A stretch of 26,668 nucleotides of DNA from Oscillospiraceae bacterium (lineage in GTDB: Bacteria; Bacillota; Clostridia; Oscillospirales; Oscillospiraceae): assembly GCA_031260745.1 (NCBI GenBank), contig JAISKY010000212.1:1-26668 (forward strand). Reading direction: 5' to 3'. Numbering within the stretch: the stretch's first letter is position 1; each line of letters starts with the position of its first letter. The translations under genes and the position numbers were made by a program. Below, piece by piece: positions 1 to 26,668 of this stretch. The notes beneath the pieces are model-generated. The model saw nothing but the letters and a program-made list of their open reading frames with translations, did not search any database and was not told the origin of the DNA.

Positions 1-1
1 A

Positions 2-223
2 ACCGATAAAGTTGACATCAACGCCACCGTAAAGGGCGGCGGAGTCAGCGGACAGGCCGGAGCAATACGCCACGGAATCGCCAGAGCTTTACTGCTTGCT
101 GACGGAGAATACCGCGGCAAACTTAAAGCGGCGGGTTTCCTGACGCGTGACTCCCGTATGAAAGAGCGTAAAAAATACGGACTGAAGGCAGCTCGTAAAG
201 CTCCGCAGTTCAGCAAGAGATAG
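2..223 (+). CDS. rpsI: 30S ribosomal protein S9, 3' part (truncated by window start)
   Basis: Frame from nt 2 reads ...[21 protein letters not shown]...[29 protein letters not shown], the conserved S9 C-terminus; stop TAG at 221-223. Not in the supplied ORF track. Confidence 0.98.
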
Positions 224-238
224 ATTAGCGCGCGTAAT

Positions 239-264
239 TTTAGGCGGGAGTTTTCCCGCCTAAA
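239..264 (+). terminator. Hairpin after rpsI, probable intrinsic terminator (weak U-tract)
   Basis: TTTAGGCGGGA (239-249) / GTTT loop / TCCCGCCTAAA (254-264), perfect 11-bp stem 15 nt after the stop. Confidence 0.65.
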
Positions 265-295
265 CAATTATCGGTTGCAACAGAGGACTTAATTT

Positions 296-670
296 ATGAA
301 TACGCGTTTTATAGATATACTAATCAAAAACTGGTATTTGATAATTTTGCTCATACCCCTTTATCTCGTTGCCGAATATCTTCGCAGAATAGGGCGAGCA
401 ATCGGCGGATTGTTATCGGGTTGGCGTTTTATGGAGGTTCAGGACGCGTATACTATAGACGCTGAACTGCCTAAGAAACTGCCGCTTCACCGCAGAGCAA
501 TGCAACCTCCGGAAAATGAAAGCGATTTCAGGTACAAGCTGTATTTTTTTGGCGGAGAGCTTTTATTAAGCATTCCCGCTGTGGTATTGTTAATCTTTCT
601 AATACAGAACTGGTCGGAATCTATAGTAATACGACAGTTGACTTTACGCCGTTTAGGTGTATATTTATAA
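296..670 (+). CDS. Hypothetical membrane protein, two hydrophobic segments
   Basis: 124-aa ORF with GAGGA RBS at ~283-287; hydrophobic stretches WYLIILLIPLYLVA and LLLSIPAVVLLIFLI; more AT-rich than its neighbours. No family recognised. Confidence 0.55.
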   Translation: MNTRFIDILIKNWYLIILLIPLYLVAEYLRRIGRAIGGLLSGWRFMEVQDAYTIDAELPKKLPLHRRAMQPPENESDFRYKLYFFGGELLLSIPAVVLLIFLIQNWSESIVIRQLTLRRLGVYL

Positions 671-699
671 TTATCTATTAAAACTAAGGGGAACATGTT

Positions 700-3736
<3,037 letters not shown>

Positions 3737-3753
<17 letters not shown>

Positions 3754-4363
3754 GGGTATCGACGGCAGCGGCAAGAGTACGCAGTTCAAATTGTTTTGCG
3801 ACGCGCTCTCGAAATCGGGTACGGTGTTTACCGCCGTCAAATTCCCGCGATACGAGGAAAACTCGTCGGCTCTGATTAAGATGTACCTAAGCGGGGAGCT
3901 TGGCGGAGCGGACGCGGTTAACGCTTACGCCGCGTCGTCGTTTTACGCGGTTGACCGCTACGCGTCGTACAAAACGTCGTGGGGCGCGGACTACGAACGC
4001 GGCGGACTTGTCGTAACCGACCGTTACAGCGGTTCCAACGCGATTCACCAGGGCGCGAAGTTTAATTCCTTACCGGAGCTTAGCGAGTTCTTTATGTGGC
4101 TTGAAGACTACGAATTTAATCTGCTGAAAATCCCTAAACCGGATTTGACGCTGTTTTTCAGACTTAATCCGGAGATTGCGAACTCCCGTATCGCCGCCAG
4201 AGGCGGTGAGCGCGACATTCACGAACGCGATATGGACTACGCCCGCCGTTGCGCCGAAAGCGCGGATTTCGCCGCGAGACACTTTGGCTGGAAGTCTATC
4301 GACGCTTCGCAAGATGAAGAAACGATTCATAAGGAGGTTATGCGTTATGCGGGATTTAACTGA
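3737..4363 (+). CDS. tmk: Thymidylate kinase
   Basis: LITFEGIDGSGKST P-loop, DRYS..SN..HQG, PKPDLTLFF, RDIHERD lid; GTG start with GAGAGG upstream. Confidence 0.95.
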
Positions 4364-4838
4364 ATTGAAAACCGAGTTCCGAAAGGAAATACGCTCCAAA
4401 ATCGCGAAGTTCACCCCCGACGAGCTAAAAGCGTCCGACGCGAAGATTACGGAGAATTTTCTCGCGCTGCCCGAAGTACAAAATTGCGGCAGAGTTTACG
4501 CGTACGTACCTTACGGCAAGGAAATATCAACCTTGGCGGCGCTCTCGTACTTCCGTAAAGCGGGCAAGTATGTTTATGTGTGCTGGGACTGGCCGCCGGA
4601 TATTTTACCGGTAAAAAATGATATTATTATCGTACCGGGCTTGACATTTGACCGCAAGGGGTATAGAATAGGCAAAGGCGGAGGATATTATGACCGTCTG
4701 CTGGAAGCCGCCCCCGGAGTTTTCACCGTCGGACTGGCGCGCGACGCGCTGTTAGCCGACAGCGTACCCCGCGAAACTCACGATATGAGCGTTATGCGCG
4801 TAGTAACGGAAACACAAACCTTAACGATTAATGGTTAA
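4347..4838 (+). CDS. ygfA: 5-formyltetrahydrofolate cyclo-ligase (short variant)
   Basis: KTEFRKEIR N-terminus, IIIVPGLTFDRKGYRIGKGGGYYDRLL, VPRETHDMSVMRVVTE. Start set at ATG 4347 behind AAGGAGG (4331-4337). Confidence 0.9.
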   Translation: MRDLTELKTEFRKEIRSKIAKFTPDELKASDAKITENFLALPEVQNCGRVYAYVPYGKEISTLAALSYFRKAGKYVYVCWDWPPDILPVKNDIIIVPGLTFDRKGYRIGKGGGYYDRLLEAAPGVFTVGLARDALLADSVPRETHDMSVMRVVTETQTLTING

Positions 4839-4905
4839 TACCGCGCCGCTAAACAATTACGGTAAATTAATCATTAAACACTAATCAATGATTTTGGAGT
4901 TTTGG

Positions 4906-6231
4906 ATGGACAACAATAAAAGACCTAACAGCGACGAAACCAAGAAAATCCCGACTTTTGACGAATTAAAAGGGAAGATTCCCCCGATTGTCGAACCTCC
5001 CGATTTCGGCGGCGACGACGACATAGAAGAAACCGAATATGAACCGATGATAACGCGTCGCCGCGAACGCAGTACCGGACTTATCGGCGGGATTATGTAT
5101 TTCGCGTTCGTAATCTGTATCAGCTTAATACTTGCGTGTCTGTTGTGGATTGCGGCGAATGACGTGCTATCGCTTAACAAAGACTACCTTGAAGCTACAA
5201 TCGACATTCCGGCTTTGCCGTACAGCAAAACCGCGCTTATCGAACAGTTGAAAGCGTTGGAAATCACCGCGTCGGCAACCTCGTCGGTTGATAAACTGCT
5301 GGACTTGTTTCCGAGCGGCAAAAAACCGTACGCTCCGTTCGATATGGACGCGCTGATTGACCAGTTAAAGGAAAAGGGCATAATCGAACACCCGCAACTG
5401 TTCCGGCTGTACGTGAGATTCGCCGGAGCGCAGGATAAAATCCAGCCGGGCGTTTACGAGATTAACACTAACCTTGACTATCACGCGATTGTTACCGCGC
5501 TTAGGAAATCGTCCGGTTCGCGTCCGGTGGTCAGCGACGTGCTGATACCGGAGGGCTATACTGTAGCTCAGATTTTCGCGTTGCTGGAGGAAAAGAAAGT
5601 TTGCTCCGCCGATTTGCTGTGGGAGGCGGCTGCAAATTACGCGTTTGAGTACGATTTCCTTGAAGGTTTGCCGTATGGCGATAAAAACCGTCTTGAGGGC
5701 TTCCTGTTTCCGGACACGTATAACTTCTTCCAAAGCTCCGAGCCTGACGAAGCCATCAAGAAGCTCCTGAGTAACTTCAAAATCAAGTTTGACGCTGATT
5801 TGATTGCTCAAACCGCGGCTCAGGGCAAGACGGTTAAGGAGATTCTTACGGTCGCGTCGCTTATTGAGCGCGAAGCCGCCAGCGACTCCGAACGTCCGAT
5901 AATCGCGAGCGTAATATACAACCGTCTGACGAACTGGGATAATCCTCTGCTGCAAATTGACGCGAGTATCCAGTACGCGTTGCCGGAGCATAAAGACGCT
6001 CTCTCCTACGAGGACCTGACCGTTGACAGCCCGTATAACACGTATACGAATCCCGGATTACCGCCCGGTCCGATTGCGAACCCCGGAATCGCGTCAATCA
6101 AAGCCGCGCTGAATCCGGATACTACCGAGTTTTACTTTTACGCGCTCGACAAGACGTTCGCGCACCAATTCTTCAAAACTCAGGCGGAACACGAAGCATT
6201 TGTGGCAAGCCCCGAATTCGTGAACAATTAA
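4906..6231 (+). CDS. mltG: Endolytic transglycosylase MltG (YceG-like)
   Basis: Acidic cytoplasmic N-terminus, one TM helix, IPEGYTV, LEGFLFPDTYNF, ASLIERE (catalytic Glu), IASVIYNRL, LQIDASIQY, SPYNTYTNPGLPPGPIANPG. Start at ATG 4906 behind GGAG. Confidence 0.97.
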   Translation: MDNNKRPNSDETKKIPTFDELKGKIPPIVEPPDFGGDDDIEETEYEPMITRRRERSTGLIGGIMYFAFVICISLILACLLWIAANDVLSLNKDYLEATIDIPALPYSKTALIEQLKALEITASATSSVDKLLDLFPSGKKPYAPFDMDALIDQLKEKGIIEHPQLFRLYVRFAGAQDKIQPGVYEINTNLDYHAIVTALRKSSGSRPVVSDVLIPEGYTVAQIFALLEEKKVCSADLLWEAAANYAFEYDFLEGLPYGDKNRLEGFLFPDTYNFFQSSEPDEAIKKLLSNFKIKFDADLIAQTAAQGKTVKEILTVASLIEREAASDSERPIIASVIYNRLTNWDNPLLQIDASIQYALPEHKDALSYEDLTVDSPYNTYTNPGLPPGPIANPGIASIKAALNPDTTEFYFYALDKTFAHQFFKTQAEHEAFVASPEFVNN

Positions 6232-6282
6232 TCAACGCCGGACATCTGCCGCGTATAACGCGCAATCTAAGGAGATTATAAT

Positions 6283-7449
6283 ATGAAACCGCTCGGACTT
6301 AACGAAATACGCGAAAAATTTCTTTCGTTTTTTGAAAGCAAGGGACATTTGCGAATGCAATCGTCATCGCTTGTGCCGCAGGGCGACGCTTCGCTACTGC
6401 TTATAAACTCAGGAATGGCGCCGCTAAAGCCGTATTTCAGCGGCGAGGCTCCGCCTCCGCAAGGGAATCGCAGAGCTACGACGTGCCAAAAGTGTATTCG
6501 CACTCCGGATATAGAGCGCGTCGGCAAAACCTCGCGCCACGGCACGTTTTTTGAGATGCTAGGCAATTTCAGCTTCGGCGATTATTTTAAGAGCGAAGCG
6601 TGTAAATGGGCGTGGGAGTTCTGTACCGAGATTATGGAACTTCCCATCGATAAGCTCTACGTCACCGTATACGCCGGAGAGGGCGACGGTTTAGCCGGAT
6701 TTCCGGACGAACAAGCCTACGACATCTGGGCGAACGAAGTCGGGGTTGACCCGTCCCATTTATCGCGTCTAGGTAAAGAGGACAACTTCTGGGAAATCGG
6801 AGCCGGTCCGTGCGGACCGTGCAGCGAGATTTACTTCGACCGCGGACCCGACCCGAAATGCGTTGACCCTGACAACTGTAAACCCGGCTGCGACTGCGAC
6901 CGCTACGTTGAGTTCTGGAACCTCGTATTTACGCAGTTTAACAACGACGGCTCTAACAATTACACTAAGCTGAATCAGAATAACATCGACACCGGAATGG
7001 GCTTAGAGCGTATGGCGTGTATTATGCAAGGCGTTGACAGTCTGTTCGACGTCGATACCATAATGAACATTACGAAGCGCGTAAGCGCAATCACGGGCGC
7101 GAAATACGGTCAAAGCGAGAGCGTTGACGTTTCGCTTAGGGTTATCACAGACCATATCCGCAGTACGACTATGATGATTTCCGACGGCATACTGCCGTCT
7201 AACGAGGGTCGCGGTTACGTGCTTCGCCGGTTGCTCCGCAGAGCGGCGCGTCACGGAAAATTACTCGGTACGGACAAGCCGTTCCTGTTTGAGGTTTGCG
7301 AAACCGTAATCAACGAAAGTAAGGCGGCGTACCCGGAACTTGACGAGAAAAAAGCTCACATTATCCGCGTAATAAAGGCGGAGGAGGAGCGTTTTGCCGC
7401 CACCATCGACGCGGGTATGAAGATACTGCTTGACCTCCGGCGAACATAA
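6283..7449 (+). CDS. alaS: Alanyl-tRNA synthetase, N-terminal fragment (catalytic domain)
   Basis: [79 protein letters not shown]; homology continues in another frame after ~7430. Confidence 0.95.
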
Positions 7450-8851
7450 AAATGTTCTTCCGGGCGAGGATTGCTTTAAGCTGTACGATACATTTGGATT
7501 CCCTATTGACCTGACAATTGAGATACTCGCGGAGCATAATATGACCGCCGATATGGACGGCTTCAACGCTCTGATGAAAGAACAGCGCGAACGCGCCAGA
7601 GCCGCGACCGCCGCGCTTGGCGACCACGGTTGGGAAGCGTTAGACCTGGGACTTCCGAAAGAGGAACAAACCGTTTTCGCGGGCTACGAATATATGACCG
7701 TGGACGACGCTATTGTCAGAGCCGTCGGCAACGGCTGGTGCGTACTTGATAAAACTCCGTTTTACGCGGAGATGGGCGGACAAATTTCCGACGTCGGAAC
7801 AATCGCGGGAATAGCGGTTACCGACGTTCGTAAGACTAAGGACGGCAAATATCTGCACCTCGGCGAGTTTGAAGCTGACAGTTTTACGTCCGGCGATATT
7901 GTAGTTGCCGCCGTGGAACTTGAACGCCGCAAGGCGATTATGCGCGCTCACAGCTCCGCGCATTTGCTCCAAGCCGCGTTGCGTAAGGTTGTAGGTTCGC
8001 ACATCGAACAAGCCGGTTCGTGGGTAGGTCCCGATACGCTTAGGTTTGACTTCACGCACTTTCAGGCGGTTGAGCCGGAGGAACTGGAGCGAATCGGCGG
8101 GTTGGTTAACGCGTGGGTTCTCGACGATTTGCCGATAGACGTTCGCGAAATGCCCGTCGCCGAGGCGAAGCAAAGCGGCGCTCTCGCGCTGTTCGGCGAG
8201 AAGTACGGCGACATTGTGCGAGTCGTGAAGATGGGCGACGCGAGCGTCGAGTTCTGCGGCGGTACTCACCTGACGAATACTGCGAAAGTCGGTCAGCTTA
8301 GGATTATGAAAGAGTTTTCCGTCGCGGCGGGAGTTCGTCGTATCGAAGCCTTTACGGGTTTGAACGCGATACAAAGCTACAAGGACGACGCGATAAAATC
8401 CGCCGAGGATATGGACGCAGTTCAGGCTCAGGTAAAAGCCGCTAAACGGAATTTTGAGCAGCTTACCCGCAAGGTGATGAACTCAACGGGCGATAAGTTG
8501 TATATGGAAGCTGAAAAAATCGGCGAAATCAGAGTAATAGCCGCCGCCGTCGCGGACGCTGACGGCGACAGACTGAAACTTGCGGCGGAGTATCTTCGCG
8601 ATAAAGCGGACTCGGTCGCGGCGGTTCTCGCGACGGTAAACGACGGCAAGATTACGTTTGTGTCCGTATGCGGCAAAGCGGCGGTCGCCGCGGGGATTAA
8701 GGCGGGCGATTTGATTAAACTCGTAACCTCCGCTACGGGCGGTAAAGGCGGCGGCAAACCTGACGTCGCTATGGGCGGCGGTACTGAACCCGATAAACTA
8801 AGCCACGCTTTGGATTCGGTTAACGAATACGTGAAAGGACTTATTAAATGA
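7430..8851 (+). CDS. alaS: Alanyl-tRNA synthetase, C-terminal fragment (editing and C-Ala domains), +1 frame relative to the N-fragment
   Basis: [62 protein letters not shown]. The TTG start is not supported by a clear RBS. Confidence 0.9.
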
Positions 8852-9204
8852 CACCAAAAGAAGTAATGGAACTGGCGGTTAAATCGCTGATAGATAAAAA
8901 AGCTAAAGACATAACGGTATTACGCACTACGGAGCTTACGGTACTTGCGGACTATTTTGTAATCGCAAGCGGCACATCTCTGCGTCAACTGCGAACTTTG
9001 TCGGACGAGGTCAGCAAAGCGCTGGAGGACGCGAACGAACCTCCGCTTAGAGTAGAGGGCTATCGCGGCGGCGGTTGGACGCTGGTGGACTTCGGAGCGA
9101 TTGTGCTTCATCTGTTCACCGACGAAATCCGCGGCTTCTACGACCTTGAGCGGCTATGGGGCGACGCTCCGAAAGTTGACGTTGAGTATTTGATTACGGA
9201 ATAA
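8848..9204 (+). CDS. rsfS: Ribosome silencing factor RsfS (Iojap)
   Basis: DKKAKDI, ADYFVIASG, VEGY...WTLVDFG.IVLHLF....RGFYDLERLW; ATGA overlap with alaS. Confidence 0.97.
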   Translation: MTPKEVMELAVKSLIDKKAKDITVLRTTELTVLADYFVIASGTSLRQLRTLSDEVSKALEDANEPPLRVEGYRGGGWTLVDFGAIVLHLFTDEIRGFYDLERLWGDAPKVDVEYLITE

Positions 9205-9207
9205 ACA

Positions 9208-9278
9208 AACCGCTAATGAACGCGCATTAACACTAATAGAATAATCGTATTTGTGTTAATTAGTGTTAATTAGCGGTT
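9208..9278. repeat. Inverted-repeat element built from ~9-10-nt tandem units
   Basis: Left arm AACCGCTAATGAACGCGCATTAACAC (9208-9233) vs reverse complement of right arm 9253-9278, AACCGCTAATTAACACTAATTAACAC: 22/26 identical; right arm contains (GTGTTAATTA)x2. Confidence 0.8.
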
Positions 9279-9305
9279 CGTATCCCTCGTATTTTAGGAG
9301 AGCTT

Positions 9306-11618
9306 ATGAGTAACAAACCAAAATATTACGCGCTGATAGAATTTCCGTACCCGTCGGGTAACGGTCTGCATATGGGTCACACCCGTCCGTATACCGCGAT
9401 GGACATAATTGCCCGTAAACGCAGAATGGAGGGCTACGACGTGCTGTTCCCTGTCGGGTGGGACGCGTTCGGACTGCCTACGGAAAACTTCGCTATTAAG
9501 AACCACGTTCACCCGAAAGCAGTAACCGCTAAGAACATCGAGCATTTCCGCGAACAGGCTAAGTCACTGTTGTACTCGTTTGACTGGGACCGCGAGGTCA
9601 ACACTACCGACCCGGACTATTACAAGTGGACGCAGTGGATTTTCCTGCAAATGTTCAAACACGGTCTGGCATACAAAACCAAAATGCCGGTTAACTGGTG
9701 TACGAGCTGTAAATGCGTTCTTGCCAACGAGGAAGTTGTGGACGGAGTTTGCGAACGCTGCGGCTCCGAGGTCGTACGCAAGGAAAAATCGCAGTGGATG
9801 CTGAAAATCACCGCGTACGCGGAGCGTCTAATCAACGACCTTGACGAAGTTGACTTCATTGAGCGCGTTAAAACTCAGCAGAAAAACTGGATTGGACGCT
9901 CCACAGGCGCGGAAGTGGATTTTCAGTTGACCGCGAACGGCGAACAGTTAACCGTTTATACTACGCGTCCGGATACTCTGTTCGGAGCGACGTATATGGT
10001 CGTGGCTCCGGAACACGAGATTATCTCTAAAATTCGCGATAAAATTGAAAACATAGCGGAGCTTGACGCGTACATTGTCAGCGCGAGTAAAAAATCGGAC
10101 TTTGAGCGCGGCGAGCTTAACAAAGATAAAACCGGAGTTGAGCTTAAAGGCGTTAAGGCGATTAACCCCGTTACCGGCGACGAGATTCCGATTTTCACCG
10201 CCGACTATGTGCTGTCAACTTACGGAACCGGCGCGATTATGGCTGTTCCGGGTCACGACGAGCGCGATTGGGAGTTCGCGACGAAGTTCGGCTTGCCGAT
10301 TGTTGAAGTCATAGCGGGCGGCAATGTCAAAGAGGAAGCGTTTAGCGGCGACGGACTTGCGATTAACAGCGGATTTCTAAACGGTTTGCGAGTCAAGGAA
10401 GCTAAATCGAAAATGATAGAGTGGCTTACCTCTAAAGGAATCGGACACGAAAAGGTTAACTACAAACTTCGCGACTGGGTTTTCTCGCGTCAGCGATATT
10501 GGGGCGAGCCTATTCCCATTGTACATTGCGAGCATTGCGGCTACGTGCCGCTTGACGAGAGCGAGTTGCCGTTACTGTTGCCGGAAGTCGAAAGCTACGA
10601 AACTACCGATACGGGCGAAAGTCCGCTGTCCGCCATTGACGAATGGGTTAACGTAAAATGCCCTAAATGCGGCGGTCCCGCTAAACGCGAAACCGATACT
10701 ATGCCGCAGTGGGCGGGTTCGAGTTGGTACTATCTGCGCTATATGTCGCCGAATTACGATAAGGCTCTTGTTGACCCGGACGCGCTGAAATACTGGGGAC
10801 AGGTCGATTGGTACAACGGCGGTATGGAGCATACCACTTTGCATTTGCTGTACTCGCGATTCTGGTATAAGTTCCTGTACGACATCGGCGTAGTTCCGTT
10901 CAAAGAACCGTACGCTAAGCGTACAAGCCAGGGTATGATACTCGGCGAAGACGGTCAAAAGATGTCCAAATCACGCGGAAACGTCCTTGACCCCGAGGAA
11001 GTTATCGCGCAGTACGGCGCGGACACGCTAAGACTGTATATAATGTTTATCGGCGATTTCGAGCAGACCGCGAACTGGAACAGCAACGCCGTAAAAGGCT
11101 GTAAGCGTTTTCTTGACCGCATCGGCGCGTTGGCGGCGAAGCCGTTACTCTCGAAAAGCGAGTGCGAGGCCTCCGTTAATAAGACAATTAAAAAAGTCGG
11201 CGACGACATAGAACAACTGAAGTTTAATACGGCAATCGCGGCGATGATGGCGTTGCTGAACGAGCTTACCGAAAAAGGCGCGTCGAAAGAGGATTTACGC
11301 GCGTTGCTGGCGATTTTATGTCCGTTTGCTCCGCAGACTACTCAGGAATTGTGGTCGCGGCTAAGGTTCAGCGGCGAAGCCGCAAAGCAGTCGTGGCCGA
11401 ATTACGACCCGGCGAAGTTGGTCGAAAGCGAAAAGACTTTAGCGGTTCAGGTCGGCGGCAAATTACGCTCCACGATTGTAATGCCCGCGGACGCGCCTGA
11501 TGACGACATCGTAAAAACCGCGCTGAACGACGAGAAAATCGCTAAAATCGCCGAGGGTAAAACCTTGATTAAGTCCATCGTAGTTAAAAATAAACTTGTC
11601 AACCTGATTTTTAAGTAA
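9306..11618 (+). CDS. leuS: Leucyl-tRNA synthetase
   Basis: EFPYPSGNGLHMGH (HIGH motif), GWDAFGLP, WIGRSTG, YTTRPDTLFGATY, GTGAIMAVPGHDERD (CP1 editing), LRDWVFSRQRYWGEPIP, KMSKS; AGGAG RBS at 9296-9300. Confidence 0.99.
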   Translation: MSNKPKYYALIEFPYPSGNGLHMGHTRPYTAMDIIARKRRMEGYDVLFPVGWDAFGLPTENFAIKNHVHPKAVTAKNIEHFREQAKSLLYSFDWDREVNTTDPDYYKWTQWIFLQMFKHGLAYKTKMPVNWCTSCKCVLANEEVVDGVCERCGSEVVRKEKSQWMLKITAYAERLINDLDEVDFIERVKTQQKNWIGRSTGAEVDFQLTANGEQLTVYTTRPDTLFGATYMVVAPEHEIISKIRDKIENIAELDAYIVSASKKSDFERGELNKDKTGVELKGVKAINPVTGDEIPIFTADYVLSTYGTGAIMAVPGHDERDWEFATKFGLPIVEVIAGGNVKEEAFSGDGLAINSGFLNGLRVKEAKSKMIEWLTSKGIGHEKVNYKLRDWVFSRQRYWGEPIPIVHCEHCGYVPLDESELPLLLPEVESYETTDTGESPLSAIDEWVNVKCPKCGGPAKRETDTMPQWAGSSWYYLRYMSPNYDKALVDPDALKYWGQVDWYNGGMEHTTLHLLYSRFWYKFLYDIGVVPFKEPYAKRTSQGMILGEDGQKMSKSRGNVLDPEEVIAQYGADTLRLYIMFIGDFEQTANWNSNAVKGCKRFLDRIGALAAKPLLSKSECEASVNKTIKKVGDDIEQLKFNTAIAAMMALLNELTEKGASKEDLRALLAILCPFAPQTTQELWSRLRFSGEAAKQSWPNYDPAKLVESEKTLAVQVGGKLRSTIVMPADAPDDDIVKTALNDEKIAKIAEGKTLIKSIVVKNKLVNLIFK

Positions 11619-11654
11619 TTTTAAGTAAGTTAATAAAAGGAAAGGGGTACGGAT

Positions 11655-12272
11655 ATGGTCACGAGAATAGACGGCGGCCTCCAGCAGAGTTTCAAAGCGG
11701 AGGACGGCAAAACCGAGGTTTCGGGTTTCTCCGACGCGCTAAACCAAAGCCGGAACCAGTCACTGGACGAAATATTCAAAGAGGCGTCCACGATTTACAA
11801 TGTACCGCTGAATCTGTTGAAAGCGGTCGCGAAAACCGAAAGCGGGTTCGACCCGAACGCGGTATCGCGCTCCGGCGCTCAGGGTATTATGCAGTTAATG
11901 CCGGCGACCGCGAAAGGTCTGGGCGTTGACGACCCGTTTGACGCGGAGCAGAACATTATGGGCGGAGCGCGTATGTTGGAGCAATTACTATCGCAATACA
12001 ACGGCGACGTTACTCTTACTCTTGCCGCGTATAACGCGGGAGCGGGTAACGTAGCCAAGTACGGCGGAGTTCCTCCGTTCGCGGAAACTCAGGCGTTTAT
12101 TGAGCGCGTCAAGTCTTACGCCGGCGGCGATATTACGGTTCCCTCAACGTACATAAGCGACGGAAATACTAAGTCTGTCGATTATACGGACGACCTGATT
12201 CCCTCGTTTCTCTCGAAACTCCTGGAGTTGGAGCAAAAAAACGACGACGACGATGAAAAAACAATTTGGTAG
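11655..12272 (+). CDS. Lytic transglycosylase, SLT domain
   Basis: AVAKTESGFDPNAVSRSGAQGIMQLMP, NIMGGARML, LAAYNAG, ETQAFI motifs. Confidence 0.95.
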   Translation: MVTRIDGGLQQSFKAEDGKTEVSGFSDALNQSRNQSLDEIFKEASTIYNVPLNLLKAVAKTESGFDPNAVSRSGAQGIMQLMPATAKGLGVDDPFDAEQNIMGGARMLEQLLSQYNGDVTLTLAAYNAGAGNVAKYGGVPPFAETQAFIERVKSYAGGDITVPSTYISDGNTKSVDYTDDLIPSFLSKLLELEQKNDDDDEKTIW

Positions 12273-12294
12273 GCGATATAGAACCATACCAACG

Positions 12295-12327
12295 AGAGCG
12301 CCGAGCCATAATTTGGCTCGGCGCTCT
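12295..12327. terminator. Bidirectional terminator-like hairpin between convergent genes
   Basis: AGAGCGCCGAGCCA / TAATT / TGGCTCGGCGCTCT, perfect 14-bp stem between the SLT stop (12272) and the activase stop (12358). Confidence 0.75.
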
Positions 12328-12357
12328 TGTACCCGTCAGAGCGTTACGGCTCACGCC

Positions 12358-13311
12358 TTAGTGTATACGAACAGTAAACCCGCGCGCTTCTAACTGAGCT
12401 TTGCGTTCCTCCATAAGCGCGTCGGAGGGCGGCTCCGCGACGAACACCTGTTCATTCGTCAGCAGACGGTCGTATTTGGAGATTCCCATTTTGTGGTACG
12501 GTAAAAGCTGTATGTTAATTACCGCGTCCTTAACGGTAGTCAGGAACTCGCCGTATTTGTCGAAATGCTCCCGCGAGTCGTTGAACATAGGCATAACGGG
12601 AATCCGAATCCAGAGTTTGCCGCCGTGTTCCGCGATTTTCTGAGCGTTTTCGAGGATAAGCTCGTTCGGTACTCCGATAACCTGTTTGTGCATCGCGCTG
12701 TCCATACATTTCAGGTCGTACAGGAACATATCGGTGTACGGCAGCGCGCGTTCGATTGCGCTCCAAGGCACGAAGCCCGTAGTATCGACCGCGGTATTAA
12801 TACCGTTCTCTTTGCATTGCCGTAAAAGCTCGATGGTGAAATCCGGTTGGCTAAGGCACTCGCCGCCGGAAACGGTTACGCCGCCGCCGGAGGTTTCATA
12901 AAACGGTTTGTCGTGAGTAAGCCGCCGCATAACCTCGGCGATTGTCATATCCGTGCCGCACATATATAAAGCGGTAGCCTTACAGGCTTTAGCGCAAAGT
13001 CCGCACTCGTCGCAGTTGGTTTTATCAACCGCCGGAAACGTAATTGAGTCGCCCAGCGCGTTTATCGTAGTTTCACCGCGAGTAATACAACCTTTCGGAC
13101 ACGCGTTAACGCAGTAACCGCAAGCGTCAATCCCAAGACAGCGAATACTCATCCAGTTAAGCTCGGTGTTGAAGCGTTGAGACTCTGGACTGTGGCACCA
13201 CGGACATCGAAGCGGACAGCCTTTAAGGAAAACGGTAGTGCGTACTCCGGGTCCGTCTTGCACAGAGAAGCCCTGAATATCGTATGTTTTCCCGGTTATT
13301 TCGTTAGTCAA
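12358..13311 (-). CDS. Glycyl-radical enzyme activating protein (radical SAM) with ferredoxin-like insert
   Basis: IQGFSVQDGPGVRTTVFLKGCPLRCPWCHSPES, two extra Cys clusters (CLGIDACGYCVNAC; CDECGLCAKAC), SGGGVTVSGGE, NTAVDTTG, LLPYHKMG. Start set at TTG 13311 behind GGGGAGG RBS. Confidence 0.93.
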   Translation of the reverse strand: MTNEITGKTYDIQGFSVQDGPGVRTTVFLKGCPLRCPWCHSPESQRFNTELNWMSIRCLGIDACGYCVNACPKGCITRGETTINALGDSITFPAVDKTNCDECGLCAKACKATALYMCGTDMTIAEVMRRLTHDKPFYETSGGGVTVSGGECLSQPDFTIELLRQCKENGINTAVDTTGFVPWSAIERALPYTDMFLYDLKCMDSAMHKQVIGVPNELILENAQKIAEHGGKLWIRIPVMPMFNDSREHFDKYGEFLTTVKDAVINIQLLPYHKMGISKYDRLLTNEQVFVAEPPSDALMEERKAQLEARGFTVRIH

Positions 13312-13350
13312 ATTATGTATCCTCCCCCATATTAGGTTTCGTATGCACAT

Positions 13351-13379
13351 ATTGTAACACATCGCAAGGGAATTGTCAA
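13351..13379 (-). promoter_or_regulatory. sigma70/sigmaA-type promoter for the activase gene
   Basis: Minus strand TTGACA (13379-13374), 17 nt spacer, TGn-TACAAT (13356-13351). Confidence 0.8.
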
Positions 13380-13409
13380 CGAAAAATCGCTTACAGCGAT
13401 AAACCGCTG

Positions 13410-13438
13410 TTGACTTTACGAACCGGATATATTATAAT
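13410..13438 (+). promoter_or_regulatory. sigma70/sigmaA-type promoter for mnmE, predicted leaderless
   Basis: TTGACT (13410-13415), 17 nt, TATAAT (13433-13438), ATG 6 nt later, no SD. Confidence 0.8.
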
Positions 13439-13444
13439 AGCGTT

Positions 13445-14776
13445 ATGTTTTATATGAATGATACAATCGCGGCGGTAAGTACCGCGCTCGCGCGGTCCGG
13501 AGTCGCCGTTATAAGAATCAGCGGAGCGGAAGCCGCGACCATCGCCAAGCGAATGTTCGCGAAACCTCTGGTTCCACGCAAAGCCGTTTACGGCGATTTG
13601 CTAAGCGAGTCCGGCGTGTTGCTGGACAATATTGTCGCGCTGTATTTTCCGGCTCCGAACAGCTACACCGGTGAGGAAGTCGTAGAGTTCCATTGCCACG
13701 GAAGTCCCGCTTTGGTCGTGGTCGTACTGAAAGCGGCTTTCGCGCTGGGAGCGCGTCAGGCGTTAGCCGGGGAGTTCACCAAACGCGCGTTTTTGAACGG
13801 TAAACTTGACCTGATACAAGCCGAAGCGGTCGCCGACCTAATAGACGCCGAGACGGAACAGGCGGCGGTTAACGCCGCGTCGCAGTTATCAGGGGCAATC
13901 TCCAAACAAATAACGCGGGTCTACGACGACCTTACGGGGCTTATGGCTCACTTTTACGCCGCGGTCGATTACCCCGAGGAAGATATTGAACCTCAGAACG
14001 ACATTCTTGACGTAGCGCGAAACTCTATTGACGCGCTTACTAAACTTGAAGCTACGTTCGAGAAAGGCCGTATCGTTAAGGACGGATTATCGGTGGTGAT
14101 TTTAGGCAAGCCTAACGTCGGCAAATCGTCGCTTTTGAACGCGCTCGTCGGCTTTGACCGAGCGATTGTTACCGCTACTCCGGGTACGACCCGCGACACA
14201 ATTGAGGATAGTACGGTGATTAACGGTCTGCGGCTACGTCTGACGGATACCGCGGGAATCCGCGAATCCTCCGACGCGATTGAGCGTCTTGGTATTGAGC
14301 GCAGCGAGGATTCCGTAGCCTACGCCGATGTGATTGTGGTCGCGCTTGACGCGTCGGCTCCGCTTGACGCCGAGGACGATGCGGTAATTGAGCTTGCGGA
14401 ACGCTCCGGCAAACCCGTTTTTACGGTACTGAATAAGTCCGACTTGCCTAGAGTTTGCTTAGCCGAAGGCATTCCCGTTTCAGCGAAAACCGGCGACGGA
14501 ATCGTGGAGTTTGGCAAAGCTCTGACGTCCCGATTCGCGACTGCCGATACGGCGGTTCAGACGGCTCTGCTCTCCAACGAGCGTCAGCACAGTTTAGTGG
14601 TTAACGCAATTTCAACTCTTAAACTATTGCTAGAGAACTTACAAACCGCGGGAGTTTCGGCGGAAACGCTAAGCGACGCGGAGTTCGCTTTGAATTGCCT
14701 AGCGGAGGCAATCGGACGTAAAGTTCAGGACGATATAGTTGAAACGATTTTCTCCCGCTTCTGCGTGGGCAAGTAA
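13445..14776 (+). CDS. mnmE: tRNA modification GTPase MnmE (TrmE)
   Basis: DTIAAVST, SYTGEEVVEFHCHG, GEFTKRAFLNGKLDL.QAEAV, GKPNVGKSS, GTTRD, DTAG, NKSD, IFSRFCVGK. Confidence 0.99.
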   Translation: MFYMNDTIAAVSTALARSGVAVIRISGAEAATIAKRMFAKPLVPRKAVYGDLLSESGVLLDNIVALYFPAPNSYTGEEVVEFHCHGSPALVVVVLKAAFALGARQALAGEFTKRAFLNGKLDLIQAEAVADLIDAETEQAAVNAASQLSGAISKQITRVYDDLTGLMAHFYAAVDYPEEDIEPQNDILDVARNSIDALTKLEATFEKGRIVKDGLSVVILGKPNVGKSSLLNALVGFDRAIVTATPGTTRDTIEDSTVINGLRLRLTDTAGIRESSDAIERLGIERSEDSVAYADVIVVALDASAPLDAEDDAVIELAERSGKPVFTVLNKSDLPRVCLAEGIPVSAKTGDGIVEFGKALTSRFATADTAVQTALLSNERQHSLVVNAISTLKLLLENLQTAGVSAETLSDAEFALNCLAEAIGRKVQDDIVETIFSRFCVGK

Positions 14777-14794
14777 GAATCAAAACGACTTCTT

Positions 14795-15496
14795 TTATCT
14801 GTTGTAGTCAGAATCATATCCCTGATAATCAATGACTTTTTCTGCGGTTATAATACCACAATTATCACATTTTAACGTTTTATTTGTTATTGTCATATCA
14901 TAACCATTTATATGCCTTTCATTATGCGAAGAACTATCTATGACTTTGAATTTATGGTAGGCTGTACCACACAATGTACATATACAGCCTTCGATTATAT
15001 GTTCGCCATTAGTTAGTTTCAAACATGCGTGCCTACGCCAATCATCATTAGAAAAATTTACTGCAATATCTGTCAAAATTGATTTATCAGTCAATTTATC
15101 CAACAATTTAGAACGTATATTGGGGTCGTCATTATTCCTGAAAATATCCGCGAATAGCTCCTGTTTAAGGGATTGGTCTGTAATTTTATCAACAATTTGC
15201 AGACGGAAATCCACAGACGAGGGTACTTTAGCCAAATCCGCAAATATCTTTTGCGCAAGGGATTGGTCAATTAGTTTTTCAGCTGCCTGTACACGAATAG
15301 CTGCATCCTCCCCGTTTTTAGCAATATCGGCAAGTATCTTTTGGTCAGTTAGTTTATTAAGCGCCTGTTCCCTGGCCCAATATTGCCTTGCTTGTCGCGC
15401 AACTCGCGCGAGTTTAGTTTGACTGTTCATTTCATTTATAGCCTTGGATACTTTTTCATCGTTATTGCTCAGCCATTTCGGCTTGAATAGTCCCAT
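14795..15496 (-). CDS. Hypothetical protein with HEAT-like helical repeats and Cys/His-rich C-terminus
   Basis: 233-aa AT-rich ORF with GAGGGG RBS; 4-5 repeats of K(L/I)xD(Q/K)xx(L)...DIA...R; C-terminal HxxxxCxCxxC-x4-H and CxxC. Confidence 0.75.
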   Translation of the reverse strand: MGLFKPKWLSNNDEKVSKAINEMNSQTKLARVARQARQYWAREQALNKLTDQKILADIAKNGEDAAIRVQAAEKLIDQSLAQKIFADLAKVPSSVDFRLQIVDKITDQSLKQELFADIFRNNDDPNIRSKLLDKLTDKSILTDIAVNFSNDDWRRHACLKLTNGEHIIEGCICTLCGTAYHKFKVIDSSSHNERHINGYDMTITNKTLKCDNCGIITAEKVIDYQGYDSDYNR

Positions 15497-15575
15497 AACG
15501 TCCCCTCTTAGATGTACTTCTCACTGCATAGTTTAGCAGACACTGCGCGGCAAATTCCAATTTATTTGCGCTTTC

Positions 15576-15604
15576 ATTATAGCGCGGCATAGCGGTAAAC
15601 GCAA
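15576..15604 (-). promoter_or_regulatory. sigma70-type promoter for the repeat-protein gene
   Basis: Minus strand TTGCGT (15604-15599), 17 nt, TATAAT (15581-15576), ~70-nt leader. Confidence 0.6.
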
Positions 15605-15668
15605 TACCTAAATAGCGTAATCGTATATATTTTTCATTATATCATTAAAACATACAAGGAGATACGCG

Positions 15669-16907
15669 ATGCTATTTTCAGACATACTCTACCTAGCGCC
15701 GGACTTCGAGTTGAAACGCGGTTCCGTCCGAGTTGAAAGCGGCAAAATTGCCGAGATTTCGGTTGAAAGGATAGTTGAAAGCCACGGCGAGGTCATCAAC
15801 GGAACGAATAGACTGTTGATTCCGGGGTTGGTTAACTCGCACTGCCACGTGCCTATGACGCTGTTGAGGGGTTGGGGCGAGGGCTTGCCGCTTGACCGCT
15901 GGCTTGAGGAAAAAGTCTATCCGTTCGAGGCGAAACTGACTGACGACGACGTGTACCGGGGCAGTTTAATCGGTATCGCGGAGATGCTCGCGTCCGGCGT
16001 GACGCGGTTCTACGAGATGTACGACCATTGCGGAGCAATATGCGACGCGGTTGAACTCGCCGGGATTCGCGGCAACATTACACGCGGATTGTTGAGTTTT
16101 GACAGCTCGGGGTTGAAAGGTTCTCAGCGGTTGAAAGAGTCGGAGGAAGTATTCAACCGGAAGTCGGAGCTTGTAACTCCGGAAGTCGCGCTGCACTCCG
16201 AGTATACCTCGAACGAAACCTACGTACGCGAGGTCGCGGAGTACGCGAAATCGCGCGGCGCGAAAATTCAGGTACACGTTTCGGAAACGCTGAAAGAGCA
16301 TAACGAGTGCGTTGCGCGTCGCGGTGTTACTCCGACGGAATACCTCGCGAATTGCGGATTGTTCGATGTTCCGGCTACCGCGGCGCATTGCGTCAGCGTT
16401 ACCGACCGCGACATTGACATTTTGAAAGCTCACAACGTAACCGTCGCGCATTGCCCGGAGAGCAACCTGAAACTGAACAGCGGAATCGCTCCGGTTCGTA
16501 AACTGCTTGACGCGGGCGTAAGCGTCGCGCTTGGTACGGACGGAGCTTCAAGCAACAATAACCAAAATTTGTTCGAGGAAATGCACGTCGCGGCTTTGCT
16601 TGGTCAAATGAACAGCGAGAATCCGCTAAGTCCCGCGGAAATCCTAAAAACGGCGGTTCGCGGAAACTCGATAACGGTCGGCGCGGACGCTGACCTCGCC
16701 GTGATTAATTTACAAAAACCGCATTTAGTTCCGGCTCACGATTTGCTTGCGAATTTGGTGTTCTCCGCTCAGGCAAGCGACGTTGAGATGACAATAGTAA
16801 ACGGCAAAATCGTCTACCGCGACGGCAGCGTGACCGGATTTGACATAAACGACGCAATTGAAAAAGCGTCAGCGGCGGCGGCAAGACTTGCGGGAGAACT
16901 AAAATAA
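15669..16907 (+). CDS. mtaD: Amidohydrolase, 5'-methylthioadenosine/S-adenosylhomocysteine deaminase-like
   Basis: PGLVNSHCHVPMTLLRG (HxH), IAEMLASGVT, HVSET, AAHCV, HCPESNLKL.SGIAP, GTDGASSNN, LVFSAQASDVEMTIVNG; AAGGAG RBS. Exact substrate not determinable. Confidence 0.8.
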   Translation: MLFSDILYLAPDFELKRGSVRVESGKIAEISVERIVESHGEVINGTNRLLIPGLVNSHCHVPMTLLRGWGEGLPLDRWLEEKVYPFEAKLTDDDVYRGSLIGIAEMLASGVTRFYEMYDHCGAICDAVELAGIRGNITRGLLSFDSSGLKGSQRLKESEEVFNRKSELVTPEVALHSEYTSNETYVREVAEYAKSRGAKIQVHVSETLKEHNECVARRGVTPTEYLANCGLFDVPATAAHCVSVTDRDIDILKAHNVTVAHCPESNLKLNSGIAPVRKLLDAGVSVALGTDGASSNNNQNLFEEMHVAALLGQMNSENPLSPAEILKTAVRGNSITVGADADLAVINLQKPHLVPAHDLLANLVFSAQASDVEMTIVNGKIVYRDGSVTGFDINDAIEKASAAAARLAGELK

Positions 16908-16924
16908 AGCACCTTAGTTATACG

Positions 16925-18022
16925 TCAATTGTCCTTTAGAATCGCATCGGCGATACGCTTACTCGCAAAGCCGTCGCCGAACGGGTTTAGCGCGTTTGAC
17001 ATATTAGCGTAAAGCTCGCGGTTTGTGAATAGCTCGCGTAAGTTTTCGTAGACGGTTTGTTCATTGGTGCCGACGAGTTTAAGTGTCCCGGCGGTAATTC
17101 CCTCCGGGCGCTCCGTCACGTCGCGGGCAACCAGCACGGGCTTGTTAAGACCCGCCGCGCCCTCCTGCAATCCGCCGCTGTCGGTTAATATGAAATAACA
17201 TTTATTCATAAAATTGTGGCAATCCGTAACCTCCAGCGGGTCAATCAGCGTTACGCGCTCCACCCCGCCGAGTTCCGAGTCCGCCGCTTCGCGGACGGCG
17301 GGGTTTAGGTGAACGGGGAAAATAACGGCGACGTCCTCAAACTCTCCGACAAAACGCTTAACGGCGCGGAATACGGAGCGCATTGGCTCACCAAGATTCT
17401 CGCGGCGGTGGCACTCCATAAAAACCGGCGTCAGACCGCTTACGCTTTCGAGTACCGCGTGGGAATAGTCCTCGCGGACGGTGTAACGCAACGCGTCAAT
17501 CTCCGTGTTTCCGGTTACGATAATCTTTGAGGGGTCTTTGCCCTCGCGGAGCAGATTCTCGCGGCTATGCTCGGTGGGAGCGAAATATAGGTCTGCAATG
17601 TCGTCGATTACCTGACGATAGACTTCCTCCGGATACGGCGCGAGCTTATCCCACGTCCTAAGTCCCGCCTCCACGTGTCCGACCGGAATCTGTTTGTGGA
17701 ACGCGGCAAGCGACGCGGCGAACGCGGTTCCCGTATCGCCGTGGACGAGCAGAAGGTCGGGGCGGTACTCGTCAAGTACGCCCTCCATACCTTGCAGGGA
17801 GTTACACACGATGTCGGTCAACGTCTGACGCTCCCGCATAATGTTCAGGTCAAAGTCGGGAGTAATGCCGAACGCGGTCAAAACCTGGTCGAGCATTTCG
17901 CGGTGTTGTGCGGTAACGCACAGCTTGGTTTCGCACTCCGAGCGCGATTTAAGTTCCAGATATAGCGACGCCATCTTGACCGCCTCCGGTCGCGTACCAA
18001 ACGTAAGTAGTATTTTTTTCAT
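16925..18022 (-). CDS. wecB: UDP-N-acetylglucosamine 2-epimerase (non-hydrolysing)
   Basis: FGTRPEAVKMA, TAQHREMLDQV, VHGDT, GHVEAGLRT, PYPEE, HRREN, PVHLNP, TDSGGLQE, TERPEG, NPFGDGFAS. Start set at ATG 18022 behind GAGGGG. Confidence 0.97.
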   Translation of the reverse strand: MKKILLTFGTRPEAVKMASLYLELKSRSECETKLCVTAQHREMLDQVLTAFGITPDFDLNIMRERQTLTDIVCNSLQGMEGVLDEYRPDLLLVHGDTGTAFAASLAAFHKQIPVGHVEAGLRTWDKLAPYPEEVYRQVIDDIADLYFAPTEHSRENLLREGKDPSKIIVTGNTEIDALRYTVREDYSHAVLESVSGLTPVFMECHRRENLGEPMRSVFRAVKRFVGEFEDVAVIFPVHLNPAVREAADSELGGVERVTLIDPLEVTDCHNFMNKCYFILTDSGGLQEGAAGLNKPVLVARDVTERPEGITAGTLKLVGTNEQTVYENLRELFTNRELYANMSNALNPFGDGFASKRIADAILKDN

Positions 18023-18041
18023 TGTTCTTCCCCTCGTAAAT

Positions 18042-18154
18042 AGAGCAGAGAGTAGAACGCAGAGAGCAGAAATACCCAATTTGAATCTATTCTCGTATTT
18101 AGCATAGAAAAACAGTATAGGTATCTCTGCTTTCTGCTTTCTACTCTCTGCTTT
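18042..18154. repeat. Inverted repeat of tandem heptamers (A(G/A)AGCAG)n ... (CTGCT(T/C)T)n
   Basis: Left 18042-18076 AGAGCAG AGAGTAG AACGCAG AGAGCAG AAATACC; right 18120-18154 GGTATCT CTGCTTT CTGCTTT CTACTCT CTGCTTT; 31/35 identical to each other's reverse complement; 43-nt spacer. Confidence 0.9.
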
Positions 18155-18164
18155 AATTCTACTA

Positions 18165-18198
18165 TTGACATTCTAGCACATTTGAGGTAAAATTGCAA
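18165..18198. promoter_or_regulatory. Overlapping divergent sigma70 promoters for ispG-polC (+) and wecB (-)
   Basis: +: TTGACA 18165-18170, 17 nt, TAAAAT 18188-18193. -: TTGCAA 18198-18193, 17 nt, TGn-TAGAAT 18175-18170. Confidence 0.75.
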
Positions 18199-18200
18199 GT

Positions 18201-19250
18201 ATGAGTAAACAGATTAGCGTGGGAGCCGTAAAAATCGGCGGCGGCGCTCCCATAAGTATACAGTCGATGACAAATACCGACACGTCGGACGTTAAGGCGA
18301 CCTCGGAGCAGATTAACGCGCTCGCGGCGGCGGGCTGCGACATTGTGCGTGTTGCCGTACCCGACCGTAAAGCCGCCGAAGCGACAGCGGAGATTAAAAA
18401 GCTCGTCAGCGTTCCGATTGTCGCGGACATTCACTTTAACTACAAACTCGCGCTGATTTGCGTGGAAAACGGCGTTGACAAAATCCGAATTAACCCGGGA
18501 AATATCGGCGGAGCGGATAACGTCAGAGCGGTCGTAGACGCGTGTAAGTCGCGAGGTATTCCGATTCGTATCGGGGTTAACGCCGGTTCGCTTGAGAAAG
18601 ATATACTCGCGAAGTGGGGCAAAATCTGCGCGGAGGCGTTAGCCGAAAGCGCGGAGGGTCACGCGCGGCTATTAGAGGACGCCGGATTTGAGGACATTTG
18701 CGTGTCTATGAAAGGTTCAGATGTTCCGAGTACGGTACAGGCGTATGAAATTTTCCGCTCGAAGCGTGATTATCCGTTGCATTTGGGCGTAACGCACGTC
18801 GGCGGCGGAACGGGCGCGGCGGTTAAGGCGGCGGTGGGAATCGGCTCGCTGCTGTTAAAAGGAATCGGCGATACTATTCGCGTGTCGATGATGGGCGAAC
18901 CGACTCAGGAGGTCGTTATTGCCCGGGAAATACTTTACGCGGTCGGGCTTAGGCGTCCGGAGTTGGAGATAATCTCCTGTCCGACGTGCGGACGCTGCAA
19001 GGTTGATTTGGAGGAATACGTCGAGCGTACAAAAACCGCTTTGAATAATGTAAAATCGGATTCTCCGCTTAGGGTCGCGGTAATGGGTTGCGAAGTCAAC
19101 GGACCCGGCGAGGGTAAAGATTGCGACTTCGGGCTTGCGTGCGGCCCTAAGAACGGCATACTATTTGCAGGAGGTCAAACGGTGAAAAAAGTCCCGGTCG
19201 AATCGGGTGTAGACGAGCTTTGCGCATTAATCGAGGGAGCGATAAAATAA
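18201..19250 (+). CDS. ispG: 4-hydroxy-3-methylbut-2-enyl diphosphate synthase (GcpE)
   Basis: PISIQSMTNT, GCDIVRVAVP, VADIHF, RINPGNIG, IRIGVNAGSL, GDTIRVS, SCPTCGRC, VMGCEVNGPGE. Confidence 0.98.
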   Translation: MSKQISVGAVKIGGGAPISIQSMTNTDTSDVKATSEQINALAAAGCDIVRVAVPDRKAAEATAEIKKLVSVPIVADIHFNYKLALICVENGVDKIRINPGNIGGADNVRAVVDACKSRGIPIRIGVNAGSLEKDILAKWGKICAEALAESAEGHARLLEDAGFEDICVSMKGSDVPSTVQAYEIFRSKRDYPLHLGVTHVGGGTGAAVKAAVGIGSLLLKGIGDTIRVSMMGEPTQEVVIAREILYAVGLRRPELEIISCPTCGRCKVDLEEYVERTKTALNNVKSDSPLRVAVMGCEVNGPGEGKDCDFGLACGPKNGILFAGGQTVKKVPVESGVDELCALIEGAIK

Positions 19251-22200
19251 TGAAAGAAAACACTAACCCGAAGTTTTCGGAGATGTTTGAGAATTGTTCC
19301 GTATCCGAGGAACTTAGCGCCGCGTTAGTCGTAGCGGTAAAGTGCGATAAGTCGAAGCAGACAATGGAGATAGAGCTTCGCTCGGAACGTCCGCTTGCCC
19401 CGATGATGCTTACGATGGCGGAAGCTCAAATTCGTGACGGCTTCGGGCTGAAGCGCGTCAGTATAAGCTCCGCCGCTCCCGCTCCGCAAAAGAAAACGCA
19501 GAAAAAACAAGCCGGCGAGGTACTAATCGGCTCCAAGCCGATTAAGGGCGTAAGCATAAAAATGAGCGAACTTAACGCCGACAGCGGCAGGGTTACGGTC
19601 GAGGGCGAAGTTTTTGATTTCGACGTTCGCGAATGGAAAAACGGCGGCGGAAAAACCACGTCGTTCAGCCTTACGGATTTCGCTTCGTCGGTTAGAGTTA
19701 AAGTAACCGGGGATTTGGACGTTCAACCCGGCGACTGGATTAGAGTTCAGGGTAATTACATACACGACAGATTTTACGGCGATTATCTGATTGACGGTCC
19801 GAACGGCGTGGAACGAATCGGAAAGACCACTCGCAACGACAATCACGAGGGCGGCAAGCGCGTAGAGCTTCACCTGCATACCAAAATGAGCGCTATGGAC
19901 GCGCTTACAGACGCGGAGCAAGTCGTCGCGACCGCCGCGAGGTGGGGTCATAAGGCGATTGCGATTACCGACCACGCGGTGGTTCACGCTTACCCGGAGT
20001 TCGGCTCCGCTGCTAAAAAGTACGGCATTAAACCGATATTCGGAGTTGAGGCTTATTACGTCAACGATATTGACGACAAACTTGTCGTTAGCGGAACCTC
20101 CGGCGACCGTCCGCTTAACGAGTACATCGCGTTTGACTTGGAAACGACCGGACTTAGCCTGACGAAAGACCGCATAACAGAAATCGGAGCGGTTCTTATG
20201 CGCGACGGCGTTGCGGCGGAGCGGTTCTCTATGATGGTTAACCCAGGTTTTCCGATTCCGCCGGAGATTACGAAACTTACCGGGATTCGCGATATTGACG
20301 TCGCGGTCGCTCCGGGCGAATTCGACGCGGTGCCGGAATTTTTGAAATTCGCGGGTAATCGTCTGCTTGTCGCGCATAACTCGGATTTCGATACAGGAAT
20401 ACTGACTAACGCGTGTAAACGACTGGGTTTAGCGTTTGAGTTTACCGCGGTTGATACGGTCGCGCTGGCTCAAAACCTGATGCCGGAGGAATCGAAGTAT
20501 AATCTCGCGGCTGTCGCGACCGCGTTACAACTTCCGGATTTCAATCACCACAGAGCGGTAGACGACGCGGAAACTTTGTCGCGTATTATGGAGGAATTCC
20601 GCAAACGCCTTGAGGTTTTGGGAATAACGTCCGTCGCCGGAATCGACGACTATTTCCGCGAACAGCGCGCGGTGTACGCGCTGGCTAAACGCTACCCCAA
20701 ACATATTATTCTGCTTGTGAAAGAGCAGCAAGGCTTAAAAAACCTATACAAGCTGGTTTCGGAAGCGAATCTTAATCCGTTTACTCGCGGACACCCCGTA
20801 ATAACTAAGTCAATGATAAACAGTCACCGCGAGGGTTTGCTTGTCGGCTCCGCGTGTGAGAACAGCGAAGTTTTCAGAGCGATAACCGGCGGAGTCGGCG
20901 ACCGCGAACTGCTTAGGCTCGCGGAGTTTTACGACTACTTTGAGATTATGCCGCTCGCGAATAATATGTTTATGCTGAACAGCAACCGAAGCAGAGTAAG
21001 CACTATGGAGGATTTACGCGACTTTAACCGGCGTATGGTTTGGCTCGGCGAAACTACCGGGAAACCCGTTTGCGCTACGGGCGACGTTCACTTTTTGGAG
21101 CCGGAACACGAGATATTCCGCGCGGTATTAACCGCTCAAAAGTTCGACGACGCCGACAAGGATTTGCCGCTGTACTTCAAAACGACCGCCGAAATGCTTA
21201 CGGAGTTTGCGTACCTCGGCGAAGAAACGGCGTATAAAACCGTCGTAACCAATCCGAACTTAATCGCGGATATGTGCGAGGAAATTCAACTTTTGCCGAA
21301 AGGTTTGTGTAAACCGAAACTGGAAAACTCCTGCGAGGATTTGGAGAATCTTGTTTACGGCAGAATGAAGGAGCTTTACGGCGAAAATCCGCCGGAGCTT
21401 ATCGCGAAACGCGTTGACGATGAGATGAAAGATATTCTCGATAAAGGTTACGACGTAATATACATCAGCGCGCAGAGGTTAGTCAGCAGTTCTAACAGGC
21501 GCGGCTATTTGGTCGGGTCGCGCGGAAGCGTAGGCTCGTCGTTCGCGGCGTATCTGGCGGGTATTACCGAGGTTAACTCCCTGCCGCCGCATTACCGCTG
21601 TCCGAATTGCCGCAACAGCGATTTTGAGTCCGGCAAAGGCTACGGAGTTGGCGCGGATATGCCCGACGCGGTTTGTCCGAATTGCGGAACTAAGTACGCT
21701 AAAGAGGGCTTCGACATTCCGTTTGAAACATTTTTGGGGTTCGGCGGCGATAAAGTACCTGATATAGACTTGAACTTCAGCGGCGAGGACCAAGCGAACG
21801 CTCACCGCGACGCGATAGAGATGTTCGGCAGCGCCAGCGTGTTCCGCGCCGGAACAATCGGCGGACTCGCGGATAAAACCGCGTACGGTTACGTAAAAAA
21901 ATACTGCGAGGCTCGCGGCGTAACTTGGCCTAAAGCCGAGGAAGAACGCCTTTGCAAAGCGTTGACGGGCGTTAAGAAAACTACCGGACAGCACCCCGGC
22001 GGGTTGGTTATCGTGCCGCAAAATATGGAGATTTACGACTTCTGTCCGATTCAGCACCCCGGCGACGATAAAGAGAAAAATGTCATTACCACGCATATAG
22101 AGTATCACGCGATGGAGGCGAATCTGCTGAAACTCGATATGCTCGGACACGACGACCCCTCGATGATTAAAATGCTGACGGATTTAACCGGAATCGACGC

Positions 22201-23170
22201 GAGAGAACTTCCGCTTGACGACCCGGAAATGATGGCGCTGTTCACTAACGGAGTAGGCGACGACGGCTTTTCAAGCGTCGGAATACCGGAGTTCGGTACG
22301 GGATTCACTCGCGGAATGCTGGAGGATACGAAACCTACGAAGTTCTCCACGCTGATTCGGCTGTCGGGATTTTCGCACGGTACTGACGTGTGGCTTGGAA
22401 ACGCTAAGGATTTACTAAAAGACGGTCATAATATTGAGGACATAATCGGTTGCCGCGACGATATTATGCTATATCTGATTTCAAAGGGTATGGAGGATAA
22501 ACTCGCGTTTAAGATAATGGAAGCGGTTCGCAAGGGAAAAGGCTTGACCGACGAATGGGAAAAGGCAATGCGCGGCGTCGGAGTTCAGGACTGGTACATT
22601 GACAGTTGTAATAAGATAAAATATCTGTTCCCGAAAGCTCACGCTTCGGCGTACGTTATTATGGCGGCTCGTATCGCGTGGTACAAGGTACATAAACCTT
22701 TGGAGTTTTACGCGGCGTATTTCTCGGTACGCGCGGCGGCGTTTGACCTTGAAGCAATGAGCGGCGGCGCCGAAGCGGTTAAACGCAAAATGAAAGCTTT
22801 GGAGCAATCGGCGTCCGACGCGAGAAAAAAACTTAACGGCGCGGACGAAAAACTATTTACCGCGCTTGAAGTATGTCTCGAGATGTGGCTTAGAGGGTAC
22901 TCTATGACTTCCGTCGATTTCTACAAATCGGACGCGGAGCGATTTCGTATCGAGGGCAACTCGTTAATCCCGCCTTTTATCACGGTCGGAGGGCTTGGAA
23001 TCGCGGCGGCGGCGGAACTTGTCGCGGCAAGGGAACAGGACAAAGACTGGACGATAGAGGAACTCGCAGCGGCGTGTCCTAAGCTGACAAGCACTCAAGT
23101 CGAGCTTCTGCGGCAATACGGCTCGTTCGGCGAAATGCAGGAAAGCGCCCAAATCAGCTTTTTCGACTGA
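19250..23170 (+). CDS. polC: DNA polymerase III PolC-type
   Basis: OB domain, PHP (ELHLHTKMSAMD, AITDH, HFL), exonuclease (AFDLETTGL, AHNSDFD, HRAVDDA), SRGSVGSS, Zn-finger CPNC..CPNC, PDIDLNF, YLFPKAHA. Start at ATG 19250 (TAATG coupling with ispG, GAGGGAG RBS). Confidence 0.99.
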   Translation: MKENTNPKFSEMFENCSVSEELSAALVVAVKCDKSKQTMEIELRSERPLAPMMLTMAEAQIRDGFGLKRVSISSAAPAPQKKTQKKQAGEVLIGSKPIKGVSIKMSELNADSGRVTVEGEVFDFDVREWKNGGGKTTSFSLTDFASSVRVKVTGDLDVQPGDWIRVQGNYIHDRFYGDYLIDGPNGVERIGKTTRNDNHEGGKRVELHLHTKMSAMDALTDAEQVVATAARWGHKAIAITDHAVVHAYPEFGSAAKKYGIKPIFGVEAYYVNDIDDKLVVSGTSGDRPLNEYIAFDLETTGLSLTKDRITEIGAVLMRDGVAAERFSMMVNPGFPIPPEITKLTGIRDIDVAVAPGEFDAVPEFLKFAGNRLLVAHNSDFDTGILTNACKRLGLAFEFTAVDTVALAQNLMPEESKYNLAAVATALQLPDFNHHRAVDDAETLSRIMEEFRKRLEVLGITSVAGIDDYFREQRAVYALAKRYPKHIILLVKEQQGLKNLYKLVSEANLNPFTRGHPVITKSMINSHREGLLVGSACENSEVFRAITGGVGDRELLRLAEFYDYFEIMPLANNMFMLNSNRSRVSTMEDLRDFNRRMVWLGETTGKPVCATGDVHFLEPEHEIFRAVLTAQKFDDADKDLPLYFKTTAEMLTEFAYLGEETAYKTVVTNPNLIADMCEEIQLLPKGLCKPKLENSCEDLENLVYGRMKELYGENPPELIAKRVDDEMKDILDKGYDVIYISAQRLVSSSNRRGYLVGSRGSVGSSFAAYLAGITEVNSLPPHYRCPNCRNSDFESGKGYGVGADMPDAVCPNCGTKYAKEGFDIPFETFLGFGGDKVPDIDLNFSGEDQANAHRDAIEMFGSASVFRAGTIGGLADKTAYGYVKKYCEARGVTWPKAEEERLCKALTGVKKTTGQHPGGLVIVPQNMEIYDFCPIQHPGDDKEKNVITTHIEYHAMEANLLKLDMLGHDDPSMIKMLTDLTGIDARELPLDDPEMMALFTNGVGDDGFSSVGIPEFGTGFTRGMLEDTKPTKFSTLIRLSGFSHGTDVWLGNAKDLLKDGHNIEDIIGCRDDIMLYLISKGMEDKLAFKIMEAVRKGKGLTDEWEKAMRGVGVQDWYIDSCNKIKYLFPKAHASAYVIMAARIAWYKVHKPLEFYAAYFSVRAAAFDLEAMSGGAEAVKRKMKALEQSASDARKKLNGADEKLFTALEVCLEMWLRGYSMTSVDFYKSDAERFRIEGNSLIPPFITVGGLGIAAAAELVAAREQDKDWTIEELAAACPKLTSTQVELLRQYGSFGEMQESAQISFFD

Positions 23171-23221
23171 CGCGCCTCCGTCGCTTTGATAGCCCGCGAA
23201 GCCGCGCCGCGATTAGACTTT

Positions 23222-23250
23222 TTGACATTTTGGCGATATAAAAATATCCT
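23222..23250 (+). promoter_or_regulatory. Possible upstream promoter for amtB
   Basis: TTGACA (23222-23227), 17 nt, TATCCT (23245-23250). Confidence 0.4.
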
Positions 23251-23301
23251 CCGAATATGGATAATTTCTTAACGGCGCGTTATAAAAATGAAAAAAATAT
23301 G

Positions 23302-23316
23302 AATTTTGTGCAATTT
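23302..23316. promoter_or_regulatory. Possible CodY box
   Basis: AATTTTGTGCAATTT matches AATTTTCWGAAAATT at 12/15 positions, just upstream of the amtB -35. AT-rich context makes chance matches likely. Confidence 0.3.
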
Positions 23317-23322
23317 GACCTA

Positions 23323-23351
23323 TTGACAATTGCAAAATTGTGTGATATACT
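23323..23351 (+). promoter_or_regulatory. sigma70-type promoter for amtB::P-II
   Basis: TTGACA (23323-23328), 17 nt, TGn-TATACT (23346-23351). Confidence 0.85.
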
Positions 23352-23362
23352 TTGTCGTACAA

Positions 23363-23414
23363 ACAACAAAGGCGTTGTGAGGCAACTCTCAACGCCTTTG
23401 TTTATTTTATTTTT
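23363..23414 (+). terminator. Leader terminator/attenuator with overlapping ANTAR-like hairpin
   Basis: AACAAAGGCGTTG (23365-23377) pairs with CAACGCCTTTGTT (23390-23402), inner GAG-GCAA-CTC, then TTATTTTATTTTT. Alternative hairpin ACAAC-AAAGGC-GTTGT (23363-23378). Confidence 0.8.
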
Positions 23415-23429
23415 AAGGAGAACAGCGTT

Positions 23430-25166
23430 ATGGAAAACATTGCAAACATTGTCACAGGTGTGAACATTATGTGGACGCTCGTAGCGGCGGCGTTAGTGTT
23501 CTTTATGCAGGCGGGATTCGCTCTGGTTGAGGGCGGACTGACCAGAACAAAGAACGCGGGCAACATTTTAATGAAGAACCTGATGGACTTTGCCTGCGGA
23601 GTACCCGTATTCTGGTTCATTGGCTTCGGGCTGATGTGGGGAGGCTCCGGAGCGGTTATCGGAGTTCTCGATTTATTCACCGGAGCGGTAGACAACGGCT
23701 ACGATTACACTACGTTAATCTTCCAAAGCGTATTCTGCGCTACGGCGGCGACTATTGTTTCCGGGTCAATGGCTGAACGTACTAAGTTCAAAAGCTATAT
23801 TATTTACTCGGTTATAATTTCAGCGATTATCTACCCGATTTCCGGACGTTGGATTTGGAATTCGGACGGCTGGCTTAACCAGTTAGGTTTCCACGATTTC
23901 GCGGGTTCGACCGCGGTACATATGGTCGGAGGAATTTCGGCGTTACTCGGCGCGATTGTACTCGGACCTCGTATCGGCAAATACGGAGCGGACGGCAAAC
24001 CCAAGGCGATTCCGGGACATAACCTTACCCTGGCGGGACTCGGAACATTCTTATTGTGGTTCTGCTGGTTCGGATTTAACGGCGGCTCAACTACGGCAAT
24101 GCTCGGCGAAACTAACGGCATAGTAGACTATGCGGCCGCGATGCTGTCAAGCCGCGTATTCGTAACGACAAACATCTCCGCGTGTTTAGGCGCGGTTTCG
24201 ACAATGCTATTTACCTGGTTTAAGTATAAAAAACCCGACGTGTCAATGACGCTTAACGGCGCGCTTGCCGGACTGGTCGCGATTACCGCGGGCTGCGACG
24301 TAGTAAACCAATGGGCGGCGGCGGTAATCGGCTTAATCGCGGGTATTGTCGTAGTGCTGTCGGTTGAATTCCTTGAGAAAAAAGCGAAAGTAGACGACCC
24401 GGTCGGCGCGGTTAGCGTACACGGAGCTTGCGGCGCGTTGGGAACGATTCTAACGGGCGTATTTGTCAGCAACGCCTCACTCGCGGATATGGGAATGAGC
24501 CGCGGTCAATTTTTCGGAATCCAGGTTTTAGGCGTTGTTTCCGTAGCGGCGTATGTCGCGATTGCGATGCTCATAGTTTTCAAATTAATCAAGGCTATCT
24601 TCGGACTTCGCGTTAGCGCTGAAGACGAAATACTCGGACTTGACCTTACGGAACACGGACTTACAAGTTCCTACGCGGGCTTCCTTACCGACCCCGAGGC
24701 GATTCAGCCCTCCGTTGTGGTTGAAAGCGACGACGTTGTTCCCGCCGCGAAGAAAGACAGCGGAGACATAGAAATCGTACACAGACCTCACCCAATGCCC
24801 GATACGGACTTCAAGTTTACGAAAGTTGACATTATTACGCGTCCAAACAAACTTGAGGATTTGAAAGTCGCGATGAACGCAATCGGAATAACGGGTATGA
24901 CCGTTACGAACGTAATGGGCTACGGTATGCAAAAGGGTAATCAGGCTCACTACCGCGGCATTGAGATTGACGTTACTTTCCTGCCGAAAGTCAAATTGGA
25001 AATCGTTGTGTGCAAGGTTCCGATTGAAGCGGTTATTGATACGGCGAAACGCGTACTCTACACCGGAAATATCGGCGACGGTAAAATCTTCGTCTACGAC
25101 GTAGAAAATATCGTTAAAGTCCGCACAGGCGAGGAAGGCTACGACGCATTGCAGGACGTTGAGTAG
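23430..25166 (+). CDS. amtB: Ammonium transporter AmtB fused to a C-terminal P-II (GlnK/GlnB) domain
   Basis: LVFFMQAGFA, FQSVFCATAATIVSGSMAER, DFAGSTAVH, WFGFNGGS, GLVAITAG, DDPVGAVSVHG; linker; then KVDIITRPNKLEDLK..GITGMTV..V.GYG.QKG...YRG...FLPKVKLEIVV...TGNIGDGKIFV..V..VKVRTGEEG. Start at ATG 23430 behind AAGGAG. Confidence 0.97.
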   Translation: MENIANIVTGVNIMWTLVAAALVFFMQAGFALVEGGLTRTKNAGNILMKNLMDFACGVPVFWFIGFGLMWGGSGAVIGVLDLFTGAVDNGYDYTTLIFQSVFCATAATIVSGSMAERTKFKSYIIYSVIISAIIYPISGRWIWNSDGWLNQLGFHDFAGSTAVHMVGGISALLGAIVLGPRIGKYGADGKPKAIPGHNLTLAGLGTFLLWFCWFGFNGGSTTAMLGETNGIVDYAAAMLSSRVFVTTNISACLGAVSTMLFTWFKYKKPDVSMTLNGALAGLVAITAGCDVVNQWAAAVIGLIAGIVVVLSVEFLEKKAKVDDPVGAVSVHGACGALGTILTGVFVSNASLADMGMSRGQFFGIQVLGVVSVAAYVAIAMLIVFKLIKAIFGLRVSAEDEILGLDLTEHGLTSSYAGFLTDPEAIQPSVVVESDDVVPAAKKDSGDIEIVHRPHPMPDTDFKFTKVDIITRPNKLEDLKVAMNAIGITGMTVTNVMGYGMQKGNQAHYRGIEIDVTFLPKVKLEIVVCKVPIEAVIDTAKRVLYTGNIGDGKIFVYDVENIVKVRTGEEGYDALQDVE

Positions 25167-25190
25167 TTTACGGGTAATACCAAACCATAG

Positions 25191-25222
25191 AGGCAGATTA
25201 CCAATTATTTGGTAGTCTGCCT
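25191..25222 (+). terminator. Hairpin after amtB::P-II
   Basis: AGGCAGATTACCAA / TTAT / TTGGTAGTCTGCCT, 14-bp stem with one G-U pair, followed by TTAT. Confidence 0.7.
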
Positions 25223-25276
25223 TTATCCGTAGAAATAGCTCAAAAGTATTTATCCATTATTCATTGCTAAAAACTC

Positions 25277-25305
25277 TTGCAAAATGTAAATGATTGTGAT
25301 ATAAT
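25277..25305 (+). promoter_or_regulatory. sigma70-type promoter for dnaA
   Basis: TTGCAA (25277-25282), 17 nt, TGn-TATAAT (25300-25305); GGAGG RBS at ~25333-25337. Confidence 0.75.
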
Positions 25306-25345
25306 AAAATGAATATAATATTCGATAAAAACGGAGGAAATAACA

Positions 25346-26665
25346 GTGCAGTCAGTAGACGACATTTGGAGCGCGGTATTGTCACTTTTGCGCGTTGAAT
25401 TGAGTCAAACCGCGGTGGATTTGTGGTTTGGCGATTGTAAAAACATAACTCTCCAAAATGATGATTTGATTATCTATACTGACTCGGAATTTAAGCGCGA
25501 CATCATTGTGGAACGCTACATAGACAAGCTATCCGCCGCGCTGAAAAACGTATTCGGAGAGGATATTACTCCGCACATTTTATGCGGTGACGAGAAATGG
25601 GAATCTTCCTCGGTAAGCGTTAAAAGCTCCCCGCAATTCAACAAAGAGAAGTACAGCTTTGATAATTTTATAGTCGGTCCTTCAAACCGGCTGGCTTATG
25701 CCGCGGCGGCGGCAGTCGCGGCGGACCGTACCGGAGTATACAATCCGCTGTTTATTTACGGTAATCCCGGTTTGGGTAAAACCCATCTGCTGTACGCAAT
25801 CGCGAATAAGTTCAAGAAAACTCAACCGGAATTTCAAATTATCTACGTAAAAGCCGAAAGCTTTATGAACGAACTTGTAGACGCTATCGTCAACAAAAGG
25901 ATGAATGAATTTCGCAGCAAATATCGTAACGTAGACTTATTATTAGTTGACGATATACAATTTATCGCCGGAAAAGAACAAACTCAGGACGAGTTTTTCC
26001 ATACGTTTAATTCCCTGTTTGAGGGCGAGAAACAAATGGTTCTTACGTCTGACCGACCGCCGAAAGATATGCTCAGATTAGAGGACCGTCTGAAGTCGCG
26101 CTTTGAGTGCGGACTTTTGACCGACATTCAACCGCCGGATTTGGAAACGCGAATCGCGATTGTACGAAGCAAGGCTTCGGAGATTGGAATAAACGTCCCT
26201 CCGAATATTGTGGAGTATATCGCTCAAAATATTACCTCAAACGTCAGGCTTATTGAGGGCGTACTTAAAAAAATCTCCGCTTACCACGAACTTATAAACT
26301 CCAACGACGAACTTGACCAGCAAGCTATCGAAGATATTACCCGCGATATTATTTTGAAAGCGAAAAAATATACTCCCGAACAGATAATTGAGCGCGTAGG
26401 ACTGCATTACTCAATTCAGCCGGAGCAAATCGTCGGCCCTAACCGCGAGAGAAACGTACTTAGCGCGCGTCAGGTTTCGATGTACTTAATCCGGCAGCTT
26501 ACAGACCTTACGCTATTCGATAATGGCAAACTTTTCGGCAGAGACCATTCTACGGTAATACACGCAATTAAAAAGATTGAGGACAAGATTGAAATTGACC
26601 CTCAACTGGCGGATACGATACGCGATATTACTACCGACATCAAGGAATTAAACAACGATAATTAG
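25346..26665 (+). CDS. dnaA: Chromosomal replication initiator DnaA (or a DnaA paralogue)
   Basis: YSFDNFIVGPSN, YNPLFIYGNPGLGKTHLL, DLLLVDDIQFI, TSDRPP, RLKSRFECGL, SNVRLIEG, domain IV RQVSMYL...RDHSTVIHA; GTG start. Confidence 0.95.
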   Translation: MQSVDDIWSAVLSLLRVELSQTAVDLWFGDCKNITLQNDDLIIYTDSEFKRDIIVERYIDKLSAALKNVFGEDITPHILCGDEKWESSSVSVKSSPQFNKEKYSFDNFIVGPSNRLAYAAAAAVAADRTGVYNPLFIYGNPGLGKTHLLYAIANKFKKTQPEFQIIYVKAESFMNELVDAIVNKRMNEFRSKYRNVDLLLVDDIQFIAGKEQTQDEFFHTFNSLFEGEKQMVLTSDRPPKDMLRLEDRLKSRFECGLLTDIQPPDLETRIAIVRSKASEIGINVPPNIVEYIAQNITSNVRLIEGVLKKISAYHELINSNDELDQQAIEDITRDIILKAKKYTPEQIIERVGLHYSIQPEQIVGPNRERNVLSARQVSMYLIRQLTDLTLFDNGKLFGRDHSTVIHAIKKIEDKIEIDPQLADTIRDITTDIKELNNDN

Positions 26666-26668
26666 ATA

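What the first reader, a model, noticed from the sequence alone, without database searches (positions are those of the whole stretch)
18042..18154. 113-bp hairpin element of inverted tandem heptamers in the predicted wecB 5' leader
Each arm has four AGAGCAG-like units plus an inner A(A/G)ATACC unit, and the arms match at 31/35. The variant second unit (AGAGTAG) is mirrored by CTACTCT at the equivalent position on the other arm, so the arms are kept complementary unit by unit rather than being independent microsatellites. With the minus-strand promoter at 18198-18170 the whole element is transcribed and ends ~8 nt before the wecB RBS, without a U-tract. From memory, heptamer arrays of this style flank four-helix-bundle genes in other bacteria; this is unverified. 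Hypothesis: a cargo-less member of a poorly described class of repeat-armed mobile or RNA-processing elements, with 9208-9278 as a second family in the same genome. This is my best candidate for an undescribed system here.
Basis: partly seen in the sequence, partly recalled or inferred. Interest (0 to 1): 0.72.

Follow-up and report, generated by a model that had tools for sequence, protein, structure and literature searches.

The report
Gene-less heptamer-armed hairpin repeat element
The hairpin before wecB is one copy of a roughly 115-base repeat whose arms are mirror-image runs of 7-base units; it looks like an empty version of the little-understood cassettes that carry a four-helix-bundle gene and resemble the intervening sequences that RNase III cuts out of ribosomal RNA.

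Summary
The arms match 31/35 (34/39 when extended) and the RNA fold is -61 kcal/mol (z = -8.3).

It is not a local operator. A profile of the element finds 39 loci in this 72%-complete termite-gut genome, and 17 of them are 106-120 nt long. Most fill the gap between a stop codon and the next ribosome-binding site.

Period-7 arrays are specifically enriched: 49, against 0-7 for other periods. At least three heptamer families share one design: arrays, a core of about 45 nt, then complementary arrays.

A bidirectional promoter conserved in four species places the element inside the wecB leader. Two congeners have the same site empty, and a third carries its own heptamer element on the ispG side.

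The same genome holds a TIGR02436/PF05635 four-helix-bundle gene bracketed by inverted heptamer arrays. The window element's core resembles that gene's 3' end.

No RAYT gene was found in the six genomes of the genus, and no GxxExxY (PF13366) gene in this genome.

Best reading: a gene-less cassette like a 23S rRNA intervening sequence, probably mobile and a likely RNase III substrate. Mobility and cleavage are inferred, not shown.

This scan has reported the same class before, on other genomes.

The parts
18038..18076 (.). Left arm: four AGAGCAG-type heptamers plus the inner unit AAATACC. The consensus outer terminus is TAGAGCAG.
18077..18119 (.). 43-nt core (loop) between the arms
   Evidence: Core length is conserved in the family: 53-56 nt counting the inner units in 15 of 20 copies.
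18087..18117 (-). Part of the core that resembles the last codons of the genome's four-helix-bundle gene (G000:C125). Possibly a relic of a deleted cargo ORF.
   Evidence: 24 of 30 aligned bases match, score 31. That score is reached by 0 of 5000 shuffles, 1 of 1724 gene 3' ends, and 1 of 20000 random 70-mers. The alignment is colinear up to the arm boundary.
18120..18158 (.). Right arm: inner unit GGTATCT followed by four CTGCT-type heptamers, complementary to the left arm
18170..18198 (-). Predicted wecB promoter TTGCAA-17-TAGAAT. It would place the whole hairpin in the wecB 5' UTR.
   Evidence: The promoter block is invariant in four species of the genus.
18165..18193 (+). Overlapping ispG promoter TTGACA-17-TAAAAT. 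It is not part of the element but marks its right boundary.
18030..18035 (-). wecB Shine-Dalgarno sequence GAGGGG, left unpaired 5 nt beyond the hairpin base
16925..18022 (-). wecB-like UDP-GlcNAc 2-epimerase gene, downstream of the element
   Evidence: PF02350, 368 bits

Best explanation
The element is one gene-less copy of a dispersed palindromic repeat about 115 bp long. Its arms are tandem heptamer arrays around a core of about 45 nt. It belongs to the class of heptamer-armed hairpin cassettes. The full form of that class carries a PF05635/TIGR02436 four-helix-bundle gene, and its best-studied relatives are the 23S rRNA intervening sequences. This copy was inserted between the conserved wecB promoter and the wecB ribosome-binding site. 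It is therefore transcribed as a 37-40 bp double-stranded stem at the 5' end of the wecB mRNA. The most likely molecular consequence is cleavage of that stem by RNase III, as in the Coxiella intervening sequence, or simple 5' stabilisation. Either outcome leaves the ribosome-binding site free. The heptamer arrays themselves probably change by replication slippage and by template switching within the palindrome. Shown here: structure, copy number, placement, empty orthologous sites, a cargo-bearing counterpart in the same genome, and conservation of the promoter. Inferred: mobility, derivation by deletion of the cargo gene, RNase III cleavage, and any effect on wecB.
For: Family size. nhmmer finds 39 loci at E<0.01. 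Of these, 28 have E<=4e-5 and 17 are 106-120 nt long. A 28-mer pattern hits 17 times, against 0 for the reversed control.

Placement. 12 of 23 full copies lie between co-directional genes. 15 end 8-30 nt before a start codon, and the element's terminal TAG or TAA often overlaps the upstream stop codon. Examples are gyrB-gyrA, aminotransferase-pyrG, and upstream of radA.

Copying of whole elements. Cores at different loci are 88-94% identical.

Empty sites. G001 and G002 have the wecB-ispG gap without the element. G003 has a different heptamer element on the other side of the invariant promoter block. The gyrB-gyrA gap in G002 and G005 lacks it.

Period-7 specificity. There are 49 arrays at period 7, against 0-7 at periods 5, 6 and 8-11. 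A relaxed scan gives 119 arrays against 3 in a shuffled genome. 75% of them lie in the roughly 10% of the genome that is non-coding.

Shared design. Three heptamer families have the same layout, with gaps between arrays mostly 42-48 nt.

Cargo form. A TIGR02436 gene (114.5 bits) lies between inverted heptamer arrays in G000:C125, and similar arrangements occur in G001 and G002. AGAGCAG-type arrays bracket a PF05635-like gene in metagenome locus L163.

Relic. The window core aligns with the 3' end of the C125 gene.

Literature. The Coxiella intervening sequence has a 28-bp stem with tandem GACAGAT heptamers, and RNase III cuts in the stem (PMC4990558).

RNase III is encoded by all five congeners.
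Against: No transposase, target-site duplication or presence/absence polymorphism was seen. Only one sequencing run holds the organism, and it shows no deletion joints.

Genome G003 has about 1000 heptamer-pattern hits but no detectable PF05635 gene, so the protein is not obviously needed.

The cargo-bearing cassette in this genome has AAATTAT-type arms, not AGAGCAG-type arms.

The similarity of the core to the four-helix-bundle gene is limited to one subfamily. The mean over 34 cores is not above shuffles. A family-level core profile does not pick out that gene, and a genome-wide BLAST from the gene does not recover the core.

G:U wobbles are split 25:25 between the sense and antisense strands, so nothing indicates selection on the RNA fold.

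RNase III was not found in this 72%-complete assembly.

No RNA data exist.
Confidence: 0.62

Rival explanations
1. The heptamer arrays are binding platforms for an unidentified heptamer-specific RNA- or DNA-binding protein. On this view they form a genome-wide post-transcriptional regulon that tunes translation of the gene immediately downstream. This has been proposed for TAACTGA repeats in Beggiatoaceae and for heptamer repeats in Nostoc.
For: 15 copies end 8-30 nt before a start codon and just upstream of the ribosome-binding site. A central CGTT/AACG motif occurs in 24 of 34 cores, against 5.4 +/- 2.2 in shuffles, and it is found in two heptamer families. Published proposals are in PMC4679880 and 10.1101/2022.06.06.494920.
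Against: The flanking genes are functionally unrelated: gyrase, CTP synthase, cobalamin genes, wecB. Element polarity relative to the downstream gene is mixed. The sibling copies in the window and in C242 have the downstream gene on the same side but their cores are inverted relative to each other. Congeners lack the element at the same genes. There is no strand bias in wobble pairs.
Confidence: 0.15
2. The arrays are ordinary long simple-sequence repeats that grew in place by polymerase slippage at pre-existing hairpins or terminators. On this view nothing ever moved.
For: Unit number varies from 1 to 6 per arm, and solo arrays and chimeric arms exist. One array lies in frame inside a coding region. 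Heptamer excess is a known property of some genomes (Mrazek 2007, as cited in PMC4679880).
Against: Whole elements, including non-repetitive cores, recur at 88-94% identity at unlinked loci. The modal length is tight at 106-120 nt. The same unit order is seen in most copies. Orthologous sites in congeners are empty.
Confidence: 0.1
3. It is a REPIN/REP-type element mobilised by a RAYT (IS200/IS605-like Y1) transposase.
For: It is a dispersed extragenic palindrome of about 115 nt made of two inverted arms, as in REPINs (PMC3116915, listed).
Against: PF01797 was not found in this genome or in any of five congeners, while the control genomes gave hits. The arms are tandem heptamers, not a single REP palindrome.
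Confidence: 0.04
4. It is a local palindromic operator through which a transcription factor co-regulates the divergent wecB and ispG genes.
For: It lies in a divergent intergenic region next to two overlapping promoters.
Against: There are 39 copies, mostly inside unrelated operons. The element is absent from the same region in G001 and G002. At 117 bp it is far larger than an operator.
Confidence: 0.02

Closest known systems
23S rRNA intervening sequences of the S23p/PF05635 type (Coxiella burnetii, Leptospira; Warrier et al. 2016, PMC4990558)
   Same: A long stem is formed by terminal inverted repeats. The stem contains tandem heptamers (GACAGAT in Coxiella, sharing the CAGA core with the AGCAGAG units here). 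The cargo is a small four-helix-bundle gene. The element is embedded in a host transcript. RNase III cuts the stem in Coxiella.
   Different: This copy sits in an mRNA leader, and its siblings sit between cistrons, not in 23S rRNA. It carries no gene. It is multi-copy (39 loci). Cleavage has not been tested.
Inverted pairs of GGGAATC heptamer arrays in Xanthomonas (Rehm et al. 2015, PMC4692102), and heptameric long simple-sequence repeats in general
   Same: These are intergenic arrays, mostly of about four units. 70-75 pairs per genome are convergent and able to form stem-loops. They lie close to the upstream gene's end, and closely related species do not share locations.
   Different: The Xanthomonas units are G-rich and were studied as quadruplex formers. 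No conserved core, discrete element length or gene-carrying form was described.
TAACTGA direct repeats of Beggiatoaceae, cyanobacteria and Bacteroidetes (MacGregor 2015, PMC4679880), and cyanobacterial STRR heptamers
   Same: These are heptamer arrays placed a few nucleotides upstream of start codons, with species-specific abundance. The second heptamer family in this genome and in G003 (TAACTGT) differs from TAACTGA by one base.
   Different: Those arrays are almost all direct repeats (169 direct sets against one inverted). Here inverted pairs are the rule.
REPIN/RAYT systems and bacterial MITEs (BOX, RUP, Correia elements)
   Same: They are short, non-coding, dispersed palindromes in intergenic DNA that are co-transcribed with neighbouring genes.
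   Different: No RAYT was found in six genomes. No transposase partner and no clear target duplication were found. The arms are microsatellite-like rather than unique terminal repeats.

Membership tests
Heptamer-armed hairpin cassette (like a 23S rRNA intervening sequence; PF05635-associated) | Two inverted arrays of tandem 7-nt units forming one long stem | tested here: met
Heptamer-armed hairpin cassette (like a 23S rRNA intervening sequence; PF05635-associated) | PF05635/TIGR02436 gene between the arms | tested here: not met
   The core is only 43 nt, so this copy is gene-less. A gene-carrying cassette exists in the same genome (C125), and the core resembles that gene's 3' end.
Heptamer-armed hairpin cassette (like a 23S rRNA intervening sequence; PF05635-associated) | Wedged between a stop codon or promoter and the next ribosome-binding site of a host transcript | tested here: met
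23S rRNA intervening sequence | Located in helix 25 or 45 of 23S rRNA | tested here: not met
   It lies between wecB and ispG. There is no Rfam match in the window.
23S rRNA intervening sequence | Excised by RNase III cleavage in the stem | not testable with these tools
   No RNA run holds the organism. RNase III is present in 5 of 5 congeners but was not found in this 72%-complete assembly.
REPIN / REP-RAYT | Cognate RAYT (PF01797) gene in the genome | tested here: not met
   0 of 6 genomes of the genus, while 6 of the 14 control genomes gave hits
MITE | Terminal inverted repeats and no coding capacity | tested here: met
MITE | Target-site duplication, and a transposase-encoding parent with the same ends | tested here: inconclusive
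   The flanks are A/T-rich and extend the palindrome. No consistent direct repeat was seen. No parent element was found in a fragmented assembly.
Heptameric long simple-sequence repeats | Genome-wide excess of period-7 arrays, concentrated in intergenic DNA | tested here: met
   49 arrays at period 7 against 0-7 at other periods; 119 against 3 in a shuffled genome; 75% intergenic
Intrinsic terminator | G+C-rich stem followed by a U-tract | tested here: not met
   The tail is AUUUAC, and the scan finds no terminator there.

The most novel reading that the evidence does not exclude
Heptamer-armed hairpins may be one class of selfish cassette that spans many phyla and includes the 23S rRNA intervening sequences. 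On this reading, full copies carry a four-helix-bundle (PF05635) gene. Gene-less copies arise by internal deletion that keeps only the last roughly 40 nt of the interior. These empty copies then multiply in the gaps between cistrons, while their heptamer arms are rewritten quickly. This single origin would explain the heptamer repeats long noted in cyanobacteria, Xanthomonas and Beggiatoaceae. It would also give the orphan four-helix-bundle family a nucleic-acid partner.
Probability: 0.3. Interest if true: 0.8.

Novelty: new variant of a known kind. Interest (0 to 1): 0.58.

Why it matters
Three puzzles have stood apart for decades. The first is why 7-base tandem repeats are over-represented in some bacterial genomes. 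The second is what 23S rRNA intervening sequences are. The third is what the widespread four-helix-bundle (S23p) proteins do.

This genus provides a compact comparative system. One species has dozens of hairpins, one has about 1000 array hits, and others have almost none. Filled and empty orthologous sites lie in essential operons such as gyrB-gyrA. Gene-carrying and gene-less forms occur side by side.

If the stems are RNase III substrates, these elements cut operon transcripts at dozens of junctions. That would affect how gene expression in such genomes should be read.

Tried and rejected
- Rfam: no family matches in the window.
- RAYT (PF01797): absent from all six genomes of the genus.
- GxxExxY nuclease (PF13366): absent from this genome.
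- Strand-specific G:U excess as a sign of RNA-level selection: 25 against 25, no signal.
- Covariation: only 1 of 15 consensus pairs shows double changes.
- Promoter inside the core: the TTGAC-like centre has no consistent -10 partner (by eye).
- General derivation of all cores from the ends of the four-helix-bundle cassette: the mean score is not above shuffles. A core profile does not rank that gene first among 1718 gene 3' ends. BLAST from the gene interior does not find the cores. Only the subfamily that includes the window's copy matches.
- Orthologues of the cobalamin-cluster gene flanked by two copies: not conserved in the genus, so no empty-site test was possible there.
- The look-up of encoding contigs for IspG: nothing on record.
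- Read laying: no deletion joints, and only the source run holds the organism.
- Correlation between PF05635 gene count and array abundance across the genus: none.

Full report
**Observation**

The inverted repeat is exactly as described. Its arms are 18038-18076 and 18120-18158. They are 39 nt long, 87% complementary and 43 nt apart. Each arm reads as four AGAGCAG-type heptamers plus an inner A(A/G)ATACC unit. The variant second unit AGAGTAG is mirrored on the other arm.

The minus-strand transcript folds at -61.2 kcal/mol, against -30.4 +/- 3.7 for shuffles (z = -8.25). The 3' tail that holds the GAGGGG ribosome-binding site stays unpaired. No Rfam family matches. A Logan contig assembled independently from the source run spans the region without a difference.

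**Local context**

The element lies in the 178-bp gap between a wecB-like epimerase gene (minus strand, PF02350) and ispG (plus strand, PF04551). Two overlapping promoters are predicted to the right of it.

I fetched the same gap from four species of the genus and aligned them (A1). The block TTGACATT...TA(G/A)AAT..CAA is invariant. It reads as a -35/-10 pair on both strands in every species.

In G001 and G002 the gap is about 100-130 nt and holds no hairpin. In this genome the hairpin sits between that promoter block and the wecB ribosome-binding site. In G003 a different heptamer-armed element sits on the other side, in the ispG leader.

So the wecB promoter call is supported by conservation, and the hairpin should be transcribed as part of the wecB leader. 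The two filled genomes were filled independently. Removing 18041-18157 leaves a leader of about 31 nt, close to the roughly 33 nt seen in G002.

**A dispersed family**

The window is contig C112 of a draft genome of 1.94 Mb in 311 contigs. It is 72% complete and comes from a termite-gut metagenome.

A profile built from 17 canonical copies finds 39 loci at E<0.01. Of these, 28 have E<=4e-5, and 17 are 106-120 nt long. The distance between the last AGCAGA unit and the first TCTGCT unit is 53-56 nt in 15 of 20 copies. The termini read TAGAGCAG...CTGCTCTA.

Cores fall into subfamilies. The window's core is 88% identical to that of C242, but in the opposite orientation. C133, C195a and C195b share 91-94% identity. 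Whole elements have therefore been copied, not only their arrays.

**Where copies sit**

Of 23 full copies:
- 12 lie between co-directional genes;
- 4 lie between convergent genes;
- 2 lie between divergent genes.

15 copies end 8-30 nt before a start codon, with the ribosome-binding site in between. The upstream stop codon often overlaps the terminal TAG or TAA.

Hosts include gyrB-gyrA, aminotransferase-pyrG, the gene upstream of radA, and a cobalamin gene cluster. The gyrB-gyrA gap of G002 and G005 has no such element. The flanking genes have nothing in common, which argues against a regulon.

**A heptamer-specific genome trait**

Tandem arrays with period 7 number 49. Periods 5, 6 and 8-11 give 0-7 each. 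A relaxed scan gives 119 arrays, against 3 in a shuffled genome. 75% of them lie in the roughly 10% of DNA that is non-coding by crude ORF calls.

At least three unit families exist: AGAGCAG, AACAGTT/AACAGTG and AAATTAT. All three build the same object: an array, a core of about 42-48 nt, the complementary array, and then a ribosome-binding site and start codon.

CGTT or AACG occurs in the central 32 nt of 24 of 34 cores, against 5.4 +/- 2.2 in shuffles. This is unexplained. Chimeric arms and solo arrays also occur.

**Relatives**

The exact 28-mer pattern is absent from 40 relatives. Related units such as ATATCAG and ATAGCAG give about 1000 hits in G003 and 87 in G001. G002, G004 and G005 give none.

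A degenerate CAGANAN pattern is essentially confined to this genus among 121 genomes from 120 genera of the family. A 354-kb sample of G003 shows further unit families, including G+C-rich ones, and larger nested palindromes.

**Link to four-helix-bundle genes**

I scanned for complementary arrays 150-5000 nt apart. This led to G000:C125, where AAATTAT-type arrays bracket a 118-codon gene. The gene scores 114.5 bits on TIGR02436 and 103 bits on PF05635. It is wedged between two ABC-exporter genes in a stop-array-start ... stop-array-start layout. A variant unit AATGCTA is mirrored by TAGCATT on the other arm.

The single PF05635 genes of G001 and G002 are also bracketed by inverted heptamer arrays, each with different units.

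Among 80 metagenome loci fetched only for an AGCAGA-type array, four encode a PF05635-like protein. In three of them the gene lies within about 170 nt of the array. In L163, AGAGCAG-type arrays bracket the gene in inverted orientation.

**A possible relic of the cargo gene**

The window's core, read on the minus strand, aligns with the last codons of the C125 gene. 24 of 30 bases match, and the alignment stays colinear up to the arm boundary.

The score of 31 was reached by:
- 0 of 5000 shuffles;
- 1 of 1724 gene 3' ends in the genome;
- 1 of 20000 random 70-mers.

I did not check which sequences gave those single hits. The sibling C242 scores 30, and C133 and C69 score 22.

The signal is limited to this subfamily. 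It does not hold for all cores, for a core profile, or for a genome-wide BLAST. After allowing for about 68 comparisons it remains suggestive rather than proven.

**What does not fit a simple mobile-element story**

- No RAYT gene is present in six genomes, and no GxxExxY gene in this one.
- There is no clear target duplication.
- No polymorphism was seen.
- PF05635 gene count does not track array abundance. G003 has none detected.
- G:U wobbles are equally frequent on the sense and antisense strands (25:25), and double compensatory changes are rare. The complementarity of the arms may therefore be kept by inheritance and intra-palindrome template switching rather than by selection on an RNA fold.

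**Literature**

- Heptamer excess in prokaryotes goes back to Mrazek 2007, as cited in PMC4679880.
- TAACTGA repeats lie upstream of start codons (PMC4679880).
- Xanthomonas has 70-75 convergent pairs of GGGAATC arrays per genome (PMC4692102).
- Heptamer repeats affect recF and recO expression in Nostoc (preprint).
- The Coxiella intervening sequence has a 28-bp stem with tandem GACAGAT repeats, an S23p gene in the loop, and RNase III cuts in the stem (PMC4990558).

I found no paper that ties gene-less intergenic heptamer hairpins to PF05635 cassettes. Earlier follow-ups in this scan reached the same link on other genomes. My evidence here is independent DNA, but the reasoning is the same kind.

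**Verdict**

The most likely mechanism is an inserted palindromic cassette, like a 23S rRNA intervening sequence, that is transcribed in the wecB leader and is a probable RNase III substrate. All five congeners encode RNase III. It was not found in this incomplete assembly.

Mobility, cleavage and any effect on wecB are inferred.

Noticed in passing
window 18188-18203: The ispG -10 box (TAAAAT) ends 7 nt before the ATG, so the ispG-polC mRNA would be leaderless. The three congeners examined have 25-40 nt leaders with a ribosome-binding site after the same conserved promoter.
   Followed up: partly
G000:C267 4822-4944 (L123): An AGCAGAG-type heptamer array lies in frame inside a 1014-codon BcrAD/BadFG-type activase gene (PF01869 + PF09989). 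It encodes a charged Glu/Arg-rich linker between the domains.
   Followed up: partly
window 9205-9285: The hairpin before leuS, built of about 10-nt units, is also multi-copy, with BLAST matches at C218 (two), C170, C144 and C269 (two). Its units are not heptamers, and its relation to the heptamer class was not tested.
   Followed up: partly
L093 (G004:C46, upstream of ispG): In congener G004, ispG is preceded by about 11 tandem copies of a 21-nt unit (CCTTTTAAGACAAAAGGTTAT) that is itself a mini-hairpin. A few more arrays occur elsewhere in that genome.
   Followed up: partly
G000:C288 10190-10940 (L121): A YdeI/OmdA-like gene (PF13376), with its terminator, lies between a solo AGAGCAG-type left array and a solo complementary right array, as if it were cargo.
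   Followed up: partly
G000:C116 4622-4991 (L288): AAATTAT-type arrays 310 nt apart enclose a 65-codon ORF for a small hydrophobic protein with no family assigned. This may be another cargo type.
   Followed up: no
G000 cores of all three heptamer families: CGTT/AACG is the most enriched 4-mer at the centre of the roughly 45-nt cores (24 of 34, against 5.4 expected). The reason is unknown.
   Followed up: partly
G000:C287 1962-2096 and C31 4425-4498: These are chimeric elements. In one, the left arm is of the AACAGTT family and the right arm of the AAATTAT family. In the other, two different arrays abut with no core. Arrays can therefore be swapped or recombined.
   Followed up: no
metagenome loci L147-L226: (AGCAGAA)n arrays of up to about 20 units, some as inverted pairs around G+C-rich cores, occur in many unrelated soil and other metagenome contigs with G+C of 34-60%. 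The same heptamer recurs far outside this genus.
   Followed up: partly
L095, L098, L104 (G003): G003 intergenic regions hold nested palindromes of 200-400 nt with G+C-rich heptamers (GGGACGN) inside AT-rich heptamer arms. About 77 strict arrays were found in 354 kb sampled.
   Followed up: partly
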